Shown here: positions 1 through 64,000 of the stretch, in pieces | How the letters are laid out: every line of letters begins with the position of its first letter | How positions within the stretch are numbered: the first letter of the stretch is position 1 | Sequence record: OR525698.1 | From: Escherichia phage vB-Eco-KMB43 | Length of the DNA stretch: 64,000 nt | Reading direction: 5' to 3' (one strand) | Notes under the pieces: generated by a model | Seen by the model: the letters and a program-made list of their open reading frames with translations, nothing else | The model's database searches: none | What the model was told of the DNA's origin: nothing | Translations under genes and position numbers: made by a program

Positions 1-2109
1 TTAAAATTTAACATTCTTAACCAGTTTCATAAAGTCTTGTGCGCGTTTGTCGTTATGCAGAATACGATACCAGTTATCTACAATATCATACAGTAACGGG
101 CTATTCTCTTTAAACTTCGCACAAACTGCTTTAATTCGTTCGTTTGCTGCCGTGAATTTTTCATCACAGATCTTTTTAGTTTCTTCGTCCATAATCCAAC
201 GAGTACGAAGGAGTAACTTGGAAACCTCTTTATTATAATGACGACCGTACAGTCTGTCAATAAATTCTGGAACACAGCGTTCTAGTTCATCGTCATGAAA
301 CAACATAGTGATCACACCCAGATATTCGCCATACCCCAGATGATTGGTCTTAACCTTCTTAGCCAGACCAGCCAGCTTACCGCGAACAAATTCTAGCGCA
401 CATTCCAATTGTTCGTCAACGAGATATTTTTGTGTCTCGTTTCGAGTAATAATATACTTTGTTACCCCGAAGTAGTCAAGCGCCGTATGTAATGTATTTT
501 CACTATAGATCGATTTACGACTACGGCTTTCGAATGCATCACCTACGCGGAACATGTGCAAGCCTGATAACTCGCGAATCTCTGCCGCTTTCATGTGATG
601 GCTGGTTTTATGCCAACTGTCACCAATCTTTTCCATAATATACACGTTAGGCAGCTTGGGAGTAGCTTCACGTTGTGTACGCTCGGTCTTCTCCGGTTTA
701 ACTGCTTTAGCACGCAGATCATCGGCCTCTGATACCTTAATCACGGTCATTTCAGAATCATCATAATACTGTTTGATGTACTCGAAAGTCTCCATATGTT
801 TTTCGTTGCGCTGACGGAACACCAGTACCTTTTTATTGATTCCGTATTCCTGGACCATGCCGTTAAGAGTCAGTGCACGCAGTTTCGGTTTATCGGTATC
901 ATCAATTACACACAGAATATCTTCTTTATGCATCCATACAAAATGCGTAATGTTGTATTGACTGCTAACGAAAGCAGGGCGCAATTTACTGATTGTGTGA
1001 CGAGTACGATACAGAGTATACACCTGACCTTCTACGTCATTAGGCGAATCTTTACCCGCATTCACAAACTTATTATAGATTGCTACCGGATCATCCCATT
1101 GTCCGATCTTACCCATCTTGCTAATAATATTGCGTTGAGTCGATGAATACTCGCTCATAAATTGCGCAAGTTTACGCTCTGTTTTAATGTTGGCGATCTT
1201 TTCTTTAACCTTTTCCAACATCATTTCATTGATTTCTGCAATGCGTTTTTCGATGTTCGCTTTAGTCTCAATTGACAAGTGAACTTCTTCACGCGATGGC
1301 ATAAGGTCTAGATCACCCAACTCAAAATTAATGTAAATGGTCTGGTGCTGGCGGTTTACAGCTTCTAACCATGTTCCGCGAACATATTCATACGGGATCG
1401 GATACTGGATCTTACCCATGATTGCATATACTACATAGGAATCGTTATCACGCCCATTACAAACATAATAATTATCAAAGCTAGGGAAATAATTAATTTC
1501 GATTGCATTGATATTCGGTTTGTGTTCCCCAAAATGACGCAGTACAAATTGTGCTTCTCGATGCCATGTCTGAATGTCTTTTTCTTTCACCGGAATAGTG
1601 ATTTTCAGACCATTGTCTTCACAGGTCGGTTCGTCGAAAATCTGCACCATTTTCGGCATAGAGTTTTGCACAAATGCCGTAAAGCCATAAGCGCGACCAT
1701 TGTAATAGTTTACGATTGTAAAGGTGTCGGTATAGCTATAAGCAGACTTCGCACCTAAACCAAAAGATCCGATATAATCATTAGTCTGGTCTTTTGTTGA
1801 TTCAAAGTAAACCGTAAACAGTTGTTCTAATTCTTTCTTAGACGGAATACCAGTACCATAATCACGCACAGAAAAATACGGTTCGATTGCAGTCGGTAAA
1901 TGAATATCAAACGGACGATCTAAGGTTCCGGCTTCTTTGTGAGTGTCGGTAGCATTGCACGAATACTCACGGACGCAAGCACGCTCACAATATTGATAAG
2001 TGTTCTTAGAAAGCACCATAAAAGCCTTGCTACTTGCTTTCAGTGAAAAATCAACCGCACCGCTCAAGTCACTGCCAAATACTTCTTCATTATCAATATG
2101 CATTTTCAT
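1..2109 (-). CDS. rIIA: rIIA-like protein (GHKL/HATPase-type fold)
   Basis: 702 aa ORF; ATPase-like motifs DYGTGI and GLGAKS; lies downstream of topoisomerase gene 39 as in T4; ATG at 2109 with GAGGA RBS. Confidence 0.75.
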   Translation of the reverse strand: MKMHIDNEEVFGSDLSGAVDFSLKASSKAFMVLSKNTYQYCERACVREYSCNATDTHKEAGTLDRPFDIHLPTAIEPYFSVRDYGTGIPSKKELEQLFTVYFESTKDQTNDYIGSFGLGAKSAYSYTDTFTIVNYYNGRAYGFTAFVQNSMPKMVQIFDEPTCEDNGLKITIPVKEKDIQTWHREAQFVLRHFGEHKPNINAIEINYFPSFDNYYVCNGRDNDSYVVYAIMGKIQYPIPYEYVRGTWLEAVNRQHQTIYINFELGDLDLMPSREEVHLSIETKANIEKRIAEINEMMLEKVKEKIANIKTERKLAQFMSEYSSTQRNIISKMGKIGQWDDPVAIYNKFVNAGKDSPNDVEGQVYTLYRTRHTISKLRPAFVSSQYNITHFVWMHKEDILCVIDDTDKPKLRALTLNGMVQEYGINKKVLVFRQRNEKHMETFEYIKQYYDDSEMTVIKVSEADDLRAKAVKPEKTERTQREATPKLPNVYIMEKIGDSWHKTSHHMKAAEIRELSGLHMFRVGDAFESRSRKSIYSENTLHTALDYFGVTKYIITRNETQKYLVDEQLECALEFVRGKLAGLAKKVKTNHLGYGEYLGVITMLFHDDELERCVPEFIDRLYGRHYNKEVSKLLLRTRWIMDEETKKICDEKFTAANERIKAVCAKFKENSPLLYDIVDNWYRILHNDKRAQDFMKLVKNVKF

Positions 2110-2123
2110 AATATAATCCTCAC

Positions 2124-2381
2124 TTAATTAAAATCTTCTTTGTCCATCTCTGCGTAGATTACATCCCACGCCCATAAATCAATAAACGCATTATATGTCA
2201 CGGTGCAATCGTTGTCAATCACTTCTTTCGCATATTTCTTGATGTTTTCGTAGGAAACTTGCGGATCAATTTTGTGTTTACGAAGATGCGCATATTCATA
2301 CCTCAAACACTCCATAAACAGGTCCATCGATTTCTTTTCTCGATGACACTTGGCGATCAGAAAATCAAAACTTCGACTCAT
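2124..2381 (-). CDS. hypothetical protein (85 aa)
   Basis: ORF in minus-strand early array between 39 and rIIA; no recognisable motif. Confidence 0.4.
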   Translation of the reverse strand: MSRSFDFLIAKCHREKKSMDLFMECLRYEYAHLRKHKIDPQVSYENIKKYAKEVIDNDCTVTYNAFIDLWAWDVIYAEMDKEDFN

Positions 2382-2391
2382 TTTCTACTCC

Positions 2392-2586
2392 TTATACATT
2401 TTCAATCACCCATTGCAGATGGGCTTCTGCGTCAACCAGTTCAGCGCGGCTTTTCTCTAAGCACTTGCTGTATTCTTTACGTTCCCAATCAGCAATTTCG
2501 TTTTTCAGGACTTCTTCATAGTAAGCAATTACGCCTTTCAGGTCTGAAACTTTACGGCTTGCCAGTTCGATGTAATGGTTACGCAT
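2392..2586 (-). CDS. hypothetical protein (64 aa)
   Basis: small ORF in co-oriented array. Confidence 0.3.
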   Translation of the reverse strand: MRNHYIELASRKVSDLKGVIAYYEEVLKNEIADWERKEYSKCLEKSRAELVDAEAHLQWVIENV

Positions 2587-2782
2587 TTTGATTCTCCTTT
2601 GTTACTAGATAACGAATTTGGTCTTGCATTGCAATCAGTTCCCAGCGTGCTACTTTCATCATGGAAACTGCCTCTTTGAACATAATATTAGCTTTTTCCT
2701 TATTCCCTGTCAAGTAGATTTCTGCAATTTTTTCACAAAATTTTTGAGTTTCTTCATTCTTAAACGGTTTCATATAAGTCAA
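2579..2782 (-). CDS. hypothetical protein (67 aa)
   Basis: small ORF in co-oriented array. Confidence 0.3.
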   Translation of the reverse strand: MTYMKPFKNEETQKFCEKIAEIYLTGNKEKANIMFKEAVSMMKVARWELIAMQDQIRYLVTKENQNA

Positions 2783-2839
2783 CCTTTTATTTTCGATGGG
2801 GATATTATGATATATCCCCGATCCAGTGTCAACAGATTT

Positions 2840-3139
2840 TTAATCTTTTTTCAATGCATCCATTACTCGCTCTGCGATCAGTTCTCGTAAGCACTGATAA
2901 CCATGATATTTGATGGCAATGTCACGCAGATCATTAACCAGTTCCCGTACTTCATGGTCTTTCAAATCGTCTCTGTATTTCGATTTAACCGTGTCTTTAG
3001 GTGGATTGCGGATAACCTGAAAACCTTGTTCTGCAATCACTGCGGCTTCGCGCTGGCGTTCATGCTGTACTGTATTTTTGATCAGGTCTGCTTCCATGAA
3101 CTTTGCCATACTCATCATCATGTTATTCTTTTTGCTCAT
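2840..3139 (-). CDS. hypothetical protein (about 99 aa)
   Basis: ORF track extends to 3220 through the promoter; internal ATG at 3139 preceded by AGGA RBS chosen. Confidence 0.35.
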   Translation of the reverse strand: MSKKNNMMMSMAKFMEADLIKNTVQHERQREAAVIAEQGFQVIRNPPKDTVKSKYRDDLKDHEVRELVNDLRDIAIKYHGYQCLRELIAERVMDALKKD

Positions 3140-3173
3140 TATTAAATCCTCATAAAAGAAAAGGGAGACTCCC

Positions 3174-3201
3174 ATTATAGAGAATCTCCCTTGTGTGTCA
3201 A
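3174..3201 (-). promoter_or_regulatory. early promoter with hairpin (TTGACA, 16 nt, TATAAT; -10 inside stem-loop 3163-3190)
   Basis: read on minus strand; stem GGGAGA/TCTCCC encloses the -10. Confidence 0.5.
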
Positions 3202-3204
3202 GTG

Positions 3205-5028
3205 TTATGATTGCATCCAAATTTTGCGCTGATCTGCATCTTCACTATAGAGCAAATCGAATAGCTCTTTATAGTTTTCCGGTAACGTGATGATCTCCAT
3301 GACAGGATCGTTGATCACGCGATGATAGTCTGATTCTGTGAGCGATGCTAAACCTTTGATATATCGAATGTTGTAACCTTTGATATTATCTCGATCGTTC
3401 TCGAAATCTTCTAGGTCATAATACCATCGAACATCATCACCTTTCTTTGGTTCCGCAATGATAATAGGTGTTTTGATAAACCGGATTCGTCCATCTTCGA
3501 ACAATTCAGGCCAACGAGCAAAGAAAGAGATCAGACTAGGTTTAATAGACCCGATCCCGTCAGTATCAGCGTCGGTCATAATCGCAATATTTTTGTATTG
3601 CATAACTTCCAATGCATCAACACCAAATTGCAAGCCTGTGATCGCCATGATGTTAAAAATTTCGGCGTTCTTAACGATCTTTGCCTCCGGTTGTTCCCAC
3701 GTTGTAAGAGTTTTACCTCGCAACGGGAAACCTCCATGTAAATCTTGATCGCGTACAGAGATCAGATAGTTGATCGCGGAATCACCTTCCGTCAAAAACA
3801 GGGTAGTTTCTGCGTCAGTTCCAATAAGGTTAGCTTTAACGTGTTTTGCCACCTTAGCCCGTTTTGCTGCCTTTGCTGCCTTAGTCGCTGCCGCTTTATC
3901 TGCTGCCTCTTTGCGTGCCAGGACGACAGCAATAATAGGCATGATAATGTTTTCTTTCTTCGCAATGACTTTAGCCAGCTTTTTAAAATCAAGATCAATA
4001 TGACGCTTGATATCACCAGTCGGGTTAGTCAAGCGTTCTTTTGTCTGTGAATCAAAACGAAGGTTAGGCAATTCACGAACAATAAGAATACAGGTCAATC
4101 CAGATTTAACCGCAGCTTTAGTAACATCAACCTTATATTCTTTCTTGATTCGTTTTACAATCTCTTCACAAAGATCATCTGTCACGTAGTCTACGTGTGT
4201 TCCCCCGTTTTTGGTAAACAGACCATTAGCAAAGGATACTGATTTAAAACCTTCTCCCTCGACCGCAGGAACTAGGGCAAGTGAAAAGTTTTTATCTTCA
4301 ATGACAAACGGATCATCATTGTATAGTTTAGCATAATCCTTGAACTTACTAACAATACGTTTACCATTAAACTTAAACGTGATCTTAGGAAATATTACGC
4401 TCAATGATTGCAGACGATCATGAACAATATCTAAAACAGAGTTGTCCATCATATAACCTTCGAAGTGGTCGAAGTCTGGGCAAAATGTAACCTTTGTTCC
4501 CTTCAATTTTGATGGTTTCGATGACCATGTGATATTTTCAGCACCGTTTGTACATTGAACGGTCATTTCTGTTTCGCCGTCACAGGTCACACCAGTAAAC
4601 CAATCGCTAAAGAAATTTGACAACGACGACCCCACACCGTTCATCCCTTGCGTTAATCGATTGGTATCATCAAAGTTAGACCCTGCTTTTGTTCGTGTCC
4701 ATGCGGCTACAGGTTGCGGAATCTGCGTACCCTCTGGGGTAGTAACCATATGTTGAGGAATACCGCGACCGTTGTCTGTTACCGTAACAATATTGTTTTG
4801 GATATCGACGCTAATCACATTGGCAAATTCAAAATTAGTGCGGATCGCCTCGTCTACAGAGTTGTCGATGATCTCATCAATGATTTTAACCAGTCCAGGA
4901 ACGTATGAAATTTTTGTCCACTTACCGAACAGGAAACGTTGATGTTCTTCGTAAGTTGTTGATCCTATATACATTCCTGCACGCTTAAGGACATGTTCAC
5001 GATCAGATAAAATGCGGAACTCACTCAT
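3205..5028 (-). CDS. 39: DNA topoisomerase II large subunit (GyrB-like ATPase), continuous gp39 plus gp60-equivalent
   Basis: 607 aa; N-terminus LKRAGMYIGST and DNGRGIP GHKL motifs; length matches fused 39+60 of non-T4 T-even-like phages. Confidence 0.85.
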   Translation of the reverse strand: MSEFRILSDREHVLKRAGMYIGSTTYEEHQRFLFGKWTKISYVPGLVKIIDEIIDNSVDEAIRTNFEFANVISVDIQNNIVTVTDNGRGIPQHMVTTPEGTQIPQPVAAWTRTKAGSNFDDTNRLTQGMNGVGSSLSNFFSDWFTGVTCDGETEMTVQCTNGAENITWSSKPSKLKGTKVTFCPDFDHFEGYMMDNSVLDIVHDRLQSLSVIFPKITFKFNGKRIVSKFKDYAKLYNDDPFVIEDKNFSLALVPAVEGEGFKSVSFANGLFTKNGGTHVDYVTDDLCEEIVKRIKKEYKVDVTKAAVKSGLTCILIVRELPNLRFDSQTKERLTNPTGDIKRHIDLDFKKLAKVIAKKENIIMPIIAVVLARKEAADKAAATKAAKAAKRAKVAKHVKANLIGTDAETTLFLTEGDSAINYLISVRDQDLHGGFPLRGKTLTTWEQPEAKIVKNAEIFNIMAITGLQFGVDALEVMQYKNIAIMTDADTDGIGSIKPSLISFFARWPELFEDGRIRFIKTPIIIAEPKKGDDVRWYYDLEDFENDRDNIKGYNIRYIKGLASLTESDYHRVINDPVMEIITLPENYKELFDLLYSEDADQRKIWMQS

Positions 5029-5127
5029 TATTAAACCTCTTCATAACATAACCATAACTTACTGCAACCGCCACAAAGACGGCTGCAACAATCATATTAA
5101 AAATTGAGTGATTGTCAAGTATATGAC

Positions 5128-5301
5128 TCATGACACGCGCACATTTTTATCATAGTACCCGCCATTAATACCGCGCGGGGCAGTCAATCCCTGTTTGCAT
5201 TCTTTACCACATTCAGGGCATTCTGCCTTTTCACGCTCGGAAATTTTGCGGATTTTCTGAAATTGACCGTGTTCTTCACAAGAATAATCGTATAATGGCA
5301 T
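5128..5301 (-). CDS. FmdB-like zinc-ribbon protein (57 aa)
   Basis: MPLYDYSCEEHG...CPECG, two CxxC pairs; ATG at 5301 with AAGGGGA RBS. Confidence 0.5.
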   Translation of the reverse strand: MPLYDYSCEEHGQFQKIRKISEREKAECPECGKECKQGLTAPRGINGGYYDKNVRVS

Positions 5302-5302
5302 A

Positions 5303-5971
5303 TTATCCCCTTTGTTTCTTAACTGAATTTGGATCTGGATTTTCTGGTAGGTCTTCCAGACCCATAGCATAACGTTGTGCATAGATTAGCATAAGAATAT
5401 CGCGAGCGCAATCATGAATTGCATCATGTGCGATAAAACCATCTAGCGTACCCATTGGTAACGGACACTCACACATCCCGCGATGCATCAATGTACGCTC
5501 AATGGCGGTGCGAACATCTCGGATATTCCAGAATCGCACAGGTTCAAGGCTGAACGTCTCTCGTGTATTGTGTGCACGGCGGATCATATCAACTAGTAAC
5601 GGAATATCAAACGCATTACCGCGTGACCACATTACGGATTTAACCGGATCTACCCCTACGGCTTCACAGAATGCGTTAAAACGCGCTAAACCTTCTTTAG
5701 TTGATACTTCCGTACCATTTGTGATTAATTGCTTTCTCATGCCTTCTGAGGCGGTATTCTTCCACCATTCAACCACACCATGATCAAACACCCTTACACC
5801 TTTCTGGGAAGGAATATCAAATTTTACCAGAAAGGAATTGTCGACCAGTTCTTTAAATGTAGGTGGATTGTGCGGATCTTCTTTAAATCCGATTGCCGCC
5901 ATATTGATAACCGCCCCATCGGGCGGATAACCTAAACTTTCAAAGTCAATCATTAAATCCACTGGAAGCAT
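5303..5971 (-). CDS. dexA: exonuclease A (DnaQ-like 3'-5' exonuclease)
   Basis: DEDD-type exonuclease motifs (DFESLG, HDAIHD); T4 position between 39 and dda; internal ATG at 5971 with GGAGG RBS. Confidence 0.7.
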   Translation of the reverse strand: MLPVDLMIDFESLGYPPDGAVINMAAIGFKEDPHNPPTFKELVDNSFLVKFDIPSQKGVRVFDHGVVEWWKNTASEGMRKQLITNGTEVSTKEGLARFNAFCEAVGVDPVKSVMWSRGNAFDIPLLVDMIRRAHNTRETFSLEPVRFWNIRDVRTAIERTLMHRGMCECPLPMGTLDGFIAHDAIHDCARDILMLIYAQRYAMGLEDLPENPDPNSVKKQRG

Positions 5972-5972
5972 T

Positions 5973-6215
5973 TTAAATATCCTCCGCGATGTGCCGGAAT
6001 AACTCCAGATCATTTTTATCAAGAATGAAACCGCTACAATCAATAATTCCTTTACCGTAATTATCGGTTAATAGTCGGTCCGTTGCCATGTATGCGCGTA
6101 CTTTGTTGTTAAAATTCATTACATGTTGTGCATAGTCACAATGAATCTTTTGACGGTTCCACGCGACAATTGATTGTAGATGTATTACATTAGCCACATT
6201 ATTAATAACAACCAT
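5973..6215 (-). CDS. hypothetical protein (80 aa)
   Basis: ORF between dda and dexA. Confidence 0.3.
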   Translation of the reverse strand: MVVINNVANVIHLQSIVAWNRQKIHCDYAQHVMNFNNKVRAYMATDRLLTDNYGKGIIDCSGFILDKNDLELFRHIAEDI

Positions 6216-6394
6216 ATCAAAACCCTCGCTTAGTGAAATGCTCGATCATTTTATTGATACATTCAGCTTCACTGTCGCCGGATACGTTCCATCCATAATG
6301 ACCCCAACTAAAACACATGGTAACAGTTCCATTGTGACGGCTTACCGTCACATCATTAAATTCTGGGATACTTCGCATAATCATAATAATTTCC

Positions 6395-7786
6395 TCAAAT
6401 ATAGTCTACTCGATACCGCGCACGGGTAACACCCACATATAATAACTGCATTGCCAGTTCAAAGTCAACATTGTCTGTACACATGCAAGGAGTATACAGG
6501 AACACGCGGTCTACGCTGATCCCTTGTGACTTATGAATGGTGCAAGCTGGTAATGCTTTTACATTCAAGAACATACGCTTCATCGTCCAGAAGGAATCCC
6601 AATCTGGTTTAAATTTTGGATTCTCTTTCTTCATTTCGCGATATTGTCCGGCGACCGTATTCAGATAGATAGAGAAAATGTTCTTCTGACGTTGTTCTGT
6701 CAGAATGTTGATTTCTACTAAATCTGGTTTATCTGTAGTGATTCCGACTGCATCTAAACCGACTTTCTGATTTAGGATTTCTTTGTCTTCGTCATCATCG
6801 ACGCTTTCCACTTTCAGAGTATATCCTAAAACTGGTTGCGGATCTACACCCGTGCAACGTAATGTAAATTCACGCGGGATGACCTCTTTAACTCGGATCA
6901 TCTCACCATTGTTAAAAATAACATTGGGAATCTTCTTCCCGCGTTCATCTCGCAGATATTCGATCAATGGTTCCTGAGTAACCAGAATTTCATCTACAAT
7001 CACTGGTTCATCGGTGTTATAAACGCGCTTACGCACAATTTCATTGAGTTTTTCGACGCTCTTGTTAGTGTAGGCCAGAATACGGTTTTCTAGAAGGTCT
7101 TCCGGCGTTTTAACGGTTTCGAAATAATGCTTCATAAACTCCGGCAGAGTTGAGCTATGGAATACACCCTCGTTACCGCACTGCTTTTCGAATACCCATT
7201 TACCATTACGGACAGCGGTCGCCACATCAATTATTGGCGCATTAGATCGTTTAATCTCTGTAAGTTCTACATTCTGAAACCTTTCATCGGTGAAGAAAGG
7301 AGAGATCGACGTTGCACCGCCCGGATCAACTGGTCGTAACTGGTACAGATCACCCACGGCAATAATAACAATTCGACCGTTGATACTCTTCATGAGAATA
7401 TCAAATAGTTTCTTATCGACCATACTCGCTTCATCAACAATGATGATCTGAACATCATCTAGCTTAGGAGTATCTTTTTGCTCAAATACTTGAGTATCTT
7501 CATAGTTGGTCGGGTTTAGTCGCAGTAGTGCATGTAAAGTAAATGCTTGACGACCTACCGCTTTACTCAAAACTTTTTTAGCCTGGTGGGTAGGCGTTGC
7601 CAAAACCACACCAGTTACACCACGGCGGACCATTTCCTGAACAATGAATTTCATCATTGCGGTTTTACCAGTACCAGCCGCACCACGGACAGTTGTATGC
7701 TTCTTTTGTTCAATGCGTTTCATTAGAACATCAAAAGCATGTTTTTGCCCGTCTGTTAACATATCGAAAGTTAATACTCTGCTCAT
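6395..7786 (-). CDS. dda: Dda-like SF1 DNA helicase
   Basis: 463 aa; Walker A GAAGTGKT, Walker B IIIVDEASM; T4 order. Confidence 0.85.
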   Translation of the reverse strand: MSRVLTFDMLTDGQKHAFDVLMKRIEQKKHTTVRGAAGTGKTAMMKFIVQEMVRRGVTGVVLATPTHQAKKVLSKAVGRQAFTLHALLRLNPTNYEDTQVFEQKDTPKLDDVQIIIVDEASMVDKKLFDILMKSINGRIVIIAVGDLYQLRPVDPGGATSISPFFTDERFQNVELTEIKRSNAPIIDVATAVRNGKWVFEKQCGNEGVFHSSTLPEFMKHYFETVKTPEDLLENRILAYTNKSVEKLNEIVRKRVYNTDEPVIVDEILVTQEPLIEYLRDERGKKIPNVIFNNGEMIRVKEVIPREFTLRCTGVDPQPVLGYTLKVESVDDDEDKEILNQKVGLDAVGITTDKPDLVEINILTEQRQKNIFSIYLNTVAGQYREMKKENPKFKPDWDSFWTMKRMFLNVKALPACTIHKSQGISVDRVFLYTPCMCTDNVDFELAMQLLYVGVTRARYRVDYI

Positions 7787-8100
7787 TATCCTAAAATCCT
7801 CACCTTGCGAACACAGATAGTATTGAGTTCTCGCCGTACCCGTTCTTTCTCATATTCAGGAATTTTGTATTCTATACCATCCCGAACAATTTCAGAAGAC
7901 CGGATTATACCAAATTTTCGTTTAGGCACAACCTTGTATTTCGGTTCACCTGCCAATAGACTCTCACAATAATCTATCTGATCACACATTGACGCTAACG
8001 CAGCATCATGTGTTTCGCAAGTTAGGACGCGACCCTTCGCGTCCACTGAGTATTGAAAGAATCCGTCTTTATCACGATAACATACAGCAAATACATGCAT
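7786..8100 (-). CDS. hypothetical protein (104 aa)
   Basis: ORF overlapping dda start by 1 nt. Confidence 0.35.
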   Translation of the reverse strand: MHVFAVCYRDKDGFFQYSVDAKGRVLTCETHDAALASMCDQIDYCESLLAGEPKYKVVPKRKFGIIRSSEIVRDGIEYKIPEYEKERVRRELNTICVRKVRILG

Positions 8101-8855
8101 TATAAACCTACCTTCGCTTTCATCAATTCAATCCACGACGCATCAATCGGAAGCCCGTATTTCACGCGTTCTTTTTGTGCTGGCGTTAAGTTCTCATACT
8201 TAGAAAGAGATTCAATCAAAACGCTGGTATATTTTAGCACGATTTCGGTATTGTTTGCAATAGCCTTAAGTTTTTCTTCTTTCTTGTTGATTTCGCTAAG
8301 TGCTTGCTTGAGATCTGCAATTTTCTGATAACGTTCTTCCATACGGAAGAGAGTATTTTTAATCGCTCGCTCGGCTGCCTCTGCTTTCTCCTGTTCGTTG
8401 TGCTTTTTGTGGCGCTCGATTGCTAATTTCTTTTCTTCGATTGCCATTTCCTGATTTTTGATGCGATTCTCGTTAAGTTCGATCCACTCGATGTACTTCG
8501 CACGTAGGGCAATTTCATCATCAGAAAGTTTACCGTTAGTTCCCAGTTCCTGGATCTCTTTAAGAGATTCGATAGTGTGATTTCCACGGAAAGAATTGTA
8601 TTTCAGTTTAACCGGAATTACATTGCCATCAACATATCCCAGATTGCAATCAATGCGCTCTAAGGAGAGTCCGTCATCACCTTCACCGAAAGCCTCACCT
8701 GAATAGGCACAATGAGTCTGACGGTAAATGTTACGAACAGTGACTAAGCTCATAGAGAAGTCTTTGTTGCGACGTGAAGCACCAGCCATGATAGAGTTCA
8801 GCCGGAAAACAACCAGCGCCAATTCTTCGTTAGATTTAAAAGCAAACAGTTTCAT
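8100..8855 (-). CDS. hypothetical protein with C-terminal coiled coil (occupies T4 srd position)
   Basis: 251 aa; HNH-like N-terminal motif ERID..GYVDGNV; long charged helical C-terminus; own early promoter upstream. Confidence 0.4.
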   Translation of the reverse strand: MKLFAFKSNEELALVVFRLNSIMAGASRRNKDFSMSLVTVRNIYRQTHCAYSGEAFGEGDDGLSLERIDCNLGYVDGNVIPVKLKYNSFRGNHTIESLKEIQELGTNGKLSDDEIALRAKYIEWIELNENRIKNQEMAIEEKKLAIERHKKHNEQEKAEAAERAIKNTLFRMEERYQKIADLKQALSEINKKEEKLKAIANNTEIVLKYTSVLIESLSKYENLTPAQKERVKYGLPIDASWIELMKAKVGL

Positions 8856-8884
8856 AATTGATTCTCCTTAGTTGGTATGTGTGT

Positions 8885-8913
8885 ATTATTGTCTATCTGG
8901 TTTGTGCTGTCAA
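8885..8913 (-). promoter_or_regulatory. early sigma70-like promoter (TTGACA, 17 nt, AATAAT)
   Basis: upstream of ORF 8100-8855. Confidence 0.45.
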
Positions 8914-8916
8914 CAC

Positions 8917-9420
8917 TTAAATTAAAGAAAATTTGTAAATCTCTATCAGATCGCCATTACACGCGTAAACTTCCTCGATCTCATCAAGGATCATGGTCGT
9001 CCCTGTCTTGTATATGCACTCGCGCTCATCTGCCAACATAGCATACAAAGACAGTCGAGTAGTCGGATTGTCATACTCTTTAGATACCACTCGGTCAATA
9101 GCATGTTCGTAATAATTCATGCAAGGCTTGGTAGGTTTTATTGCAATAATCTTTCCTGTTGCATAAACATCGGTTGCAAAGTCCTCTGCTGTTGATTGCA
9201 GTGGCGTAAAGCTCATAGGACGCTCTACAACGAAAGAATCACCTACAATTAAGGTATCCAGCTTACGACCTTCTCTTTTGCTCACACCGCGATACAAGGC
9301 TTCATGATGCACTAACCGTTCAGTCTTTTCGATCAATCCATTAAGGATCGACATATCGATATTTTCTTTAGAGTTCATCAATTCATCAATGATGTTAAGT
9401 TCTTCTGGTGTAAATTGCAT
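8917..9420 (-). CDS. hypothetical protein, possible ModA/ModB-like ADP-ribosyltransferase
   Basis: 167 aa; LYRG and SFTP motifs reminiscent of the ART R-S-E pattern; T4 modA/modB position; weak. Confidence 0.3.
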   Translation of the reverse strand: MQFTPEELNIIDELMNSKENIDMSILNGLIEKTERLVHHEALYRGVSKREGRKLDTLIVGDSFVVERPMSFTPLQSTAEDFATDVYATGKIIAIKPTKPCMNYYEHAIDRVVSKEYDNPTTRLSLYAMLADERECIYKTGTTMILDEIEEVYACNGDLIEIYKFSLI

Positions 9421-9453
9421 AATAAAAAAGCCTCCAATCTTTCGACGGGAGGC
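9421..9453 (-). terminator. rho-independent terminator (hairpin GCCTCC...GGAGGC plus U-run)
   Basis: minus-strand hairpin followed by TTTTTTATT just before ATG 9420. Confidence 0.45.
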
Positions 9454-9482
9454 ATAATAAAACCATTATAGAGTAGTGTCAA
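9454..9482 (-). promoter_or_regulatory. early promoter (TTGACA, 17 nt, TATTAT) overlapping a terminator hairpin
   Basis: between gene 56 stop and ORF 8917-9420. Confidence 0.45.
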
Positions 9483-9489
9483 CTAATTT

Positions 9490-10008
9490 TTAGTAGCCGC
9501 GTTCTTGACGGGCGAAGTTTTCAGCATTTTTCAGATAGTATAGAATAAAGAGTTCTTGAGCGTCAATACCCAGCGGGATCATCTTTGACAGAATGAAGTG
9601 GATCGCGTCCACAAATTCAAATTTCACTTCAAGCTGATCTTCTGGTGACAGTTCAGAGAATTTACGCGCTCGCGCTTCCCCGTGGTTCTTTTTCCACATT
9701 TTCCAGATTGCACTTGCATCTTTACCATTTGACATGCCACCCAGCGATGTGTAAAGCTCTCGTGTTTCGTCTGCGATAGCGTCATCCATCCGTTGCATCC
9801 AATCCAACATTTCACCGCAAGTCTCTAGCTTAGTTGGATTTGGGACCCAATCAAATTTTTCGGATAATGCAACCTGCAAACCAGTTTGCATTTCGAGCAT
9901 CACCTGAAACGGATCTTTACCTTCTGCAATAGCGTGATGATATGCGGCGATAGCCGCGTTAATATCTTTTTCGTTAACCAGACCAGCACAAGAATTAAAT
10001 TCTGACAT
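9490..10008 (-). CDS. 56: dCTP pyrophosphatase, MazG-like
   Basis: N-terminus MSEFNSCAGL aligns with T4 gp56; EFVDAIHF MazG motif; ATG at 10008. Confidence 0.75.
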   Translation of the reverse strand: MSEFNSCAGLVNEKDINAAIAAYHHAIAEGKDPFQVMLEMQTGLQVALSEKFDWVPNPTKLETCGEMLDWMQRMDDAIADETRELYTSLGGMSNGKDASAIWKMWKKNHGEARARKFSELSPEDQLEVKFEFVDAIHFILSKMIPLGIDAQELFILYYLKNAENFARQERGY

Positions 10009-10022
10009 ATTCACCTCATTAA

Positions 10023-11051
10023 TTAAAATTTACAATATTTCATAAACCGCATTTTAGCCATCAGACCTTGTACGGTGTTCTCTTTGATATATTCCATGAT
10101 CTGGTCGCGTGTAGCGCCCTCGTCCTGAATCATGGCGTTAACGTCTTTAGAATGCCACGGGCAACGGTCCCACAATACAATCTTTTCCCCTGCATTGATA
10201 AACTTTTCCAGTCGGTGCATTGTATCGGCAGACCGTGGTTCCGCATCAAGTACAAACACTCGCTGGTCTGGGAAAGGGATTTCATCTAATCCCAAAGTAC
10301 CGCCAGTAATTGCACACCCGTTATCAATAAACAATGAATCGATCGGACCTTCTAAGAAATACACTGGCCTACTCGGATCGGCGCGTTCAAGACCATAGAC
10401 CTTACTCGCTAACTCATGAGTTTTAATCGTCATATATTTGGTCTTTCCGTAATCCTTTCTCAATGCTCGCCCCTGAATGGATTCTATCTTGTTCTCGCGG
10501 TTAAAGATAGGAATCACTAAACGCGGTTCAGGTTGTGGATTCTTGAAAGTATCAGCCTTAATGTGATTTGCTACCTTTTGCCATTCTCTCGTGAAATACA
10601 GAAGGTCCCATTTATCGTGAGGGATGCAACGATCACTGACATACTTTATTATAGGATGATTAGCCGGAAGAGTATCTAATCTCTCGCAGAAAGGCAATGT
10701 TTGCACTTTCTTAATCTCCGGCTTTTCTACCTTTTTCAGTGGCTTGAACGTGGTGTTCTTGTGGTCTCCTTGTTCCTTCCGTCGTTCCATAAGCCATTCC
10801 CTGAATAGGTCCGGCTTATACTGTTTGAGAAATTCACCTAACGGCTGATTGTAGTTACAGTTGAAACAACCACAACGCAAACTATCCTTATAGGTATAGA
10901 TACGGAATCGCGCCATTGTGCTATTCTTTTTGGAATCTCCGCAGATCGGACAACTTGCTACTAACGTAAATGAGTTAGTATGTAACCGCTTGAAATTTCG
11001 TTCGCCGTATAATGCTTTTTCGGCTATTTCATAATCTGCGTAGTAAATCAT
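10023..11051 (-). CDS. 61: DNA primase
   Basis: 342 aa; N-terminal zinc ribbon CPICG...CFNC; same length as T4 gp61. Confidence 0.85.
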   Translation of the reverse strand: MIYYADYEIAEKALYGERNFKRLHTNSFTLVASCPICGDSKKNSTMARFRIYTYKDSLRCGCFNCNYNQPLGEFLKQYKPDLFREWLMERRKEQGDHKNTTFKPLKKVEKPEIKKVQTLPFCERLDTLPANHPIIKYVSDRCIPHDKWDLLYFTREWQKVANHIKADTFKNPQPEPRLVIPIFNRENKIESIQGRALRKDYGKTKYMTIKTHELASKVYGLERADPSRPVYFLEGPIDSLFIDNGCAITGGTLGLDEIPFPDQRVFVLDAEPRSADTMHRLEKFINAGEKIVLWDRCPWHSKDVNAMIQDEGATRDQIMEYIKENTVQGLMAKMRFMKYCKF

Positions 11052-11058
11052 AAGATCC

Positions 11059-11622
11059 TCACTGTATATTTTTACTTCTCTGCTTTCCTATCCAGATCCG
11101 TCTAACTGTTTCCGCATTAACATCATATATTTTTGCGGTCTTTGCCGCAGATCCGGTTCCTTTTAGAGTTTTGATTTCTTCAATCTGATCTTTGGTTAAT
11201 TTAGCCCAATGGTGTGCATCACCATAACACGAACTCAGACCGTGTGTCAATGCATGAATCTGATTTTCTGATTGTGTAACCCATTCAAGATTATATAGGT
11301 CATGGTTTCTTTTGTTTCCATCGATATGATTAACAAACGGCAAATTGTTTACGTTTGGTATAAACGCTTCTGCTTTTGCTCTGTGTATGTATATCGATAG
11401 AGATTTAACCCTAGACCCTGAACTAGTTTTATTACCGTAAGGATCTCTGATTCTTGCTACGGCGTATCCACCGCTTCTTCCGGCTACAGATTCTCTATAA
11501 ATCTTTCCTGTTTTCTTGTTTCTAATGCGTCCATATGAGCTAACCTCGTAGCCTGGCATTTCGACGCCCATATAAACAAGGTCTTTCCATTCTTCTGGAT
11601 GTTCATCACAATACCGTTTCAT
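11059..11622 (-). CDS. HNH homing endonuclease (NUMOD4-like plus HNH)
   Basis: GYEVSSYGRIRN motif and VNHIDGNKRNHDLYNLEWVTQSEN HNH motif; inserted just downstream of primase gene. Confidence 0.75.
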   Translation of the reverse strand: MKRYCDEHPEEWKDLVYMGVEMPGYEVSSYGRIRNKKTGKIYRESVAGRSGGYAVARIRDPYGNKTSSGSRVKSLSIYIHRAKAEAFIPNVNNLPFVNHIDGNKRNHDLYNLEWVTQSENQIHALTHGLSSCYGDAHHWAKLTKDQIEEIKTLKGTGSAAKTAKIYDVNAETVRRIWIGKQRSKNIQ

Positions 11623-11637
11623 GATGTTATTAACCTC

Positions 11638-11841
11638 TTATAGCTCAAATTTCATGAAAGTTCCAACACTTTCATTTTCATTCTCTCCGTTTTCATCTAA
11701 GCCAAATTTATAGACACTACCATCTGGCGATGTGTAAGAGAATACACGAAAACGGCCTACCGGATCAAGTTCTGTAAATTCATATTCTTTTCCGGCTTCA
11801 AAAAGTGCATATGTGCTTTTAAGACATTTCATCGTAATCAT
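11638..11841 (-). CDS. hypothetical protein (67 aa)
   Basis: small ORF; start overlaps upstream stop (ATGA). Confidence 0.35.
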   Translation of the reverse strand: MITMKCLKSTYALFEAGKEYEFTELDPVGRFRVFSYTSPDGSVYKFGLDENGENENESVGTFMKFEL

Positions 11842-11981
11842 TTAAGCGCCACCGACAACAGAATGAGAACTACACCAACATACATTGTGATCTCGGATAA
11901 CTTTTCTGTTTTTGTTTTGTGTCCAGATAATCCGAAAATAACAACACCGATAATAGCGGACAGCAAGCCAACGATAAACAT
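11838..11981 (-). CDS. small membrane protein (47 aa, below ORF-track cutoff)
   Basis: hand-translated MFIVGLLSAIIGVVIFGL..., one TM helix; stop/start overlap with neighbours. Confidence 0.3.
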   Translation of the reverse strand: MFIVGLLSAIIGVVIFGLSGHKTKTEKLSEITMYVGVVLILLSVALK

Positions 11982-11988
11982 GATGATA

Positions 11989-12165
11989 CTAAGCACCGTC
12001 TTTCTCCTTTTTGCGTTTTTCTTTACCCGCTACACTAGGTCCACGATTGGTAATAGATCCGCTCGTTTCACCTGCTGCGATCTTCTCAGGATTGCCGCCA
12101 GCATCGCCAGCGGTCATATCTTCTTTGAGTTTATTTTCTTCAACAAACTGTTTAAATCCAATCAT
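11989..12165 (-). CDS. small hydrophilic protein (58 aa, below ORF-track cutoff)
   Basis: hand-translated MIGFKQFVEENKLKEDM...; ATGA overlap with upstream ORF stop. Confidence 0.3.
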   Translation of the reverse strand: MIGFKQFVEENKLKEDMTAGDAGGNPEKIAAGETSGSITNRGPSVAGKEKRKKEKDGA

Positions 12166-12539
12166 AGAATAATCTCTTTCAGTAAGTCAACAATCTGGTC
12201 TTTCGTCAGTTTATCCTGATTCTCTACAATCTTGATAACACAAGCATTAACATCTTTTCTAGTCACGCGGGAGATCGTTTTAATACGATGAAACGGTTCG
12301 TAGAAATATACTGCTTCATTATAGAGCGCAGCAATTTTTCGACGCATTTGATCTTTATCCGACAAGAAAACAAGTGCTGTTTTATGACCTTCTACACCCG
12401 CCACGTTATATAGTTCAGCAACACCCCAGCGACCTTCCGGTTCAATCATTCCGGCGTGTTTACCGTCGATAAAAATAAGAATATCTCCGTTGAATGCGGT
12501 TTTGAATGCTACATCTTCCGGCGTAATCATATTTTTCAT
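12162..12539 (-). CDS. hypothetical protein (125 aa)
   Basis: ORF in 61-41 intergenic accessory block. Confidence 0.4.
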   Translation of the reverse strand: MKNMITPEDVAFKTAFNGDILIFIDGKHAGMIEPEGRWGVAELYNVAGVEGHKTALVFLSDKDQMRRKIAALYNEAVYFYEPFHRIKTISRVTRKDVNACVIKIVENQDKLTKDQIVDLLKEIIL

Positions 12540-12569
12540 AATATAGTCTCCTTAGAGTTTCATTATAGA

Positions 12570-13205
12570 TCAAGCGAATGTAGAAAGCAAACGTTTTGTT
12601 TCTTTCAGTTGTCGTTCAAGATCTTTGCGTTTCTCTTTAAGTTGCATTTTAGCATTATTTCGCTGTTTTTCAACATCTTTATCAATATGCTTAGTCCAAT
12701 TATCAATATCAGAATAAGTTGGCATACCCAATTCTAGACCTAATGCGGTTGGATACAGGGTAACAGTCCATAAACCGCTAATCTTCTTAAATAGGTCGGG
12801 GTGTAGTGTACTATCTACATCTTCCGGTGTCAACTCTTTTTCTTCTTTCAGTGGTGGGATCTCGTCATATGGTTCCAGTGCATTTACTTTAATATCAGAT
12901 ACCTCATCAAAGAATCCGCGTACATCCGCAGGAAATACACAAGCAATTTCCCAACCGTGATCACGCAGAGAAGTAATATTTTTCACTTCCCCACCATGTG
13001 TGATGATTGATGTGACATTGCCATCAAGGTCCACCGAATTTACGAGAAATGGCTTATCGTCTGTCAGATCATTATAAAACTGGGCTTCGGCTGTAGTCAT
13101 CTCCAGAAACAGATCTCGGATCGGACGACCATCAGGTGCGTTACCTTCCTTGAGAGTATAAAAGCGACTTACGATCCATTTTGGCGGTAAAGCATTAGCA
13201 ATCAT
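12570..13205 (-). CDS. hypothetical protein (211 aa), T4 61.2-like position
   Basis: ORF between primase and helicase; size and position resemble T4 61.2; no motif recognised. Confidence 0.4.
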   Translation of the reverse strand: MIANALPPKWIVSRFYTLKEGNAPDGRPIRDLFLEMTTAEAQFYNDLTDDKPFLVNSVDLDGNVTSIITHGGEVKNITSLRDHGWEIACVFPADVRGFFDEVSDIKVNALEPYDEIPPLKEEKELTPEDVDSTLHPDLFKKISGLWTVTLYPTALGLELGMPTYSDIDNWTKHIDKDVEKQRNNAKMQLKEKRKDLERQLKETKRLLSTFA

Positions 13206-13255
13206 GTTATATCTCCTATCAAATCATTCACCAGCGCCCCGCAGGGCGCATTTTA

Positions 13256-14668
13256 TTAGAAAGTCATGTTATTTGCTAGCTCGTCGAGTTTTTCTCGTTT
13301 CTCGGCTTGCTGTGCGCTTTGTGGTTTAACCTGTGCATTCTCCTGATCTGCGATCTGGTTTGGTACTTCATACCAACGCTGATTTCCTTTTTTCACACCA
13401 ACGTTAAACCGTGAATAATAGTTCTTATCACCGTAACGAGACTTGATCTGCTTCATGAGTTGGACGCCCATTTTAGCCAGGTCTTCGGTTTCGATAACAC
13501 CCAACATAAAATCGGCTGTCGCCGGAAGACCTGCTGATTCAGCGGTATCACTCATGTTAAGGTCGGAAGCATCCCAACCAGCGCGGGTAGTCTGTGCCGC
13601 AGTCCAACCAACAACATCCCACTTAACAAAAAATCCTCGCAGTTCTTCCGCAATCGCCTTAACTAGTGTGTAACTATTTTCAGAGTATACACGCAAGCGA
13701 GACGATGCGCAAATCCCCAGATAGTCAACAATCACAACATCAGGTTTAAACTGTTTCTTGAGTCGCAATTCATTCATTAACGCCTCAAAGTGATTGGAGT
13801 TTGCGCCACCAGTCGGATACTGCTTGATCATCAATTTTCCAACCGGACGATCCCCGATCTTCTTATTCTTAACACGCTTCATGCGTGCGGAATATTCCGC
13901 AAAAGAAACATTACCATTATCCAATTCATCTAATGTAATGTCAAGCAAGTTTGCGTCGATACGTTTGGCTACGACATGCTCTGCCATCTCCATTGAGATA
14001 TACAATACATCATAACCACATTCCATATAATCCGCAGCAAGAGAACACAAGCCAAGCGATTTACCAACGTTTACACCAGCAAGCAACACATTTAGCGTTT
14101 TTCTTTCCGCCCCTCCTTTCGTGATTTTATTCAACATCGGCAGCTTAAACGGGATCTTATTCGCCTTAGTCTGATATAACAGGAATCGTTTTTCAAAGTC
14201 ATTAAACCAGTCATGACCTACATCAGAATCAAACGTAATGGATAGTGCTTCCTGCATAATTTCAGGAATAGCGCCCTCACTAGGCAATTTCTTATTCTGT
14301 TTCTCTTTTGGTAGTTGTGCGTTCGCCTGAATCTCTAGCGCCCGTGACATTGCATTATACATAGCGCGGTCACGAATAAATTTTTCGGTTTCCTTCATTA
14401 ACCAATCAAGGTCTTCCGGTGTATTCTCAAGCGAATCAAGAAGAGTTTTCGCCCCTTCATATGTTGTCTGATTGCCTCTCTCCTTGTCTAAAGCAATCTG
14501 TAATGCAGTTGGTGTAGGAATATTGGAATATTCGTCTACGTGCTTTTTAATCAGCTTATAAATCAGTTTTTCTTCGTCTTCGGTGAAGTAGTCCTCTTTA
14601 AGGTGAGGCCATACATTCGTAAAGAATGCGCCATTGTAAATCAACTGTGAAAAGATAGTTTTAATCAT
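13256..14668 (-). CDS. 41: replicative DNA helicase (DnaB-like)
   Basis: 470 aa; Walker A GVNVGKS; T4 gp41 length and position. Confidence 0.9.
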   Translation of the reverse strand: MIKTIFSQLIYNGAFFTNVWPHLKEDYFTEDEEKLIYKLIKKHVDEYSNIPTPTALQIALDKERGNQTTYEGAKTLLDSLENTPEDLDWLMKETEKFIRDRAMYNAMSRALEIQANAQLPKEKQNKKLPSEGAIPEIMQEALSITFDSDVGHDWFNDFEKRFLLYQTKANKIPFKLPMLNKITKGGAERKTLNVLLAGVNVGKSLGLCSLAADYMECGYDVLYISMEMAEHVVAKRIDANLLDITLDELDNGNVSFAEYSARMKRVKNKKIGDRPVGKLMIKQYPTGGANSNHFEALMNELRLKKQFKPDVVIVDYLGICASSRLRVYSENSYTLVKAIAEELRGFFVKWDVVGWTAAQTTRAGWDASDLNMSDTAESAGLPATADFMLGVIETEDLAKMGVQLMKQIKSRYGDKNYYSRFNVGVKKGNQRWYEVPNQIADQENAQVKPQSAQQAEKREKLDELANNMTF

Positions 14669-14982
14669 ACATAGCCCCCAACTACACGCATAACAAAGGT
14701 CTTGAGTTTATACCAGAAAGTTTCTTTTTTCAACTTTTCTTCTGCTTCTTTGATCTGCGCGGTTAACGCCTTAATGACGTGAGGATATACCACATCACGA
14801 TCTGACGGCGTGGAGTAGTCGACCATAATACCTTTAGTTTCTGGATCGTATTCAACATTATGAATATAGACAATATGATGTTCTCCCTCTTCATCAACAA
14901 TTATCAGTTCCTGGATAACTGTCTTCATTGCTTCTTGAATCAAGCTGTGTGCTTCTTCTAAACTTGTTGGTTTCTTATCCAT
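14665..14982 (-). CDS. hypothetical protein (105 aa), T4 gene 40 position
   Basis: ORF between uvsX and 41; 4 nt overlap with 41 start. Confidence 0.35.
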   Translation of the reverse strand: MDKKPTSLEEAHSLIQEAMKTVIQELIIVDEEGEHHIVYIHNVEYDPETKGIMVDYSTPSDRDVVYPHVIKALTAQIKEAEEKLKKETFWYKLKTFVMRVVGGYV

Positions 14983-15004
14983 AATATAATCCTCTCTAGA
15001 TATG

Positions 15005-15027
15005 AAAAAGGGGCACGTAGCCCCTTT
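15005..15027 (-). terminator. rho-independent terminator after uvsX
   Basis: GGGGC-ACGTA-GCCCC hairpin followed by TTTTT on minus strand. Confidence 0.55.
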
Positions 15028-15037
15028 ACTACCATTG

Positions 15038-16108
15038 TTATGCTAACATATCTTCGATTTCTTTGTCAACTGCTTCGTCGCTGATCACTTGCCCCAGCTT
15101 ATAATGATCGTTGATTGCTTCGTTAAACTTATCGTTTGTCAGAAGTGGTTTCCAGAACTCAATGCTATTGGTTTCTTTAGCACGGAACTTGCGTTCTTCG
15201 GTTTCCATCTCTCCGGTCTCGGTATTTAGGATTGAACGAGAATACCAGCCGTTTGACGGTTTCACTACCCAGCCTAACTCTACAGCCAATTCCAGCAAGC
15301 CGGAATAAGGATCGATACCACCGCTAAATGTTACGCTAATCGGGAACTTAGATTTTTCTTTAACGGTTCGTGATTTTTCCGCATTCAGGATAAAATCATA
15401 ACCAGTAATTTCGGTTCCTTCTTTCTGCTGACGACGACCAATAATGAAAACTTCATTGGCTGAATACATCGCGCCCGTACCGCCGGACATAACGGTCTTA
15501 CTAAACATTTCTTGCGTTTCGTAAGTGTGGTTAATAGCGATGCACGGGATATCATTCATAGTCAGATATGGCGTCACCATACGGAACAAGCCTTTAAGTG
15601 CTTTAGCTCGCGTCATATCCTGTGCGGATTTCTCATTAATCGCGTCTTCAACTTCTTTTTTACTTGCTAAGTTACCGATTGAGTCAATAAAGATGATCAC
15701 TTTATCTTCACGGGTAATTTGCTCAAGCTGGTTCATGATTTCAAATTTAAGTTCTTCGATGTTCTTGATTGGAACATGCACTACGCGATCAGGATCTACA
15801 CCCATAGATTCAAGATAAGCGGGTGTAATACCGAACTCAGAATCAAAGAACAAACACGCCGCATCAGGATTCTGTTTCATGTATGCACTAACACAAGTTA
15901 ATCCCATGTTTGATTTAAAGTGCTTAGACGGACCAGCAAAGAAAATCAGACCAGATTGAAAGCCCTTTTTAAGATCACCTGAAAACGCAATATTCAGCAT
16001 CGGGATCTTAGTGCGAGTATTTGTTTTTTCGTTAAAGAAGCTGGATTTAGACAGTACCGCAGTAGTTTTCAGGGTAGAGTTCTTTTTCAGTTTTTCCAGT
16101 ACAGACAT
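15038..16108 (-). CDS. uvsX: UvsX recombinase (RecA-like)
   Basis: 356 aa; Walker A FAGPSKHFKS; T4 order. Confidence 0.9.
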   Translation of the reverse strand: MSVLEKLKKNSTLKTTAVLSKSSFFNEKTNTRTKIPMLNIAFSGDLKKGFQSGLIFFAGPSKHFKSNMGLTCVSAYMKQNPDAACLFFDSEFGITPAYLESMGVDPDRVVHVPIKNIEELKFEIMNQLEQITREDKVIIFIDSIGNLASKKEVEDAINEKSAQDMTRAKALKGLFRMVTPYLTMNDIPCIAINHTYETQEMFSKTVMSGGTGAMYSANEVFIIGRRQQKEGTEITGYDFILNAEKSRTVKEKSKFPISVTFSGGIDPYSGLLELAVELGWVVKPSNGWYSRSILNTETGEMETEERKFRAKETNSIEFWKPLLTNDKFNEAINDHYKLGQVISDEAVDKEIEDMLA

Positions 16109-16119
16109 TATTAATACCT

Positions 16120-16347
16120 CTATTCAGTTAATCCGTAATACTTTAATTGCTTCATTGTTATTCGATCTTTGTAGTGCTCTTGAATTAACTTTTTCATCGC
16201 ATCAACATCGATCGTCACAAATACTTCGTTGCTGTGATTTCCGTGAACTTTCTTGAAATGCTCTATGCCTTCCTCACGTTCACGTTTAATCTTTTCAATG
16301 TCTCTCATAATATATTTCTCACATTGGCGGGTATCGTAACCCAACAC
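16120..16347 (-). CDS. hypothetical protein (75 aa)
   Basis: only ORF between DNA polymerase and uvsX. Confidence 0.35.
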   Translation of the reverse strand: MLGYDTRQCEKYIMRDIEKIKREREEGIEHFKKVHGNHSNEVFVTIDVDAMKKLIQEHYKDRITMKQLKYYGLTE

Positions 16348-16369
16348 CCGCCATTATACACACTTTATC

Positions 16370-19048
16370 TTAAATGTCAAACAGGTCCGTAAGCGATGCC
16401 ACCTTTTCATATTGCAGCTTTGCAGCCGTGGTAATGTTCTCCAGTGGTTTGACGAAAGTCTTATTAAACAACAAAGGCCAGTCTAACCACTTTAACACCT
16501 CTGATTCAATTTCTGGAGGAATACGAGTACCGGACAACCAACCAAAACAGATTTCTCCAAACGGATTTCGGTCTTTAAGCGGTACAATCATAACCTTCTC
16601 GCCCTCACGAATTGGATCTAGTCCGAATTTTCGAGCATTACGATTATAACACAATACACTCTTAACCGCATACGGACAACCCTTAATCGGATACCCGTTT
16701 GAATCGCTGTATTTCTGTAGGTTGTTTGCGGATGATACCGCAGCAACCTCAAGATAGTCAAGTTTTCTAAATTCTTGCTCAAAAATACCGTAGTATTCCT
16801 GCAATGACTCTTCACCTTCCTGCAACATACGGCGAATACATTCTTTCAGTGATTTCTGACATGCTTTAGGGGTGGAGCTACGTTGCGTTTCCAAGCCCAT
16901 GATTTTTAGCTTAGGTTCAGCAAAGCGCGTTCCTTCCATATCCCAAACATTAAGAGCATAACGCTTTTTACCAGTCCAGAATCCACCGATACCCGCAGAT
17001 TTCAATGGAGGACCAGCAATTGCCTCACGGTCCATAAACATCAAGTGCTCATAGTTGTTCATGTACTCGCATAACTCGCGATATCCCTTGTCGATAATAG
17101 GTTCCATTCGATGTTTACCGAAATTATCAAGGAAGTCAACAAGTTTTTCGGTATCGTCGAAACGGTCTTCCCCGCCAACCTTATCAATAACATTGTTAAC
17201 CAGCACATAAACGGAGTCAGTATCACAATAACGAACATATGCAAAATCAGTTGTTCCGCAAAGTTCGTTTAAGTATTCGTTAATCTTACGCTCAATCCAC
17301 TGAATTGCAAGCTGACCAAACAAGGTGATCGCACTAGCGTTACGGAGATCATAAAAACGGAATTTAGGATTCCCCAACGCACCATAAAGGGAGTTGATCA
17401 AAACTTTTCGAGAAAGCTGGTTTGTATTGCACAAGATCGACTCGTCTTTACATTCTTCCAGCAATTTCTCTAAGGCATCTTTGCTCAATTCAGAAAGCAT
17501 CGATTTAAACGCTTCATCGAAGTCGTGACGCACTTCAACGCTATAGCTAATGGTTCCCCCATAAACATGATTTTCATCGTGTAGAATCGCTTTACAGAGT
17601 TCAGCATTGCGATCACATGCCAACATCATGTTTTTGTACTGCTTACGCTGATCGAATACCTTTTTAATCTCAATCGGTACGATACCGTGAATATCTTTTC
17701 TATACATCCATCCGTTAGGCGAGCAAGAATACTCATCACTCGGACGTGGTGCAGTTTTATTGATATACTCGTGCATCGGTGCAGCATCAAAAGATCCAGC
17801 GATTGTTTCAGGAGAAATATTAACCTGTCGAATAATAGATGGGTACAGACTTGTTAAGTCAAAGCTCATCATCCAACGGTAAGCATTCGGCACAGGTTCT
17901 TTTACGAATGCTCCTGGATACGTCTGCTTAGGCTGTATCTTGTTCTCTGGTACTACTTTACCCTCAGCTTTCAGAGATCCGAAGATAATAGCATCCCATA
18001 CTTTCATCGGGTTATAAACATGGTTAAATTTAATCTTTGCATAGAAACATAGACTATACACCAGATCAATAAAACCACGCTTTTTATCAATCGCCAGCAC
18101 ACGGTCAACGTCGCCGATGTTATAATCTATGTAAAGTTGATGGTTGTCATCACGCAATTTCTTTAACGGACCATCATAATCAACCTTACCGATTCCTGTC
18201 TCGTATTCAGCAACATAATCTAATGCATATGTTGGTTGAGTAGTAAAGCTAAATTTCTTGTACAGGTCAATATAATCAAGGCTTTCGATCCCCATGATCG
18301 TAAATGCTTCACGCTCGTTGCCAAAATCATCCTGCGAGATTCGGGATTTAATCTTACCGCACGGGCTTAGACGGTTAGCGGTTCTACTTCCGAACTTATT
18401 ACTGATACGTTTAATGATATATGGAATATCGAATGTTTCTGTGTTCCAGCCAGTGAAACCAACGGGTCGGTTTTCCTCAAAGAATCGGATGTATTCTAAC
18501 AGCAATTCATCTTCTGTGTCATAGACGTTATAAACAACGCGCTCTACAATATCAGGGCGAAGAATAGACTTGCTTGCTTCCCAGATTTCACCGTTTTTTC
18601 CTTTCAAATCAAATACAAAGAAACGATCATGTACGGAATCATAATGCGTAATAGCATCGATAGGATATTTCGCTTCTTCTGGTTTAGGAAATTCCGGTGC
18701 AGTGACCTCAATATCAACCCAGGCTACACGGATTTTATTTCGGTCATATCGAATCTCGCCTTTATATGTATCGGACAGATAGGAGATGATAAAATCATCC
18801 ATCCCTAGTGCCTCCTGCCCCATTTCTCCCATCTTTTTACGCCATTTGTTGGCCTCGTTCATAGATGGGAATTTTTTAGCAATGCAAGGCTTGCCATAGA
18901 TATCTTTATAATTCGTAACCATACCGGGCGCGGCATGATGAAATAAAGTTGGCGTATATTCAACGTAACGCTCTTGTTCTTGTCCAGCATCATCAATATA
19001 ACGCTCGTAGATCTTATCACCCACTCGCTCACATGACAGAAAATACAT
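16370..19048 (-). CDS. 43: DNA polymerase, family B
   Basis: YCDTDS motif C, exonuclease motifs; N-terminus aligns with T4 gp43 from internal ATG at 19048 (GAAGGAG RBS); track start 19078 is GTG. Confidence 0.9.
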   Translation of the reverse strand: MYFLSCERVGDKIYERYIDDAGQEQERYVEYTPTLFHHAAPGMVTNYKDIYGKPCIAKKFPSMNEANKWRKKMGEMGQEALGMDDFIISYLSDTYKGEIRYDRNKIRVAWVDIEVTAPEFPKPEEAKYPIDAITHYDSVHDRFFVFDLKGKNGEIWEASKSILRPDIVERVVYNVYDTEDELLLEYIRFFEENRPVGFTGWNTETFDIPYIIKRISNKFGSRTANRLSPCGKIKSRISQDDFGNEREAFTIMGIESLDYIDLYKKFSFTTQPTYALDYVAEYETGIGKVDYDGPLKKLRDDNHQLYIDYNIGDVDRVLAIDKKRGFIDLVYSLCFYAKIKFNHVYNPMKVWDAIIFGSLKAEGKVVPENKIQPKQTYPGAFVKEPVPNAYRWMMSFDLTSLYPSIIRQVNISPETIAGSFDAAPMHEYINKTAPRPSDEYSCSPNGWMYRKDIHGIVPIEIKKVFDQRKQYKNMMLACDRNAELCKAILHDENHVYGGTISYSVEVRHDFDEAFKSMLSELSKDALEKLLEECKDESILCNTNQLSRKVLINSLYGALGNPKFRFYDLRNASAITLFGQLAIQWIERKINEYLNELCGTTDFAYVRYCDTDSVYVLVNNVIDKVGGEDRFDDTEKLVDFLDNFGKHRMEPIIDKGYRELCEYMNNYEHLMFMDREAIAGPPLKSAGIGGFWTGKKRYALNVWDMEGTRFAEPKLKIMGLETQRSSTPKACQKSLKECIRRMLQEGEESLQEYYGIFEQEFRKLDYLEVAAVSSANNLQKYSDSNGYPIKGCPYAVKSVLCYNRNARKFGLDPIREGEKVMIVPLKDRNPFGEICFGWLSGTRIPPEIESEVLKWLDWPLLFNKTFVKPLENITTAAKLQYEKVASLTDLFDI

Positions 19049-19080
19049 AATATAAACTCCTTCACTTACGAAAGACACTC

Positions 19081-19109
19081 ATTATAGGGGAATCGACTTA
19101 GTTTGTCAA
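19081..19109 (-). promoter_or_regulatory. early promoter upstream of DNA polymerase gene (TTGACA, 17 nt, TATAAT)
   Basis: inverted repeat ATAGGGG/CCCCTAT flanks the element. Confidence 0.5.
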
Positions 19110-19130
19110 TACCCCTATCCCATCAGTATC

Positions 19131-19493
19131 TTATCGTCCGATCTGATATTTCTCGATCAGTGTCCATTCTTCTTTCTGTTTGAAAGACAATACACGGAAA
19201 TTGTTAACTTCGGTAGTTTCAAAATCACTATCAATCAGGGTACACAGATTCCACTGCGCAAGAAGTTTTGCAATGTTATTACGGCGTAATTCATCTTCCC
19301 ACGTCATTTTAACACTACGACCATCTAATTTCAACAACTCCTTGAAATGAACGATGTAATAGCGCCCCTTCTTCTGGAGAATATGACAAGACTGATACAG
19401 TGTCTTGTCTCGATTGTTGGCAATGCCGCAGCGGGTTAAAGTTTCCTTAATTTTAAGGAAGTTTTCAGGACTAATCAAATTAATTTCAATCAT
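19131..19493 (-). CDS. regA: RegA translational repressor
   Basis: 120 aa; near-identical stretches to T4 RegA (KETLTR.GIANN.DK.LYQSCHILQKKG.YYIVHFKE). Confidence 0.9.
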   Translation of the reverse strand: MIEINLISPENFLKIKETLTRCGIANNRDKTLYQSCHILQKKGRYYIVHFKELLKLDGRSVKMTWEDELRRNNIAKLLAQWNLCTLIDSDFETTEVNNFRVLSFKQKEEWTLIEKYQIGR

Positions 19494-19494
19494 T

Positions 19495-20073
19495 TTACCA
19501 CCTTTCTATAATCTTTTTAAGTCGTTTCCTTTCTGTCTGGTTCTTAGTAACACCCGCCAAAAGTTCATCGGTCGCATACGGTTTAATGTGCTTCAATAAC
19601 TTGTCCATATATCCCTTTTCATTAGCCAAATCGAGATAAAACCGGGCGTCATCCATATTTACACAATATGCTTTCGCCACTGCCATTAAAACCAATTTTT
19701 GGTCCAATTCTTCTGTTAGTTTAGCCCATTTACCGTATCGTTTCCCCTTAGAAATACTCTGTAAGAGATAATCAAAATGCATTTGATCTGGGAGGCCATG
19801 ACCGATTAAATTCATCACATACGCGCTATATAGGCAATCTGCGTGCTGGGAAAGAGCGGTGTTAATCCATCTCTGGTTATATGCAGAATTGTTTCCCACA
19901 TTAACGCGCTGTTTATCTAAGGTGATATGATCCATCAGAGCAAATAATGCATTGTCGGTTTTCTCGGTGAATGTATCCGCTAATTCAGACACCTTTTCCC
20001 AATCACGAGAGCGCCATGCAATTTCATGCTCGTTTAATTGTGTATCATCTTCACCGAAAAATTGACCTAACAT
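19495..20073 (-). CDS. 62: clamp loader small subunit
   Basis: 192 aa ORF immediately upstream of regA and downstream of 44, as in T4. Confidence 0.7.
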   Translation of the reverse strand: MLGQFFGEDDTQLNEHEIAWRSRDWEKVSELADTFTEKTDNALFALMDHITLDKQRVNVGNNSAYNQRWINTALSQHADCLYSAYVMNLIGHGLPDQMHFDYLLQSISKGKRYGKWAKLTEELDQKLVLMAVAKAYCVNMDDARFYLDLANEKGYMDKLLKHIKPYATDELLAGVTKNQTERKRLKKIIERW

Positions 20074-21047
20074 TATACGAACTCCAATTCAACCATTAAT
20101 TGCATTAACAAAAAGACAATGTGAATCTCTTTATCAGCCGCGTGCGCAAACATCTGATTATTTTCACCGATAATCTCAGTGAGACGAATAATAGAAGCTG
20201 GCTTAACTTGAGTATACAACTCATTATAAAGTTTCTTGACAAATTGAGCGTATGTATTGGTATAGCGTGGCGCGAGTTTACGCACATTAGCAAACTGTTT
20301 AGTTTTAAGTGCTTCCACCACATCGGTTACTTCGGTATTGCTACTTTCGATAACCATGCTCAATACGCCAGCATCAATTTTACCATGTTTAGCGTAGCGG
20401 TCCAAAAGTTTCATTACGCGTCGGAAGTCTGGGAAGTTCTGCTTAACCAATTCCGCTAATACGCGCATTTCTTCTACTGGCACACCTTCTTTATCAAGAA
20501 TTGCTTTACACCGGACGATCATTTCTTTCATCATGCGAAGCTGATCATCTTTAGTCGGAGATCCAAACGTGATGGGATCAAATCGAGATCGCAATGCCGG
20601 GATAATACCTTCTAGATCGTTTGCTGTGATAATGAATGTCACGTTGTTTGAGTATGCCTCAGAGAAACTACGCAAGTGTCTTTGAGCGTCAGCCAACCCC
20701 GCTCGGTCATACTCATCGATAATAACAACTTTGCCTTTTTCTCTTTTTTCTTCATCGAGTGATACACTCTGCGCAAAGCGTGTAATCTCATCGCGGATAA
20801 AATCAATCTTACAATCTGCTCCGTTAACAAACAGATAATCAACACCCACATCTTCGCAAAGCGCCTTAGCAACGGTTGTTTTACCAGTACCTGGCGATGG
20901 GCTATGCAGGATCATAGAAGGGATTCGGCCTTGCTTAACAATCTGCGCGAAGATCTTTTTATCTGCTTCCGGCAGAATACATTCAGAAATTGATTTCGGA
21001 CGGTACTTCTGTTCCCACTGAAACTCATTTTCATTAACACTCAGCAT
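20073..21047 (-). CDS. 44: clamp loader large subunit (AAA+)
   Basis: HSPSPGTGKTTVAKALC Walker A; N-terminus aligns with T4 gp44 from ATG at 21047; track start is GTG. Confidence 0.85.
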   Translation of the reverse strand: MLSVNENEFQWEQKYRPKSISECILPEADKKIFAQIVKQGRIPSMILHSPSPGTGKTTVAKALCEDVGVDYLFVNGADCKIDFIRDEITRFAQSVSLDEEKREKGKVVIIDEYDRAGLADAQRHLRSFSEAYSNNVTFIITANDLEGIIPALRSRFDPITFGSPTKDDQLRMMKEMIVRCKAILDKEGVPVEEMRVLAELVKQNFPDFRRVMKLLDRYAKHGKIDAGVLSMVIESSNTEVTDVVEALKTKQFANVRKLAPRYTNTYAQFVKKLYNELYTQVKPASIIRLTEIIGENNQMFAHAADKEIHIVFLLMQLMVELEFV

Positions 21048-21112
21048 ATAATCACCTCTCACAAATTACATCATTAAAACGGGGAGTATTTACACTCCCC
21101 ACAAACATTATA

Positions 21113-21799
21113 TTAGTCGGTGTAGCTGGAGTCAAGGTCACACGCGATCATATAAGATACGGTTTCACTTGCCAGCCATACAGCCTTACGGCGAGTGAAG
21201 CTCAGTTTGTAATCTCCGAAGTCCGTAGCAACCAGTTTCATGTTATCTTTACGAATAAAGAAATGGAAGTCGGCGGTTCCGGTATATTCGCCCATATCAA
21301 GACAAAACATCTCATTAGGATTGTTTTTGTCAATCTCTTCCCAACCTTTGATCATCAGACGACCATCAATCGGAAGAAATTCAAGGCGGTCCACTTTAAG
21401 CTGATTGCTCATTTTCATAAGCTGTTTCAGATCGTCGTTGCTCAGTTCGTAATCTACATCGCTTGCAGGTGGAGTAACTCGGCCTTTCGGTGATACGATA
21501 GCGGCAGCACTAGCACCAGGATAATTAATTTTCAGACGATCATTAGACACACGAATGTTACCAGTGCGGTTATCAACCGTAATATCTGCTTCATCGCCTA
21601 CCAGATTCAGAATACCCAGGAAAGAGTTAAGATCATAGATCCCGATTTCGTGTTCCAGTTCTTGATTCAGAGTCGCTTCACCATATACAACGTTTGTCAT
21701 GTTTTTGGTGATTAGGACGTTTCCTTTTTTCAGGATGATACCTGGGTTAATAGCGGAAAAGTTTTTCAGGGTAGCAATGGTTTCTTTAGTCAGTTTCAT
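21113..21799 (-). CDS. 45: sliding clamp
   Basis: N-terminus MKLTKETIATLKNFSAIN matches T4 gp45; ATG at 21799. Confidence 0.85.
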   Translation of the reverse strand: MKLTKETIATLKNFSAINPGIILKKGNVLITKNMTNVVYGEATLNQELEHEIGIYDLNSFLGILNLVGDEADITVDNRTGNIRVSNDRLKINYPGASAAAIVSPKGRVTPPASDVDYELSNDDLKQLMKMSNQLKVDRLEFLPIDGRLMIKGWEEIDKNNPNEMFCLDMGEYTGTADFHFFIRKDNMKLVATDFGDYKLSFTRRKAVWLASETVSYMIACDLDSSYTD

Positions 21800-21829
21800 C
21801 AAATCACCTTTATCATGTTAATCAATTAA

Positions 21830-22207
21830 TTACGGGTTTACTGCGTGTTCGTTACGAATCTTGAGCATTTTGTTTTGGAAGTTTTCCGCAGCTTGCTCAT
21901 CAATAGCATGAGTATACTTAAATCCAATGTATGCTGTCAAGTATTGTTGCAGAGCATAGACAGTAACAGGATTCTTTGCGGTCTTCTTGCCTTCGAGATA
22001 TATCAGATCACCACGAACATCAAACGCAAGTTTACGACGAATCACATTATCAACAAACTCATCAACAACAAAATGCCAAATGTTGCTATCGGTTCCAATA
22101 TCAAAATTAATCACACAGCCTTGTTTGACATAATCAAACGGTATCGGGAATAGTTTATAGTCAAGTTCGATAAACATTAATTGTTCTTTTAAGCTCATAC
22201 GTTTCAT
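21830..22207 (-). CDS. hypothetical protein (T4 rpbA position)
   Basis: ORF upstream of gene 45; start chosen at ATG 22207. Confidence 0.35.
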   Translation of the reverse strand: MKRMSLKEQLMFIELDYKLFPIPFDYVKQGCVINFDIGTDSNIWHFVVDEFVDNVIRRKLAFDVRGDLIYLEGKKTAKNPVTVYALQQYLTAYIGFKYTHAIDEQAAENFQNKMLKIRNEHAVNP

Positions 22208-22211
22208 TCTA

Positions 22212-22604
22212 TCACTTCCCATCAGCAATTGCGATCAGACGAGTTACTACTACGCTAGCGGCTTCAATCAGCAGTTCATCAGTGTCAATCTGATAACCCT
22301 TTTCGAGAATATCTTTACCTCGAATAGTTTTAGCGCCTTTAGCAATTGAATCATCGTAATACTTGCGCATTGCCGCGATCCATTCTTTTTGCACCATATC
22401 ATCAATATGCGCGTACAGTTCAAAGCGTGCTTGCTGCGGGATAACCTTCATTTTAGCTTTCTCGCTTTCTGGCATTTGTAGTACCCACGCTTTACGGATC
22501 TTGTTCATTGCTCGGTCAAATTCGAGACTGGTTTTCTTGTTCTGAATGTCTGCTACAGTAATTTTAGCCAGGTTTGCGGAAGTAGTCATAATATTAATCT
22601 CCAA
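22212..22604 (-). CDS. hypothetical protein (130 aa)
   Basis: ORF between 46 and 45. Confidence 0.4.
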   Translation of the reverse strand: MEINIMTTSANLAKITVADIQNKKTSLEFDRAMNKIRKAWVLQMPESEKAKMKVIPQQARFELYAHIDDMVQKEWIAAMRKYYDDSIAKGAKTIRGKDILEKGYQIDTDELLIEAASVVVTRLIAIADGK

Positions 22605-22619
22605 AATAAAATCAGTATA

Positions 22620-22850
22620 TCACGTTCTAAAGTTTGTTGCAACCCCAGCATCAGGGTAATCAAGTTTATCAAAGTTGGGGACCAGCATAAACTCATGATG
22701 ACGACAAGACAACATTTTTGTTATGTCTGCATCGCTGTATATGCTGTTTTTCATATCCCCCATACTAACTACATATTCTTCACCGGAATATAGATTGATT
22801 AAGGTATACAATTCTAACTCCGGCTGCGTCACTCTGTCAAATGTTAACAT
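22620..22850 (-). CDS. hypothetical protein (76 aa)
   Basis: small ORF overlapping the 3' end of gene 46. Confidence 0.3.
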   Translation of the reverse strand: MLTFDRVTQPELELYTLINLYSGEEYVVSMGDMKNSIYSDADITKMLSCRHHEFMLVPNFDKLDYPDAGVATNFRT

Positions 22851-24519
22851 TCATTTCAGTGAATCGCCCACGTTTAACCATCTTGAGATGACGGCTAAAA
22901 TCATCAGGGTTATGGTCACGATGGCTGATAATATACACGTTATCATCTAACTTGTCAATGATGGAATCAAGTGCTTTTACGCCTTGAACATCCGTAGCCC
23001 CATCATAAATTTCGTCGAGTACCAACAAAGAAATATTAGTACCAGATACTTTACCAGCAACATCACGCCATGTAAAGAGCATCGCAAGGTCAATACGTGC
23101 CTTTTCGCCTTGACTGAATGATGTATACGAAAACGATTCACGCCCCCGTGATTTGATTGTTTCGTTAAACTCTTCATCTAGCGTAAAGATATAATCCGCT
23201 TCCATAATATCAAGATAATACGCAATCCGATCATTGAAATATGGAATATATTTCTTGACGATAGACGCCTTAACACCGGAATCCTTCAACATTTCTGTTA
23301 CAAATCCACGGTGATATTTTTCAAGAACTAGCTTTGATTTTTCATTAGTAATCTCTACCAGTTCGTGTTCCAGTTTAGCAAGTTCTTCGGAATTGTCAAC
23401 CCTTTCTTTTTGCAATTCCTGCATTGCTTTCTGGATCTGTTTAGCACGACCTACAGATGCCGTTAAATTCGCTCTCTGTGACTCTATATCGCGTTTAATT
23501 TCCAAGACCTTAGTTTGTGCTGCCTGGAAAGAATTTGCTTTCTCGGCGTATTCTACGCGTTTCTCGTCAATCAGAGACAGTTTATGTTCCGCTTGTGCTT
23601 TTTGTTCGCGTACAGTCTGATCATTACCCTGAATGATCGGTTGTGTGCACGTAGGACAGATCCCGCCTTTCTCGTGCATATGGATAACACGGTCAAAGTT
23701 CTGGATCTGCGCACCAATCTGTGCGATAGCAGTATTAATTTTAGCCAATACCGCGCTAGGATCTTCCGGCATGACAACAGCCAATAGCTCATCGGTCAAG
23801 CGCGTTTCTTCGGCTTTAAATGCTTTAGCCGATTCTACCTCTTTATCATACATATTCTGTAAACGCTGGAGATTCTCGGCACTCGCCTTGCTAGCGTCTT
23901 CTATGTACTTTTTATGAGTGTTGATTTGTTGCTGAACGTGATTAGCTTTCATTTCCTGCATTTGGATATTCTGGGTAATCTCGCGCACATACGCTTTATT
24001 CAGTTTATCCATTTCGCCTAGCGTAGCAATATCAAGCAAATCCTCGACCAGTTTACGGCGACCCGCTGCCGGAAGACTCATAAACGGAACATAACCAGCA
24101 GTGCCTAAAACAACGATCTGTTTGAAGCTGGCTAGGTTCATGCCTATGATACCTTCAAAATATTCCTGAAAGTCTTTGGTGCTTGCGCTCTCGTCGATCT
24201 TTTGACCGTCGCGATGCACTTCGAATACTTCCGGTTTTTGACCACGTTTTATATAAAACTCTTTCCCGTCCAGTTCAAACCAGACTTCGACTAACAGTTT
24301 CTTTTTGTTGACGCTGTTAATCAATTGGCCTTTCTTGATACTACGAAACGGTTTACCGAACAACACAAAGCAAAGCGCCTCGATCATTGTTGATTTACCA
24401 GCACCGTTAACACCAGTGATTAGTGTCTTTTTGAATCCGTCTAGCTGAATCTCAACAGGTTCAGCACCCACGCTCATTATATTTTGATAGCGCAAGGTTT
24501 TAAAATTTAACTTTGCCAT
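22837..24519 (-). CDS. 46: recombination nuclease subunit, Rad50/SbcC-like ATPase
   Basis: N-terminus MAKLNFKTLRYQNIMSVG and Walker A GVNGAGKS align with T4 gp46; ATG at 24519; track start is TTG. Confidence 0.85.
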   Translation of the reverse strand: MAKLNFKTLRYQNIMSVGAEPVEIQLDGFKKTLITGVNGAGKSTMIEALCFVLFGKPFRSIKKGQLINSVNKKKLLVEVWFELDGKEFYIKRGQKPEVFEVHRDGQKIDESASTKDFQEYFEGIIGMNLASFKQIVVLGTAGYVPFMSLPAAGRRKLVEDLLDIATLGEMDKLNKAYVREITQNIQMQEMKANHVQQQINTHKKYIEDASKASAENLQRLQNMYDKEVESAKAFKAEETRLTDELLAVVMPEDPSAVLAKINTAIAQIGAQIQNFDRVIHMHEKGGICPTCTQPIIQGNDQTVREQKAQAEHKLSLIDEKRVEYAEKANSFQAAQTKVLEIKRDIESQRANLTASVGRAKQIQKAMQELQKERVDNSEELAKLEHELVEITNEKSKLVLEKYHRGFVTEMLKDSGVKASIVKKYIPYFNDRIAYYLDIMEADYIFTLDEEFNETIKSRGRESFSYTSFSQGEKARIDLAMLFTWRDVAGKVSGTNISLLVLDEIYDGATDVQGVKALDSIIDKLDDNVYIISHRDHNPDDFSRHLKMVKRGRFTEMNVNI

Positions 24520-24763
24520 TAATCCACTCCGCAATCACACATTCCATAATATTAAATGCTAACACATCTTCATCAATGTTGTAAACACTTGCCGCCTTCA
24601 CTTTAACTAGTGTGTCTCTGCGATCTGGCAACATGATCACATAATCCAGTGTCGCCGGATCATATGTCATAAAGGGATCAACATAAATCCCTTTATTCAA
24701 TGCTAGATATTCGCGAAGACCTTCTATAACCCTGTGTCTAAGGTAGGTCATCGATAGAATCAT
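24500..24763 (-). CDS. hypothetical protein (87 aa)
   Basis: ORF inserted between 47 and 46. Confidence 0.35.
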   Translation of the reverse strand: MILSMTYLRHRVIEGLREYLALNKGIYVDPFMTYDPATLDYVIMLPDRRDTLVKVKAASVYNIDEDVLAFNIMECVIAEWINGKVKF

Positions 24764-25356
24764 TTTAGTTTATGTTCCTCTAAAAATTCTTCAATTTCAC
24801 CTTGCAGGTCTTCCGCTTGTTGTTCCAGAATATCGCGAAATTCACCTACAGTCAAGCGATAATCACACTTCACCAGTCGATGTGGGAGAATATACCCTTT
24901 ATACATCGTCTCTGACGCTTCCAGGAATACCCCACTATGCATGACAGAGATCCAACCTGTTAGCGTCAATGGAGTATTCGGAAAATAATATTTGCTGGAT
25001 TGTTTCCACTGGACGAAAGCACCATATACAATCGGATTATATTCACCAACCACACTCTTAATAATGGATTCTACTTTGTCTTTTACAAAGTCGCCAATGC
25101 CCATAGTCACCATCAATTCTTGTGGGTGAATCACTTTAAGGTAACGACGGTAGCCGTCATCATACCACAGCTTAACCACTGGCTGACCCCACATTTTAGC
25201 AATACGCGCTTTCAGATAACCATAGATCGGATTCTTGTAATATGATTGTTTTAGTGTGTACGCGTGCACCAATTCAATAAAATATTCCATTGCTATCGAA
25301 TCAGGATCAGCCGCGACCATAGTCGTATTCATAATATGTTCCTCGTTCAATTTCAT
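24760..25356 (-). CDS. hypothetical protein (198 aa)
   Basis: ORF inserted between 47 and 46. Confidence 0.4.
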   Translation of the reverse strand: MKLNEEHIMNTTMVAADPDSIAMEYFIELVHAYTLKQSYYKNPIYGYLKARIAKMWGQPVVKLWYDDGYRRYLKVIHPQELMVTMGIGDFVKDKVESIIKSVVGEYNPIVYGAFVQWKQSSKYYFPNTPLTLTGWISVMHSGVFLEASETMYKGYILPHRLVKCDYRLTVGEFRDILEQQAEDLQGEIEEFLEEHKLK

Positions 25357-25624
25357 ATTGTTTCAGGTCTTCTAAAAGTTCATCCACTGCTTGTTTCAGT
25401 GTATGACGTAGCGTAAAGTAATAGCTTTCATCAAATTCTATTTCCGCGCGAGGAATAGAGCGAAACTTACACTTAACGGTAGTATCAGTGAGTCGCTTTT
25501 CGACCATCATCCGAACTTCTTCATGCTCTTTGGAATACCATACATCAACGGAGATCCCCTTGCGTCGAGCAAACATAGGCAACGCGGCATTAAATTCCAT
25601 TACTTTTTGTGCAAGTGTTTTCAT
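25307..25624 (-). CDS. hypothetical protein (105 aa)
   Basis: ORF inserted between 47 and 46. Confidence 0.35.
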   Translation of the reverse strand: MKTLAQKVMEFNAALPMFARRKGISVDVWYSKEHEEVRMMVEKRLTDTTVKCKFRSIPRAEIEFDESYYFTLRHTLKQAVDELLEDLKQYEIERGTYYEYDYGRG

Positions 25625-25884
25625 CGTACAGACCCCATAGACCCACGAGCAATAACATTCTGGGTAATATCAGCAACCTTACGAGATACGATGTTTGTTA
25701 GCCCCTCTTTGGTGATATTTTCACGATCAAATGGGATTTCGTCATGAGTCCACAAACCATAGTTAGACCGAAATGATAGCATATACTGACCATCTCGCAC
25801 AACCTCAAATACATGGATCTTAGTGAATTTCGATAAACCTTCGTTGATTTCTTTCAGTGCATTAGTAATCATAACAACCTCCAA
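25621..25884 (-). CDS. hypothetical protein (87 aa)
   Basis: ORF with own promoter-hairpin cassette upstream. Confidence 0.35.
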   Translation of the reverse strand: MEVVMITNALKEINEGLSKFTKIHVFEVVRDGQYMLSFRSNYGLWTHDEIPFDRENITKEGLTNIVSRKVADITQNVIARGSMGSVR

Positions 25885-25897
25885 TCAATTTTTAGAG

Positions 25898-25926
25898 AGT
25901 ATAACGGGGATTTCTCCCCGCGTCAA
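25898..25926 (-). promoter_or_regulatory. promoter-hairpin cassette (TTGACG, hairpin CGGGGAGAAATCCCCG as spacer, TATACT)
   Basis: 17 nt spacer is almost entirely a GC hairpin. Confidence 0.5.
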
Positions 25927-26952
25927 CTAACTTTTTGCGTTATTCACTTCGGCTAAAAGTTCATCAGAAATACGCTTGACCGCCGCAAGTTCTTCCGGTT
26001 CTAGGTTTTGTTCTTCCAGATATTCATAGACCATCTGAATAGTGCTTTTAACTTCAATAACACCTGTTTCCTGTGATGCGCTACTCTCCAGTTTATGGAC
26101 CACTTTTAGCTTGTGTACAACGGCCTCTAACGCGCTTTCTAACTTAGTTAATCCATTATCAGCGACCGTTGCGATAAGACGCACACTAAGCCCTTTAAAG
26201 CGTTCTACATCGATTTTATCATCTGACGGGTAAGTGATACGCACATGATAAGTTTTGTCATTCTGAATAAACTCTTTTTTGTGTGTATCGGTATCGAATA
26301 CCCAAAAACCACGCGGATCGTTTTCGTCACCCGCCGTTAGTGTGTATGGTGTACCAATATACGTTACGTTACCGCCATCACTGATAGTATGAAAGTGACC
26401 CGAAAACACTTCACGGTATTTCTTGAGGAAGTCCGCGCTATAACCTTCGGATTTTAGCCCTTTATAGAAATAGTAACCGGACAATTCCCAATGGCCTACA
26501 CAATATTCGCTGAATGAGTTTTGAATAAACTCTAAAACCTCTGATTTATTGTCATCACAAAACCACGGGAACAGATCAAATGATACACCATCAAAGGTAA
26601 CTGTTTCCGGTTTATCGATAACCTTAATGCAATCATACTGGCTTAACACTTCACGCGGTGCGTTAGGCTGGATCTTGTTTCGTTTAAACATATCATGATT
26701 CCCGACCGTTATATAACAAGTAATACCAGCCTCTTCCAGTAACGGGATGACCTTAGTACGGTTAAATTTCATGGTTTCATGGGTAATTGCTTTTCGGCAA
26801 TCAAACCAATCCCCTGTTTGAATCCATGTCTTAATATTATGCTCTTTGGAGTATTCAACCGCTTTCTTGATGGTATCAAGAATATACTCATGCACCCACG
26901 GATCATCGCCACCGATACCAGTATGCAGATCACCTAAAAGCAAAATTTTCAT
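25927..26952 (-). CDS. 47: recombination nuclease subunit, Mre11/SbcD-like phosphoesterase
   Basis: 341 aa; calcineurin-like motifs GDLHTG, GNHD. Confidence 0.85.
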   Translation of the reverse strand: MKILLLGDLHTGIGGDDPWVHEYILDTIKKAVEYSKEHNIKTWIQTGDWFDCRKAITHETMKFNRTKVIPLLEEAGITCYITVGNHDMFKRNKIQPNAPREVLSQYDCIKVIDKPETVTFDGVSFDLFPWFCDDNKSEVLEFIQNSFSEYCVGHWELSGYYFYKGLKSEGYSADFLKKYREVFSGHFHTISDGGNVTYIGTPYTLTAGDENDPRGFWVFDTDTHKKEFIQNDKTYHVRITYPSDDKIDVERFKGLSVRLIATVADNGLTKLESALEAVVHKLKVVHKLESSASQETGVIEVKSTIQMVYEYLEEQNLEPEELAAVKRISDELLAEVNNAKS

Positions 26953-26993
26953 AGTCTCTTCCTCTCTTCGTTTTCGATGCTCTCACTATATCA

Positions 26994-27020
26994 CAGAAAA
27001 ATAAAAAGGGAAACCCCTTT
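26994..27020 (-). terminator. rho-independent terminator
   Basis: AAAGGG-GTTT-CCCTTT hairpin then TTATTTTT on minus strand. Confidence 0.45.
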
Positions 27021-27043
27021 CAGAGTCTCCCTTATAAAAGCCA

Positions 27044-27331
27044 TTACAGCATACTTAATACCGTTTGCCGTGTACTAATCCACATAGCAGAAAGCAGTTC
27101 TGGCGTGTGTGGCTGTTTGTAGATATCACGTAATTTTCCGATAGCGTAGATATACGCATCACGATTATCATCGATGATAGCTTGTTCAGCCCACCGCTTA
27201 AGGCGTGCAATCTCTCGCGAGTTCTTACGCAAGATCTTTTCCGCTTTCTTAGCGGCTTTAGCCTCTAGTTCTGCTTGTACTTTGTCTACTTCATTCACTG
27301 CAATCTGGTCATGCTGTTCATCGTAAGTCAT
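27044..27331 (-). CDS. hypothetical protein (95 aa)
   Basis: ORF between 55 and 47, where T4 has alpha-gt. Confidence 0.35.
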   Translation of the reverse strand: MTYDEQHDQIAVNEVDKVQAELEAKAAKKAEKILRKNSREIARLKRWAEQAIIDDNRDAYIYAIGKLRDIYKQPHTPELLSAMWISTRQTVLSML

Positions 27332-27332
27332 G

Positions 27333-27566
27333 TTATTTTCCTTCTGGGATATAGTCGATGATTAAAGAAAATTCATCTTCTGATACATTATAGCTATGTG
27401 AGATTGTACCCGTCAAGACCTCAAGATCCGGTGATTTGATATTGCACGGATCGATAATCACCGGAACGCCGCAATCTCTCAAAAATAATTTGGCGAAATA
27501 CGGCACAAGGTCAGTTTCAAACTCTGCTTCTTCCAGCAAACGGGAAATGTTAATTTTCAATCTCAT
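27333..27566 (-). CDS. hypothetical protein (77 aa)
   Basis: ORF between 55 and 47. Confidence 0.3.
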
Positions 27567-28083
27567 AAAATTGGTCCAAGCTAGGCAATTCCTCGGTCAA
27601 TACATCTTCAACCTTTGGCGCTTTCGGTTTATTGACCGATTCCTCGTAGTTGTTGATTTTATCGTAAATGTCCTGTATGAATGCCTCATCAGCAATCTGG
27701 CACATATCAGCGTCGCGTTCGTCATATACATGATGCACAAAATATTTGTATTTTGCGGCTGTCGCTGTTCTCTCTTTTTTAATGCGCTGTACAAAAGCAT
27801 TAAAGCACGCTTGCGTGATGTAAGCATGAGGATTTTTATACTTTGTCTCGTCAAAATTAATCAAACCCTTGACCGCCGCTTCGATTCCATCGTCGATCAT
27901 TTCTTCGCGCCATGTTTGACTATAACCAGAAAAGTTAAAACGACGTGATAGATTTTTAGAGATTTGCATAATTGCCAGGCCGATTTGATCGCTCATTGGC
28001 ACTTGTCGACCTTCTGCCGCAATTCGTTGTTTCCAACGGCAAATTTCTTCGTAAAGCTCTTTATTGTTTACATAATCAGACAC
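27550..28083 (-). CDS. 55: late transcription sigma factor
   Basis: YVNNKEL...RFNFSGY...[22 protein letters not shown] nearly identical to T4 gp55; GTG start with GAGGGTG RBS. Confidence 0.85.
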
Positions 28084-28123
28084 TTCGCACCCTCGCTATT
28101 ATTTAGGAAATAACCCTTTCGGG

Positions 28124-29593
28124 CTATTCCCCATTACCATTATACTTTCTTTGCTTAGTTATCCACACTCTAACCATCTCTACAGATTCACCGTCAGACG
28201 GATCAAGAGTTTTTCCTTTTTTCTTCATGCGGTACTTAAATCCGTTAAATCTTGCATTCTCTTGCTCGTTAAAATCGAACATCTTTTTAAATGATTTTCG
28301 CCCTTTACGCTCACCACATTCTAGCGGAATCATCCGATCTGTTATTACATTGGCATTAGGCAGAAACGTTTTTAGATAATCTACCAACGCCCAATCAGGA
28401 ACATATAGATTAACATTCTCCTTGCTCTCGTTGTCTCTCAAGTTACAACGCAAACATAATTGAAATGCTGGTTCCAGATAATCAGACACATGACGCGCTT
28501 TCAAAAACTCATTTGTTGGGAGATCACAACTATTAGCAAGACCTTTTAAAATATCAATCTCCCATCGTTGAGGGTTAAAGCTGAACATCACAGCAACATT
28601 TTTATGATGAATGTAAGAGTTAAGACCATAAGACCCGTAAGGTATCCGCTCACCAATACCATTTGTGCACGCTTCACGGTCCCGATTCACGGTATAAATG
28701 AAGTCATCACCACATTCATTTTTAACCATATCAACAAGACGTTCAAAGGTATTGTTTGTTTCTGACTGGTGACGCGACCATCGTTCGGAGTCCGTCATAA
28801 GGATGATATTAACTCTATCTGTATTTTTATACTCTTTGAAATATAGTCTGGATTCTAGCGCACTCGGAACAAAATCGCAATTTGCATAGTATCGTAGATA
28901 CTTCCCGCTATATGTATCAAAGAGATTTGCACATGCTATCGTAACCTTTTTAAAGTCTCCCCACGTACCGTGTTTGTTATCGTTCAAGAAAACAATTTTC
29001 GACCCATTCTTCCGGTGTCCTTCGTTATGTTTTACCATAACGTTGATTTTCTTCTCTAATAACGCCTCATAAAGCCCTCTAAGAGAAGAATCGATCATAT
29101 CAGTACCATCCTTCGCACTTTCTATCTTTTCTTTGATAGCGGCCTTCTCAGAGTCTTTTAGAACTAAGTTCTGTAGGCATTCCGATTCGTCGGCGATTGG
29201 TTCGCAATGCTTCGTGATAAGTTCAAGATTAGACTTAAACGGATACTCATTAAATTCAACCAGTTGAGGAACTTCATCAATGTAAAGAGCATAATCACCA
29301 AACATTTTTGAACGTTCCATATTAGATAACGCTGTATGTGTAATGAATATCACATCAGCACCATCTTTAACTGATTGCATTATCGACGCTTGCACTGTCT
29401 TAAGGCTTCTTAGTCTGGTGCTATCAATCAAGACAGCACGACCGCCCATTCTTTTAAACTTATTGTAAGATTGTTCACTTAAAACACGAGATGGCGAAGC
29501 AATAACCGCTTTTTCTTTTGTCTCTAGGACGTGGGAAAGTATAGCATCAGTTTTCCCCGCCGCTGGCAATGCGATTAATGTTTCAATCTTCAT
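28124..29593 (-). CDS. P-loop NTPase of unknown function (489 aa), Cys-rich C-terminal half
   Basis: Walker A ALPAAGKT at residues 8-15, SF2-like Ia PSRVLSEQ, Walker B LYIDEVPQ; no T4 counterpart recognised. Confidence 0.5.
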   Translation of the reverse strand: MKIETLIALPAAGKTDAILSHVLETKEKAVIASPSRVLSEQSYNKFKRMGGRAVLIDSTRLRSLKTVQASIMQSVKDGADVIFITHTALSNMERSKMFGDYALYIDEVPQLVEFNEYPFKSNLELITKHCEPIADESECLQNLVLKDSEKAAIKEKIESAKDGTDMIDSSLRGLYEALLEKKINVMVKHNEGHRKNGSKIVFLNDNKHGTWGDFKKVTIACANLFDTYSGKYLRYYANCDFVPSALESRLYFKEYKNTDRVNIILMTDSERWSRHQSETNNTFERLVDMVKNECGDDFIYTVNRDREACTNGIGERIPYGSYGLNSYIHHKNVAVMFSFNPQRWEIDILKGLANSCDLPTNEFLKARHVSDYLEPAFQLCLRCNLRDNESKENVNLYVPDWALVDYLKTFLPNANVITDRMIPLECGERKGRKSFKKMFDFNEQENARFNGFKYRMKKKGKTLDPSDGESVEMVRVWITKQRKYNGNGE

Positions 29594-29880
29594 TAGAAAC
29601 CCTTACGTCGTGCTTTCTGGCATTTCTTGATCATTTTATCAGAAATTTCGCGCTTAGGTGCAATCTCTTTCACACCGAAAGCACTAATGCCAAATTCAGA
29701 GAGAATATATTCAACTAACAATTCACGCACACGCGCTTTACCGATATTCACGCCGTTATTTTTCAGATATGTCTGGCCTTCGACTTGCATCAGATCTAAA
29801 TCTGCGTCGGTAATATTGATTTCTTCCATGCGCCCAAATCGAGAATAAACCATGTGTGCGATTGCATTGTGTACCAACAT
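29593..29880 (-). CDS. hypothetical protein (about 95 aa)
   Basis: stop overlaps start of the NTPase (TAATG); ATG at 29880 with GAGGA RBS. Confidence 0.35.
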   Translation of the reverse strand: MLVHNAIAHMVYSRFGRMEEINITDADLDLMQVEGQTYLKNNGVNIGKARVRELLVEYILSEFGISAFGVKEIAPKREISDKMIKKCQKARRKGF

Positions 29881-29901
29881 AATATATTCCTCACTCAAGA
29901 A

Positions 29902-30060
29902 TTACTTAATGATACTTACTTTACCAGATCCGTGACAATGAGCGCAACACCCATCACCACGCAATCCTGTTCCGTTACAGTGTTTACACTTCTTCAACGG
30001 TAAAGCCATTATAGCAAATAAAGCAATAATGAACACCGAAACTAAATTCTCAATAATCAT
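29902..30060 (-). CDS. small membrane-anchored zinc-ribbon protein (52 aa, below ORF-track cutoff)
   Basis: hand-translated MIIENLVSVFIIALFAIMALPLKKCKHCNGTGLRGDGCCAHCHGSGK; N-terminal TM helix plus CxxCxGxG repeats. Confidence 0.35.
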   Translation of the reverse strand: MIIENLVSVFIIALFAIMALPLKKCKHCNGTGLRGDGCCAHCHGSGKVSIIK

Positions 30061-30319
30061 AAATCGCCCTCAGTTCTTTATAGCCTCCAATGTGCTCGTT
30101 GTCAATGAATATCTGGGGGTATACAAACCGGAGGCTCTTTGAGTTTAGCCTCCCCGCCAGTTCTTCAATCATATCACGGTCGGGAATAATGTCAACCCCG
30201 ACCTGCTTGAATACTGGTTTAAGTGTATACGGAATACCCAGATCATCCAGTAGCTTCATTGCACTAATACAACCATAACAATGATAAGCCTCTTTCGGTA
30301 TACCGTATATCTCGATCAT
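30050..30319 (-). CDS. glutaredoxin-like protein (NrdH-like)
   Basis: 89 aa; active-site-like CYGC near N-terminus and C-terminal IGGY..L motif; adjacent to anaerobic nrd genes. Confidence 0.55.
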   Translation of the reverse strand: MIEIYGIPKEAYHCYGCISAMKLLDDLGIPYTLKPVFKQVGVDIIPDRDMIEELAGRLNSKSLRFVYPQIFIDNEHIGGYKELRAIYDY

Positions 30320-30819
30320 TTCTCAGCCTTTAATCTTTCCAATTCTTCTTCCAGTTCCTTGATCCGTCGGTCACGTTCAAAGTCACGCTGCAACTTAGTG
30401 GCGAATACTCGTTTAAACTGATTGTAATCATCGATTTTAAACACTTCTTCTTCGCCATAGCGACGTACAGAAACTTCGTAGTTGTTGAAAAATTGTTCCA
30501 ACATTGCATCAGTAGTCAGTTCTGACGACACCACTTTAAAATAACGTTCTTCTGATTGCAAAAACCAGTTGTGCGCGTATTCCCGTACATCATCAACATC
30601 TCGACAGGTGTATGTTTTTCCATCAATTTCAATCGCAGAAACATATTCGATATCTGACGCAATTTTTTCAAAAGCGATAACTTTAAATGTACGGTCACCG
30701 ATAAAGTCTGCTATTGCATCATTTGCAACACTGGTTGCAAATGCTTTCCGCGCTCGATCGTTTTTCCACTGATAGGTCATACCAACAACAAACATATTAC
30801 CAACCTCGCTCTTTACCAA
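30316..30819 (-). CDS. paralog family A member (167 aa), coiled-coil C-terminus
   Basis: shares YQWKND, IEIDGKTY and FATKL motifs with ORFs at 30797-32621 and 36462-39099. Confidence 0.45.
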   Translation of the reverse strand: MVKSEVGNMFVVGMTYQWKNDRARKAFATSVANDAIADFIGDRTFKVIAFEKIASDIEYVSAIEIDGKTYTCRDVDDVREYAHNWFLQSEERYFKVVSSELTTDAMLEQFFNNYEVSVRRYGEEEVFKIDDYNQFKRVFATKLQRDFERDRRIKELEEELERLKAEK

Positions 30820-31621
30820 TCAAAAATTCAACTTCACGACGTTTAATGTCTTCTTGAAGGTCTTTAATCTTCTGGCGATCTTGCATTATTTCGTCCATCT
30901 TGTCAAGTGCTGCGATGAAATCATCGAAACGTTCAAAGGTTTTACCTTCATTTGCTTCGCCAAATTTAACCATTGTCAGGCCGTAACGACTACTAAACAG
31001 ACGTTTCAACTGTCCAACGATTTTAGAATCAGTGGTTATAACTTCCAATTCTTCTACTTCACGAAAGAATTTTCTATCAGAATCAATAAACCAGCTAGTT
31101 CCTTTATGGTCTCTATCTTCGGTTGCGCTCATTAGAGTATGGTCTTTACCATCAATTTCAATTACATCAATTTGCCCACATGGACTAACATTTTTAACAG
31201 TAAAAGGTCTATAATTTATTGCTCGTGCAATAACATAATTAAGGTTAGATACGTTTTCAGCATAATGGCAGAAGTCTGTCATAGCATTCGCATCTTTCCA
31301 AGTATAAGTTTTACCAACTTCCCATTTCTGGGGAACTTCTTCAACTTCACGAAAGAATTTTCTATCGAATGGACTAAAGAAATATGTTGCAGTCCAAATG
31401 TCTTTTCCTGTAGCAGTTTTCGCCGTATGATAAACACCGTCTAGCTCTATTGCATTAATCCAACCGTTGCCATCGATCTCGATGATGGTAAATGGCTTGT
31501 CACCAATAGATGCACTAATATCGCTGTTAAGTGGAGAAAGAACACCTTCTCCGGTAGTAATAAACTCAGTTTTAGCGTTTTCATCTTTCCAAGTGTAAGT
31601 TTTACCAATTTCCCATTTCAT
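30797..31621 (-). CDS. paralog family A member with two tandem domains (274 aa)
   Basis: two internal repeats, each KWE.GKTYTWKD ... RPFTV ... IEIDG ... RKFFREVEE. Confidence 0.5.
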   Translation of the reverse strand: MKWEIGKTYTWKDENAKTEFITTGEGVLSPLNSDISASIGDKPFTIIEIDGNGWINAIELDGVYHTAKTATGKDIWTATYFFSPFDRKFFREVEEVPQKWEVGKTYTWKDANAMTDFCHYAENVSNLNYVIARAINYRPFTVKNVSPCGQIDVIEIDGKDHTLMSATEDRDHKGTSWFIDSDRKFFREVEELEVITTDSKIVGQLKRLFSSRYGLTMVKFGEANEGKTFERFDDFIAALDKMDEIMQDRQKIKDLQEDIKRREVEFLIGKERGW

Positions 31622-31633
31622 AATATATTCCCC

Positions 31634-32134
31634 TTAACCGATTTTATCAAGTTCGTTTAATGCTTTCTCTGCTTCCTGTATAGCTTGCACCCTTTCCGGC
31701 ATTTTGTAAAGAAAATCTTTCAACTCTTCAAAACTGGAGATATGACGCAAGGCGTTAGCACCGATAGCCGCATGTGATTTGCATTCAAAGCGGATTTTAT
31801 AATTATCCATCGCCAATTTGAGAAGGTCTATTAGATCATATTCATGACCAGGTAATAAAACTTCTTTGAAGCACGCTCGGTCACCATCGGAAAACCATAT
31901 ATTATCACCAATATCGATAGAACTAATATAATCCCCTTCGTGATTATAGATTGAACGCACATTACCCCAACGGTCTACCGTAGCGACAGTAAATGGTTTA
32001 TCTAGATATGTAAACATACCATCAATATTAGGTCTTTGTTCGTAACTCCAACAATCACGCAAAATACGCTTTTCGTATTCGCCAACCAACGCATAGGTCT
32101 TACCTTCTTCCCATTTCATAATATTATCTCTCAT
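31634..32134 (-). CDS. paralog family A member (166 aa)
   Basis: MKWEEGKTY ... KPFTV ... CFKEV domain. Confidence 0.45.
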   Translation of the reverse strand: MRDNIMKWEEGKTYALVGEYEKRILRDCWSYEQRPNIDGMFTYLDKPFTVATVDRWGNVRSIYNHEGDYISSIDIGDNIWFSDGDRACFKEVLLPGHEYDLIDLLKLAMDNYKIRFECKSHAAIGANALRHISSFEELKDFLYKMPERVQAIQEAEKALNELDKIG

Positions 32135-32621
32135 TTTTGATACGTGATTCTAATTGGATCATACGGTCGCGCGTTTGCTTGTATTCACGGATAGCACCGA
32201 TCCGGCTAGGCATACCATCTAGGACGCTCTTAATCCCTTCTAGGGTAGTGATTTTAGCAATGCTATTATGTAACCCCATCTTATCGATCAACTGAATGTC
32301 GTAGGCTTCCATAAGCAGACCCAGACGTTCTAAGGTTAGATCTGGTTCTTTAACTTCTTTAAAGAATCGACGTTCACCAGCCCAAAACCACGCACCGTGC
32401 GCACCAATTGGAGTGTCTCGAACAGAAATACATTTACCATCACTTAACGAGATTTCAAGAACATGACCCTCATTACTCATAACCTCGACTGTAAAAGGAC
32501 GTCCATCAAGAAACTCAGCAACTTGACGGTTGATTGACAGTTCAGATTTGGTAAATTCTGCTTTCTTCTCATCACCATCAAGAGTGTACATCTTACCCAA
32601 TTCCCATTTCATAGCAATCAC
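32124..32621 (-). CDS. paralog family A member (165 aa)
   Basis: MKWELGKMY ... RPFTV ... RRFFKEV domain. Confidence 0.45.
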   Translation of the reverse strand: MIAMKWELGKMYTLDGDEKKAEFTKSELSINRQVAEFLDGRPFTVEVMSNEGHVLEISLSDGKCISVRDTPIGAHGAWFWAGERRFFKEVKEPDLTLERLGLLMEAYDIQLIDKMGLHNSIAKITTLEGIKSVLDGMPSRIGAIREYKQTRDRMIQLESRIKNER

Positions 32622-32622
32622 C

Positions 32623-33126
32623 TCAAATAATTTTTACTGGAATACTATTAACAATCTTGTATTGTACTTGATTGTCAGACCCCCGCCACGGCTTCTTCGT
32701 TGGCATATCTTTAATATAACGACCATCGATGAACATGTCAACTGATTCTACAATTTTTCTTTGCTCATCATTCAATTGGTCAAGGGTATAACCAGACCAT
32801 AGCCAAATATCTTTATTTGGCATCCATGATTTTACTTCATCGATGATCCGCTGTACACCCTTTAAATTGCGTTTATACAGTGGATCTCCACCTAAGAATG
32901 TTAGCCCCTGAATAAAATCAGGTCTAAGCAGATCCAGAATCAATCCCATTGTATCATCGGTGAATGGTTCCCCGTTCTTAGGATTGAGTAGACTAGCATT
33001 AAAGCAACCATCACATGCGTGTGAACATCCGGTAACGTAAAGGGAGACTCTCACTCCCTCACCGTTAACCATATCACAATCTTTAATATCGGCATAGCGT
33101 AATTTGCCGTATGTATCAGAACTCAT
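32623..33126 (-). CDS. nrdG: anaerobic ribonucleotide reductase activating protein (radical SAM)
   Basis: CSHACDGC cluster and TFLGGDP motif; ATG at 33126 (track start is TTG). Confidence 0.85.
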   Translation of the reverse strand: MSSDTYGKLRYADIKDCDMVNGEGVRVSLYVTGCSHACDGCFNASLLNPKNGEPFTDDTMGLILDLLRPDFIQGLTFLGGDPLYKRNLKGVQRIIDEVKSWMPNKDIWLWSGYTLDQLNDEQRKIVESVDMFIDGRYIKDMPTKKPWRGSDNQVQYKIVNSIPVKII

Positions 33127-33268
33127 ATTCAATTACCCCGAACTCGTTTACAATCTGCGCTTTATAGTAACCACCGCGAGATGCTAATAGATAAGCTGGG
33201 CTTAGGTATTCGTATTCGCGGATTTCTACTTGTGCGTTTTCAGTTTCCCAAATCAGTAAAGTCCACAT
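33116..33268 (-). CDS. small hypothetical protein (50 aa)
   Basis: ORF track runs through the upstream promoter; internal ATG at 33268 follows a GGAGAATCAAAT RBS. Confidence 0.25.
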   Translation of the reverse strand: MWTLLIWETENAQVEIREYEYLSPAYLLASRGGYYKAQIVNEFGVIEYEF

Positions 33269-33310
33269 ATTTGATTCTCCTGTAAAGTTGTATCTCGTCT
33301 TGATGAATAT

Positions 33311-33339
33311 AGTATAGGGGATCGCGAGATCCCCGTCAA
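33311..33339 (-). promoter_or_regulatory. promoter-hairpin cassette (TTGACG, hairpin GGGGATCTCGCGATCCCC, TATACT)
   Basis: upstream of small ORF and nrdG. Confidence 0.5.
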
Positions 33340-33357
33340 GCATTTATTTTAAAAATC

Positions 33358-33903
33358 TCAAAGTATTCTTTCTAGCCATTCGCGACCAGTCATATGAGTA
33401 CCCGCAATCATAAAATTATGGTCTGGCGAGGACCGAAACATATCTAAAATAAACTTCCGACATTCCTCATAGTCATCACGTTTAAGATAGACCACGTTCT
33501 CGCCAGTGCCAATAACTCCTTTACGATAGCCATGTTCTTTACGCGTAGACCATTGCACAGTATCCTTTTTAACTCGAATCACGATTGGTTCCCAATATCC
33601 AGCACATCCAGCATGACCACACGAACAAGTAAGGAAGTATTGACCCTTTGCTTTGTTCTCATCCCATCCAACATTAATCGGATAACATTCATGAAACAAT
33701 GCTAAAACATCATGTGTCTCGTCAATATCTTTATCGTCAATTCGTGCAGTAAACACCCAAACAGGGATCTTATTACCTATTGGTTCATAATCATCGCCCC
33801 ACTCGTCATAAATAGTTTCTAAGGTCATATCAATATTGATTGATTTTGCCGCGTCAATATGTCGTTGTGCTTTACGTTTACGGTTTAATGATTTCATAGT
33901 CAC
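33358..33903 (-). CDS. hypothetical protein (181 aa)
   Basis: ORF between nrdD and nrdG; Cys/His-rich stretch CSCGHAGCAGYW. Confidence 0.4.
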   Translation of the reverse strand: MTMKSLNRKRKAQRHIDAAKSINIDMTLETIYDEWGDDYEPIGNKIPVWVFTARIDDKDIDETHDVLALFHECYPINVGWDENKAKGQYFLTCSCGHAGCAGYWEPIVIRVKKDTVQWSTRKEHGYRKGVIGTGENVVYLKRDDYEECRKFILDMFRSSPDHNFMIAGTHMTGREWLERIL

Positions 33904-33914
33904 CTCACATTATT

Positions 33915-34454
33915 TCAAAGATCGCGATATTGTACATTATGAAAATGAGAACTTGCATTACCAATATTGTAGATAACAAATTCTTCATCCGGCGCTTGCG
34001 CTACAAATTGAGTATGAGCAACCGCCACAACCTTAAAAATACGATCCGTGATCTTGTGTTTAATTTCTGCCCCTACTTCCATAGGAACATATTCATTTGT
34101 TTCTGTTTCAGTCGCAAAACAGCCATCTTCTTCATAAGCACGAACAAATCGGTCGCAATCAGTACGCTTAACAAATTCAAGAGTATATAATTCTCGTGAA
34201 TTGTCGGTATAGACCAATACAGAATTATTATGATAGCGAATCACATACAGGTTATTATCATCGTCAATTACGCAAAAGCTACGGATTCCTTCGCCTTGAC
34301 TCCAGCAGATATTAACCACCGTTCCTCTAATAAAAAAACTTTCCTTTAAATTAAAACTAGCCAATGTGCTAGCGTGCATTTTAACAACAACGCCATCACC
34401 AATTTCCAGTTTACGAAGTTTAACTTCTTTGCTCAGTACACAAAACATCATCAT
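33915..34454 (-). CDS. hypothetical protein (179 aa)
   Basis: ORF directly downstream of the nrdD terminator-promoter cassette. Confidence 0.4.
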   Translation of the reverse strand: MMMFCVLSKEVKLRKLEIGDGVVVKMHASTLASFNLKESFFIRGTVVNICWSQGEGIRSFCVIDDDNNLYVIRYHNNSVLVYTDNSRELYTLEFVKRTDCDRFVRAYEEDGCFATETETNEYVPMEVGAEIKHKITDRIFKVVAVAHTQFVAQAPDEEFVIYNIGNASSHFHNVQYRDL

Positions 34455-34483
34455 GTTATCCTCTCGTTGTTTTCGATGTGAGC

Positions 34484-34511
34484 ATTATACATTAGCTAAT
34501 CAGGTTGTCAA
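34484..34511 (-). promoter_or_regulatory. early promoter (TTGACA, 16 nt, TATAAT) directly after nrdD terminator
   Basis: consensus hexamers. Confidence 0.55.
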
Positions 34512-34519
34512 CACCCCAA

Positions 34520-34550
34520 AACGAAAAAGCCGACCCTTTCGGATCGGCTG
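34520..34550 (-). terminator. rho-independent terminator after nrdD
   Basis: AGCCGATCC-GAAA-GGGTCGGCT hairpin then TTTTTCGTTTT. Confidence 0.6.
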
Positions 34551-34554
34551 AAAA

Positions 34555-36417
34555 TTACATGTGCTTAACGCGGTTTACCATCTCGGAGTGTTTCCCGTGG
34601 TTAAATGGACGCAGATCAACAGATCCAAGATATCCACTAACGCGACGGATAACATTCATCTTTTCCAGATTGTCATTGCCGCAATCAGGGCAAACAAAAC
34701 CAGACTCGGTCGCTCTCATTTCCTTATTAGATCCGCATACATGACATACATCAGAAGGAGTATTAACACCGAAGTAGTGCAATTTATCCATTGCATAGTC
34801 TACTACAGTTTCAAGACCTTTCAGGTTGTTTTTCATGTCTGGGAACTCAACATAAGAGATCATGCCACCGGACGCCAGCCAGTGATAATCTTTCTCAAAG
34901 TCGATTTTCTCAAACGGTGTGACTTTCCGGTCTACGTCAAGGTGGAATGAGTTGGTGTACCAGTCTTTATCGGTAGCACCCTTAACAATACCAAATTGCT
35001 CTCGGTCCAGTCGATTAAATCGATAGCAAAGGCTCTCGGCTGGAGTACCGTAAAGACTAAACCCAAGTCCGGTTTCGTCCTTCCATTTTTCAGTATAATG
35101 ACGCAAGATCTTAAGAATATGTTTACCGTATCGCTGCGCATCTTCCGAATCAAACGGATGAACACCAAACAGGACGCTCAATACCTCATGTAAACCAATA
35201 TATCCAAGAGAGATACTAGCGCGACCATCTTTCAACACTTCCAAAATTTCATCGTTTTGATGAATACGGAAAAACGCACCTTCGGTATACAGTACAGGAG
35301 CAACATTGGCTTTAGCACCTTTTAAAGCGTCTACGCGACTCATGAGCGCATCAAAGCAAATAGGCATACGATTAGCTAGCTCTTGTTCGAATAGCTCAAT
35401 TCTGCGCATTACAGACGCTTTACCAGCACGACGCGCGGCAATAAGGGCAATACGCGGAAGATTCAGAGTCACAACACCTAAGTTATTACGTCCGTCTAAT
35501 ACTTCCTCGCCTTTCTCATTATGCCACACACCCAGGAAGCTACGACAACCCATCGGGCTAACCGGAACACTAGATCCGGTGATACTACGGTTATTCTTCG
35601 CAGAGATATAATCAGGGTAAAGACGCTTACTAGAACATTCCAATGCAAGTTGCTTAATGTCGTAGTTCGGATCTTCCGGTTTAAGGTTTAATCCTTCTTC
35701 TAAGAACATCACCAGCTTAGGAAACACCGGAGTGATACCATCTTTACCTAAACCTTTAGTTCGAACGTTCAGGATCGCTTTCTGAATCAGTTTTTCTTCC
35801 CAGCTAGTCCCCATACCAAATGTTAAAGTCACAAAAGGTGTTTGACCGTTGGTGGAGAACAAAGTGTTGATTTCATATTCCAACGCTTGATACCCGTCTA
35901 GCGTTTCTTTTTCTGTCTTCTCTTGTGCATAGAGAGTATCCGCTTTGATTCCGTAGGTTTCGGCATCAGCAAGGTGTTTATGATATGTTTTCTCAACGTA
36001 TGGCGCTAAAACCTGATCGATGTTTGCAATTGTGGTCCCGCCATATTGATGACTTGCCACCTGTGCGATAATTTGAGCGGTTACAGCACAAGCAACGCCG
36101 ATTGATTTCGGACTTTCGATTTGTGCGCTACCCAATTTAAAACCATTCTCTAACATGTCTTTGAGGTTAACAAGACAGCAGTTAGTAAACGGCATAGCGG
36201 GTGCATAATCCATATCATGATAATGAATGTCACCGTCTACATGCGCTTTATAGATGTGCTCAGGTAACACGGTTTTAGCAATCTGTTTAGACACAGCACC
36301 AGCAATCAGATCTCGACGTGTCGGGAATGTTCGCGCGTCTTTGTTCGCGTTCTCTTTGCTTACTTCGTTTTCTTTACCCGTTGCGATCTCTGTAATGTCT
36401 TTGATTAGTTTTTCCAT
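34555..36417 (-). CDS. nrdD: anaerobic ribonucleoside-triphosphate reductase (class III, glycyl radical)
   Basis: 620 aa; C-terminal zinc ribbon CHVCG...CPDCG and glycyl-radical-type RRVSGYLG; T4 NrdD length. Confidence 0.9.
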   Translation of the reverse strand: MEKLIKDITEIATGKENEVSKENANKDARTFPTRRDLIAGAVSKQIAKTVLPEHIYKAHVDGDIHYHDMDYAPAMPFTNCCLVNLKDMLENGFKLGSAQIESPKSIGVACAVTAQIIAQVASHQYGGTTIANIDQVLAPYVEKTYHKHLADAETYGIKADTLYAQEKTEKETLDGYQALEYEINTLFSTNGQTPFVTLTFGMGTSWEEKLIQKAILNVRTKGLGKDGITPVFPKLVMFLEEGLNLKPEDPNYDIKQLALECSSKRLYPDYISAKNNRSITGSSVPVSPMGCRSFLGVWHNEKGEEVLDGRNNLGVVTLNLPRIALIAARRAGKASVMRRIELFEQELANRMPICFDALMSRVDALKGAKANVAPVLYTEGAFFRIHQNDEILEVLKDGRASISLGYIGLHEVLSVLFGVHPFDSEDAQRYGKHILKILRHYTEKWKDETGLGFSLYGTPAESLCYRFNRLDREQFGIVKGATDKDWYTNSFHLDVDRKVTPFEKIDFEKDYHWLASGGMISYVEFPDMKNNLKGLETVVDYAMDKLHYFGVNTPSDVCHVCGSNKEMRATESGFVCPDCGNDNLEKMNVIRRVSGYLGSVDLRPFNHGKHSEMVNRVKHM

Positions 36418-36461
36418 TGTATCACCTATGAAAAAGCGGGATTTCTCCCGCTCGTTGATAG

Positions 36462-36956
36462 TTATTTTACCAGTTCTGCTAATTCTTTTTCCGCCGCTTC
36501 CAGTTCAGCTTTCAGTTGTTTGATCTCTTGTCGCTTCTTATTAGCGGCTTCCTGCTTACTATTTCGGATAATCTGATCTAGATATGAATCCCACTCCTGA
36601 ATATTTTTGATAATGTAACCGTCAACATTAATTGGTCGGAGATTTAGTACAGCTTCCAGTTTAGTTGCAAAAACTTTAATTGCTGGTGTGAAGTATTCAT
36701 ACTCGTTATCTTCAAACCAATAGCCTAGACTTGCATTCTCAATACGAAGACGAAGTTCAAGATCAAGGTCTTTATCTTCGGTGTAAAGATCTTGCACATG
36801 CCCCATCGAACTAACAACAACTTTAAAACGAATTTTATCAACACCACCAAACACACCAGTAAGTATACCAGCAATTGAGCTATTAGCGCAAGATTGGTCG
36901 CTGAATGCGTCAAGGTTTTCTTTAGTTACAGTATACCAAACATCTTGTACCCACAT
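36462..36956 (-). CDS. paralog family A member (164 aa), coiled-coil C-terminus
   Basis: GYWFEDNEYEYF..FATKLE motif shared with 30316-30819. Confidence 0.45.
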   Translation of the reverse strand: MWVQDVWYTVTKENLDAFSDQSCANSSIAGILTGVFGGVDKIRFKVVVSSMGHVQDLYTEDKDLDLELRLRIENASLGYWFEDNEYEYFTPAIKVFATKLEAVLNLRPINVDGYIIKNIQEWDSYLDQIIRNSKQEAANKKRQEIKQLKAELEAAEKELAELVK

Positions 36957-36986
36957 AATATAATCCTCTCGTTGTTAAGTGGGAGT

Positions 36987-37014
36987 ATTATAGCATACTC
37001 CCTTCGCATGTCAA
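36987..37014 (-). promoter_or_regulatory. promoter-hairpin cassette (TTGACA; TATAAT in loop of GGGAGTAT/ATACTCCC stem)
   Basis: -35 overlaps stop codon of upstream gene. Confidence 0.5.
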
Positions 37015-38189
37015 ACACTAACTTTTTTCTTTACTGCTTTCACCTTCTGGCGAATTGCTCGAATCTCTTCGATCTCTTTTTCAGTCTCTTTAACAATTTC
37101 TTTGCGATTCTGAATATCTGTATCTAGATTCTCATCGAGTTTAGGAAGCATGTCGATCAAGAACTTTTTAAGGTCTTTCAGGTTGCGAATAACAGTACCT
37201 TCACCCATTACCGCAACACCCACACCATCCGGCAGATCACCAAACAGCTTAACCAGTTCAGACAGATGATCATGATCTTCTAGTGCTTCTTCCGGTTCAG
37301 ATGGCAGTTCAACAAAGTTATAACGTTCATCATTGCTGATCAAGTGATACCAGCAAAGCCCGAAAGATTTCGGTGTATATTCTACACCATCAATTTCAAC
37401 CGCGTCAACACTTCCATAATCATCTACTTTAGTTACCTTAAATCCTTGTCCCAGCTTTTGAACAATTTCAACAACATGACTTGATACAGTTTCAGCGGTA
37501 AACCAATATGGCAAATTATGCTGATTTGGCTTGTAGCGTTCACCTACTTTAAATCTCTGACCATCCGCTTGCATAGCATGAAATTGTTGTTGCGTGATTT
37601 CCGCGAAGTATTCAAATTCGCTACCGTCAAACAAGCAATTCCATTGATCACAAAAACGATCTGCCTTAACAGTTTCACCTTTCGCGGTGATCATGGTAGC
37701 TGATCCGTGCAATTCTTCTTCAACTAAAAAGCCATATTCGACAAAATCAACAAGTTTCATAGCTTCTTTGTGATCTGGATCATGCTCTCCCCAGAATCGC
37801 TTAAATTCTTGCAAACCTTCTGGGGTAAACGAATAACATTTACCTTTTTCAAAGTAAGTCGGCATTGCATCCTCTTTCTTGTTCATCGCTTCGTATGCCT
37901 CTTTTGAGATACGTTTAAAGTATTTGCGCTCATTGTTCATAATCATAGTAGCCCAATAATCCACAATATCATTAGCGGAATAAACTACATCTCCAGCTTC
38001 AATAGTAATAACATGACCGTGGTCATCTTTTTCTAATACTTTAAAGCCCTTTTCTACGATTTCAGCAACCCGAATATGACCACGGCGCGAAGCATCGGTC
38101 AGAATAATTGAATAGCGAGAAAAGTCTAGAAACTCATCTTTACCGCCTTCACGGAATGCATAGTAATGACCTTCAAAGAATTTAGCCAT
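37011..38189 (-). CDS. paralog family A member with multiple repeats (392 aa)
   Basis: repeated GFKVLEKDDHG / GFKVTKVDDYG and ERKYFKRI segments. Confidence 0.5.
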   Translation of the reverse strand: MAKFFEGHYYAFREGGKDEFLDFSRYSIILTDASRRGHIRVAEIVEKGFKVLEKDDHGHVITIEAGDVVYSANDIVDYWATMIMNNERKYFKRISKEAYEAMNKKEDAMPTYFEKGKCYSFTPEGLQEFKRFWGEHDPDHKEAMKLVDFVEYGFLVEEELHGSATMITAKGETVKADRFCDQWNCLFDGSEFEYFAEITQQQFHAMQADGQRFKVGERYKPNQHNLPYWFTAETVSSHVVEIVQKLGQGFKVTKVDDYGSVDAVEIDGVEYTPKSFGLCWYHLISNDERYNFVELPSEPEEALEDHDHLSELVKLFGDLPDGVGVAVMGEGTVIRNLKDLKKFLIDMLPKLDENLDTDIQNRKEIVKETEKEIEEIRAIRQKVKAVKKKVSV

Positions 38190-38220
38190 AATATAATCCT
38201 CTCGTTGTTTAGATGGGAGT

Positions 38221-38249
38221 ATCTTACTACTCCCGTTTCATCATGTCAA
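38221..38249 (-). promoter_or_regulatory. promoter-hairpin cassette (TTGACA; TAAGAT in loop of GGGAGTA/TACTCCC stem)
   Basis: same architecture as 36987-37014. Confidence 0.45.
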
Positions 38250-38830
38250 GCGTTAAATGACTTTTGGATCTCTTTCAGTTCAGCTACTTTATCGGCGCTA
38301 TATTTTGCTTGATGTTCCATGCGCTTAAGCTCACCTTTGATATAGGTTTCTAGCTTAGGTTTATTCTCAATCAGAAAATCTTTCAAGTCATCGGCATTTT
38401 TAAAGTATAGCTGATTGTCAAAGCTAAAATCTTCCAGCGTCAATGATACCAAAGAAGACTTCGCAAACAAGTTAATCAGACCTTCCAGAGATTCTTCTTT
38501 CTTAACTGGTTTCATTTCTTCAAACTGCTTTTTAGTGATGCGTTTAAAGTATTTGCGCTCGTTTGCAGCAATCAGAACAGATGCACCTTCATACCCATGA
38601 GTTTCTACCAGATACACACGCCCCATCGCATCAACAGTGAGAACTTTAAAGCCGTTACAAAGCACGTCATACAAGAACTTATTATGTTGCGGACATCGTT
38701 TGATAAATTCTGCGGCTGTTTCTGCACTACGGAAAGTGTAATAACGACCTCGTTCAAAAACAGCATCATTTGAAGACTTAGCCGGATACAATTTATACGT
38801 TTTCTGTACCATAATATAATCCTCTATCAT
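38246..38830 (-). CDS. paralog family A member (194 aa)
   Basis: NGFKVLTVDAMG and ERKYFKRI motifs. Confidence 0.45.
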   Translation of the reverse strand: MIEDYIMVQKTYKLYPAKSSNDAVFERGRYYTFRSAETAAEFIKRCPQHNKFLYDVLCNGFKVLTVDAMGRVYLVETHGYEGASVLIAANERKYFKRITKKQFEEMKPVKKEESLEGLINLFAKSSLVSLTLEDFSFDNQLYFKNADDLKDFLIENKPKLETYIKGELKRMEHQAKYSADKVAELKEIQKSFNA

Positions 38831-38838
38831 TTCACTAA

Positions 38839-39099
38839 TTAAACAGCACGGAACAGAATGCGCTCACACGGAAGCAGCATAAATTCCCAACGCGGGTCAA
38901 AGTCTTTAGCGGTGTATGTTTTCCCATCAACCGCTATTTCACTTACATAACCAACAGGTGACACTTTAAGAACAGTAAACCCATTCTTGATGACTTCGTA
39001 GGTATCTTTCACCCCTTCGTATTCATCATCTAAGAAGTCTTTATGTGCTTGCTCAGATTTAAAAACATAGGCCACACCGGATTTAAACATCTTACGCAT
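38839..39099 (-). CDS. paralog family A member (about 86 aa)
   Basis: KNGFTVLKV...VDGKTY...ERILFRAV; ATG at 39099 with GGAGAATCAAC RBS; track ORF extends through the promoter. Confidence 0.4.
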   Translation of the reverse strand: MRKMFKSGVAYVFKSEQAHKDFLDDEYEGVKDTYEVIKNGFTVLKVSPVGYVSEIAVDGKTYTAKDFDPRWEFMLLPCERILFRAV

Positions 39100-39130
39100 T
39101 GTTGATTCTCCTTCTTGATTAGATGGGAGT

Positions 39131-39159
39131 ATTTTACTACTCCCATTTCTTATTGTCAA
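39131..39159 (-). promoter_or_regulatory. promoter-hairpin cassette (TTGACA; TAAAAT in loop of GGGAGTA/TACTCCC stem)
   Basis: same architecture. Confidence 0.45.
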
Positions 39160-39162
39160 CTA

Positions 39163-39636
39163 CTATCTTAATCTTTGTATGAATTGTTTCTTATACTTCT
39201 TCGTGATTTCTTCTCGTGTATCAGCGTCACAGTAATCGAAACCTTCTGCGTCCATAATATCAACCATCTCCGCGCGTGTCAAGCGTGAAAATCGTTTTAC
39301 TTTATCAACGGCATATTGAGGATGTAAATGATTGTTGGTGTAGTCTCCTTTGATGTAATTAACATAGTTTGTAGCCCAAACAACGAAATCAGCACCTAAA
39401 GCACCAACACCAAACCGTTTAAAGTCTCCGGTCAACGATCCTTCTAGGCGGTTGCAACACGAATGAAGCAATCCCCTTACTCGGCCTTGCCCTTTCCCAT
39501 CTAGATCATGATCATGGTCAAGATGGTTTTTGCTCATATCCTCAAAAAGTGGCAATTGACAAAGGGGGCAAATGCCCCCCTGTTTTTCGAATAGTTCTTG
39601 TTTGTACTCTTTAGCACTCTTAGCAGTCAGTAACAT
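39163..39636 (-). CDS. 49: recombination endonuclease VII
   Basis: N-terminus MLLTAKSAKEYKQ and CPLCQ...HLDHDHD match T4 endo VII; ATG at 39636 (track start is TTG). Confidence 0.85.
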   Translation of the reverse strand: MLLTAKSAKEYKQELFEKQGGICPLCQLPLFEDMSKNHLDHDHDLDGKGQGRVRGLLHSCCNRLEGSLTGDFKRFGVGALGADFVVWATNYVNYIKGDYTNNHLHPQYAVDKVKRFSRLTRAEMVDIMDAEGFDYCDADTREEITKKYKKQFIQRLR

Positions 39637-39660
39637 AAATTCACCCTCCAAAGAAGGTAT

Positions 39661-39942
39661 TTAACCATTAATCTTGTTTTTGACTACAAAGGATCGGAAC
39701 TCATCAAAACCACCGATATAATCACCGTCATAGAAAATCTGCGGCATGGTGGCAATAACTTCTACCCCTGCGCGATCCTGAATGTCGGCAATGATAGAAT
39801 CAATCTTTACCGGACGACCGTTTTCGTCTACACCATCATTAACCGGAATGTAGATGTAAGGGATCTTACGCGATTCACAAAGGCGCTTTGCATTCTGGCA
39901 ATACTTACAGTTGTAACCTTCAAAACCAAAAATTTCTACCAT
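39661..39942 (-). CDS. nrdC: glutaredoxin/thioredoxin (NrdC-like)
   Basis: CKYCQNAKRL active site and TMPQIF..G..IGGFD resemble T4 NrdC; ATG at 39942. Confidence 0.7.
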   Translation of the reverse strand: MVEIFGFEGYNCKYCQNAKRLCESRKIPYIYIPVNDGVDENGRPVKIDSIIADIQDRAGVEVIATMPQIFYDGDYIGGFDEFRSFVVKNKING

Positions 39943-39943
39943 G

Positions 39944-40699
39944 TTATACCTCATTCAGTTCTATATCAAGTTCATTTTCAATAATATAGGCATTAACTGC
40001 CCGTGCCGCATCATCTTCTGTGTCAAATCTTCCTATATACACACCGCGAACTTTAGCACCGTAATTACCTTGTTTTGGTACTTTGTAAACGTATCTATGA
40101 CGGGAACTTGCTGCTTTTTGGAGCTTCTTGCCATATTCAGACTTTGCATATTCTATATCATCAATCTCGTTTATACAAGACCTATCACCAAAATGTTTCA
40201 ACGCGGCAAGATTATATGCATACGCCGCGCCGATCTCGGAGGGAAAATATCCTAAATGTATCGACTTCCCATCCAACATTATTGCACCAGTCCAATAACC
40301 TTTATTCTTATTAAACGACACACCTTTATACTTCGAATATGTTTTGCATTTGGTCTTGCTCATATTCATATTATTTTGTTTGCGTGTCGTCTCTCTAAGG
40401 TTTTCAATGCGGCTATTATAACGATCTCGGTCTTTATGATCTATATACTTAGGACAATGACCATGAAACATATGATAGATAACACGGTGCATACGTTCGT
40501 ATCGCTCGCCAGTCCATACAATACGATACCCATCGGGGGTATCACTTCCAGCTAATCCGTTTATAACACCTTTTCGGTGCGGGTGAATCTTCCACCTAAG
40601 AAAACCATCATCATAATAAAACCGTGAATGATATAAATCATATAAACGTTTATCTTCTGGAGTCTTGTGTATAACCTCATATTTTAACATTGGTGACAT
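39944..40699 (-). CDS. HNH homing endonuclease with AP2-like DNA-binding domains
   Basis: HRVIYHMFHG...IDHKDRDRYNSRIENLR HNH motif; YKGVSF..GYW...AAYAYNLAALKHFG and YRGVY...AARAVNAY AP2-like modules. Confidence 0.75.
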   Translation of the reverse strand: MSPMLKYEVIHKTPEDKRLYDLYHSRFYYDDGFLRWKIHPHRKGVINGLAGSDTPDGYRIVWTGERYERMHRVIYHMFHGHCPKYIDHKDRDRYNSRIENLRETTRKQNNMNMSKTKCKTYSKYKGVSFNKNKGYWTGAIMLDGKSIHLGYFPSEIGAAYAYNLAALKHFGDRSCINEIDDIEYAKSEYGKKLQKAASSRHRYVYKVPKQGNYGAKVRGVYIGRFDTEDDAARAVNAYIIENELDIELNEV

Positions 40700-41492
40700 A
40701 AACTTCCTTAGTATCGGATTTTTTACCCCCGCTACGATCTAAACAATATGTTTTATCCAGTTCAACAACAGAAACATCATTACGTTCGATAAAATCGAGC
40801 AAATGGTTGTTAACTTTCCCTTTGTGGTGAGTAACATTGCTTAATCCAAACTTAGCACCGCTAGACATTAATGATTCTATCCACATGTAGAATTTAATCT
40901 CTTCTTCTTCACTCCAGAACTTATTATATTCTGCCGACGTGATCCAATATGGCGGATCAAGGAAAACGAAATCACCTGGCAAGATCTCGATCTCGTCATA
41001 GCGACCAGACGTAAAACTGATTCGACCGTCTTTGTTTTCTTCCTTAAAATTCAGGACACGCTCTACCGCGTTTTCGTTAAAAGTCCGGCGACCAAAATTA
41101 GCATTAAATTCGCCCTTCCGGTTATGGCGGTTAATGTTGCTAAAACTATGCTGAATCAACACAAACAGCGATAGCGGATCTGGATTCTCATTATACTTCT
41201 TACGGAATGCCATGTAAGCGTCTTTATCTTCGCGAGACAAACCATTTTCGGCAATAATCCGCTTGATCGTAGAAACCGGATCAGGACACTCGTCAATGGC
41301 CTTGTAAGCGTCAATTAAGCGGTGATCATAGTCATTAGCCAGCACATCCCCTTCGACGTACAGAGACACGCTCAAGCCGCCACAAAAGGCATCAACAAAG
41401 CGGTTATAGTGCTTAGGGAAATACTTACTAACACCGGGCAATAACTTTTCCTTATTGCCAGTATAGGGAATTAAACCTAATGCTTTCTTCAT
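40677..41492 (-). CDS. dam: DNA adenine methyltransferase
   Basis: 271 aa; FxGxG-like DAFCGG and catalytic DPPY motifs. Confidence 0.8.
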   Translation of the reverse strand: MKKALGLIPYTGNKEKLLPGVSKYFPKHYNRFVDAFCGGLSVSLYVEGDVLANDYDHRLIDAYKAIDECPDPVSTIKRIIAENGLSREDKDAYMAFRKKYNENPDPLSLFVLIQHSFSNINRHNRKGEFNANFGRRTFNENAVERVLNFKEENKDGRISFTSGRYDEIEILPGDFVFLDPPYWITSAEYNKFWSEEEEIKFYMWIESLMSSGAKFGLSNVTHHKGKVNNHLLDFIERNDVSVVELDKTYCLDRSGGKKSDTKEVYVTNVKI

Positions 41493-41923
41493 TATCCCTT
41501 CCTCAAATAAGTTCGCTCAATCTCTACCAGTTCGAAAAATTCATTCCAATCACACGGAAAATTGCAGTTTCCAAAATGGTCTTCGTTATAGAGTTCTTTA
41601 CCGGATGGCAGCTTAATATCTGTTACAGTATACCAACCGCAACAATCGCAATCACCCTCAGCAACAGAAACCTTCGTAGGAATTTGCATCATTGCTAGAT
41701 AGGTCGGTACGTCAGACTGTTCAAAGATCATGTAACCTTCATGGTCAAACGAGACAAAATTGTCATCACCCAAAAAAGGAATGTAATGGTCATAATCGGT
41801 TACAGGTTGACCGTGCAATTCCCATTCTACAATTTTAACATTACCACTAAACTTTATACCCATAATTTCAACAAGAAAATGAGTATCGTCAATGTAAATC
41901 TTACTAGGAGTTGGATAAACCAT
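41492..41923 (-). CDS. hypothetical protein (143 aa)
   Basis: ORF; Cys-rich segment GDCDCCGW. Confidence 0.4.
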   Translation of the reverse strand: MVYPTPSKIYIDDTHFLVEIMGIKFSGNVKIVEWELHGQPVTDYDHYIPFLGDDNFVSFDHEGYMIFEQSDVPTYLAMMQIPTKVSVAEGDCDCCGWYTVTDIKLPSGKELYNEDHFGNCNFPCDWNEFFELVEIERTYLRKG

Positions 41924-41933
41924 TATATAATCC

Positions 41934-42230
41934 TCATATCTCAGAGAATAGAATCTCTGTTAGCTTCACTGACTGCTCTCTGAATGTTAGCGTATACTCG
42001 AAAGGAAAGTCAACACCCAACTTCAAAAGAGAATAGCCTACCGCCTCTTTATGCTTATCGGTTAGGGCGATCCTAACCAATTCCCGTTGAATCTCTTTAG
42101 GCGGTGAATGGATAGTAACACGGGTATCATGCAATGTCCAGTCACCATTACGAATTAAGATTAACGGTTTATCGTCATTGAAGATCACCGACCCCTTTCC
42201 GGTCGGTGAGTGTTTTATACTAATCATCAA
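41934..42230 (-). CDS. hypothetical protein (98 aa)
   Basis: small ORF in accessory array. Confidence 0.35.
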   Translation of the reverse strand: MMISIKHSPTGKGSVIFNDDKPLILIRNGDWTLHDTRVTIHSPPKEIQRELVRIALTDKHKEAVGYSLLKLGVDFPFEYTLTFREQSVKLTEILFSEI

Positions 42231-42441
42231 ATTCTAAGAAATATTCTGGAACGATATAACCGTTAAAGTCATTACACTTATAAAAATGTGGTGCATTTAA
42301 TGCTGGATGAGCATTAGTAAAGAGTTTACCCTCTAGAAACAGAATGTAATTAATAGGTCTAATACCGACAGAATCAGGGTCTAAACCTTTTTCTTTCAGT
42401 TCAGCCAGCGTTAAAACTCGTCCAGATCGTAACTTAGCCAT
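42220..42441 (-). CDS. hypothetical protein (73 aa)
   Basis: small ORF in accessory array. Confidence 0.3.
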   Translation of the reverse strand: MAKLRSGRVLTLAELKEKGLDPDSVGIRPINYILFLEGKLFTNAHPALNAPHFYKCNDFNGYIVPEYFLEFDD

Positions 42442-42727
42442 GATTTACCCCTAATTCATCAAGATTATGTCGCAGCATTTCAGAGTATTTTTCTACTTCC
42501 TTGATCTTAGTGTGGATCTCCACGATCTCATCTTCACTATCAGAAAGTTTAATGGCAATAGCGAGCGTGCTTTTACCCGCTTTCACAGTCTCTTTCAGTT
42601 CAGCCAACAGGTCAGCGTGTTTCAATAGTAATTCTTCACGTCGAACATAAGCGACGGTCAAAGCCTCATCAGCAATTTCTAAAGCGTTTTCAGCGACACC
42701 AACAACCATTTTACGAGTAGACAGCAT
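42434..42727 (-). CDS. hypothetical protein (97 aa)
   Basis: small ORF in accessory array. Confidence 0.35.
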   Translation of the reverse strand: MLSTRKMVVGVAENALEIADEALTVAYVRREELLLKHADLLAELKETVKAGKSTLAIAIKLSDSEDEIVEIHTKIKEVEKYSEMLRHNLDELGVNHG

Positions 42728-42741
42728 AAATTCACCTCACA

Positions 42742-43050
42742 TTATTTCACGTTAACGCCGTCATCAATCCAGCCGACGCTATTTGGTTTAACAGTTTTAC
42801 CATAGGATGCATACTTAATCAAGCATGGTTTAACATCATTATCAAATCTTCCTAAACGTACTCCCAAATCAGGAATATCCATGTATGCGGCTTTATATCC
42901 CCATGTGCCATATTCAGAATCAATCTCAACCGGACGGCCTTTAAAAGCATACACTACACCGTGACGGTCAACGATAACATAACAATAACCAGCCGGAAGA
43001 TACACAGTTTCGCCGTAAACTTTAACTGGAGTAGCAGAAGAGATAAACAT
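42742..43050 (-). CDS. hypothetical protein (102 aa)
   Basis: ORF with promoter-hairpin cassette upstream. Confidence 0.35.
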   Translation of the reverse strand: MFISSATPVKVYGETVYLPAGYCYVIVDRHGVVYAFKGRPVEIDSEYGTWGYKAAYMDIPDLGVRLGRFDNDVKPCLIKYASYGKTVKPNSVGWIDDGVNVK

Positions 43051-43084
43051 AATATAATCCTCACATCGTTCATTTGATGCGGCT

Positions 43085-43113
43085 ATTATAGATTAACCGC
43101 ATTTTCATGTCAA
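43085..43113 (-). promoter_or_regulatory. promoter-hairpin cassette (TTGACA, 17 nt, TATAAT in hairpin loop)
   Basis: stem GCGGTTA/TAGCCGC. Confidence 0.5.
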
Positions 43114-43120
43114 ACAGTTT

Positions 43121-43495
43121 TTAAAAATCTTCTTCCGGTTTATATCGACCGTCATCGACTGGTTTTGGACTGAATCCTTTATGCGTGCGCGGCTTCGCTT
43201 CCGGTTTACCAGCAATCATCAAACCAAAACATTTCAGCCCCTTATAACACATAACAATATCAACCACGGTCCACGTTATAGGCCATAAGATTGCAGCAAT
43301 ACAAAATGCTCCTGTATCGACCTCTTTGGTGTCCTTGTCGAATCTGGCGTACAAGCAGAATACTAGATACGAGATCATTGCACCAGTAGTCCAGATATAA
43401 AGCACATTAACAATATCTTGTGTTGTCACATTATCCTCCTTACATGTCTTGCAGTGCATAAAAGCATTTTTCTTCGTAGTCATAGAAAATGTCAA
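43121..43495 (-). CDS. membrane protein (124 aa)
   Basis: two or three hydrophobic helices; start uncertain because of overlap with upstream ORF. Confidence 0.35.
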   Translation of the reverse strand: MTFSMTTKKNAFMHCKTCKEDNVTTQDIVNVLYIWTTGAMISYLVFCLYARFDKDTKEVDTGAFCIAAILWPITWTVVDIVMCYKGLKCFGLMIAGKPEAKPRTHKGFSPKPVDDGRYKPEEDF

Positions 43496-43718
43496 AGTAT
43501 GCTTTTTCTACATACTCACCATTGATCCAAGCGGCAGTAACAATCAGAGTGGTCCAGTTAGATCCGCTCTCAACGGTAAAGGTTTTAATACCCAGCTTCA
43601 CAGCAAGGTCACGAGCAAACTGGTCACAACCACGGCAGGAAGTGATATTGGAAGTTTTGATTTTAAAGCCACCGCGAGTTTTAGAAATTTCTACTTTAGC
43701 GAAAGACAGGTTGCTCAT
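43440..43718 (-). CDS. hypothetical protein (about 92 aa)
   Basis: ATG at 43718 after AGGAGAATCAAA RBS; track ORF extends through the promoter. Confidence 0.4.
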   Translation of the reverse strand: MSNLSFAKVEISKTRGGFKIKTSNITSCRGCDQFARDLAVKLGIKTFTVESGSNWTTLIVTAAWINGEYVEKAYFDIFYDYEEKCFYALQDM

Positions 43719-43760
43719 TTTGATTCTCCTTAAGAAAGTGTGTTTCGTTTTGATGTGTGT

Positions 43761-43789
43761 AGTATAGGGGATCACCGATCCCCTGTCAA
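43761..43789 (-). promoter_or_regulatory. promoter-hairpin cassette (TTGACA, hairpin GGGGATCGGTGATCCCC as spacer, TATACT)
   Basis: 17 nt palindrome exactly fills the spacer. Confidence 0.5.
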
Positions 43790-43806
43790 CAACTTTTTTT
43801 ATGATT

Positions 43807-44127
43807 TTAGTGAATTAACTCTACACCAAAATGAGGCACAGAGAACGCCTTACGAAACACATATTCATCATGTTTAGGAATCGCGCCTAACCTCTCTATT
43901 TCGCTCGCTAACACGATAAACTGTTTATCTGGTGCATATGCCTTGTGTGCTTCAACAACGCACGGAAAACGCGTTTTAGAGAGTTCTGGATAGTTTTCTG
44001 AATCCAGAAGGACAATGAATACCCTGTTACATTGATTGTAGAATCCTGTTTTTGATTTCATCAAGTTTTCTTCTCTGTACAATTCGTGCAATCTTCCTTT
44101 CATGATTTCGTTGGTTCTTGTCTTCAC
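43807..44127 (-). CDS. hypothetical protein (up to 106 aa)
   Basis: ORF; 5' part overlaps the next ORF, true start probably internal. Confidence 0.3.
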   Translation of the reverse strand: MKTRTNEIMKGRLHELYREENLMKSKTGFYNQCNRVFIVLLDSENYPELSKTRFPCVVEAHKAYAPDKQFIVLASEIERLGAIPKHDEYVFRKAFSVPHFGVELIH

Positions 44128-44368
44128 AGTTTACCCACTCAACAAGATCTTTACCTAACTCGAAAGCCCATTCTCGGTCTTGCTTTACATTTTGTAGGTA
44201 TGGACTTTCCGACACTCGACGAAGTGATCTTGTCGTAACAAGAATGATCCCAGGAATGTTCGGATGTTCCTTTCCATATACAATAGGACGCGAGTCACTA
44301 TCAATACCCTGTAAGAAGGTGTATCCTGAATCACTTAGGATCATATACATTTTCATTTCATACATCAC
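44027..44368 (-). CDS. hypothetical protein (113 aa)
   Basis: ORF in accessory array. Confidence 0.35.
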   Translation of the reverse strand: MMYEMKMYMILSDSGYTFLQGIDSDSRPIVYGKEHPNIPGIILVTTRSLRRVSESPYLQNVKQDREWAFELGKDLVEWVNCEDKNQRNHERKIARIVQRRKLDEIKNRILQSM

Positions 44369-44622
44369 AGTTTCCTCAACCAGTTATTAAAGCGAGTAAA
44401 CCATGATGCTTTTCGTGCTTCTTTTACTTTATATGCACGCAAACCACTGAAACACCATTCATAATCATCACTGAAACATGATTCAACAGGAACACCCGCA
44501 TTTCGTAGTTCTCTGGTCTTTATCATGAATCCTTGACATAAGGGGCGACCTTCAACAATGATAGGAAGTTTAACTTTTTCCATGAAAGTATACCCAGCAC
44601 GGTCAATAATTTCAATCTTCAT
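44365..44622 (-). CDS. paralog family B member (85 aa)
   Basis: MKIEI...F.FM..V.LPI.VEG...AGV.V....YEWCF.G shared with 44633-44845. Confidence 0.4.
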   Translation of the reverse strand: MKIEIIDRAGYTFMEKVKLPIIVEGRPLCQGFMIKTRELRNAGVPVESCFSDDYEWCFSGLRAYKVKEARKASWFTRFNNWLRKL

Positions 44623-44632
44623 AATATAATCC

Positions 44633-44845
44633 TCAATTAGTTATAGCGCGTGCTTCGTTGCCAGTAAAGCACCATTCATACTTACGATTATGAATACCTG
44701 AAACAGATACACCAGCTTTGATCAATTCTCCAGTTGCCACAAGAAACGATCCGCCAAACTTCTTACCTTCTACAACAATTGGTAATTCAACACCTTTCAT
44801 AAAGCTAAATGCAATATCTTCTAAAGTAAAAATTTCAATTTTCAT
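44633..44845 (-). CDS. paralog family B member (70 aa)
   Basis: MKIEIFTLEDIAFSFMKGVELPIVVEG...KAGVSVSG...YEWCFTG. Confidence 0.4.
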   Translation of the reverse strand: MKIEIFTLEDIAFSFMKGVELPIVVEGKKFGGSFLVATGELIKAGVSVSGIHNRKYEWCFTGNEARAITN

Positions 44846-45089
44846 TTACATTATCTCCATAGATCTTTCCAGCAATATCAATTTCACCAGCGCGAACATC
44901 TAGGATAAGATGCGGTAGGTGAATGCAGTTTTCCCACCCTACGCGCTTCATTTCTGAAACAGTGACGTAAGCCCATCCGTTCGCTGTAATAAAGTCTACT
45001 TCAACCTTGAGAGGAAAGCAAGACTTTTCTATGTTTTCAAATCCGATAATGTGTTTTGTCGTTGAATATGGAATATATCCGGTGATCAT
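44835..45089 (-). CDS. hypothetical protein (84 aa)
   Basis: small ORF. Confidence 0.3.
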   Translation of the reverse strand: MITGYIPYSTTKHIIGFENIEKSCFPLKVEVDFITANGWAYVTVSEMKRVGWENCIHLPHLILDVRAGEIDIAGKIYGDNVNEN

Positions 45090-45547
45090 TTTGTGATCTC
45101 CTTATACTCAACACACCATAAGCGGGTAGCCCATGATAAACGCTCATAACGCTGGCAGAAATCGGACCATAGATATTGTGTACCGTCTTGCATGGTTGAA
45201 ATATGCGTTTTCTCACCTACTTTCACGAAAGAAGTATTCGATTTTGTGATCTCGACCGGAGTATATCCGAAAGCTGGTTCCAAGTCAACATCTGAACTAA
45301 ATGCTAATTTAACAGAATTTGTTTTTCTGACCGCTGTCCGGTTTCCTTCTGGGTATAGCACAGCAGGTTTAGCGCCTAAGCGGATAAACTCAGTGTTTTT
45401 AATAAACAGAATATCATGATAACCGTCATATTCCGACACTTCCATAGTAACAGGAAAATCGACAGGTTCTAAACCTGGTAGATCTCGCATATCATGAAAG
45501 GTCGCCATCAACTTTTTCATTCTATATTCCTCACTCTTCTGTTTCAT
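45086..45547 (-). CDS. hypothetical protein (153 aa)
   Basis: ORF in accessory array. Confidence 0.4.
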   Translation of the reverse strand: MKQKSEEYRMKKLMATFHDMRDLPGLEPVDFPVTMEVSEYDGYHDILFIKNTEFIRLGAKPAVLYPEGNRTAVRKTNSVKLAFSSDVDLEPAFGYTPVEITKSNTSFVKVGEKTHISTMQDGTQYLWSDFCQRYERLSWATRLWCVEYKEITK

Positions 45548-45767
45548 TTCTTTTATATGGTACTATAACAGGATTAATACAGCAAGCACCAATTACGTTA
45601 TGAGCACCACAATTTAAGCATTTATAATCATGGAACTTATTAAGGAATCGCCCGAACTCATAACCGACCAACGCCGAGTGTACTTGAGTCTCGATCTCAT
45701 CCATATCAGCCAATGTTTTAACCTTCATAATATAATCCTCAAATACTGGTTTTGCGAAGATGGTCAT
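45531..45767 (-). CDS. hypothetical Cys-rich protein (78 aa)
   Basis: CLNCGAHNVIGACC cluster. Confidence 0.3.
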   Translation of the reverse strand: MTIFAKPVFEDYIMKVKTLADMDEIETQVHSALVGYEFGRFLNKFHDYKCLNCGAHNVIGACCINPVIVPYKRNETEE

Positions 45768-46029
45768 TACATGCTTTTAATGCATCAGTCGCGGTGTCAT
45801 AGCGAGTATTATCATAGCACCAATAACCATCTGTCAACTGATAAATTAATCCATCCTTTTTAGCGTCGATGAAAGACAATTCTTTGAAAGTTTCTACTTT
45901 CTTTGCTGATACTCCACGGTCACGGCGTTTATAGAGTTTAGCTAAAACGCGTTCAGCTTGTTCCTCTTTATCGCCAGACAGATCCCAGATGACGTTTCTG
46001 ATATGCTTGATTAATTGTTCAGTGGTCAT
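45739..46029 (-). CDS. hypothetical protein (96 aa)
   Basis: ORF preceded by promoter-hairpin cassette. Confidence 0.35.
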   Translation of the reverse strand: MTTEQLIKHIRNVIWDLSGDKEEQAERVLAKLYKRRDRGVSAKKVETFKELSFIDAKKDGLIYQLTDGYWCYDNTRYDTATDALKACNDHLRKTSI

Positions 46030-46059
46030 ATTTGATTCTCCTTAGTTGGTATGGTTATC

Positions 46060-46088
46060 ATTATACGGGGATTTCTCCCCGTGTCAAC
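46060..46088 (-). promoter_or_regulatory. promoter-hairpin cassette (TTGACA, hairpin CGGGGAGAAATCCCCG, TATAAT)
   Basis: same hairpin as at 25905-25920. Confidence 0.55.
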
Positions 46089-46090
46089 AA

Positions 46091-46312
46091 TTAAATGATC
46101 TCTGCTTCACCGTTAAGGAAGAAAGACCATGTTTTGTTAGGATAGCGAAGCGCCCATGATTCAGCAGTTTTAACACCAGCTTCAAACAATTGACGGCTGG
46201 TTACTTTAGCCATACCATCTTCGATGGCAACGTTTTCAATAATCATCGGGTACTTAGCGCCACGCATGAAACCGAAGCCAGCGGAAGATTTGATAATTTT
46301 AACAGTTGCCAT
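46091..46312 (-). CDS. hypothetical protein (73 aa), distantly family B-like
   Basis: AGFGFMRGAKYPMIIEN...EAGVK pattern; GGAGAATCAAAA RBS. Confidence 0.35.
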   Translation of the reverse strand: MATVKIIKSSAGFGFMRGAKYPMIIENVAIEDGMAKVTSRQLFEAGVKTAESWALRYPNKTWSFFLNGEAEII

Positions 46313-46353
46313 TTTTGATTCTCCTAGAAAGTGTATCTCGTTTCGATGTGTGT

Positions 46354-46382
46354 ATTATGCAATAACACAGGATCGCTGTCAA
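46354..46382 (-). promoter_or_regulatory. early promoter (TTGACA, 17 nt, CATAAT) with conserved downstream block
   Basis: conserved TATAGCATAAT...CATCGAAACGA block. Confidence 0.45.
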
Positions 46383-46400
46383 CACTTTCTAAGAAAAATT

Positions 46401-46685
46401 TTAAACTAATCGAATGTAGCCCAGAATTTCAGCACCTTTAGCCAGACCTAAAACTTCCCATTCAAGGTCGCCGTAGTCATAATTTGCAACCATCAACTGA
46501 CCATTTTTCATGCAGCAATCATGAGAGAAAATTTGCCCCGCATAAACTACGATAGTAATAAACTTTCCTGATTCTGGCGGTGTGGAAGACAAAGCGACCA
46601 TATGACCATTCAGCTTAGTCACCAGTGATGGAACAATAAAATTCGGGCTTACCTGAATACCGTTAAATTCGTTTGTGTCTTTCAT
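46401..46685 (-). CDS. hypothetical protein (94 aa)
   Basis: small ORF. Confidence 0.35.
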   Translation of the reverse strand: MKDTNEFNGIQVSPNFIVPSLVTKLNGHMVALSSTPPESGKFITIVVYAGQIFSHDCCMKNGQLMVANYDYGDLEWEVLGLAKGAEILGYIRLV

Positions 46686-47032
46686 GCCATACCCCTTAAA
46701 ACACTAATAGCATAATCATGCTGGTTATTCATAATATCAATTGCATTGTGATAACGAGCTAAACCATCAAGGATAAATTCTTGTTTATCCTGTTTCAGTT
46801 TGGTATCACGCGCAGCCATAAGAGCATCAAGAACAGGTCCAAAGTGATTATCTAATTCATCTTCGGTTGCAATATTTCCTATTGCCTCGTCGATCCGTGA
46901 TTCTAATGCTTGCTTTTCGTTGATCACTTGCTGGGTATATTCCAACACATCAAGAATATCGCGGGTAACGTCGCCATGATAAGGTATTCCCGCATGAAGA
47001 TGATCAATTAATCGCTGAATATCAATGTTCAT
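46682..47032 (-). CDS. hypothetical protein (116 aa)
   Basis: ORF overlapping neighbours by 4 nt. Confidence 0.35.
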   Translation of the reverse strand: MNIDIQRLIDHLHAGIPYHGDVTRDILDVLEYTQQVINEKQALESRIDEAIGNIATEDELDNHFGPVLDALMAARDTKLKQDKQEFILDGLARYHNAIDIMNNQHDYAISVLRGMA

Positions 47033-47367
47033 TTGTAACCCTCCTCTGAAAGCACATCCCAGATCGTTGAGTCAAGGTGCATTAAATTCCACATAATAGA
47101 GTCATAACTACCGAAGCCAGAAGTAAAAATTACATCACACTGGCGATATGTCTTATGAAAATCGGTGGCTGTCTCTGCATCAATCGGCATATCGTCACCT
47201 GAAAGCACCAGACATTTAAGAATCATAACTCTGTTAGCCGTTGGCGCTTGCTTAGTCTTTTCAGCATATTTTTCGATGATCCGTTTTGCCTTTTCTTCTT
47301 TGATACGTCCAGACCAAATCCGGTTTCGGTATTGATTCATAATAATTTCAATCACATCATTTTGCAT
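47029..47367 (-). CDS. hypothetical protein (112 aa)
   Basis: ORF in accessory array. Confidence 0.35.
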   Translation of the reverse strand: MQNDVIEIIMNQYRNRIWSGRIKEEKAKRIIEKYAEKTKQAPTANRVMILKCLVLSGDDMPIDAETATDFHKTYRQCDVIFTSGFGSYDSIMWNLMHLDSTIWDVLSEEGYK

Positions 47368-47566
47368 TCTTCACGGTCTCCATAATTGTTTTGTAAGCCA
47401 GTTTAAGATGATCACCGAAAAACTTTGCGGTGTTACCCTTCGGATCGCGGAGCATGGTTTCTACGATCTCATCGGCAGTAACAATTTCTCCTTTCTTTGC
47501 TGCATGTTCTACCATATACTTCAAAGTTTCTTCGGAAGCAAGTGCTGCCGCTACTGGATTAATCAT
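47357..47566 (-). CDS. hypothetical protein (69 aa)
   Basis: ORF with AGGAGAATCAAAA RBS and promoter cassette upstream. Confidence 0.35.
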   Translation of the reverse strand: MINPVAAALASEETLKYMVEHAAKKGEIVTADEIVETMLRDPKGNTAKFFGDHLKLAYKTIMETVKNAK

Positions 47567-47596
47567 TTTTGATTCTCCTTTGTTGTCGATGTGTGC

Positions 47597-47625
47597 ATTA
47601 TGCTATACCCTATTCCGGTTGTCAA
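47597..47625 (-). promoter_or_regulatory. early promoter (TTGACA, 17 nt, CATAAT)
   Basis: directly downstream of terminator 47627-47662. Confidence 0.5.
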
Positions 47626-47626
47626 C

Positions 47627-47662
47627 ACCTAAAAACGAAAAAGCCACCCTTTCGGATGGCTT
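47627..47662 (-). terminator. rho-independent terminator
   Basis: AGCCATCC-GAAA-GGGTGGCT hairpin then TTTTTCGTTTTT. Confidence 0.6.
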
Positions 47663-47894
47663 TTGATTATATTTTATTCACGTCCATTTGTATAGTAGTG
47701 TTTGAATCGACCTTTGCTAAACTAGTTAAACATAGTAACCAATTCACCATCCCTTTCCAATGATAACCCTTCCTCGTCTTAGACGGGTCTTCCGATTCGG
47801 CAGTAATTGAACACGCGAAAGTATGAGGAAGCCAAATAGTTGTCTTAATGCTAGTATTCTTTTACTTCTGGTATGCATCCCACGGTGACTAACA

Positions 47895-48296
47895 TTAAGA
47901 CAGTCGAGTGAGTTTATAAATTGTTTTAAAACATAGAGCTTTGATATCGTCTAAAACGCTCTGTAACGAGCTATCAACATCATTATAAATCTCACTAGCC
48001 ATTTGCGTTAACTCTTGCAAATAGGCAATTTCGCTAATCTCCTTGCGGACGACCAACGTTGGCTGATAACGACCAGTGATCCCAATATTGGTTTCAGTGA
48101 AATCATCAACCAATTCTTGCATTTCAAGATAGAACTCTTCTAGAGCCTTATGTTTTGCATAAGATCCAGGACCAGTTACCCCAAAATGCGCAGAATGCAT
48201 ATAAGTAACACTCATCAGACATTCACCGATAAAGCGGTCAACTTTATTAGCTTTCCCCTCTTCGGACGTCTTTCGAAAATCACTGAATTTCATGTT
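47895..48296 (-). CDS. hypothetical protein (about 133 aa)
   Basis: ATG at 48296 (MKFSDFRK) after GGAGAATCGAGAAC; track ORF has an N-terminal extension. Confidence 0.4.
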   Translation of the reverse strand, partial: NMKFSDFRKTSEEGKANKVDRFIGECLMSVTYMHSAHFGVTGPGSYAKHKALEEFYLEMQELVDDFTETNIGITGRYQPTLVVRKEISEIAYLQELTQMASEIYNDVDSSLQSVLDDIKALCFKTIYKLTRLS

Positions 48297-48582
48297 CTCG
48301 ATTCTCCATATTATGCAACATAACAAACTGTTGTGCGGCATATTCCCCCATAATAAAACACTGCTTAGAATCCATACATTTACTACGAGCATACATCTTC
48401 ATAATATGGGCATGAAATTTCTGGCTGGTTTCAATGGAAGGAGATATTTTGTTTACATATACTATCATTGCGCCGTCGAAATAATCAGTAAAGTCACCAG
48501 TTGGATCATATTGATCAGCACTGACACTTCCGACCGCAGTCAAGCATATTGCCGCTGTTAGAGTTTTACGAATAAATGACAT
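48280..48582 (-). CDS. secreted protein with signal peptide (100 aa)
   Basis: N-terminal signal-like MSFIRKTLTAAICLTAVGSVSA; TATAAATA late-promoter motif 34 nt upstream. Confidence 0.4.
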   Translation of the reverse strand: MSFIRKTLTAAICLTAVGSVSADQYDPTGDFTDYFDGAMIVYVNKISPSIETSQKFHAHIMKMYARSKCMDSKQCFIMGEYAAQQFVMLHNMENREHEIQ

Positions 48583-48615
48583 AAGTCATTCCCCCAGATT
48601 AAAAATATTCAGTTA

Positions 48616-48623
48616 TATTTATA
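48616..48623 (-). promoter_or_regulatory. T4-type late promoter motif TATAAATA
   Basis: 34 nt upstream of secreted-protein ORF start at 48582. Confidence 0.4.
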
Positions 48624-48650
48624 ATCTGGGGCTTTATTTATGATTAACTC

Positions 48651-49247
48651 TTATTTGGTAGTACCGTCAATAAAATGTTTACGACACACAGAAACATATT
48701 TATCCTCTGCACCAACTTCTATTTGAGCACCATCGCGAATAACATTACCATCTTTATCTACGCGAAGGACCATAGTCGCTTTCTTGCCACAATGACAAAT
48801 ACCCTTCATTTCGACCAGTTTATCAGCAAATGCCATTAATGCCGTAGATCCTTCAAATAGATTGCCCTGAAAGTCAGTGCGAAGGCCATAGCACAGTACA
48901 GGGATATTAGCATCATCAACAAGCGCACACAAGCCTAAAACATGCTCTTTAGTCATAAATTGGGCTTCGTCTACAAAAACTGCATCTGGACGCCATCGAT
49001 CCGGTCTACGCTTACCTAACGATTCACGATAAACCAAGTCGAAAAGATCATCCGATTTAGTGAAGGTGATCGCTGGAGCACTTAGGCCAATTCGGGAAAC
49101 GACTTCACTTTCTGAATCTCGATTATCAATCGCTGGCTTAAGAATTAATACTCGCATATCACGTTCGGTATAGTTATAAGCACTTTGTAACAGAGAAGTT
49201 GATTTGCCAGCGTTCATAGATGCATAGTAGAAATATAATTGCGCCAT
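48651..49247 (-). CDS. tk: thymidine kinase
   Basis: 198 aa; near-identical motifs to T4 Tk (AMNAGKS, VFVDEAQF, YGLRTDF, CHCGKKA). Confidence 0.9.
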   Translation of the reverse strand: MAQLYFYYASMNAGKSTSLLQSAYNYTERDMRVLILKPAIDNRDSESEVVSRIGLSAPAITFTKSDDLFDLVYRESLGKRRPDRWRPDAVFVDEAQFMTKEHVLGLCALVDDANIPVLCYGLRTDFQGNLFEGSTALMAFADKLVEMKGICHCGKKATMVLRVDKDGNVIRDGAQIEVGAEDKYVSVCRKHFIDGTTK

Positions 49248-49540
49248 TAATTAATCTCCAAAAATCCAACAAGGCCTAAACCGATATAAGTCCAGATACC
49301 AATGAAAAAGATGTTAATGCTCATGGCAAGGATAAACCCTTTCAGAGTTTTGGGATACCCGACCCAATATTCCCGACCATCTTCTAACCGGATCAACTTA
49401 TTGCCTTGCGAGTCCATATCAACTACAACATGTTTATTTCGAGATTGCAATAGATATTGTTTTACAATCTCTACACCCGCCATAATAACAATAACGAAAA
49501 TAAAAGTCCACACAACAAGATTAATGATAGTCTCAAGCAT
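49247..49540 (-). CDS. membrane protein (97 aa)
   Basis: two hydrophobic helices. Confidence 0.35.
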   Translation of the reverse strand: MLETIINLVVWTFIFVIVIMAGVEIVKQYLLQSRNKHVVVDMDSQGNKLIRLEDGREYWVGYPKTLKGFILAMSINIFFIGIWTYIGLGLVGFLEIN

Positions 49541-49775
49541 TTTCTATCACCTCCACCCAATCAGGTGTTTCCTGAAAGACTCCTTCACCTTCATGATGGT
49601 CGCAACCTTTATTGCTGCAATACATCCACCAATCCCACATTCCCCACGGTAAACGCTGCATATCGTCGTTACAGCAAGTGAAGATAATAGGCCAACCACA
49701 TCTAACACATCGGCAGTTTTCCTTCATGTGTGCGGTATTAGGCTTCTTCATAGATGACTCCAATATAATCGACAT
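49533..49775 (-). CDS. Cys-rich zinc-binding protein (80 aa)
   Basis: CRCVRCGW...FTCCNDD...CSNKGCDHHEG. Confidence 0.35.
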   Translation of the reverse strand: MSIILESSMKKPNTAHMKENCRCVRCGWPIIFTCCNDDMQRLPWGMWDWWMYCSNKGCDHHEGEGVFQETPDWVEVIENA

Positions 49776-49978
49776 TTACATTTAGGGCAATGCGGTTCTT
49801 TAATATAATACCCGTCTGTCTTTGGAACACTAACAGGAGCGGTTTTTATATTGTATTCAGTGAAACAACGAAAACAAGTTACGTTTTCTACAGACTGACG
49901 TTTCACCCAATCACCGGAATATAGATCATTTTTATTTGTCATATTCAACCACCACAATGTTAATGTCTGGAGTAGCAA
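49748..49978 (-). CDS. zinc-ribbon protein (76 aa)
   Basis: CFRCF...CPKCKC. Confidence 0.3.
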   Translation of the reverse strand: MLLQTLTLWWLNMTNKNDLYSGDWVKRQSVENVTCFRCFTEYNIKTAPVSVPKTDGYYIKEPHCPKCKCRLYWSHL

Positions 49979-50387
49979 TATTAATGATCTCTTCTACACA
50001 TTCCCACTCAAGGCCACCGATACCGCAACCGATTTTAGGAATATAGAAAGGCTGTATAGCACCTTCAAAAACATCATTGATAGTCTCAAATCCTTTCAGG
50101 ATAGCACCATATTCAGCATTTGGACCCGGTCGGAATTGGGTATAGAGATTCACCCCGCACCAGTTATAACCATTAACTTGATGCGTCCAGACACTAAACC
50201 CACCCAGCTTTTCTACCTTACCGCGAGAAGTTTGCTTGTCAATCTCTAACGCTTGCGGGAACTCTTTCGCGATCTTTGCAGCAATACCAGCGCCCATAGT
50301 ATGAAAACAATTACAACCATGAATTAAATGACCGTTTCCTTGTTTAAACAGGGCGATGAGATCGCCCTTTACAGTATCAATAATCAT
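49932..50387 (-). CDS. macro domain protein, TARG1/DarG-like (ADP-ribose hydrolase family)
   Basis: 151 aa; LIHGCNCFHTMGAGIAAKIAKEFP matches the H-C-x-x-x-M-G-A-G-I-A signature of TARG1-type macro domains. Confidence 0.6.
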   Translation of the reverse strand: MIIDTVKGDLIALFKQGNGHLIHGCNCFHTMGAGIAAKIAKEFPQALEIDKQTSRGKVEKLGGFSVWTHQVNGYNWCGVNLYTQFRPGPNAEYGAILKGFETINDVFEGAIQPFYIPKIGCGIGGLEWECVEEIINIATPDINIVVVEYDK

Positions 50388-50402
50388 AATATAAACCTCT
50401 CA

Positions 50403-50762
50403 TTAGTCACGGGAAGACAACCCAGCCATAAAACGGCTTAACAGTGTGTCGCGATAAGCAAAGCATAATTGCTTATCAGGGGCAGTATCACAAAGGTTGC
50501 GTTTTGTTTTAGCAAAGCTGGCAATACTCAGATCCCATGCTCGATTTTTTCGTTTTTCGTCTCGACCTTGTTTGTATGCTTCGTCGAGTTCAAGTGCGAT
50601 AAAATCACTACACATGTTATCATCATCACAGAAAGTTTTAATGATCTTTTTGTTGATCTCAAATCCTTTGTATTCGAACTTTGGATAAGGGCGCTCATTA
50701 CTAGCAAGCGCACCAGCCGAGAACATCATAGCAATCATAGCAATTATTGTCAACTTTTTCAT
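50403..50762 (-). CDS. secreted/periplasmic protein (119 aa)
   Basis: signal peptide MKKLTIIAMIAMMFSAGALA; several Cys. Confidence 0.4.
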   Translation of the reverse strand: MKKLTIIAMIAMMFSAGALASNERPYPKFEYKGFEINKKIIKTFCDDDNMCSDFIALELDEAYKQGRDEKRKNRAWDLSIASFAKTKRNLCDTAPDKQLCFAYRDTLLSRFMAGLSSRD

Positions 50763-50769
50763 ATATTCC

Positions 50770-51360
50770 TCAATAGCGTTTAGTCTTAAGAATGCCTTTA
50801 CTCTTTAGATGGTTAGCCTTTTTTAGTACGTCATCAGCATAACCTAATCCGGCTTTATAGTTCCATCCAGCATTGTAAGAAGCTAGCGCGAGTCGGATAT
50901 TACCGTTTCGAACATCCAGCCAGTATGCTAACTCATCCATCGCGTAGAATGCAGAAACCTCGCGATTCATGATAAAGTTGATAGTCTGGCGATCACTCAT
51001 TTTAACACCGCGCTTTGCATTTTTCGCTTTCACCGTTTTAAGGTAATTTTGAAATAATCCATAAGCATGATGATTTTTCTTTGGTGCTAAGTTTGCACCC
51101 GCGCTTGATTCTTGCCATGCGATACCCGCCAGGATGTGACCTAAACCCTTTCCGTTATAGCGAATATTCGGATGGTCCTTTTTCAACTTACCGCTTTTCT
51201 CGAATTGCTCGCCGTATTGATAGGCGAAATGTAAATTATCTAGTTGGTGTGCTGTAAAGTTGTCTATCGGCGCTTTTTTGATCGGTGCGCTAGTCGATGC
51301 GTGTGTAGCACCAACGGCTAGTGACAGACTCAATACTATCGCTTTTAGAACTTTTAACAT
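50770..51360 (-). CDS. secreted lytic transglycosylase-like protein (SLT domain)
   Basis: signal peptide; AWQESS, YGLFQ and SYNAG motifs typical of the SLT family. Confidence 0.6.
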   Translation of the reverse strand: MLKVLKAIVLSLSLAVGATHASTSAPIKKAPIDNFTAHQLDNLHFAYQYGEQFEKSGKLKKDHPNIRYNGKGLGHILAGIAWQESSAGANLAPKKNHHAYGLFQNYLKTVKAKNAKRGVKMSDRQTINFIMNREVSAFYAMDELAYWLDVRNGNIRLALASYNAGWNYKAGLGYADDVLKKANHLKSKGILKTKRY

Positions 51361-51446
51361 TAATTTCTCCTGTTTGGCTTAACTTTCTGATTCCATAATA
51401 TAGCCCTATCACCAGAAAGTCAAGCATTATTTTTAACCAATTTCCA

Positions 51447-51869
51447 TTATTGGTCTACCTTCAAAACAACCGCCGACATTTTACCCGCCAGTCGTTTTGG
51501 ATTCTCTATAATCATTCGACAGCATAGACCGTGATACGGCTTGCCGTCTTCAATTAGGTCTACTGTCATCCCGATCCACATGTTACCGTCAGTAATTTCT
51601 AATCGATTAGGTCGGTCTTCCATTTTCAGGAAGTCGAAGATCTCCGGCAAACGAGTTTCTATCTTATTGAATAGTTCCATTGTCTTATGTTCATCGATAT
51701 GACGATCGGTTAGACGGTCGATCATATGCGGACTAAAGCGAATAAAAATATACTCACCATAACCATCATTCAAACACTTTTCTTTGATCTGCGCATTGGT
51801 TTTGCGCATTTCGGTTTCGAAGAATCTACGCAGCTTACTACGGCGAACATGTACGTTAATTGTTTCCAT
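51447..51869 (-). CDS. regB: RegB site-specific endoribonuclease
   Basis: RRSKLRRFFE, RLEITDGNMW, CRMII..RLAGK align with T4 RegB; ATG at 51869. Confidence 0.8.
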   Translation of the reverse strand: METINVHVRRSKLRRFFETEMRKTNAQIKEKCLNDGYGEYIFIRFSPHMIDRLTDRHIDEHKTMELFNKIETRLPEIFDFLKMEDRPNRLEITDGNMWIGMTVDLIEDGKPYHGLCCRMIIENPKRLAGKMSAVVLKVDQ

Positions 51870-51873
51870 TTTA

Positions 51874-52209
51874 TTATCCTTTCTTAAACAAATTGCGAAT
51901 CCAGTATACAAACGGGATTTCTTTAAACTTGAACTTGTCAATAGTTAATTCTTTAGTAGCAAGATGAATACCATAAGCATCATGTGTAACTATATGCCAT
52001 TTTCTATAGTCCAAATGTGAACAACCGTCTGGATCTAGGTTAATAAGAGTTTCTCTCTCACTAGGATTATTTTTCCACAATTTTGTAATAGGATCGCACA
52101 TAATTCGACCTAGCGTACCATGAATAATCTCACAACGGTAAAGTTTTCCAGCAGTGAGATAGGCGCACCCGTCATAGTCGGTATAAACAAACACTTCTTT
52201 AACACTCAT
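51874..52209 (-). CDS. paralog family C member (about 111 aa)
   Basis: DPDGCSHLDYRKWHIV shared with 52270-52706; ATG at 52209 after promoter-hairpin cassette. Confidence 0.4.
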   Translation of the reverse strand: MSVKEVFVYTDYDGCAYLTAGKLYRCEIIHGTLGRIMCDPITKLWKNNPSERETLINLDPDGCSHLDYRKWHIVTHDAYGIHLATKELTIDKFKFKEIPFVYWIRNLFKKG

Positions 52210-52240
52210 TTTAATACTCCTTTGTTGTTTCGATGGGGGT

Positions 52241-52269
52241 ATATTACTACCCCCGATCATGTGTGTCAA
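52241..52269 (-). promoter_or_regulatory. promoter-hairpin cassette (TTGACA; TAATAT in loop of GGGGGTA/TACCCCC stem)
   Basis: same architecture as family at 60748-60776. Confidence 0.45.
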
Positions 52270-52530
52270 CTACTTTTTCAAGATTTTTTTGATTGCATTC
52301 CAAAGACCTTTATTTCCAGGTTGTTTTGGTTCTTCGATCAGTGTCCATGTTCGACCGTCTAAGTGTGCACAATTTTTAAGACAAATAAAAATCTGGTGTC
52401 CCTTATCATCACGGATATAACCACTATTCGCAAATCTTTCATGTGGTGTATATTCATACAGTGTATTAGGTGTAATATACTTGCGGTTACTATAAGGTGT
52501 CATCACATACATCATGGTACTAACTCCCAA
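52270..52530 (-). CDS. paralog family C member (86 aa)
   Basis: YEYTP...GYIRDDKGHQIFICLKNCAHLDGRTWTL. Confidence 0.4.
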   Translation of the reverse strand: MGVSTMMYVMTPYSNRKYITPNTLYEYTPHERFANSGYIRDDKGHQIFICLKNCAHLDGRTWTLIEEPKQPGNKGLWNAIKKILKK

Positions 52531-52706
52531 TTATCACCGCGAAGATGAGAACATCCACCATCAAGAAGGATCGTAATACGATAACCTATATCATCTTTGA
52601 TGTAACCGATTGTCGGTGGATTTTCGTAGTCTCGTGTCGGGGTAAAATCATACATCTTTCCTGGCGTAATATCTTGTCCTTTATTGCTATTGGTATAAAC
52701 TTTCAT
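52512..52706 (-). CDS. paralog family C member (64 aa)
   Basis: YDFTP...GYIKDDIGYRITILLDGGCSHLRGDNWEL. Confidence 0.4.
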   Translation of the reverse strand: MKVYTNSNKGQDITPGKMYDFTPTRDYENPPTIGYIKDDIGYRITILLDGGCSHLRGDNWELVP

Positions 52707-52727
52707 TTTCTTAATCTCCTATATTAA

Positions 52728-53426
52728 CTAACCACGGGTATAGTGTTCCAGAACAACTGTCAGATGAATATATTCTAATAAATCTTTCCAAAAGTCAACA
52801 TCTGGTTCTTCCGGCATACCGTTTTTCTTTGCCTCTTCACGAGCGAGTTTAACACGCTCGTAGAGATCTTTCAATTCTTCCCGCACATTATCAAAGGTTC
52901 TTTCTCCTAACTTACACGCTAAAATAGAAGAACGTCGCGCGAGCGGGAATTGTAGATCACCTGTCTGATAGATTTCAAGTAGCTGATAACCAACACGCAG
53001 AGCATGAGAAAGATCTTTCCAGTTACTGAAATACTTTTCAGATTTGGCTACCTGCTTTTTGAGATAGCCAGACAAACCCCACATACCAACATGATAGAAT
53101 TTATCTCGATGTGTTCGGATGTATTCCCATTCTCTGGAGGATTCAATCAACATGTTACTAGGAGCGTGCACCATGTCAATAGCGCCGATATCGCCTTTAC
53201 ATGCCAGATTGATAAACCGTTTTAGACTGAACATATTAACATCAATATCGTCTTTGGTGTTCTTGATACCTTGACCGCTAGTGCTTTGGTCATAGTGTTC
53301 TTTCATCGATCCTAAGATAATTTCTTTCGCAGTCGGAACAAAGATACCACGATAATCTTTATCGGAATTTTCAGTATCAAGGCCGTATAAGTGAGATCCG
53401 AAGACCATTTTAACCATTGTATGCAT
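52728..53426 (-). CDS. polymerase-beta superfamily nucleotidyltransferase (232 aa)
   Basis: N-terminal FGSHLYGLDTENSDKDYRGIF fits the GS-x(9-13)-DxD minimal NTase signature. Confidence 0.55.
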   Translation of the reverse strand: MHTMVKMVFGSHLYGLDTENSDKDYRGIFVPTAKEIILGSMKEHYDQSTSGQGIKNTKDDIDVNMFSLKRFINLACKGDIGAIDMVHAPSNMLIESSREWEYIRTHRDKFYHVGMWGLSGYLKKQVAKSEKYFSNWKDLSHALRVGYQLLEIYQTGDLQFPLARRSSILACKLGERTFDNVREELKDLYERVKLAREEAKKNGMPEEPDVDFWKDLLEYIHLTVVLEHYTRG

Positions 53427-53469
53427 AATTAAACCCTCAGTTGATTAAGAGATTGCATCATATCATCAT

Positions 53470-53500
53470 AAAACGAAAAAGCCAACCCTTTTCGGATTGG
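53470..53500 (-). terminator. rho-independent terminator after grcA
   Basis: AGCCAATCC-GAAAA-GGGTTGGCT hairpin then TTTTTCGTTTT. Confidence 0.6.
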
Positions 53501-53512
53501 CTTGATGAAAAA

Positions 53513-53929
53513 TTAGAGAGATTCGGTAAAGGTACGAGCGATAACATCACGTTGCTGGTCTGGAGTCAGACTATTGAAGCGCACTGCGTAACCAGAAACG
53601 CGAATTGTAAGCTGCGGGTACTTCTCAGGATGTTCAACAGCGTCCAGCAACATTTCTCGTAACAATACGTTAACATTCAAATGCTGACCACCTTCGACAA
53701 CCGGAGCACCATTATCTACAATCACCGGACGGAAGCTAGTTGTGTGCAGTGCCAGCGAATCGACGTCTTCTGCGGTGATCACATGGTCTTCTGCGAAAGT
53801 TTTACTAACAATTACTTTAGCGCCGATCAGTGCTTTCGGTTCGGATACCAGAATCATAGGCGCGAAGTGTCCACCAATAATAGTACCTTTATGTTCACCT
53901 TTCATGATTTGAATTGCTTTAAATTCCAT
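53513..53929 (-). CDS. grcA: autonomous glycyl radical cofactor, GrcA/YfiD-like
   Basis: C-terminal [11 protein letters not shown]...[39 protein letters not shown] is near-identical to E. coli YfiD. Confidence 0.85.
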
Positions 53930-54064
53930 AATTCACCTCTTATAGATCAGGACGTTCGTCATTAATTTTACCAACCAAAACACCATAGAGTTTATCAGGT
54001 TGGACTTTACGATTCTTATTGATTTTAGCACGGAATCGACGAGCTACGCTATCTTTATTTTTCA

Positions 54065-54556
54065 TTAGTTGATACCTAAGCCAATGAAAATAGGTTGGTC
54101 TTCTACATTACCCATCCCAACACTAAGTCGATTTACTTCTAAAAACTGCAATACGCTGTCAGTAAATCCGCGCATGGTAGTATCTAGGATAAAAATTGTT
54201 TTGTCAAGACTACGACCTCGCCATGTGATCGGATTCAGGAAAGTTCGGATCGACGTACAATCTACATTTGAAATATTTACATTTTCACCGCGACCGCGAT
54301 CTCGGATCGTTTTGGCATGTCCCCGCGTCGTTGAAACGATAAAGACACTATAGCCTTTTCTCGTATAATGGTCATATAACTTGATTGTAGCGTCTGTATG
54401 CCCTGTCTGACGGCCTAAATTGATTGAGACAATGGAATCTAGGTCATCAGCAAAATTGCGTCGCTTACGGCGTTCTATGATGCAATTTACGGCAGAAATA
54501 CACGCAGCATAAATCAAATCTTTACTTTCTAATTCTAAATCAATGTCAATATTCAT
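54065..54556 (-). CDS. hypothetical protein (163 aa)
   Basis: ORF; basic RRKRRN patch; no motif recognised. Confidence 0.4.
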   Translation of the reverse strand: MNIDIDLELESKDLIYAACISAVNCIIERRKRRNFADDLDSIVSINLGRQTGHTDATIKLYDHYTRKGYSVFIVSTTRGHAKTIRDRGRGENVNISNVDCTSIRTFLNPITWRGRSLDKTIFILDTTMRGFTDSVLQFLEVNRLSVGMGNVEDQPIFIGLGIN

Positions 54557-54618
54557 GGTAAAGTCTCCAGTGAACGGGGAGAGATCCTTAGATTGTCTCC
54601 CCGTTGATGGTTAATATT

Positions 54619-55194
54619 TTATTTTGGATCTGGGAAATTCAATAGAGCATATTCTCCATAAAATTTCCTAGCTGCATTATCATAAGCGATTGCAGCTTCG
54701 ATTTCTGTGTCATATTGTCCAAGAACATGTCTTTGTAGGTTGACCATTATACTAGCTCTCCATTTCTTACGCAAATCCTTCCTGTTACACTTACTAACAC
54801 CCTTATACACACTAGAAAACTTTTTAGACTTCTTCTTTCTATTATGTTGATTTTGCGCGTCGGTTGCCTCCCTAAGATTTGGAGGATTGTTATTAGCAGG
54901 ATTACCGTCAATATGATCAATTAATCTAACTTGCGTCCCATGTTCTAGAAACCAAACAACCCTATGCACGAATAAATGAACTCTAGGAAGACCGTCATCT
55001 CTACTATGCCAAAATCGAAGATGACCATCTTTATTTGTTCTGACTTTAACTAAATCGCCGTGTTTATATCTACTCCCTAATGGTCGTCCTTTGATAGCTT
55101 TACTATCGACTCTATAATATAAGATACCCTCTATATGAGCATATCTAAGTTTTATCTCGTTTTGTAGGGATTCATCCCAATATTTAAAAGCCAT
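54619..55194 (-). CDS. HNH homing endonuclease with AP2-like domain
   Basis: HRVVWFLEHG...IDHIDGNPANNNPPNLREAT HNH motif; YKGVS...GQYDTEIEAAIAYDNAARKFYG AP2-like module. Confidence 0.75.
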   Translation of the reverse strand: MAFKYWDESLQNEIKLRYAHIEGILYYRVDSKAIKGRPLGSRYKHGDLVKVRTNKDGHLRFWHSRDDGLPRVHLFVHRVVWFLEHGTQVRLIDHIDGNPANNNPPNLREATDAQNQHNRKKKSKKFSSVYKGVSKCNRKDLRKKWRASIMVNLQRHVLGQYDTEIEAAIAYDNAARKFYGEYALLNFPDPK

Positions 55195-55239
55195 TTTATA
55201 ATCCTCACAAAGCCAGCGATTAAGCTGGCTTGATTTTAG

Positions 55240-55629
55240 TTATACCGGGTCTGGATATACCTTTTTATCGAGTTCCATATGCGGTCCGTCTTTAAAAGTA
55301 ACCCAATCAACACCGCAGATAACAGGAACACCCAATTCTCGACCAGCTTGTTTAAATGCATCCGCGATCATGCGGTAGTATTTCATGTTCCATGTATCCT
55401 TATCTTTCGGATACGCTACAACGTCAACCGCGAAACCGTGAAGATGACGAGATTTCATAGTCTTAGATTTACCTTCCGCAACATATTTCTTTTGCGTTTC
55501 TAGACTACGTACACCTTCCGTAATACCAAAATCGACCGGAGTCAGTTCTAACGCACGATGAACGACTTTTACCAGGTCAGGATGCACACCAACAAGCCGA
55601 TCTTTGCTTCTTTGAGATAATTTAAACAT
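55240..55629 (-). CDS. endolysin, L-alanyl-D-glutamate peptidase (M15/VanY-like)
   Basis: SRHLHGFAVDV...DGPHMEL zinc-binding H..D..H pattern; resembles phage T5-type endolysin. Confidence 0.7.
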   Translation of the reverse strand: MFKLSQRSKDRLVGVHPDLVKVVHRALELTPVDFGITEGVRSLETQKKYVAEGKSKTMKSRHLHGFAVDVVAYPKDKDTWNMKYYRMIADAFKQAGRELGVPVICGVDWVTFKDGPHMELDKKVYPDPV

Positions 55630-55657
55630 TATTCACCCCCTTTGTGAGTGATAATAT

Positions 55658-55849
55658 TTAGATTCCGGCGATCCTGCATAGAGTTCTTGTATTAGCACCA
55701 ATAAGGATAGCATTAACGACAACCATTCCCCAATCAACCCACGGATTATTATAAATGCTAAATCCGTTTGCTAGGCCAAATACAAGCATTCCGGTACACA
55801 TACTCAGAGCAATAATCAACATCACGGTAAAACCAAATGCAAATCTCAT
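55658..55849 (-). CDS. small membrane protein (63 aa)
   Basis: two TM helices. Confidence 0.35.
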   Translation of the reverse strand: MRFAFGFTVMLIIALSMCTGMLVFGLANGFSIYNNPWVDWGMVVVNAILIGANTRTLCRIAGI

Positions 55850-55850
55850 A

Positions 55851-56117
55851 TTATTTTCCTTTTCTCTGTTTACGTTTATAAAAGTAATACATTACCTCAT
55901 CGCGTCCGGTGATCCAACATGCTAGGGCGGTAAACAGGTTTACAATTCCCAACACACCTACGGATGCGGCGCTGTCAACAGACATAGGAACAGTAAAGGC
56001 CATAGCTAACATAGCAACGCCACAAATGACATTAAGCACCATTATAATAAGACCGAAGAAAACCATTGTCAATCCTCCGACACAAGAAAACCAACAATCA
56101 CGCCAGTGATAAGACAT
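55851..56117 (-). CDS. small membrane protein (88 aa)
   Basis: two or three TM helices, basic C-terminus. Confidence 0.35.
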   Translation of the reverse strand: MSYHWRDCWFSCVGGLTMVFFGLIIMVLNVICGVAMLAMAFTVPMSVDSAASVGVLGIVNLFTALACWITGRDEVMYYFYKRKQRKGK

Positions 56118-56260
56118 GATGCGCCGCTAATCAGACAACCCGCACCAAGTGATTCCCACCAGATCAGAGAAGCGACAATAACACAGAATCCCCACACTAC
56201 CGCAATCACAACATAGGCAAGGGTCGCCCAAAACATATATTTGTTCATAATAAATCCCAT
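56069..56260 (-). CDS. small membrane protein (63 aa)
   Basis: two TM helices. Confidence 0.3.
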   Translation of the reverse strand: MGFIMNKYMFWATLAYVVIAVVWGFCVIVASLIWWESLGAGCLISGASCLITGVIVGFLVSED

Positions 56261-56433
56261 TCACCAAACAAATAAGAAAAAAGCCATATCAACAGAAACG
56301 AGGCAATTGATCCGACAAGCAAAATGATATTAGAGAATCCGCCGTCTATCCAGGCGACAAAACAGAATACACCAGTATAGAAGCATAAACCCATTACAAA
56401 ACATACTATAAGCAACCATAGACAAAACGCCAT
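56245..56433 (-). CDS. small membrane protein (62 aa)
   Basis: two TM helices. Confidence 0.3.
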   Translation of the reverse strand: MAFCLWLLIVCFVMGLCFYTGVFCFVAWIDGGFSNIILLVGSIASFLLIWLFSYLFGEWDLL

Positions 56434-56494
56434 AGAAAGCCCTCCAGTGAGCTAATTTAGTGCGGGTAGTACATTACCCTACCCGTATTGTTAA

Positions 56495-56653
56495 TCATCG
56501 CAGAGCTTCTTCTAGCGCGATCCCAAACCATCCACAAACAACGCCCATACAGACAGCTACAAGAAGATTCATTCTCTCTTTAGGGATCATTGCAATCATA
56601 ACAACAACCATACAGAAAGCCATTACCATTGAAGTTAACATTTGTTCAACCAT
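56495..56653 (-). CDS. small membrane protein (52 aa, below ORF-track cutoff)
   Basis: hand-translated MVEQMLTSMVMAFCMVVVMIAMIPKE... Confidence 0.25.
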   Translation of the reverse strand: MVEQMLTSMVMAFCMVVVMIAMIPKERMNLLVAVCMGVVCGWFGIALEEALR

Positions 56654-56656
56654 TTA

Positions 56657-56995
56657 TCACACCTTTAAAGTCATAGACGCATAAACATTAATGCCAGGCC
56701 AGTTAGGATCGCAATTATACTCAACATCCCACAAATAAAGCGGTTTAGATGTATCAGCCAAGTTTTTAAAATCTTCTACCCACATTTCAAGGCTATATGA
56801 TGGATAAACTAGGCTATCATATCCGCCGTAACGTTGGCCTACTGGTCGGTCAGTAAAAACTACCTCAAGATCCGGTAATTCTTTTTCAAGGATAACCGCC
56901 AGCGCATAAATCAGACGGTCTTCCTTGTTACGCTGCCGAAGGACCGTTGTCAGTTGGTTTTTCTGGTTCACTAGCAAGCACCTCCACATTTTCAC
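56657..56995 (-). CDS. hypothetical protein (112 aa)
   Basis: ORF in accessory array. Confidence 0.35.
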   Translation of the reverse strand: MKMWRCLLVNQKNQLTTVLRQRNKEDRLIYALAVILEKELPDLEVVFTDRPVGQRYGGYDSLVYPSYSLEMWVEDFKNLADTSKPLYLWDVEYNCDPNWPGINVYASMTLKV

Positions 56996-57248
56996 AGAAT
57001 GAAATTTTCACAGACACAATTTTACCATAAGTGAAGAATGAATATACATTATCGAGATATTCAACGTCACCTACAATCACATCAAACTGCGGATCAGCAA
57101 CCACCGCAACATATTCTACCAGTTCATCAAGAGAATGCAACTTAATTTCATCAATTCGGCTGTATTTGGTCGCATCTTTAATTTTAAAACCAAGTTCTTT
57201 CAGCTTGTCAATCAGAATTTCACGCGGAGTTTCAAACAGTTTGCTCAT
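56928..57248 (-). CDS. hypothetical protein (106 aa)
   Basis: ORF; 3' overlap with next ORF. Confidence 0.35.
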   Translation of the reverse strand: MSKLFETPREILIDKLKELGFKIKDATKYSRIDEIKLHSLDELVEYVAVVADPQFDVIVGDVEYLDNVYSFFTYGKIVSVKISFCENVEVLASEPEKPTDNGPSAA

Positions 57249-57269
57249 AATATAATCCTCACATTAAAT

Positions 57270-57470
57270 CTAAAATTTGTTAACGACGAATTGCATAATT
57301 AGACTAATCACAAACATTGCAAACCAAGTATAAATGCAACAGATAAAAGCTACATACAATTCAATCTGGTCAGAGAATACACCGGGTAAAAGCATTAGCA
57401 AAATAACAACAGTAAAGACGCTAGCGATACCCGCAACAAAACCAATATCATTTTTACTAATCGTCATCAA
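57270..57470 (-). CDS. small membrane protein (66 aa)
   Basis: two TM helices. Confidence 0.3.
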   Translation of the reverse strand: MMTISKNDIGFVAGIASVFTVVILLMLLPGVFSDQIELYVAFICCIYTWFAMFVISLIMQFVVNKF

Positions 57471-57664
57471 GTCACCGTTTTGTAAAGAAACACAATAAAA
57501 TCCCAGACAAAAAAGACAGTGAAAATAATCATCGTCAAGACAATAAACACTGTCAGATTTTCATCGTTAGTTAATTCATGACCGTCCATCCATATAATCA
57601 CCAGATAAAACATCGAAATCAAGGAGGCGAATACCAAATTATAAAACTCTTCCTTTAATGACAT
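57467..57664 (-). CDS. small membrane protein (65 aa)
   Basis: two TM helices. Confidence 0.3.
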   Translation of the reverse strand: MSLKEEFYNLVFASLISMFYLVIIWMDGHELTNDENLTVFIVLTMIIFTVFFVWDFIVFLYKTVT

Positions 57665-57665
57665 A

Positions 57666-57848
57666 CTACACCTCGTCGCGGCTTAAGTCAACAGCAATTG
57701 CATACAGCATAATTAATATGCTAGCAGATCCGAGAATCAATGCACCCTCACATTTTGAAACTCGCTCATCAAAATGTAACATTATCCATCCGAGGATGTT
57801 AAAGGCGCAGACCGCGCCTATGTTCGCTAACCAATTAATCTTTTTCAT
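57666..57848 (-). CDS. small membrane protein (60 aa)
   Basis: two TM helices. Confidence 0.3.
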   Translation of the reverse strand: MKKINWLANIGAVCAFNILGWIMLHFDERVSKCEGALILGSASILIMLYAIAVDLSRDEV

Positions 57849-57856
57849 AATATACC

Positions 57857-58183
57857 TTAGAAAGAAACAGTTTTCAAGAAATCCAGATTTTTAGTACCGA
57901 AAACAGAAAAGTAGTGTTCTCCTTTTTCGGTTTTAGAGAAAGCGATTGTCTTCTCTACATGGTGACGGAAGCCAGACAGACGATCACCCAGGTCAAGGCG
58001 GCAAGCGTAAGTAGTGCCGTTTTCGAAAGTAACCTCGATTTGAGTTTTGTCATATTCGCTTTCATAGGCTTTTGCTGCTGCGTCCTGTGCTTTACGCTCG
58101 AAGTCTTCGAAGTGGAATACTTCGTTTGCGTTAGCGAATACAGAAGATTCAGAGAAGATAACTTTAACAGATACTGGTTTCAT
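57857..58183 (-). CDS. hypothetical protein (108 aa)
   Basis: ORF with AGGAGTATCAAA RBS and promoter cassette. Confidence 0.4.
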   Translation of the reverse strand: MKPVSVKVIFSESSVFANANEVFHFEDFERKAQDAAAKAYESEYDKTQIEVTFENGTTYACRLDLGDRLSGFRHHVEKTIAFSKTEKGEHYFSVFGTKNLDFLKTVSF

Positions 58184-58225
58184 TTTGATACTCCTTAGTA
58201 GTTCGTGTTTCGTTTCGATGGGTGT

Positions 58226-58254
58226 ATTATGCTATACACCCTCTCTCGTGTCAA
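58226..58254 (-). promoter_or_regulatory. promoter-hairpin cassette (TTGACA, 17 nt, CATAAT in loop of GGGTGTAT/ATACACCC stem)
   Basis: perfect 8 bp stem 58220-58241. Confidence 0.5.
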
Positions 58255-58262
58255 CAACTTTT

Positions 58263-58451
58263 TTAGTCTTTTTTCATAATTTCTAGAGCTGTTTCTACAG
58301 CACCTTTCCAACCCTCCCACATAATGGACATAGTAAGGAAGTTAAAGCACCCGCAGGAATCAACCTTTTTAGAGATAAACCATTCTACAAACGCTTCGCT
58401 CATACCATGCTCTTTAGCGGATTCGCGTAATTGTTCAATTTGGTCTTCCAT
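58263..58451 (-). CDS. hypothetical protein (62 aa)
   Basis: small ORF. Confidence 0.3.
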   Translation of the reverse strand: MEDQIEQLRESAKEHGMSEAFVEWFISKKVDSCGCFNFLTMSIMWEGWKGAVETALEIMKKD

Positions 58452-58473
58452 AGTATCACCTCAACACTTAACG

Positions 58474-58668
58474 TTATTCAAACTCAAACGGTCTATTCAA
58501 CCTATTGTAAAAGTACATATAACAAGCAAAATTATGCTTTGGCTGTACCGTATCAGATAGACACGCTTTTACAGCCTCGCGGTCCGATGGGTCTACACCC
58601 TCAGCTTTAAGTAATGCTAAAATCTGGTTATAGCGTACTCTTAGTTGTACTAATGGTTTATCCCCCAT
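58474..58668 (-). CDS. hypothetical protein (64 aa)
   Basis: small ORF. Confidence 0.3.
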   Translation of the reverse strand: MGDKPLVQLRVRYNQILALLKAEGVDPSDREAVKACLSDTVQPKHNFACYMYFYNRLNRPFEFE

Positions 58669-58677
58669 ATTACCCCC

Positions 58678-58905
58678 TTATAGTTGATCAGCAATGTATG
58701 CGGTGCATTTGCGGAGTTTAGCCATAGCACCACCTTTCATGTCGCTTGCGCCTACAATGTTCATGATCTCTAAGCGATCAGCCGGATTCAGTCTAGTAGC
58801 CCAGATCTGGTTAGCCAGTTCCATTTTACCCATCTGCGGTTCCATCTCAAACATTTCACGCTCAAAGTCGATAATTTCTTTTGCTGCGTCTTTAAAGTTA
58901 ATCAT
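58678..58905 (-). CDS. hypothetical protein (75 aa)
   Basis: small ORF. Confidence 0.3.
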   Translation of the reverse strand: MINFKDAAKEIIDFEREMFEMEPQMGKMELANQIWATRLNPADRLEIMNIVGASDMKGGAMAKLRKCTAYIADQL

Positions 58906-58971
58906 TTTGGTCCTCCCGTTTCGTTGATGGTTGTATTGTAGGGGAGTTATCCTCCCATGTCAACACTTTTA

Positions 58972-59157
58972 TCAGAAATATGCAATATAGTTTGCCAGTC
59001 CTACAGAGTCATCATTCGGCATTGCTTTTACCGCCAGTTCAAACCCTGCTTCAACTTTCTGTTTAGCGGATTCTTCGTTATAACCCCAGATGACCAGAAT
59101 AGCTACTACGTTTTCTTTGCTTACTGCTTTCAGTGCTTTAGTGATGCGACGTGCCAT
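58972..59157 (-). CDS. hypothetical protein (61 aa)
   Basis: small ORF with promoter cassette upstream. Confidence 0.3.
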   Translation of the reverse strand: MARRITKALKAVSKENVVAILVIWGYNEESAKQKVEAGFELAVKAMPNDDSVGLANYIAYF

Positions 59158-59203
59158 AATTTGATTCTCCGTTTAAGAAAGCGTGTTTCGTTTCGATGGG
59201 TGT

Positions 59204-59232
59204 ATTATGCTATAGGCGTGATCTGGTGTCAA
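59204..59232 (-). promoter_or_regulatory. early promoter (TTGACA, 17 nt, CATAAT)
   Basis: downstream of terminator 59254-59286. Confidence 0.5.
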
Positions 59233-59253
59233 CAACTTTTTTAAAAAAATTTT

Positions 59254-59286
59254 AGGCAATAAAAAAGCCACTCCGAAGAGTGGCTT
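59254..59286 (-). terminator. rho-independent terminator closing the ORF-free stretch 59287-59434
   Basis: GCCACTC-TTCG-GAGTGGC hairpin then TTTTTTATT. Confidence 0.6.
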
Positions 59287-59434
59287 ATAGGGAAGGTAGC
59301 GAATCTTCCTTGTCTCCAACCTGCTAGCGGCCTAGCAAGTGAATGCTTTAGCGTACCGGATCACCCCATACGCTGTAATAAATGCGGCTAGGTGACGTCC
59401 AAATCATTCTAACCGCGCTGTCTTTAGTTCACTA

Positions 59435-59653
59435 TTATTTATATCGCTTTCTCTCGCGACGTTTTTGATCTTCTTCCTTGATAGAGTTAAACGCATCAAA
59501 AAGACACATGACACTGATAATGAACATAACCGTATTTTCTACGATATCCCACGGCTTCGCATCAGTACAGATCCCCCAAACGGTAAGAAATGCAAATAGT
59601 GCAGAAGAGATCACAAGCATGATACTTGCTAAGATATAAAAAGTCATTTTCAT
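59435..59653 (-). CDS. small membrane protein (72 aa)
   Basis: two TM helices, basic C-terminus. Confidence 0.3.
   Translation of the reverse strand: MKMTFYILASIMLVISSALFAFLTVWGICTDAKPWDIVENTVMFIISVMCLFDAFNSIKEEDQKRRERKRYK
59436..59443 (-). promoter_or_regulatory. T4-type late promoter motif TATAAATA facing an ORF-free stretch
   Basis: overlaps stop codon of ORF 59435-59653. Confidence 0.35.
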
Positions 59654-59844
59654 GGTTTTACCTCAATTCTTCGATATTCATCACACATCCACGCAGTAAG
59701 CAAGAATCCCAGCACATAAGCAACAAAATACGTTAATGCTTCTTCTGGTTCGGTGCTATGCGCCATCATCAGACCAGCGAGAAAGGTCTTAACAATTACA
59801 TTTAAAATAATTAGCCACGCAAATAATTTCATCGTTTGCCCCAT
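59650..59844 (-). CDS. small membrane protein (64 aa)
   Basis: two TM helices. Confidence 0.3.
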   Translation of the reverse strand: MGQTMKLFAWLIILNVIVKTFLAGLMMAHSTEPEEALTYFVAYVLGFLLTAWMCDEYRRIEVKP

Positions 59845-60068
59845 TTCGGTCGAGTCTTTTCAAACTTATACATCCCGTAACAATCTCGAATCATCCACGT
59901 AACAAGAGCACCAGTCAACACAGACAATACACAGAAGAAGTAAAACGGTCCGGTTGCATTATCAACATGAGCAAGCCAGGTAAAGAAAACACATGCTAAG
60001 AATGTGAAGAACATCATAAAACACAAGAAAGCAAAATATTTTATGCTACTCATAGCGCCACCATACAA
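59829..60068 (-). CDS. small membrane protein (79 aa)
   Basis: two TM helices. Confidence 0.3.
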   Translation of the reverse strand: MYGGAMSSIKYFAFLCFMMFFTFLACVFFTWLAHVDNATGPFYFFCVLSVLTGALVTWMIRDCYGMYKFEKTRPKWGKR

Positions 60069-60156
60069 CAGATCATAAGAAAACCCAACGCAATAAGAAT
60101 TGCATCAAATTTAGTGAACTCCGGTCCACATATCAACATCATTCGTTCCTGTTCAT

Positions 60157-60399
60157 TCATAGATCACAGAGCCATCTTAAAGCACCACATAAAGCGAGCA
60201 GAATACTAGGTATAAACGAGATCAAAACAAGTTTGCAAAAATCATCTAAGGTAATACCGGAATAGATACCAACTGTAACAACACCGATCATCAGACACAG
60301 AAAGAAAACAAATGCAATCAGAAACAAAGTATTGCTAAACAGTTTAGTGATCATTAGACACCCCACGACGATCAATTTCAAAAACTTTTTTATCATCAA
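60157..60399 (-). CDS. small membrane protein (80 aa)
   Basis: two or three TM helices. Confidence 0.3.
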   Translation of the reverse strand: MMIKKFLKLIVVGCLMITKLFSNTLFLIAFVFFLCLMIGVVTVGIYSGITLDDFCKLVLISFIPSILLALCGALRWLCDL

Positions 60400-60547
60400 C
60401 GAAGCATGTCACAACTGCCTCGTTGACTTCCGCAAATTGTTGTGTTACCCACTTAAGGTCAGAGCGAAACAATGTTCTATTAATAACAAATGTTTTACCT
60501 TTCTTATCCATACCCATAAATTTTGCTTTAACCATATCCAATTCCAT
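60344..60547 (-). CDS. hypothetical protein (67 aa)
   Basis: small ORF. Confidence 0.3.
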   Translation of the reverse strand: MELDMVKAKFMGMDKKGKTFVINRTLFRSDLKWVTQQFAEVNEAVVTCFVDDKKVFEIDRRGVSNDH

Positions 60548-60553
60548 ATTATC

Positions 60554-60715
60554 ACCTTATTTGCTAATCGCTAAACCCAATCCGAAGAGAGCACCCGATG
60601 CTACAGTATACCCGAAAGTTTCAAAGGCAGTAAAGATATCTAAGCCGCCAGCTAACAGAGTTGCAGTAAACAGAGTACCAGCTACGAACATAAAAGTTTT
60701 ACCGATAAATTTCAT
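60554..60715 (-). CDS. small membrane protein (53 aa, below ORF-track cutoff)
   Basis: hand-translated MKFIGKTFMFVAGTLFTATLLAGGLDIF...; AGGAGAATCAAA RBS. Confidence 0.3.
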
Positions 60716-60747
60716 TTTGATTCTCCTTTCGTTTGTTTGTGGGGGGT

Positions 60748-60776
60748 ATCTTACTACCCCCGTTTCATGTTGTCAA
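60748..60776 (-). promoter_or_regulatory. promoter-hairpin cassette (TTGACA; TAAGAT in loop of GGGGGTA/TACCCCC stem)
   Basis: same architecture. Confidence 0.45.
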
Positions 60777-60782
60777 CTGTTT

Positions 60783-61157
60783 TTAAGAAAATTTTACTTC
60801 GTCTACAATGTCTTTCATGACATTGATTTCCATTCCGGTCAGAACACGTTGGAACATGTGCTGCACATACGCTTTCAGGTATTCATTTGATGGCTTGCTA
60901 TCGAAAGTCTTTTTAGTGTAGTAGTCATCACCGAAAGCTACTGTAATTACATTTTCGTCGTCGTTCCAAGCGATATAAGCAAATTTGCCGTTATCCCAGA
61001 AGCGAGCACTAATTGCTACTTTTGTTGAATCGAATCCTACTTCGCTGTGAGATTCAAGAACTACTTGCGTGCCAGTTTCTTTATGAATGTAGTAGCGGGA
61101 TACTAAGTCAAAGTTACGGGTGTAGTGACATTCGAATTTATCTTTAAACATCATCAT
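60783..61157 (-). CDS. hypothetical protein (124 aa)
   Basis: ORF with GGAGAATCAAAAA RBS, promoter and terminator cassette upstream. Confidence 0.4.
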   Translation of the reverse strand: MMMFKDKFECHYTRNFDLVSRYYIHKETGTQVVLESHSEVGFDSTKVAISARFWDNGKFAYIAWNDDENVITVAFGDDYYTKKTFDSKPSNEYLKAYVQHMFQRVLTGMEINVMKDIVDEVKFS

Positions 61158-61195
61158 TTTTGATTCTCCTAAGTGTGTTTCGTTTCGATATGTGC

Positions 61196-61224
61196 ATTAT
61201 GCTATAGTCGTTTATGGTTGTCAA
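61196..61224 (-). promoter_or_regulatory. early promoter (TTGACA, 17 nt, CATAAT)
   Basis: downstream of terminator 61228-61262. Confidence 0.5.
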
Positions 61225-61227
61225 CAC

Positions 61228-61262
61228 CTAAAAACAAAAAACCCCGAAAAATTTTTCGGGGT
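61228..61262 (-). terminator. rho-independent terminator after 57B-like gene
   Basis: perfect palindrome CCCCGAAAAATTTTTCGGGG then TTTTTTGTTTTT. Confidence 0.6.
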
Positions 61263-61268
61263 ATAGAA

Positions 61269-61733
61269 TTACAGTTTGGTCGTCCACTCCAGGTCTAGAT
61301 CTTCGACATACTCATGAGATCGGACAATCTCTAAATCGAACTCAAGGTCAGTGCCAAATTTACGCGCACCAACATCATAAGAAAGCGTGATATGCGGTAC
61401 ATATTCAGGATAATCCCACGTCGCACCTAAAGCAGTGCCGATATCGTGTCTGAATTGCATGTAGTCGCTTTCAAATGCCAGCACAAGCGCATTAGTACCG
61501 GATTGAGTTTCAAACACTTTCAGATGGCATAGAGAGCCTAAGAACTTCTCCCCTTCTTCTGGGATAAACGGAACATAGACACGAGAATATAAGATAGTGC
61601 TATGCAGTTTATCACGAGGAACGGCATTAGGCAGATCGTAGAACTCCTGCAATTTTTCAATGCGGTCTAGTGTATCCTCAGTGAATTTAACCGCCGCATA
61701 TGTACCTTTAACGGATTCTCTAAACGGGGTCAT
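61269..61733 (-). CDS. 57B: 2H-phosphoesterase family protein, Acb1-like (T4 57B position)
   Basis: two H-x-T/S-x motifs (HSTILYS, HITLSYD); immediately upstream of 57A and gene 1; ATG at 61733. Confidence 0.6.
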   Translation of the reverse strand: MTPFRESVKGTYAAVKFTEDTLDRIEKLQEFYDLPNAVPRDKLHSTILYSRVYVPFIPEEGEKFLGSLCHLKVFETQSGTNALVLAFESDYMQFRHDIGTALGATWDYPEYVPHITLSYDVGARKFGTDLEFDLEIVRSHEYVEDLDLEWTTKL

Positions 61734-61735
61734 AA

Positions 61736-61996
61736 TCAAGCCTCCGTGATCAGTTCTACTTCCTCTTCTGCTTCTTCTGCGGCTTCGTCTTTAGGGAGAA
61801 GTGCTTTCACTTCTTCGACGATAGCATCAAGGGAAACAGTCCCGTTTTCGTCTGGCTGAATACCCAGAATGCGTACCAGTTCCATCAATACACGCTCACG
61901 ATCTTTCAGTTGGCCTTCTAAGAATGCGGCCTTTTCTTGAGTGTCAAACAGACGTACTTTCAGGACATTAATCATTTGTTCATGCTGATTGGACAT
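61736..61996 (-). CDS. 57A: tail fiber assembly chaperone gp57A-like
   Basis: about 86 aa acidic helical protein between 57B-like gene and gene 1; ATG at 61996 (track start is GTG). Confidence 0.6.
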   Translation of the reverse strand: MSNQHEQMINVLKVRLFDTQEKAAFLEGQLKDRERVLMELVRILGIQPDENGTVSLDAIVEEVKALLPKDEAAEEAEEEVELITEA

Positions 61997-62028
61997 ATTC
62001 ACATCTCCTACTTGTTGATAACTTTTTA

Positions 62029-62685
62029 TTAAATGTTCGCGAGAATCGCGCTTTCAAATTCTTCTAATGTACCATTATTTATGATAATGGTTTCACTGTC
62101 AATAGGCAAAATTCCTTTTTCGGTGGAGTGAGTCGATACAATACCAGTATCACGCTGAATATGCAACACCTTAGCACCCATAGCACGCACGAGAGCAATT
62201 TCAATAGGCTGACGCACATCAACCACTACAAAATAACCTTCTTCATTTTTGCGCTTCATAAACTCATTAACGAAGAGATTACACCAATAAAGCGGATTGA
62301 TCAAGTTAACCATTATATCAGTACCGAGAGTGGTTAACATGAGACGAATAGACCAGACGTTATTATGTTTTTCGCCAATCTCATTAACGACCTTGTAAAT
62401 CTCAGCCAGACGATCACAAGTAAAGGAACTACCTCCATACTTCGAATCTAGCATAAGCAGACACTGAATAAACCACTTATGCGCGGTATAGGTATCAATA
62501 CCTAGATCGGATTCTCTGTCACGCCCTAACCCGTCAAAGTCAAGATAAGTCAGACCTAAGTCTGGTTGACATTCGCACAATATTTCTTTGATCGGTGCTG
62601 CCAGTTGATAACTATGTCCATCAATGATTAACGCGGCAGTGTCTTTTCCTACTCGCTTTTTACCACAAAGTGCAATCAATTTCAT
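62029..62685 (-). CDS. 1: deoxynucleoside monophosphate kinase
   Basis: MKLIALCGKKRVGKDT P-loop and LGTD...RQ..E...RAMGA align with T4 gp1. Confidence 0.8.
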   Translation of the reverse strand: MKLIALCGKKRVGKDTAALIIDGHSYQLAAPIKEILCECQPDLGLTYLDFDGLGRDRESDLGIDTYTAHKWFIQCLLMLDSKYGGSSFTCDRLAEIYKVVNEIGEKHNNVWSIRLMLTTLGTDIMVNLINPLYWCNLFVNEFMKRKNEEGYFVVVDVRQPIEIALVRAMGAKVLHIQRDTGIVSTHSTEKGILPIDSETIIINNGTLEEFESAILANI

Positions 62686-62700
62686 TATATAAGCCTCTTA

Positions 62701-63291
62701 TTACTTTCTAAAAGCAGGGTGCATAGCTTTAATACCTTCCACCCGCTGACGATCCGCCGCCTGAATTGCTGGGCGAGGAACGATCAGTTGACCATCACGT
62801 TCAATGCTCATTGTTTTAAAGGGAAGAATTGCAGTACACACCAGAGATTCATGCATATCATCGGTGTATGTTAACTCAAGTTCCCCCAATTGTGAACACC
62901 AACAACCATAAAAGTTAAAAGTGCACACAATGTTACGTCGTTCGTTGTCCATCATGTGAACTTGAACGGCTTCCGGCATTGAATCCTTCCACGCAGTGGA
63001 GTTACCGTTATTGTAGTCTACTATAGAAAGCATCCATGTGTAAAGGTTTAGATAACTTTCCAAATGCTCATCGACAATAAACCGGACTACCAACGGGTCA
63101 AACTCCACATGACTAGAAGGATAATCAGCAACCGCCAAACCATATTGACCAGCAACTTGCTTAGTCGGTGGAATGGTTATAGCCGGAAGTGTAACACCTT
63201 GAGCATTTAAAGTAAAGCCTTTTGTTAGTTGTCCATCTGGAATATTGATCTGCCAGTTGCTGGGGTTAGCATAGTTAAAGAGATTGGACAT
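62701..63291 (-). CDS. probable tail completion protein (gp3-like late gene)
   Basis: 196 aa ORF following gene 1 as gene 3 does in T4; TAATAAATA late-promoter-like motif 22 nt upstream. Confidence 0.4.
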   Translation of the reverse strand: MSNLFNYANPSNWQINIPDGQLTKGFTLNAQGVTLPAITIPPTKQVAGQYGLAVADYPSSHVEFDPLVVRFIVDEHLESYLNLYTWMLSIVDYNNGNSTAWKDSMPEAVQVHMMDNERRNIVCTFNFYGCWCSQLGELELTYTDDMHESLVCTAILPFKTMSIERDGQLIVPRPAIQAADRQRVEGIKAMHPAFRK

Positions 63292-63312
63292 TTTCGATTC
63301 CTCAAATGAAAA

Positions 63313-63321
63313 TATTTATTA
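63313..63321 (-). promoter_or_regulatory. late-promoter-like motif TAATAAATA upstream of gp3-like gene
   Basis: 22 nt upstream of ATG at 63291. Confidence 0.35.
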
Positions 63322-63445
63322 ACAATTGTCGCTTTGCGACGTGCCGGAGGCACTGACTACTTTTTAACCGAAACAAATTTCTATTATTCTAAAGATCTTT
63401 CTTCGTTTTGGTTATGTTTTAACCAATAACTATATTTTTATACAG

Positions 63446-63454
63446 TAATAAATA
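63446..63454 (+). promoter_or_regulatory. late-promoter-like motif TAATAAATA upstream of plus-strand ORF
   Basis: 26 nt upstream of ATG at 63481. Confidence 0.3.
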
Positions 63455-63480
63455 AAACGGGTACTATACGAGGACTTCTT

Positions 63481-63735
63481 ATGACAGAAGACATTTTGTT
63501 AAAACTCTATGATCGTTTGGATAACGAATTAGCAACATTGCGGGGTGAAGTTCTCTATTTGTCTAAATGCAATACAGATCTGCTTAAGCAGATTGCAGAA
63601 AGGGATGATCAAATAAAATCCCTTTCAGGTGCATTACGTGATCGCGACAAGGCATTAGAGATTTTACAGCGTGTTACCAATAAGGAAGAATTAAAAGACT
63701 TCTTACATGGTTATGCTCATGCTATCGATCTATAA
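63481..63735 (+). CDS. hypothetical coiled-coil protein (84 aa)
   Basis: only plausible plus-strand gene; GAGGA RBS, late-promoter-like TAATAAATA upstream, hairpin downstream. Confidence 0.45.
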   Translation: MTEDILLKLYDRLDNELATLRGEVLYLSKCNTDLLKQIAERDDQIKSLSGALRDRDKALEILQRVTNKEELKDFLHGYAHAIDL

Positions 63736-63740
63736 TAAAA

Positions 63741-63772
63741 AAAAGCCCGTCAATGACGGGCTTAATGTTATG
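63741..63772. terminator. bidirectional terminator hairpin
   Basis: GCCCGTC-AAT-GACGGGC flanked by an A-run on plus (T-run on minus) and TTAATGTT. Confidence 0.5.
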
Positions 63773-63983
63773 CATCCTTCCAAACTTTCCTTGCGTCGTA
63801 TTTCTTGCCTTTTGACATAAACTGATATGTCGGCATATAGATAATATTGCTCCAGTCTTTCGGGCTAATCTCAACAAGTTTTGTTTTAATGTGTCCCGGT
63901 AGATATGCTTTGATCATGTGGTCACTACCACGCATACCTTTTACATCGCTCCATTTGATTTTTAAGCGTGTTTTATTGCTCAA
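63768..63983 (-). CDS. hypothetical protein (71 aa)
   Basis: ORF followed by strong hairpin plus T-run. Confidence 0.35.
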
Positions 63984-64000
63984 GGTAGGAGTAGATGCAT

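Follow-up and report, generated by a model that had tools for sequence, protein, structure and literature searches.

Gene content and translation signals of the tk.4 region

The window analysed here, a stretch of 64,000 nucleotides from Escherichia phage vB-Eco-KMB43 (OR525698.1), carries on its minus strand a group of genes that extends from regB to the thymidine kinase gene tk (Table 1). Within this group lies an ATG-to-TAA open reading frame whose length is well above chance expectation, and whose 151-residue product includes LIHGCNCFHTMGAGIAAKIAKEFP as residues 21 to 44; the initial annotation had reported this frame together with its motif, and both were confirmed. The 2.8-kb stretch around the gene showed 99% identity to Escherichia phages phiS, E26 and JSE, and 98% identity to Phi1, RB49 and some 50 further phages; all of these are Krischvirus T4-like phages. 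The gene already bears the name tk.4 in the annotations of JSE, Phi1 and RB49, where the product labels range over "Tk.4 conserved hypothetical protein", "phosphatase" and "macro domain protein", and the Tk.4 protein of JSE is 100% identical to that of the window. The protein matched PHROG 335 (1e-61), and a homologue is present in 2,731 phage records.

Table 1. Features of the tk.4 region, in window coordinates, and the gene pairs from rV5-like phages with which it was compared
Feature	Coordinates	Strand	Basis or remark
tk, thymidine kinase	48651..49247	-	Pfam TK 8.7e-52; synteny anchor
Hydrophobic/membrane ORF, 97 aa	49247..49540	-	PHROG 16027; Krischvirus only in the sample examined
Zinc-binding protein, 72-80 aa	49533..49775	-	PF23895, PHROG 2306
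Zinc-ribbon protein, 64 aa	49748..49942	-	PF23903, PHROG 4864; mechanical ORF reaches TTG at 49978
tk.4/adfM orthologue, stand-alone 151-aa macrodomain	49932..50387	-	ATG-to-TAA ORF; ALC1-like (TARG1/DarG/SCO6735) class
Codons of the Gly-rich diphosphate-binding loop, G120-C-G-I-G-G125	50013..50030	-	HMMER and MAFFT alignments
Gln84 codon, CAA	50136..50138	-	At the catalytic Lys of TARG1 (K84), DarG (K80) and PhiKZ AdfM (K78); HMMER and MAFFT
Asn26 codon	50310..50312	-	Equivalent of DarG Asn22 and SCO6735 Asn27 (substrate and Gln positioning)
Putative Shine-Dalgarno, GAGG	50396..50399	-	8 nt 5' of the tk.4 ATG, directly past the vs stop (50403-50405); sequence inference
vs, valyl-tRNA synthetase modifier	50403..50762	-	PHROG 1256 1.8e-33; JSE, T2 and T4 annotation; directly 5' of tk.4
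vs.1, SLT-like transglycosylase-domain protein	50770..51360	-	Pfam SLT 6.6e-6; synteny anchor
regB endoribonuclease	51447..51941	-	Pfam REGB_T4 2.6e-48, match from residue 29; synteny anchor
Macrodomain and PF23903 pair, rV5-like phage MiataMamis (L005)	2001-2902		Compared with window 49748-50387
Macrodomain and PF23903 pair, rV5-like phage (L009)	3102-4192		Compared with window 49748-50387
Macrodomain and PF23903 pair, rV5-like phage (L010)	3291-4192		Compared with window 49748-50387

The gene order regB-vs.1-vs-tk.4-(small ORFs)-tk-rI is common to T4, T2, JSE and the window. The Tk.4 protein of T4, which is the same in sequence as that of T2, aligned with the window protein over 150 of its 151 residues with 44% identity (E 9e-45); the two have the same size, the same position between vs and tk, and the same Asn/Gln/Gly-loop site. 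They differ in 56% of their residues and in the composition of the interval towards tk, where T4 has small DUF7438 and DUF7202 ORFs instead of the zinc-ribbon and membrane ORFs found here. Judged by sequence and gene order, the window gene is the RB49/JSE-group (Krischvirus) orthologue of T4 tk.4/adfM. Across a wider sample, the macrodomain gene has tk or vs.1 at a distance of no more than 4 kb in 21 to 24 of 83 viral loci.

Two gene starts differ from those of the mechanically delimited frames. The regB frame of 164 aa begins at a TTG, but translation probably begins at an internal ATG (METINVH...), in line with the 140 aa given for the protein in JSE. The initial annotation had also placed two Cys-rich mini-proteins just upstream of tk. 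Both are genuine, since they belong to PF23895 and PF23903, but for the second one the ATG at 49942 is the most likely start, because JSE annotates it as such and the family matches only from residue 13 of the TTG-started frame; in addition, the 97-aa ORF intervenes between the pair and tk. A promoter and terminator scan of positions 48400-52100 gave 14 promoter-like sites, as compared with 11.3 +/- 3.1 in shuffled sequences, and hence no excess.

Fold, class and active site of the macrodomain

The initial annotation had assigned the product to the TARG1/DarG type of macrodomain rather than to the MacroD type, and we evaluated this assignment with profile searches and structure prediction. The Pfam Macro profile (PF01661) matched the protein with 28.7 bits (gathering cut-off, 22 bits) from the first to the last of its 118 positions. 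In the PADLOC and NCBIfam libraries the DarG models were the sole matches, in both cases through the macrodomain portion only (positions 3-141 of 329 in PADLOC; positions 2-141 of 338 in NCBIfam, with 48.4 bits against a cut-off of 250 bits). The search against sequences of solved structures returned exclusively macrodomains of the ALC1-like class, namely Mtb DarG (4.8e-8), BT1257, SCO6735, TARG1 and Poa1p; when a profile of 76 relatives was used, the same set was recovered at 5e-16 to 8e-9, with TTHA0132 (1e-4) as one additional weak match. The AlphaFold2 model obtained from the alignment (mean pLDDT 96.8, pTM 0.91) has the three-layer alpha/beta/alpha macro fold, and TARG1, Poa1p, both DarG macrodomains, BT1257 and SCO6735 occupied the top Foldseek ranks, with TM values of 0.7-0.84. 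The nearest neighbours in structure as well as in sequence are of the ALC1-like class, apart from MacroD-type and viral macrodomains. Given the results from Pfam, the structure database, PADLOC/NCBIfam, AlphaFold2 and Foldseek, the original class assignment was correct. Within this class, when DarG-derived and SCO6735-derived ancestry were compared, the profile scores were almost equidistant (39-62 bits).

The active-site positions are strongly conserved. Asn26 is present in all 76 sequences of the family alignment and in all 83 viral loci, and Gln84 in 75 and 80 of them, respectively; neither G120 nor G122 varies in the same family alignment, and G125 is found in 74 of 76 sequences. In the HMMER and MAFFT alignments Gln84, which lies in the context LYTQFR (LYTQFQ in T4 Tk.4), falls on the Lys of TARG1 LITKKR (K84), of Mtb DarG FPTKKH and on K78 of PhiKZ AdfM, and Gly124 (GCGIGGL) falls on Asp125 of TARG1 (GCGLDRL). 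The HMMER alignment also placed Gln84 on the Gln of NMIGQHG in SCO6735. MAFFT misplaced the Gln of SCO6735 and of BT1257 into an insertion, and for these two proteins we used the HMMER pairwise alignments and the published structure-based alignment (PMC9411070).

SCO6735 has been reported as a fast hydrolase of thymidine-linked ADP-ribose on DNA that protects against DarT; its Gln85 occupies the position of the Lys and is locked by Asn27, the Q85A and Q85E variants are inactive, and a water-mediated, lysine-independent mechanism was proposed (PMC9411070). The roles of K80 and Asn22 of DarG have been described as well (PMC5179494). On its residue pattern, the window protein is classed as a Gln-type member of the ALC1-like class. 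The TARG1-type Lys/Asp mechanism is ruled out, as the corresponding residues here are Gln84 and Gly124. The initial annotation had named the absence of the conserved catalytic residues as a result that would speak against its proposal. The Lys and Asp of TARG1/DarG are indeed missing; however, this does not refute the function, because SCO6735 is active with Gln at the same position and the genetically active AdfM of T4 likewise has Gln.

An exception at codon 84 was found in phage ECD7 (KY683735 / NC_041936; locus L008, 3556-4011), whose 98%-identical Tk.4 has AAA (Lys) instead of CAA (Gln), a single C-to-A change that was seen in this phage only. A 59-nt probe for the Lys allele matched 52 Krischvirus records, and the match was exact in the two ECD7 records only. 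This allele could be a natural Gln-to-Lys switch of the active site or a sequencing error.

Human TARG1/OARD1 was the top Foldseek match (TM 0.77-0.84, 28-30% identity) and has the K-G-D, MGAGIA and P-R/K-I-G-C-G motifs in common with the window protein, but its catalytic dyad, Lys84/Asp125, is Gln84/Gly124 here, and its main substrates are Glu/Asp-linked ADP-ribose on proteins. With DarG2 of T. aquaticus and M. tuberculosis (5M31, 5M3E, 5M3I) the protein shares the equivalent of Asn22 (Asn26) and the ADP-ribose-binding Gly-rich loop; in contrast, Lys80 of DarG2 is replaced by Gln and the C-terminal DarT-binding domain is missing. No DarT gene was found beside tk.4, the neighbours being vs, vs.1, regB, the two zinc-ribbon ORFs, the membrane ORF and tk. 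The lack of the C-terminal domain and of a DarT neighbour, together with the score of 48 against 250 bits, rules out a DarG antitoxin proper. A bacterial homologue with 44% identity, from Pelagimonas, is likewise a stand-alone protein; its gene is surrounded by housekeeping genes and has no DarT neighbour.

The stand-alone bacterial ALC1-like proteins SCO6735 and BT1257 are 23-26% identical to the window protein. In the alignments, SCO6735 resembles it in the Gln at the Lys position and in the conserved Asn (Asn27, Asn26 here). However, the mobile loop of SCO6735 is five residues longer than that of DarG/TARG1 and provides Lys89 and Lys94 for DNA, whereas the window protein lacks this extension: HMMER aligned the two only with a gap of five residues in the query, placed behind Gln84-Phe85, and the loop reads FRPGPN. 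SCO6735 also has GWGKGF where the window protein has the TARG1/DarG-like MGAGIA, and it is encoded by a chromosomal gene and not by a phage counter-defence gene. Gp104/AdfM of PhiKZ (chimalliviruses) is, like Tk.4, a stand-alone phage macrodomain that counters DarTG2, but it is only 26% identical (E 1e-6), has an Asn23/Lys78 site instead of one with Gln, is imported into the phage nucleus, and is much nearer to DarG (133 bits with the PADLOC DarG model, as compared with 51 bits for the window protein). PhiKZ AdfM and the Tk.4 type are probably independent acquisitions.

Proposed counter-defence role of Tk.4 and alternative activities

In a preprint that screened a T4 transposon library (HIDEN-SEQ, 10.1101/2025.11.20.689424), tk.4 was the single significant hit on a host expressing DarTG2, and a clean tk.4 knockout becomes sensitive to DarTG2, whereas E. 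coli K-12 that lacks DarTG2 supports T4 without the gene. The preprint also notes the similarity to the Mtb DarG macrodomain, renames the gene adfM (anti-DarT factor Macrodomain) and proposes ADP-ribose removal as its enzymatic activity. The name AdfM was given independently to gp104 of PhiKZ, which strips the ADP-ribose added by DarT2 from a TNTC oligonucleotide in vitro, and the same work describes AdfA and AdfB as phage factors that inhibit DarT directly (Cell Rep 2026, PMC13309987). The anti-DarTG2 role of the T4 orthologue was thus already known; the proposal made in the initial annotation was right and is no longer new. A literature search combining Krischvirus and DarTG found no report.

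We consider it likely that the window protein is an anti-DarT2 DNA de-ADP-ribosylase, that is, an "orphan antitoxin-like" counter-defence enzyme. In the proposed mechanism, tk.4 would be expressed within the vs.1-vs-tk.4-...-tk gene block. The DarT2 toxin of the host would put ADP-ribose on thymidines of single-stranded phage DNA at TNTC motifs, and the stand-alone macrodomain would bind the thymidine-attached ADP-ribose and hydrolyse the ribose-thymine bond, with the release of free ADP-ribose. A replicable template would thereby be restored and the abortive DarTG2 defence neutralised. At the active site, Gln84, held by Asn26, would position the distal ribose, and a backbone-activated water would do the chemistry; by analogy with SCO6735, catalysis is probably lysine-independent and does not proceed through a covalent lysyl intermediate of the TARG1 type.

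A phage ADP-ribose hydrolase directed against DarT-like defences had been suggested at the outset, and it is supported by the orthology with T4, the synteny, the class and the active-site residues, all of which, like the fold, were established in this analysis. Elsewhere it has been established that tk.4 of T4 is required only on DarTG2 hosts, that SCO6735, with its Gln, cleaves dT-ADP-ribose, and that the macrodomain of PhiKZ removes in vitro the marks left by DarT2. We infer that the 44%-identical window orthologue would give the same protection against DarTG2, through enzymatic hydrolysis.

Other activities were weighed against this reading. From the labels "phosphatase" and "A1pp motif" in RefSeq one would conclude that Tk.4 hydrolyses a small NAD metabolite, either as an ADP-ribose-1''-phosphate phosphatase (Poa1p-like) or as an O-acetyl-ADP-ribose deacetylase, which might feed NAD+ recovery or destroy ADP-ribose-derived signals. 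We regard this as unlikely, since the term "phosphatase" was transferred as a generic macro-domain label and does not come from an assay, no NAD-salvage genes flank tk.4 in the window, and the only condition found to make T4 tk.4 important is DarTG2, whose toxin modifies DNA. The protein might instead remove ADP-ribose from proteins or RNA, either tuning the phage's own Mod/Alt-type ADP-ribosyltransferases or reversing host defences in which such enzymes target proteins or RNA. A ModB/ModA-like ORF is present in the window (8917-9420, minus strand), and both TARG1 and SCO6735 act on ADP-ribosylated proteins too (PMC9411070). However, some 40 kb separate tk.4 from modB in the window, and the dispensability of T4 tk.4 on K-12 without DarTG2 argues against a core role in phage ADP-ribosylation. 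Moreover, the Alt and Mod enzymes of T4 modify arginine, and macrodomains of the TARG1 class are not known to act on this linkage, all of which makes this activity distinctly unlikely.

It is also conceivable, though in our opinion highly improbable, that Tk.4 counteracts DarT2 chiefly in a non-catalytic way, either by attaching to the toxin or by sequestration of the modified site, in which case Gln84 would mark a catalytically weakened macrodomain. The absence of the canonical nucleophilic Lys is consistent with this idea, as is the finding that the dead Q85A variant of SCO6735 still inhibits DarT in vitro by interaction (PMC9411070), and direct inhibition of DarT is the mode of action of AdfA and AdfB (PMC13309987). 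Nevertheless, Asn26, Thr83, Gln84 and the Gly loop are near-invariant in diverged phages, which is the pattern to be expected for an active site and not for a surface that binds a toxin; SCO6735 shares the Gln and hydrolyses dT-ADPr rapidly (PMC9411070), and the domain with which DarG binds DarT is missing.

The recently described function of AdfM in T4 would thus extend to the RB49/JSE group and, through homology, to about 2,700 sequenced phages. These include therapeutic candidates, whose host range is affected by DarTG2 resistance. That the locus encodes a counter-defence enzyme had been correctly called from sequence alone. As a modest addition to the published work consulted, AdfM proteins of the Tk.4 type have Gln, and would use a SCO6735-like chemistry, where DarG2, TARG1 and PhiKZ AdfM have the catalytic Lys; therefore, phages seem to possess two kinds of macrodomain eraser, of different chemistry, against one and the same toxin.

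Zinc-ribbon neighbours and genes related to ADP-ribose

Of the 83 viral loci, 9 have a PF23903 homologue and 8 a PF23895 homologue no more than 4 kb from the macrodomain gene, and all of these belong to T4-like or rV5-like phages. Neither family was found in the 7 kb around tk.4 of T4, and a PF23895 copy is present in the tk-tk.4 interval of T2. The rV5-like contig L013 has the macrodomain without the PF23903 zinc-ribbon; in L011 the zinc-ribbon occurs without the macrodomain. These unlinked cases, the low counts and the fact that AdfM of T4 works without the zinc-ribbon ORFs rule them out as obligate partners. We therefore regard them as filler genes that vary in the tk region from phage to phage.

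With the copies in rV5-like phages of about 137 kb the window macrodomain has 66-70% identity, as compared with 44% with that of T4, and three of the rV5-like genomes have a 78-83% identical PF23903 ORF 250-450 nt downstream of the macrodomain. This similarity suggests that the two genes moved together by lateral exchange between unrelated myovirus lineages, although the linkage is not universal. A bolder proposal is that the pair forms a small mobile anti-DarT module that Krischvirus and rV5-like phages exchange, in which the lysine-independent Gln-type eraser would clear the DNA mark and the zinc-ribbon protein would bind and block DarT2, providing in trans what the C-terminal domain does in DarG, with Q84K of ECD7 as an interconvertible catalytic switch; we consider it very doubtful.

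Additional genes related to ADP-ribose were recorded. In T4, 61.2 is AdfA, a direct DarT inhibitor, and 30.3 is AdfN, a NADAR anti-DarT1 enzyme. By tblastn, no homologue of 61.2/AdfA, 30.3/AdfN or Alt was found in the 64-kb window, for which the T4 61-61.2 region was compared with positions 10023-13000; only the absence of 61.2 is informative, because in T4-like genomes 30.3 and alt usually map to regions that the window does not cover. In some other phages the macrodomain gene has neighbours of NAD metabolism: a macrodomain of about 35% identity lies beside nicotinamide phosphoribosyltransferase in Pseudomonas phage PAK_P2 (L007, 109-2480), and another of about 35% identity beside ribose-phosphate pyrophosphokinase in Vibrio phages Athena and AG74 (H72, H76). 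This arrangement hints that ADP-ribose removal may be linked to NAD+ reconstitution in some phages. In gp12 of the Felixounavirus wV8 (L006, 1995-2780), the macrodomain forms the N-terminal part (residues 25-141) of a 261-aa protein, and the C-terminal extension of about 110 residues had no Pfam match.

The ModB/ModA-like ORF, which JSE annotates as modB, had no Pfam match. Its 167 aa are fewer than those of T4 ModB and ModA (207 and 200 aa), to which its identity is 33% (E 1e-10) and 24% (E 2e-6), respectively. In the window it is followed by a gene 56-like ORF (9490-10014) and the primase gene (10023-11051). The corresponding interval of JSE (9799-11295, against about 9420-10023 here) includes, between modB and gene 56, a mobile element that is missing from the window, namely a homing-endonuclease gene on the plus strand (9918-10838). 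The offset between the two genomes is 379 bases at dda and 1,841 at tk.4, which implies further indels between them.

Follow-up and report, generated by a model that had tools for sequence, protein, structure and literature searches.

Much of the so far unexplained gene content of T-even phages consists of small early genes, and many such genes prove to be host-takeover or anti-defence factors. In phages RB49 and phi1 small ORFan genes are arranged in cassettes with PeSL elements, each of which combines a strong early promoter with a terminator and serves as a recombination site shuffling small genes (Arbiol et al. 2010, PMC2839356); the three genes described below and their paralogy are not mentioned in that paper. 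Small phage proteins with a barrel fold are represented by Gp54 of phage Bas11 (PDB 9AXB, PF25180), which directly triggers the defence protein CapRel(SJ46) (PMC11578894). The barrel of Gp54 has six strands, and its beta1-beta2 loop is long. The family considered here is already present in the PHROGs catalogue as phrog_6261 and phrog_15978, both entered without function, fold or name.

The DNA analysed (the window) comprises 64,000 nucleotides of Escherichia phage vB-Eco-KMB43 and belongs to a Krischvirus, an RB49-like T-even phage (97-98% identity). Over the 2.1 kb surrounding the three genes, here called orfA, orfB and orfC, 58 records including RB49, Phi1, JSE and GEC-3S were 97-98% identical to it. 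The gene order on the minus strand is vs.6, nrdC.11, orfC, orfB, orfA, regB, vs.1, vs, and the genes of interest are as follows.

53513-53929, minus strand: vs.6 homologue, a GrcA/YfiD-like autonomous glycyl-radical cofactor (Pfam Gly_radical, 1.5e-16)
52728-53426, minus strand: nrdC.11-like nucleotidyltransferase (Pfam RlaP, 3.4e-14; phrog_388)
52512-52706, minus strand: orfC, 64 aa, acidic (pI 5.0), predicted SH3-like domain alone; RB49p097
52270-52515, minus strand: orfB, 81 aa, predicted SH3-like domain followed by the basic amphipathic C-terminal tail LWNAIKKILKK; RB49p096
51874-52209, minus strand: orfA, 111 aa, predicted SH3-like core at approximately residues 5-75; RB49p095
51447-51869, minus strand: regB endoribonuclease, directly downstream of orfA (Pfam REGB_T4, 1.5e-48, and RB49 annotation)

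All three RB49 counterparts are annotated as hypothetical proteins. The stop codon of nrdC.11 and the start of orfC are separated by 21 nt, and orfC is preceded by a Shine-Dalgarno sequence with GGAG. For orfB two starts are in use: ATG at 52515 in several GenBank records and TTG at 52530 in some annotations. The ATG is the likelier one, since it has a GGAG Shine-Dalgarno sequence in front and overlaps the orfC stop codon (ATGA). The corresponding slot in T4 is occupied by vs.3, vs.4 and vs.5, which are unrelated to the three genes.

An earlier note on this DNA had described three consecutive small ORFs just upstream of regB as a locally amplified paralog family, and had proposed to check this by alignment, HMM search and structure prediction. 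The ORFs are indeed present on the minus strand at the coordinates listed above, with the start of orfB corrected to 52515, and the orfA stop codon (51874-51876) lies 4 nt from the regB ATG (51869). Pairwise similarity between them is significant. In BLASTP comparisons orfB and orfC aligned over 63 aa with 40% identity (E=1e-13) and orfA matched orfC with E=4e-4; the match of orfA to orfB (E=0.002) was confined to the C-terminal motif. A family HMM, built from 101 stand-alone members collected in an exhaustive search and leaving out orfA and orfB, recognised orfC at 8e-26, orfB at 7e-24 and orfA at 6.5e-15. The same relationship is apparent from PHROGs, where phrog_6261 was matched by orfA (1.1e-37), orfC (4.4e-27) and orfB (5.5e-6), and phrog_15978 by orfB (2.5e-60, its best PHROG) and orfC (8.2e-9). 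No fourth family member was found in the 64-kb window, the next best ORF scoring E=0.09 with the family HMM, and tblastn agreed. Judged by these profile and alignment scores, the window holds exactly three members, which are true paralogs. Local amplification was also borne out: the window contains three diverged tandem copies, and most of the other phages examined have a single copy.

The motif proposed in the earlier note, Y.(Y/F)TP...GYI(R/K)DD.G..I.I.L...C(S/A)HL.G..W.L, stands in full for orfB and orfC and does not hold for orfA. The latter retains LTAGKLY and GCSHL...W.IV, and the GYI-DD-G hairpin of the other two is replaced in it by a longer segment, RIMCDPITKLWKNNPSERE. A signature of approximately 60 residues, [IL]T.GK.Y ... 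I.DD.G ... I.L..C[AS]HL...W..V, describes all three, orfA lacking its I.DD.G part. Of the three paralogs orfA is the furthest diverged, and it carries a C-terminal extension of about 36 aa with the basic amphipathic helix YWIRNLFKKG at its end. orfC represents the family in its minimal form. A similar basic amphipathic helix ends both longer paralogs, at residues 70-81 of orfB and 99-111 of orfA:

52270-52305, minus strand: tail helix of orfB (tail pI 10.7)
51874-51915, minus strand: tail helix of orfA

The basic tails of orfA and orfB have pI values of 9.5-10.7. The same kind of tail was seen in a few distant family members (P0016, P0024), and the orfA/orfB tail is suggestive of a common add-on module.

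When 1.84 billion representative proteins were searched with a profile of the family, 337 clusters were returned at E<=1e-3, most of them of 58-75 aa. In a word-indexed search of 5.8 billion proteins all names were "hypothetical protein" and no precomputed Pfam domain was attached. The family is represented in Vibrio phage helene 12B3, in Klebsiella phage VLCpiM12a and in numerous contigs from viral metagenomes. Some longer proteins (P0018, P0021, P0025) repeat the domain two to four times within a single chain, and fusions were found to DUF3850/ASCH (5e-16; PHROG 'RNA-binding protein'), to Z-alpha (1.2e-4) and, weakly, to a Tad2-like domain. Among the longer family proteins (n=32), 29 match phrog_6261 and 28 match phrog_15978; PHROGs therefore divides into two entries what the HMM presents as one family. 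On profile evidence the three genes and both PHROG entries are one family, spread over hundreds of clusters in unrelated phages.

Searches of Pfam and NCBIfam with the three ORFs and the family consensus gave nothing over threshold, and a PDB sequence search with the family profile gave no match. DUF6501 (PF20111), itself without known function, was matched weakly by the family consensus (E=0.002, 18.4 bits), by 4 of 50 members and by the longer protein P0018 (E 0.008); all these matches span about 27 residues and lie under the 23.8-bit gathering threshold. orfA also matched NCBIfam FosA models at 13-19 bits over some 20 residues, where the cut-offs are 180-305 bits, and these matches were rejected as noise. 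In unrelated phages the homologues are placed among small early or replication-region genes, and no conserved gene neighbour was found in these neighbourhoods. Further loci were retrieved with the consensus as query (1 locus) and with a narrower alignment (14 viral loci); two nearby copies were seen in 2 of 15 further viral contigs (L021, L026). No family member was found in positions 1-76,000 of T4, regB region included. Literature searches with the locus tags, PHROG identifiers and DUF6501 found nothing, and none was found reporting a binding partner, expression data or a phenotype for any member.

Structure prediction pointed to an SH3-like fold. The AlphaFold2 model of orfC (mean pLDDT 85) is all-beta, with main strands at residues 2-4, 33-37, 43-47 and 61-63 and a short helical turn at 53-55. 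For orfA the core was predicted with pLDDT 85-91, the hairpin replacement and the C-terminal 36 residues being less confident. The models have five strands and a 3-10 helix and superpose on SH3 domains, so that the domain of approximately 60 residues is predicted to be a five-stranded SH3-like beta-barrel in which a 3-10 helix precedes the last strand. Matches in BFVD were uncharacterised phage proteins throughout, and the nearest folds are binding modules. The likeness to SH3, SH3b, KOW and Tudor barrels is one of predicted fold, with no detectable sequence relationship: no SH3-type Pfam family (SH3_1, SH3_3 and others) was matched at E<=1 by the three ORFs or 50 family members. Canonical SH3 domains are marked by the signature ALYDY/WW/P..Y, from which the signature of the three genes differs. 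Their products also differ from these known barrels in being stand-alone cytoplasmic phage proteins without signal peptides.

Column conservation among the 101 members is highest at Y19 and W60 (101/101 each), followed by T14 (98), K17 (96), C52 (94), I36 and D39 (93 each), H54 (91), G16 and G41 (88 each) and L55 (85). In the orfC model the turn from strand 33-37 to strand 43-47 is made by DD.G, and the 3-10 helix ahead of the last strand by C-[AS]-H-L; in SH3-like barrels positions of both kinds are structural. The signature would then mostly encode the fold, that is, the core strands, the DD.G hairpin turn, the C.HL 3-10 helix and the invariant Y19 and W60.

Within the 60 nt between orfB and orfA, an AT-rich tract leads to TTGACA, which is followed after 17 nt by TAATAT and then by AAAGGAG and the orfA ATG. 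By the published definition this region fits a PeSL cassette, its promoter and terminator activity being predicted by promoter scan and RNA folding:

52210-52269, minus strand: PeSL-type cassette between orfB and orfA (promoter scan and RNA hairpin)
52269-52264, minus strand: predicted -35 element TTGACA (promoter scan)
52246-52241, minus strand: predicted -10 element TAATAT (promoter scan; 10 of 12 consensus matches)
52254-52235, minus strand: GGGGG/CCCCC stem-loop overlapping the -10 element (centroid -15.5 kcal/mol, MFE -16.8, z=-3.06)

The hairpin of this region is labelled as a terminator in phage G37-3. A near-identical PeSL copy is present at 60741-60776 and similar copies at 46067-46087, 43767-43789 and 2798-2832, all on the minus strand; such repeats are probably behind the two to three places at which each record was hit by megablast. 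Ahead of nrdC.11, in the 86-nt spacer that separates it from vs.6, there is a terminator-like hairpin (53503-53479) and a promoter-like site (53485-53457), both on the minus strand. We infer from this arrangement two early transcription units, nrdC.11-orfC-orfB and orfA-regB. The first would be led by nrdC.11, with translation of orfC and orfB coupled via the ATGA overlap; the second would be driven by its own early promoter in the PeSL, from which regB is probably co-transcribed with orfA.

This locus has much in common with the PeSL and ORFan cassettes of RB49 and phi1. It comes from the same phage group and orfA has a canonical PeSL in front; the three genes, like the cassette ORFans, are small, of unknown function and varying between close phages. 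Unlike those ORFans they are not orphans, since their family extends over hundreds of clusters in unrelated phages.

Variation was analysed in ten Krischvirus genomes with pairwise Nei-Gojobori dN/dS, which was 0.11 for orfA, 0.21 for orfB and 0.25 for orfC, and 0.03 and 0.04 for the flanking nrdC.11 and regB. All three genes are under purifying selection, and these values indicate that they are real and selected. Overall positive selection was rejected by the same numbers. orfA, nrdC.11 and regB are nearly invariant; orfB and orfC change faster than the flanking genes, and alleles of both are diverse. orfC varies at 11 positions, most of them in predicted loops. Of orfB there are two alleles differing at about 30 of 81 residues, and its dS of 0.45 against approximately 0.10-0.15 in flanking genes implies that an older allele was brought in by recombination. 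In phage FL04 orfC is frameshifted (L016 1401-1581), the frame ending after 31 aa and the annotated remnant being 41 aa, an indication that the phage can do without orfC in the laboratory. Two of the three genes, orfB and orfC, therefore behave as exchangeable, dispensable accessory genes. For the three genes an arms race is suggested only by the allele diversity.

A metagenome scaffold from ENA (L034) contains a chimera at 45-296, in which the N-terminal half of orfC is joined to the C-terminal half of orfB allele 2. It stands in for the two genes, orfC and orfB, upstream of orfA-regB, an assembly artefact being possible. The crossover lies within a patch of about 19 nt that codes for GYIKDD and is near-identical between the paralogs, which overall share 40% protein identity.

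Overall, the finding is real and cleanly explained: a phage domain that is widespread, uncharacterised and predicted to have an SH3-like fold has been amplified locally to three copies. We favour, as somewhat better than an even bet, the reading that the three genes are anciently diverged tandem paralogs of a phage-specific SH3-like domain acting as early, non-enzymatic, stoichiometric binding modules. Paralogy, the breadth of the family, the predicted class of fold, purifying selection, the diversity of alleles and the regulatory anatomy are shown, and the statements on fold and evolution are well supported; the functional statement, an early and non-enzymatic binding module, stands at evens or slightly above, early expression, protein binding and absence of catalysis being inferred.

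The three genes belong to a hyperplastic, PeSL-punctuated early region of the Krischvirus genome, and in the proposed mechanism their products would most probably bind host or phage proteins early in infection. Protein targets are preferred over general nucleic-acid binding because the domain is acidic and stand-alone and its second and third strands are joined by a variable loop, and because single chains with multiple copies occur and no conserved gene neighbour was found. The copies have become specialised: orfC as the bare acidic domain, orfB with the basic amphipathic tail, and orfA through its remodelled hairpin, long tail and tight linkage to regB. The divergence of alleles, the exchange between paralogs and the loss of orfC on occasion are in keeping with accessory genes that are dispensable and become adapted to targets that vary. 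Against this explanation, the ASCH/DUF3850, Z-alpha and weak Tad2-like fusions and the basic tails would be equally in line with a role related to nucleic acids.

That role can be put more specifically: the proteins could be RNA- or nucleic-acid-binding accessory factors of KOW, Tudor or Sm type, with orfA possibly serving RegB as its partner or regulator in an antitoxin-toxin-like arrangement. We regard this as unlikely, with some weight left to it. Besides the fusions and the tails, it draws on the juxtaposition of orfA and regB, which is invariant in the ten Krischvirus genomes, orfA itself being nearly so. It draws also on the GGAG present in the Shine-Dalgarno sequences of all three paralogs (52707-52727, 52516-52530 and 52210-52225, minus strand), GGAG being the motif cleaved by T4 RegB in early mRNAs. 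With this motif in place and regB directly downstream, the orfA, orfB and orfC mRNAs may be RegB targets. However, the domain has a net negative charge in 87% of members (median pI 4.7), and no regB-like gene lies beside the homologues in other phages. T4 regB works without a family member in the 76 kb of T4 searched, and the linkage is confined to one phage genus and may be a historical accident.

There is a small chance that the proteins are distant relatives of Bas11 Gp54, i.e. small barrels that engage sensors of host immunity, CapRel among them, in the role of trigger, decoy or inhibitor, with the tandem copies as arms-race variants. Both are dispensable phage proteins of approximately 65 aa and of unknown function (PMC11578894), hhalign aligns G..I.I.L...C.H..G..W.V between the two families, and the diversity of orfB and orfC alleles would be in keeping with such a role. 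The profile comparison was, however, not significant (hhalign probability 5-7%, pairwise E 0.005-0.007). PF25180 was not matched by the family consensus even at E<=10, nor at E<=1 by 50 members including the three genes, and Gp54 itself scored 6.3e-34. The six strands and the other loop layout of Gp54 argue against kinship as well. Equally doubtful is a broader reading, in which Gp54 and the present family belong to a widespread unrecognised superfamily of phage SH3-like mini-proteins engaging host immunity or takeover targets. The three genes would then be a diversifying array, with orfC and orfB as rapidly exchanging specificity variants and orfA co-opted as partner or regulator of the toxic RelE-like RegB.

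The earlier note had suggested a metal-binding or catalytic mini-domain, and this was not supported. In favour of the DD pair, the Cys and the His as ligands or active-site residues, D39, C52 and H54 are each conserved in more than 90% of the 101 members, and conserved Asp, Cys and His are typical metal ligands. However, there is only one conserved Cys and one conserved His, and neither is indispensable in nature: of the 101 members, 7 have Ser for Cys, 4 have Tyr for His and 3 have Phe for His. Across natural members Tyr, Phe or Leu can take the place of His; repeats of the longer family proteins read CAFL, CAYL or CPFL, and one natural Krischvirus orfB allele has CAYL instead of CAHL. The DD pair is absent from orfA, though this is the best-conserved paralog. 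An invariant set of at least three ligands or active-site residues was not found, C52 and H54 being the only candidates, with D38/D39 as possible extras. The model places these residues at the hairpin turn and in the 3-10 helix, within a fold of the binding type, and the profile found no PDB sequence match and no Pfam enzyme or metal-binding family above noise. A small metal-binding or catalytic domain is thus improbable; a metal site formed between subunits is formally possible. Chance similarity, or non-coding ORFs opposite real genes, might be suspected from the short length of the ORFs (64-111 aa) and their lack of Pfam matches, and is refuted by HMM E-values of 1e-15 to 1e-26, dN/dS well under 1, a Shine-Dalgarno sequence at every ORF, orthologues in at least 58 phage genomes and a confident AlphaFold2 fold.

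Returning to the preferred reading of early binding modules, it was already known that these genes exist, annotated as hypothetical, and that the family is catalogued in PHROGs; nothing indicates a new mechanism. The finding is modest, and only two leads, the resemblance to Gp54 and the linkage of orfA to regB, could make it more than that. What has been gained is that three RB49-like "hypothetical proteins" are united into one family with a predictable SH3-like fold, so that a family entry of Pfam type and the search for partners have a defined target. The natural His-to-Tyr allele and the orfC/orfB chimera are ready-made variants for residue testing.

Several records of related phages deserve comment. 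GenBank labels of the type 'putative endoribonuclease / RegB' are attached to orfA orthologues in phages Skers (L012 1897-2235), JK32 (L013 1899-2237) and G2248. We rejected this assignment: orfA gave no BLASTP alignment with the RegB of the window at E<=100 and had no Pfam match. Since orfA has no detectable similarity to RegB, the label looks like a spill-over of annotation from the neighbouring gene. In Pectobacterium phage MA13 an unannotated ORF of 83 aa (L003 2908-3159, plus strand) is clearly a family member (HMM E=2.7e-17), so that the record of this phage lacks a gene call.

The upstream neighbours of the three genes also vary. The nrdC.11 gene of the window codes for 232 aa and adjoins vs.6, and T4 nrdC.11 codes for 336 aa and is located elsewhere in the T4 genome. 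A gene for an HNH homing endonuclease, absent between vs.6 and nrdC.11 in this window and in RB49, is present at that position in phages G37-3, JK32, FL04 and JSE (L011 69-662, L013 69-662, L016 69-662 and L017 137-667).

Follow-up and report, generated by a model that had tools for sequence, protein, structure and literature searches.

The RlaP family of nucleotidyltransferases (NTases) reportedly got its name in 2016, a biochemical activity being assigned to it in 2025, and the GrcA-like ortholog of phage T4 is said to have been characterised in 2001. Two bacterial RlaPs from Pseudomonas, PfRlaP and PaRlaP, add 1 to 2 nucleotides (nt) to RNA 3'-OH ends, take dATP as well as NTPs, prefer Mn2+ and are inactive on DNA and on E. 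coli proteins, and the family has three strictly conserved Asp, according to an un-reviewed bioRxiv preprint (Carruthers, Fatma and Huang, 2025; PMC12776372). The same preprint counts T4 NrdC.11 among the RlaPs and places it in cluster 5, the characterised Pseudomonas enzymes being in cluster 1a; the family owes its name to operons shared with an RNA ligase, either RtcB or a 5'-P ligase, an association true of only some RlaPs (PMC12776372), and in phages RlaP has been predicted to act before ligation (PMC7824862). For the GrcA-like protein of T4, Y06I, rescue of oxygen-cleaved pyruvate formate-lyase (PFL) was shown by Wagner et al. 2001, as cited in PMC8683613; activation by the PFL activase and restoration of PFL are described there for both Y06I and E. 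coli YfiD, and PFL and its activase were all that Y06I needed in vitro. The T4 orthologs of the genes considered below fall inside the laboratory-viable deletions nrdC.11-mobD.3 and vs.3-denV (PMC9825161).

The window, the whole stretch of 64,000 nt that we analysed, belongs to a Krischvirus, an RB49/JSE-like T4-type coliphage with ~98% identity to RB49 over 4 kb, and the match to these 4 kb was found in 58 Krischvirus records. The preliminary description of this DNA had located three open reading frames (ORFs) and had assigned them no function. All three ORFs are present, on the minus strand, with 232, 138 and 163 amino acids (aa; Table 1), but the second statement is out of date, as the genes are already carried in the RB49/JSE annotation as nrdC.11, vs.6 and vs.8, and Y06I has been tested biochemically. 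We consider it probable that the three accessory genes in this interval of an RB49-like T4-type phage were inherited independently of one another and form two transcription units, a single judgement that spans the gene identities, the two units and the activities and roles we infer for all three products.

Judging by signals in the sequence, the first unit would run from vs.8 through a conserved ORF of 41 aa (orf41) to vs.6 and end at a strong intrinsic terminator, and the second would have nrdC.11 as its first gene. The 163 aa ORF had been placed upstream of the GrcA-like gene, which is right except that orf41 stands between the two; its ATG overlaps the vs.8 stop codon (TAATG), it matches phrog_13848 (E 5e-29), and it is conserved in JSE and JK32 and 55% identical in L078. 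The terminator that had been noted between the GrcA-like and NTase genes is confirmed: within a gap of 86 nt, a 10-bp stem with a 5-nt loop is followed by a T-run, and the hairpin has a predicted energy of -15.6 kcal/mol (z = -4.0 against shuffled sequences). It has been annotated by ARNOLD in phage G5211, and it is kept directly after vs.6 in JSE and JK32. The spacer between terminator and nrdC.11 is an insertion site, at which JSE and JK32 each carry a different endonuclease gene and L078 an HNH/NUMOD4 gene. The immediate neighbours of nrdC.11 here are vs.6, two small ORFs and regB. The two small ORFs belong to phrog_6261/15978, and tblastn gave no match for them in T4, Slopekvirus, Lazarusvirus or Tulanevirus; the idea that they travel with the NTase across lineages was rejected on this negative result in the four lineages tested. 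At the other end of the interval, the HNH + AP2 gene upstream of vs.8 varies, being missing in the original RB49 record and found in JSE and G5211.

Table 1. Features of the nrdC.11 to vs.8 interval and its flanks, in window coordinates
Feature	Position	Strand	Remarks
Two small paralogous ORFs, 64 and 86 aa	52270..52706	-	directly 3' of nrdC.11, before the next promoter/hairpin
nrdC.11, 232 aa RlaP-family (PF10127) Pol-beta nucleotidyltransferase, short canonical form	52728..53426	-	
Codons D60-D62, including the third catalytic aspartate, strand 62-67	53241..53249	-	
GS...DxD nucleotidyltransferase signature, codons G10-D24	53355..53399	-	
Spacer between terminator and nrdC.11	53427..53478	-	promoter-like TTGGCT-17-TGnTATGAT; GAGGG ribosome-binding site
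Intrinsic terminator hairpin	53479..53503	-	ends the predicted vs.8-orf41-vs.6 unit
vs.6, 138 aa GrcA/YfiD-type autonomous glycyl radical cofactor, T4 Y06I ortholog	53513..53929	-	
Gly113 codon in RVSGY, predicted glycyl radical site	53591..53593	-	aligned to GrcA/PflB RVSGYAV
orf41, 41 aa basic ORF	53940..54065	-	between vs.8 and vs.6; position of T4 vs.7
vs.8, 163 aa, predicted standalone RecA-like P-loop domain protein	54065..54556	-	
Vs.8 Asp125, Walker-B-like, end of strand 120-125	54182..54184	-	IFILDT; T4-type YIIDEP
Vs.8 P-loop codons 48-54, GRQTGHT, Walker-A-like	54395..54415	-	His53 where T4-type has Lys
HNH + AP2 homing endonuclease gene	54619..55194	-	upstream of vs.8; PF13392 E 2.6e-10 + AP2

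On the evidence of profile searches, NrdC.11 belongs to the RlaP family (PF10127), scoring 53.6 bits (cut-off 23) with its residues 7-191 aligned to positions 24-198 of the 249-position profile. It matched no other Pfam family, and it also matches phrog_388 (E 2e-79). The earlier reading as a Pol-beta nucleotidyltransferase is borne out, with the FGSHLYGLDTENSDKDY motif present in the 232 aa protein as had been said and FGSHLYGLDTENSDKDYRGIF beginning at residue 9. G10, S11, D22, D24, D60 and D62, and also D84, are invariant across 42 homologs, and the hG[GS] motif and three conserved catalytic Asp by which RlaPs are recognised are all in place. The protein is orthologous to T4 NrdC.11 (E 1e-50), but the T4 protein is 336 aa long, with ~104 aa inserted into its helical domain, whereas the 232-aa form is collinear with the Pfam profile. 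No obvious partner domain had been seen in the preliminary description; in the AF2 model (pLDDT 91.8), strands 2-9, 24-30, 44-48 and 62-67 are followed by helices up to 210-230, and the modelled protein has a second, C-terminal helical domain (residues ~98-230) in the same layout as in the RlaP preprint. Like PfRlaP and PaRlaP, NrdC.11 combines the GS...DxD...D set with an N-terminal NTase and, in the model, a C-terminal helical domain, but it differs from them in belonging to a phage cluster, the characterised enzymes coming from another, and in lacking an RtcB/RNA-ligase operon. As a matter of nomenclature, many public records mislabel homologs of NrdC.11 as thioredoxin or glutaredoxin.

The other families that had been put forward for the NTase (CD-NTase, CCA-adding, MNT and aminoglycoside NTase) received no support. 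PolyA_pol (PF01743) and NTP_transf_2 (PF01909) gave no match at E 0.1 or better for NrdC.11 (T4 NrdC.11 has only a sub-threshold PF01909 match, at 13.6 bits), and no PADLOC NTase model for CD-NTases or defence NTases was matched, the only hit being to CARF at 11 bits; profile searches therefore leave membership among the CD-NTase, CCA-adding or MNT enzymes unsupported. Searches of PDB sequences with the single sequence and with a 42-sequence profile returned nothing meaningful, and no RlaP crystal structure was among the PDB matches by sequence, by profile or by Foldseek, so that the structural comparison is indirect. The closest solved folds to the NrdC.11 model in the PDB were the two-domain NTases ANT(4') and HalB, the latter of the Hailong system, which share with it the architecture of a Pol-beta NTase joined to a helical domain but have no sequence-level relationship to it (TM 0.39-0.48, 9-17% identity in that comparison) and use other acceptors, a tyrosine-primed dA chain for HalB and aminoglycosides for ANT(4'). 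ANT(4')/AadA-type enzymes were the top Foldseek matches, at TM 0.38-0.42 and 9-11% identity and without a sequence match, a likeness that, as far as the model goes, appears to be one of general fold only. Classification by profile and by structure, which had been proposed as a check, gives RlaP by Pfam and a fold similarity to ANT at a TM of only ~0.4.

By analogy with the two characterised bacterial RlaPs, NrdC.11 would add 1 to 2 nt, untemplated, to RNA 3'-OH ends via D22, D24 and D62 and a divalent metal. RNA 3'-end repair, which was among the functions first suggested for the NTase, is the one that family evidence favours, and the probable role of NrdC.11 would be to restore nucleotides excised from tRNA by host RloC-type anticodon nucleases, after which the phage PseT kinase/phosphatase and RnlA ligase could reseal a functional tRNA. 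Both pseT and rnlA are encoded in the RB49 genome, about 75 kb from nrdC.11; no RNA ligase gene was found next to nrdC.11 here or in 7 other phages inspected, among them Mycobacterium and Bacillus phages with distant RlaP genes. Some of the RlaP phages inspected are small temperate mycobacteriophages in which the gene lies near the integrase/immunity region.

The proximity of RlaP genes to immunity/integration cassettes in temperate mycobacteriophages is one of several observations that would suit a different function, in which NrdC.11 acts in counter-defence or signalling, either by oligonucleotide synthesis (HalB-like oligo-dA) or by tagging or blocking host RNA or DNA ends. The gene is part of a hyperplastic accessory region, and T4 can do without it in the laboratory (PMC9825161); bacterial RlaPs accept dATP besides NTPs (PMC12776372); and HalB (9dbj, TM 0.46, Foldseek E 8e-5) ranks with the solved folds closest to the model. 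That last likeness, however, with TM below 0.5 and 13-17% identity, reflects only the generic two-domain NTase fold, and NrdC.11 has no sequence similarity to HalB, to CD-NTases or to any PADLOC defence model, whereas its assignment to RlaP by Pfam is clear. Given also that the characterised RlaPs stop after 1 to 2 nt and leave DNA and protein unmodified (PMC12776372), we regard a signalling or counter-defence enzyme as unlikely and retain RNA 3'-end repair as the probable function of NrdC.11.

Vs.6 is a standalone Gly_radical domain of ~14 kDa (PF01228, E 1.5e-16, 61.3 bits, cut-off 22.2). Its matches to E. coli GrcA (6owr, E 5.8e-33) and to the C-terminus of PflB (E 5.5e-27) uphold the earlier GrcA/YfiD-like call. 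The likeness to both is concentrated in the last ~60 residues, which are almost the same and include a 13-residue stretch: residues 77-138, with RVSGY at 110-114, are near-identical to PflB 698-759 and GrcA 66-127. In contrast, the N-terminal half is longer and divergent relative to E. coli GrcA (138 against 127 aa overall), and the protein scores below the NCBIfam GrcA equivalog cut-off (TIGR04365, 133.8 versus 170 bits). Because of this divergent N-terminal half and a 58% identity to T4 Vs.6, i.e., Y06I (138 versus 120 aa), Vs.6 is probably best filed in the phage Y06I/Vs.6 subgroup. Extrapolating from Y06I, the host activase PflA would put the radical on Gly113 of Vs.6, which would dock on host PFL whose glycyl-radical C-terminus oxygen has cut off, and fermentative production of acetyl-CoA and formate would be restored in the infected, oxygen-stressed cell.

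For Vs.8, the model has a P-loop between strand 42-45 and helix 53-66, a strand - P-loop - helix core on a parallel sheet, and a fold match to ATPase cores. It thereby points to a RecA-like P-loop domain with a Lys-to-His change in Walker A in this clade, a fold assignment that is a small new detail. The P-loop, GRQTGHT, departs from the Walker A consensus GxxxxGK[ST], and all Krischvirus-type relatives keep its His53, even those at 31% identity; against the Walker B consensus hhhhD[DE], Asp125 is nearly invariant. Krischvirus-type proteins read GRxxGHT and ILDT, whereas the T4 type has GRQSGK[ST] in Walker A and IIDEP in Walker B, the Glu of the latter being replaced here by Thr. With His for the Walker A Lys and Thr for the Walker B Glu, Vs.8 most likely binds a nucleotide or a nucleic acid but is inefficient at hydrolysis. 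Homology to T4 Vs.8 (phrog_1488) is indicated by BLASTP (E 1e-6), a shared PHROG and the same place upstream of vs.6, and G48, R49, G52, R104, R113, G114 and D125 are invariant and common to both types; the N-terminal extension of T4 Vs.8 is missing here (163 versus 219 aa). The T4-type proteins were reached by a bridging alignment, and an exhaustive search with the single Vs.8 sequence found 5 proteins out of 1.84 billion.

Compared with the RecA-like ATPase core (domain 1) of SF1/SF2 helicases and with the N-terminal ATPase of the T4-type large terminase (gp17), Vs.8-type proteins are single domains of 160-180 aa that lack a second RecA domain, a nuclease or a DNA-binding module, and their sequence likeness to either is sub-threshold throughout. 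A terminase origin, suggested by a 46-column hhalign match to gp17 (47% probability) and sub-threshold Pfam matches, was retained as a lead but not adopted. Standalone phage proteins of the Vs.8 type, 150-175 aa in length, form a structurally widespread class; a literature search on vs.8 returned nothing, and we know of no annotation of the Vs.8 family anywhere.

The order vs.8 then vs.6, with 0 to 2 small ORFs between them, recurs in T4, SonariX, Krischvirus, L078 and L076, and it is kept in L076 even though Vs.8 is only 31% identical there; in the window, vs.8, orf41 and vs.6 are packed together, with overlapping stop and start codons and a shared terminator. Vs.8 and Vs.6 might on these grounds be a functional pair, in which the P-loop protein assists, loads or regulates the glycyl-radical spare part, with no relation to the NTase beside them. 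Gene order is widely shared among T4-like genomes, however, which makes its conservation weak evidence, and the ORF between the two genes changes from vs.7 in T4 to orf41 here and to none in L076. The genes also occur apart: STML-198 has Vs.8 but no Vs.6 within 3 kb, and in T5-like phages Vs.6 stands alone among tRNA genes. Y06I, moreover, was active in vitro with PFL and its activase alone (PMC8683613). We therefore judge a functional pair improbable, and its more specific version, in which the mini P-loop proteins of the Vs.8 type would be dedicated to Vs.6 as a nucleotide-binding adaptor that loads or protects it on oxygen-cleaved host PFL, quite improbable.

The preliminary description had grouped the products of the three ORFs as one compact accessory module acting together, which the comparative data largely refute and which we consider very unlikely. 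The three genes do occupy 1.83 kb on one strand in the same order in 58/58 Krischvirus records, and the order is repeated in L078, a 57%-identical relative; however, the Krischvirus records are ~95-99% identical and amount to one observation. Within the interval, the conserved terminator parts vs.6 from the NTase gene, and their junction tolerates insertion of two or three different homing endonuclease genes. Beyond the clade, nrdC.11 sits 7 kb from vs.6 in T4, the NTase genes of Slopekvirus, Lazarusvirus and Tulanevirus have neither Vs.6 nor Vs.8 within 9 kb, and L076 has vs.8-vs.6-HNH-regB with RlaP missing. The genes also differ in their distribution across phages: the NTase occurs in 1619 records (Mycobacterium, Gordonia and Bacillus phages among them), Vs.6 in 1580 (with T5-like phages) and T4-type Vs.8 in 1010. 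A scan of genome contigs turned up bacterial relatives as well. Adjacency of the NTase and GrcA-like genes is limited to the RB49-like clade and, together with the conserved terminator and the endonuclease landing site, leaves the module without support; the three genes are neighbours by lineage history.

That the NTase instead modifies a small molecule or protein, as an aminoglycoside/lincosamide-type NTase or an AMPylase, is extremely unlikely: its best Foldseek matches in the PDB are ANT(4') kanamycin nucleotidyltransferases (6un8, E 2.8e-5), AAD(9) and LinB, but the ANT-type matches have the low TM and identity values and lack of sequence match given above, the assayed RlaPs used neither DNA nor E. 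coli proteins as substrates (PMC12776372), and antibiotic modification has no obvious use to a lytic phage.

Three independently inherited accessory genes in an RB49-like phage are an ordinary and already known finding, the genes having had their names and catalogue entries in RB49-type genomes for some two decades, and the fold of Vs.8 is the exception. The analysis strikes a false module from the candidates, and it identifies the RB49-type NrdC.11 as a minimal phage RlaP of canonical length, a handy construct for assaying a phage RlaP against RloC-type nucleases. Were Vs.8-type proteins truly dedicated partners of Vs.6, this would explain why the vs.8-vs.6 order has survived in five divergent T4-like lineages within a hyperplastic region, and it would give a first function to a widespread class of 150-175 aa phage proteins.

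The preliminary description had proposed a Pol-beta nucleotidyltransferase (NTase), a GrcA-like protein and an unknown 163 aa protein for three neighboring genes. These identities proved right, and ORF prediction recovered all three minus-strand genes at the coordinates claimed, with the motif FGSHLYGLDTENSDKDYRGIF present from residue 9 of the 232 aa protein. The 163 aa ORF does lie upstream of the GrcA-like gene, but a conserved 41-aa ORF between the two had been overlooked; its start codon overlaps the vs.8 stop codon (TAATG) and its end lies 10 nt from the GrcA-like gene. The terminator described between the GrcA-like gene and the NTase was also found, as the 86-nt spacer contains a hairpin with a 10-bp stem followed by a T-run (-15.6 kcal/mol; z = -4.0 versus dinucleotide shuffles), the same hairpin being an annotated terminator in a near-identical phage. 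The 4-kb stretch around these genes is 98% identical to RB49 (Krischvirus) and is matched at high coverage by 58 RB49/JSE-like coliphage records; the curated RB49 and JSE entries call the three genes nrdC.11, vs.6 and vs.8, following T4. Direct sequence comparison confirms orthology with the T4 genes (NrdC.11, E = 1e-50; Vs.6, 58% identity, E = 4e-47; Vs.8, 26% identity, E = 1e-6, with a PHROG common to both).

Features of the nrdC.11/vs.6/vs.8 locus and its surroundings
Feature	Coordinates	Strand	Remarks
HNH + AP2-domain homing endonuclease gene	54619-55194	-	between M15 endolysin and vs.8
vs.8	54065-54556	-	163 aa
Conserved ORF	53940-54065	-	41 aa, between vs.8 and vs.6
vs.6 (GrcA-like)	53513-53929	-	138 aa
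Terminator hairpin and T-run	53503-53479		
Homing-endonuclease landing site	53427-53478		vs.6 terminator to nrdC.11 ribosome-binding site; L001 4442-4972, L002 2947-3540, L078 3951-4547 (comparison loci)
nrdC.11 (NTase)	52728-53426	-	232 aa
Small paralogous ORF	52512-52706	-	64 aa
Small paralogous ORF	52270-52530	-	86 aa
Early-promoter-like site	52236-52269	-	TTGACA-17-TAATAT
Small paralogous ORF	51874-52209	-	111 aa
regB, vs.1, vs, tk.4	49932-51941	-	

The surroundings of the locus are partly variable. The endonuclease gene next to vs.8 is present in JSE and G5211 and has no counterpart in the original RB49 record, and its variation probably accounts for the matches to the 4-kb stretch with 84% coverage. 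The three paralogous ORFs between nrdC.11 and regB (phrog_6261/15978) share a ...C[SA]HL...W motif and gave local tblastn matches only in the RB49-like lineage. The strong early-promoter-like site overlaps a GGGGGTA...TACCCCC hairpin, an ARNOLD terminator in G5211, just upstream of the 111-aa ORF and regB. Downstream of the NTase unit, regB (mRNA endoribonuclease; PF10715, E = 2.6e-48), vs.1, vs (valyl-tRNA synthetase modifier) and tk.4 (macro/A1pp domain) form a run of RNA/tRNA-related genes whose order matches T4; ARAGORN detected neither tRNA nor tmRNA genes in the whole 64-kb window (1-64000).

Profile searches placed the NTase in Pfam family PF10127 (RlaP, "RNA repair pathway DNA polymerase beta family") with 53.6 bits (gathering score, 23), residues 7-191 being collinear with profile positions 24-198. 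G10, S11, D22, D24, D60 and D62 were invariant in an alignment of 42 homologs, representing the full Pol-beta signature, and the motif is therefore not fortuitous. PF10127 was present in all 120 matches listed among NrdC.11 homologs. A confident AlphaFold2 model (pLDDT 91.8, pTM 0.87) predicts an N-terminal alpha/beta NTase domain followed by a helical C-terminal domain, so the view that the protein has no obvious partner domain needs correcting. The closest solved folds, the two-domain NTases ANT(4') and HalB (a Hailong defence enzyme), reach TM scores of only 0.39-0.48 at 9-17% identity, and neither the protein nor its profile had PDB sequence matches. CCA-adding and MNT assignments found no support among Pfam matches, and none of the PADLOC defence-system NTase models matched. 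T4 NrdC.11 (336 aa) is longer by an insert of ~104 aa within the helical domain, ahead of which its Pfam match ends (residue 134), whereas Bacillaceae relatives of ~225 aa align collinearly with the window protein. The RB49-type NrdC.11 is thus the canonical, minimal RlaP form. Many GenBank and UniRef entries name NrdC.11 homologs 'thioredoxin', 'glutaredoxin' or 'HNH homing endonuclease', apparently through propagation of the gene name.

Among the functions previously put forward for the NTase, RNA 3'-end repair is the one supported, by RlaP membership and by a December 2025 preprint in which two Pseudomonas RlaPs labeled only RNA among E. coli macromolecules (PMC12776372). These enzymes added one or two NMPs (or dNMPs) to RNA 3'-OH ends, preferred Mn2+, favored the 3' end of a cleaved-tRNA mimic, and partially returned aminoacylation to a tRNA one anticodon-loop nucleotide short before ligation; T4 NrdC.11 was put in the same family, but in another similarity cluster (PMC12776372). 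An earlier comparative study predicted that phage RlaPs replace nucleotides lost to RloC-type nucleases before RNA ligation (PMC7824862). By analogy, nucleotide restoration before ligation is the most likely function of NrdC.11, which would refill ends trimmed by RloC-type nucleases for subsequent resealing by PseT and RnlA. RB49 carries both of these required partners, ~75 kb from nrdC.11, and no RNA ligase lay beside NrdC.11-type genes in the phages inspected (T4, other T4-type lineages, Mycobacterium and Bacillus phages). RlaP-type genes in unrelated phages instead sit close to thioredoxin, glutaredoxin or ribonucleotide reductase genes (loci L003, which is T4, 15436-16446; L011; L012; L013; L007; L008), including the T4 nrdC cluster, NrdH in two mycobacteriophages and RNR alpha/beta in one Bacillus phage; this proximity could be chance or a hint at a link to nucleotide metabolism.

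The GrcA/YfiD-like identity of Vs.6 is well founded: it carries a Gly_radical domain (E = 1.5e-16), and over its final ~60 residues it hardly differs from E. coli GrcA (6owr, E = 5.8e-33) or the PflB C-terminus, with Gly113 in RVSGY as the predicted radical glycine. T4 Y06I, its ortholog, and E. coli YfiD are both activated by PFL activase and rescue PFL that oxygen has cleaved (Wagner et al. 2001, as summarised in PMC8683613). Divergence of its N-terminal half takes Vs.6 below the NCBIfam cut-off for bacterial GrcA equivalogs (133.8 versus 170 bits), and by sequence it belongs to a phage Vs.6 subgroup; Vs.6-type genes occur in 1,580 phage records, T5-like and jumbo phages among them.

Vs.8 had no match in Pfam, NCBIfam or PDB sequence searches, no literature on it was found, and an exhaustive search of 1.84 billion representatives returned five relatives only. 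T4-type Vs.8 proteins, reached through a bridging profile, have canonical Walker A (GGRQSGK[ST]) and Walker B (YIIDEP) motifs, in place of which all Krischvirus-type members, down to 31% identity, have GRxxGHT and ILDT/ILDD. Vs.8 has the fold of a standalone RecA-like P-loop domain, and in this clade histidine replaces the Walker A lysine. That His53 is conserved points to a function kept in altered form rather than to decay. Pfam matches across T4-type members are weak but consistent (AAA_14, 20/24; Terminase_6N, 18/24; AAA_30, 12/24). With hhalign, 46 columns aligned to the Walker A region of T4 terminase gp17 (47% probability), no more than a hint at a terminase-ATPase origin. Comparison of the predicted structure (m5ac3e5012059) with the viral structure library BFVD returned many uncharacterised 150-175 aa phage proteins of the same standalone fold (TM 0.5-0.65) from very different phages, including PhiPA3, EL, phiRSL1, Acinetobacter 133, Flavobacterium Fpv3 and Stenotrophomonas Mendera, which from the models looks like a widespread unannotated class. 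In many Tequatrovirus genomes the tblastn match to T4-type vs.8 (L003 24254-24913) is broken into two or three pieces, and annotations frequently show two ORFs; the old T4 record gives several alternative starts, and the true start may lie elsewhere or the N-terminal extension may contain a frameshift.

A compact accessory module of the three genes, as first proposed, is not supported. In T4, 7 kb and about twenty genes separate nrdC.11 from vs.6/vs.7/vs.8; Slopekvirus, Lazarusvirus and Tulanevirus gave no local tblastn match to Vs.6 or Vs.8 less than 9 kb from the NTase; the divergent T4-like contig L076 reads vs.8 - vs.6 - HNH - small ORF - regB, without RlaP; and the three genes differ in how they are distributed across phages. 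In JSE and JK32 the terminator still directly follows vs.6, and each phage has its own, different homing endonuclease gene inserted ahead of the NTase ribosome-binding site. An HNH gene occupies this junction in L078, a 57%-identical metagenomic relative, so that the short spacer is a recurrent landing site for homing endonucleases. A functional pairing of Vs.8 and Vs.6 alone has low probability: the vs.8-then-vs.6 order recurs in five lineages (T4, SonariX, Krischvirus, L078 and L076), but general T4-type synteny explains this adequately, and the order is not obligatory, since vs.8 lacks a nearby vs.6 in STML-198 and T5-like phages carry vs.6 only.

All three genes were already known and named, and their T4 orthologs lie inside deletions tolerated in the laboratory (PMC9825161), which fits the expectation for conditional accessory genes. 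What is added here is modest: the RB49-type NrdC.11 as the minimal RlaP form, a standalone RecA-like P-loop fold in Vs.8 with an altered Walker A, and an endonuclease landing site between vs.6 and nrdC.11.

Follow-up and report, generated by a model that had tools for sequence, protein, structure and literature searches.

The phage-borne autonomous glycyl radical cofactor (GrcA/vs.6) of Escherichia phage vB-Eco-KMB43, a Krischvirus

Pyruvate formate-lyase (PFL) is the formate source of the cell. In Escherichia coli, the C-terminal module of the YfiD protein (GrcA) duplicates the PFL C-terminus, inclusive of the beta-strand y-beta1, which corresponds to PFL beta10 (PMC8683613). Two such 'spare part' proteins have been validated experimentally, E. 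coli YfiD and Y06I of phage T4 (PMC8683613). In both cases a glycyl radical is put in place by the PFL activase (for Y06I, that of the host), and the activated protein then forms a complex with PFL that oxygen has cleaved and gives it back its activity, according to the account that the same article gives of Wagner et al. 2001. We take Y06I to be the product of T4 vs.6 from the matching description; a source linking the two names was not found in the literature search. Efficient installation of the radical on YfiD takes place only when cleaved PFL is present, and residues 1-60 of the protein, which are disordered, promote both the binding of cleaved PFL and radical installation (PMC8683613). 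In vivo, GrcA gives formate production back to a strain carrying PflB G734A (PMC12338860). In phages, a Gly_radical match of RB49 vs.6 was published in 2006 by Nolan et al., with 6 of the 6 T4-like genomes analysed, and a role of vs.6 in nucleotide metabolism was guessed (PMC1524935).

The DNA analysed, called the window throughout, is a stretch of 64,000 nt of Escherichia phage vB-Eco-KMB43 (OR525698.1), given as one strand. The phage is a Krischvirus, i.e. an RB49-like coliphage of the T-even type. The grcA (vs.6) coding sequence, assigned from the ORF and its family matches, occupies positions 53513..53929 of the minus strand as an uninterrupted frame, which starts with ATG and measures 138 codons plus stop. 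A Shine-Dalgarno sequence, GAGGTG (53934..53939, minus strand), is read 4 nt 5' of the ATG. At the opposite side, 9 nt past the stop codon, begins a terminator-like intrinsic hairpin (53479..53503, minus strand), made by a 10-bp stem followed by the T-rich sequence TTTCGTTTT. Within the 1.6-kb stretch that they match (window 53000-54600), the records of G2494, G5211 and TB34 likewise carry a terminator annotation. The gene found directly 3' of grcA is nrdC.11 (52728-53426, minus strand), the product of which matches the Pfam family RlaP (E 3.4e-14), RNA-repair-pathway nucleotidyltransferases of the DNA polymerase beta family.

Two ORFs precede grcA on the same strand, vs.8 (54065..54556) and, between vs.8 and grcA, an ORF of 41 aa (53940..54065); at the matching place the RB49 annotation features RB49p100 and p101. 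These upstream genes (53940..54556) leave no promoter space to grcA, and are probably co-transcribed with it. Late (TATAAATA) and MotA-box motifs are both missing from the minus strand across 53400..55500, and sigma-70-like matches in the region, 14 against 9.2 +/- 2.8 expected from shuffled sequences, are not clearly above that level; a dedicated grcA promoter was accordingly rejected. A GC-rich hairpin not followed by a T-run, CAACGGGGAGA...TCTCCCCGTT, is located further upstream (54557-54618, minus strand), between an ORF of the HNH-AP2 type and vs.8; a terminator is marked there or close by in some related records.

Residues 78-119 of the phage GrcA match the Pfam Gly_radical model up to the model end (E 1.5e-16), and the match to PHROG family phrog_1209 spans residues 3-138. 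The best NCBIfam family is TIGR04365 ('autonomous glycyl radical cofactor GrcA', E 3.9e-39). The score obtained on this equivalog model (133.8 bits) is below the curated cutoff of 170, but so is that of T4 vs.6, used as control (151.1 bits; E. coli GrcA scores 234), and the shortfall would therefore reflect the N-terminal divergence of the phage members. The cutoff score excepted, all the features which define GrcA at the sequence level are present. Among PDB entries, residues 37-138 are aligned with residues 29-127 of E. coli YfiD/GrcA (PDB 6owr, NMR structure; E 5.8e-33), and residues 77-138 with residues 698-759 of PflB (PDB 1h16; E 5.8e-27).

The C-terminal glycyl radical module thus corresponds to residues 77-138 (53516..53701, minus strand), homologous to PflB 698-759 and GrcA 66-127. 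Over these 62 residues, the phage protein is identical to E. coli K-12 GrcA at 56, to T4 vs.6 at 54, and to both PflB and TdcE of E. coli K-12 at 50. The preliminary description had called the product a GrcA/YfiD homolog, near-identical over some 60 C-terminal residues; the figures bear this out, and the 13-residue radical loop is an exact match to E. coli GrcA. The alignment to YfiD/GrcA and PFL C-termini proposed there as a check finds the key glycine kept. This residue is Gly113 (codon 53593..53591), set in the RVSGY motif (53588..53602, minus strand), which was located by motif scan and alignment. The heptapeptide around it, RVSGYAV, is identical to the peptide substrate of the PFL activase (PFL-AE), a peptide that has been crystallised in complex with PFL-AE (PDB 3CB8; PMC10665898). 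The 11 residues of the y-beta1 strand ahead of the loop are identical in phage GrcA, E. coli GrcA and PflB, and the 12 residues at the C-terminus match E. coli GrcA exactly. The protein contains no cysteines. On the pyruvate formate-lyase model TIGR01255 it covers positions 683-744 of 744 only, scoring 88 bits where the cutoff is 994. The possibility that the gene encodes a pyruvate formate-lyase was rejected, as both the barrel and the catalytic Cys418/Cys419 are missing (E. coli PflB measures 759 aa).

The N-terminal region, residues 1-76 (53702..53929, minus strand), is homologous to the equivalent regions in T4 vs.6 and in E. coli GrcA, but far more divergent than the module. Blocks shared with T4 vs.6 are seen in the alignment as KAxQI..G.HKGTI and IVSKTF.ED; the pairs, window versus T4, are a 14-residue block versus KAYQILEGTHKGTI, and IVSKTFAED versus IVSKTFKED. 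Blocks shared with E. coli GrcA are weaker (IQI.K and IV.K..(F/Y)AED). Since homology extends to the N-terminal half, and identity to T4 vs.6 is 58% over the full length, N-terminal blocks included, the phage gene is a whole-gene ortholog of vs.6, and not a PFL tail independently captured.

The genomic setting is conserved. Over the 1.6 kb around grcA, ELT4, kaaroe, RB49, Phi1 and about 55 further records show 97-99% identity to the window. The RB49 counterpart is RB49p099, which is annotated as vs.6 and has nrdC.11 and vs.8 as neighbours. In T4 the order is vs.5 - vs.6 - vs.7 - vs.8, and vs.6 (UniProt P13316, GRCA_BPT4) carries the annotation 'autonomous glycyl radical cofactor GrcA'. The identical 138-aa protein already occurs on 148 public contigs, under names which include 'autonomous glycyl radical cofactor' and 'Glycine radical domain-containing protein (Krischvirus)'; the Skers protein, 100% identical to that of the window, goes by 'putative autonomous glycyl radical cofactor'. 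By tblastn, homologs were identified in 1580 phage records of several families, T4-like, T5-like and some jumbo phages included. Labels given to the same gene vary ('pyruvate formate-lyase', '2-ketobutyrate formate-lyase', 'putative acetyltransferase-like protein', 'hypothetical protein', 'GrcA'); among those found in GenBank, 'pyruvate formate-lyase' is a misnomer. Some records call the adjacent vs.8 'thioredoxin' or 'glutaredoxin nrdC', names for which no family support was seen.

Synonymous sites of the radical module are saturated in comparisons of the window gene to E. coli grcA and T4 vs.6 (pS 0.77-0.79), while pN measures 0.08-0.11. Third positions match at 27-30 of the 62 codons when grcA, T4 vs.6, pflB and tdcE are considered (27-28 for grcA and T4 vs.6), and nucleotide identity to the four genes is 72-73%, and equally 73% to grcA, pflB and tdcE. 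In the N-terminal half pN rises to 0.45-0.55 against T4 and E. coli. Saturation of the synonymous sites in a module 81-90% identical as protein denotes strong, long-term purifying selection on grcA. In BLASTN searches of 5426 E. coli genomes, the best match was 75.7% over 185 nt. A back-translated search for a 14-residue module signature in 185,579 species-representative bacterial genomes gave no matches. Recent capture from E. coli was rejected for the phage of the window, DNA identity to pflB, grcA and tdcE being about 73-76%. As judged from these comparisons, grcA of the window has long resided in phages under selective constraint, and is no recent passenger.

Other phages show different histories. 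The module of T4 vs.6 (NC_000866; 7558-7920 in locus numbering) is identical to E. coli K-12 grcA (4067-4450) at 178 of 186 nt, or 96%, with 59 of 62 third positions matching; in its N-terminal part, the gene has reached saturation at synonymous sites (pS 0.71). The pattern suggests that gene conversion between a T4-type phage and its host has recently occurred, affecting the module alone. A tract of this kind is missing from the module of the window grcA, which is 73% identical to E. coli grcA at the nucleotide level. In Shigella phage JK32, also a Krischvirus (2501-3558 in locus numbering), the first 70 codons of grcA are near-identical to those of the window, and a divergent radical module is substituted; the terminator is again conserved, and an extra HNH endonuclease gene is found directly downstream. 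This is probably the co-conversion tract of a homing event. An ORF of 191 aa with HNH_3 and AP2 domains, homing endonuclease-like, resides also in the window (54619..55194, minus strand), between vs.8 and the genes at the endolysin side. It is full-length in only 13 of 55 related Krischvirus records, and neither RB49 (NC_005066) nor Skers has it at that place; mobile endonuclease genes typically show such a sporadic distribution.

The reading that we favour, at a probability of roughly 0.85, is that the ORF is the Krischvirus ortholog of T4 vs.6, and that its product would play the part of an autonomous glycyl radical cofactor reviving host PFL cleaved by oxygen. Action of the phage protein in the manner of its T4 and E. 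coli counterparts, and a benefit to the phage, are what we infer from the likeness of the sequences. Oxygen would cleave the active host enzyme at Gly734. The phage GrcA would bind the cleaved PflB (possibly TdcE too), its N-terminal half aiding the docking, and its 62 C-terminal residues would replace the lost PflB C-terminus. Host PflA would remove a hydrogen from the RVSGYAV loop, at Gly113, the radical would be handed from Gly113 to Cys419 of PflB, and pyruvate conversion into acetyl-CoA plus formate would restart without making a new 85-kDa subunit. In microaerobic infections, the supply of fermentative ATP and acetyl-CoA may be sustained in this way, as may that of formate, to serve as the reductant of the phage's class III ribonucleotide reductase (RNR). 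The same mechanism is assigned to the phage protein because the y-beta1 strand, the RVSGYAV heptapeptide and the C-terminal sequence are all present; as the N-terminal docking half is strongly diverged, the affinity for cleaved PFL could differ. Activation by NrdG or host PflA, with rescue of host PFL or conceivably of NrdD, had been proposed in the preliminary description. The branch through host PflA and PFL agrees with what is described for the T4 ortholog Y06I; that through NrdG and NrdD is disfavoured, as the phage GrcA has no more than RVSGY in common with NrdD, and features no cysteine. An infection phenotype of a phage grcA mutant was not found in the literature searched.

The same phage encodes, as had been reported earlier, NrdD with the loop RRVSGYLG, and NrdG. 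The class III RNR NrdD (34555..36417, minus strand; NF006732, 879.6 bits) carries the loop NVIRRVSGYLG (RVSGY at 34630..34644), and the NrdD activase NrdG (32623..33132, minus strand) scores 165.9 bits on TIGR02491, the cutoff of which is 126.1. NrdG is the only radical-SAM match among the window ORFs scanned. Both genes lie 17-21 kb from grcA, in the same genome but outside its operon. Between nrdD and nrdG, which thus are not adjacent in this phage, lie two ORFs (179 and 181 aa; 33358-34454, minus strand) without Pfam or NCBIfam match. Just ahead of its radical loop NrdD features four cysteines, CHVC...CPDC, presumably the metal site of the radical domain.

Coexistence of grcA with nrdD and nrdG in one genome, the RVSGY pentapeptide common to GrcA and NrdD, and the nucleotide-metabolism role on which Nolan et al. 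2006 speculated (PMC1524935) might indicate that the phage GrcA serves the class III RNR of the phage itself as a spare radical domain, charged by NrdG and replacing the C-terminus of oxygen-cleaved NrdD. This is most unlikely. BLASTP of phage GrcA against phage NrdD finds the five residues RVSGY and nothing else (E 1.7), on which ground a spare part for NrdD was rejected. The CxxC...CxxC cluster and the NrdD-type flanks are missing from GrcA, the module is of the PflB type throughout, with the 50 of 62 identities to PflB 698-759 reported above, and the partners of the T4 ortholog, in the summary of PMC8683613, are PFL-AE and PFL. NrdG activation of the phage GrcA is likewise improbable, because loop and flanks are of the PFL type and the T4 protein depends on PFL-AE in the published account. 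It would be surprising, then, if NrdG charged GrcA instead of, or besides, PflA, to form with NrdD a self-sufficient kit in which host PFL, revived by GrcA once oxygen has struck, supplies formate to NrdD. Considerably likelier than such a kit is formate coupling alone, by which host PFL, once revived, would feed the phage NrdD with reductant; we regard this as a tentative possibility. Class III RNRs, that of T4 included, take their reducing power from formate (PMC4493059), and a metabolic link whereby formate made by PFL would be consumed by the class III RNR is plausible.

Two further explanations leave the NrdD question aside. The gene might be a passenger, a fragment of a host gene (the pflB 3' end, or grcA) functionless in infection. 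The module is indeed host-like in protein sequence, and the 96% DNA identity of the T4 module to E. coli grcA tells that exchange between phage and host does occur. The module of the window is, however, 73% identical in DNA to grcA, pflB and tdcE, with third positions randomised while the protein is conserved at 81-90%; its signature is encoded by none of the bacterial species-representative genomes searched, whereas the gene is conserved in 1580 phage records of several families, and features a GrcA-homologous N-terminal half, a ribosome-binding site of its own, and a terminator. A mere passenger is hardly credible. The divergence of the N-terminal half, where docking would take place, strongly unlike that of the host protein, could alternatively denote a protein that modulates instead of repairing, and an altered outcome of binding is compatible with the sequence. 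By competing with host GrcA, or by occupying PFL or PflA, the protein would redirect or damp host fermentation, for instance by drawing PflA away, or by altering the flux of formate through FocA. All the residue classes on which catalytic competence depends (the radical loop, the y-beta1 strand, the region of the C-terminal helix) are retained, and the T4 protein, as summarised in PMC8683613, restores activity in vitro, and does not inhibit it. Modulation is thus quite unlikely, and repair of oxygen-cleaved host PFL is preferred.

As a discovery, the phage grcA matters little, since family, phage members and mechanism have been known since 2001. All three are in the literature, and the exact protein is public and correctly named; the system is to be considered already known. 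The varied GenBank labels could be harmonised to GrcA. The benefit for the phage may be that fermentation is kept running, or that formate is supplied for anaerobic dNTP synthesis.

Among described systems, T4 vs.6 is the closest. It is the ortholog, by full-length identity, the 54/62 module residues and the shared N-terminal blocks, and resides in the same neighbourhood, adjoining vs.8 on the same strand in the tk-vs-regB early region. The T4 protein measures 120 aa and that of the window 138 aa, 18 more; 12 of the extra residues fall in the N-terminal half, within an 18-residue stretch, and 6 near the module junction. In the module, the stretch RETLEDAVKH of T4 and E. coli GrcA is replaced in the window by 'REMLLDA', which is PflB/TdcE-like, and DNA identity to E. 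coli grcA is 96% for T4 and 73% for the window. E. coli GrcA/YfiD (P68066; 6owr) has the same architecture, 56/62 module residues, and exactly the same loop and C-terminus. The N-terminal halves of the two can hardly be aligned (pN 0.55) and the window protein is 11 residues longer, the length gap relative to both T4 vs.6 and E. coli GrcA falling mostly in the N-terminal half. In contrast to the E. coli gene, that of the window is phage-borne, is part of an early-region gene run, has its own terminator, and scores below the NCBIfam equivalog cutoff. The C-terminal domains of PflB (698-759) and TdcE, the piece destroyed by oxygen cleavage, share 50/62 residues each with the phage GrcA, which differs from both enzymes in having neither the catalytic barrel nor Cys418/Cys419. 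With the NrdD domains of phage and E. coli, likeness is limited to the RVSGY pentapeptide and to glycyl radical chemistry in general; NrdD differs by the four-cysteine cluster before the loop and by its activase, NrdG, and further similarity is not detectable. The differences in length and module sequence seen in the window GrcA are minor variations within a known kind.
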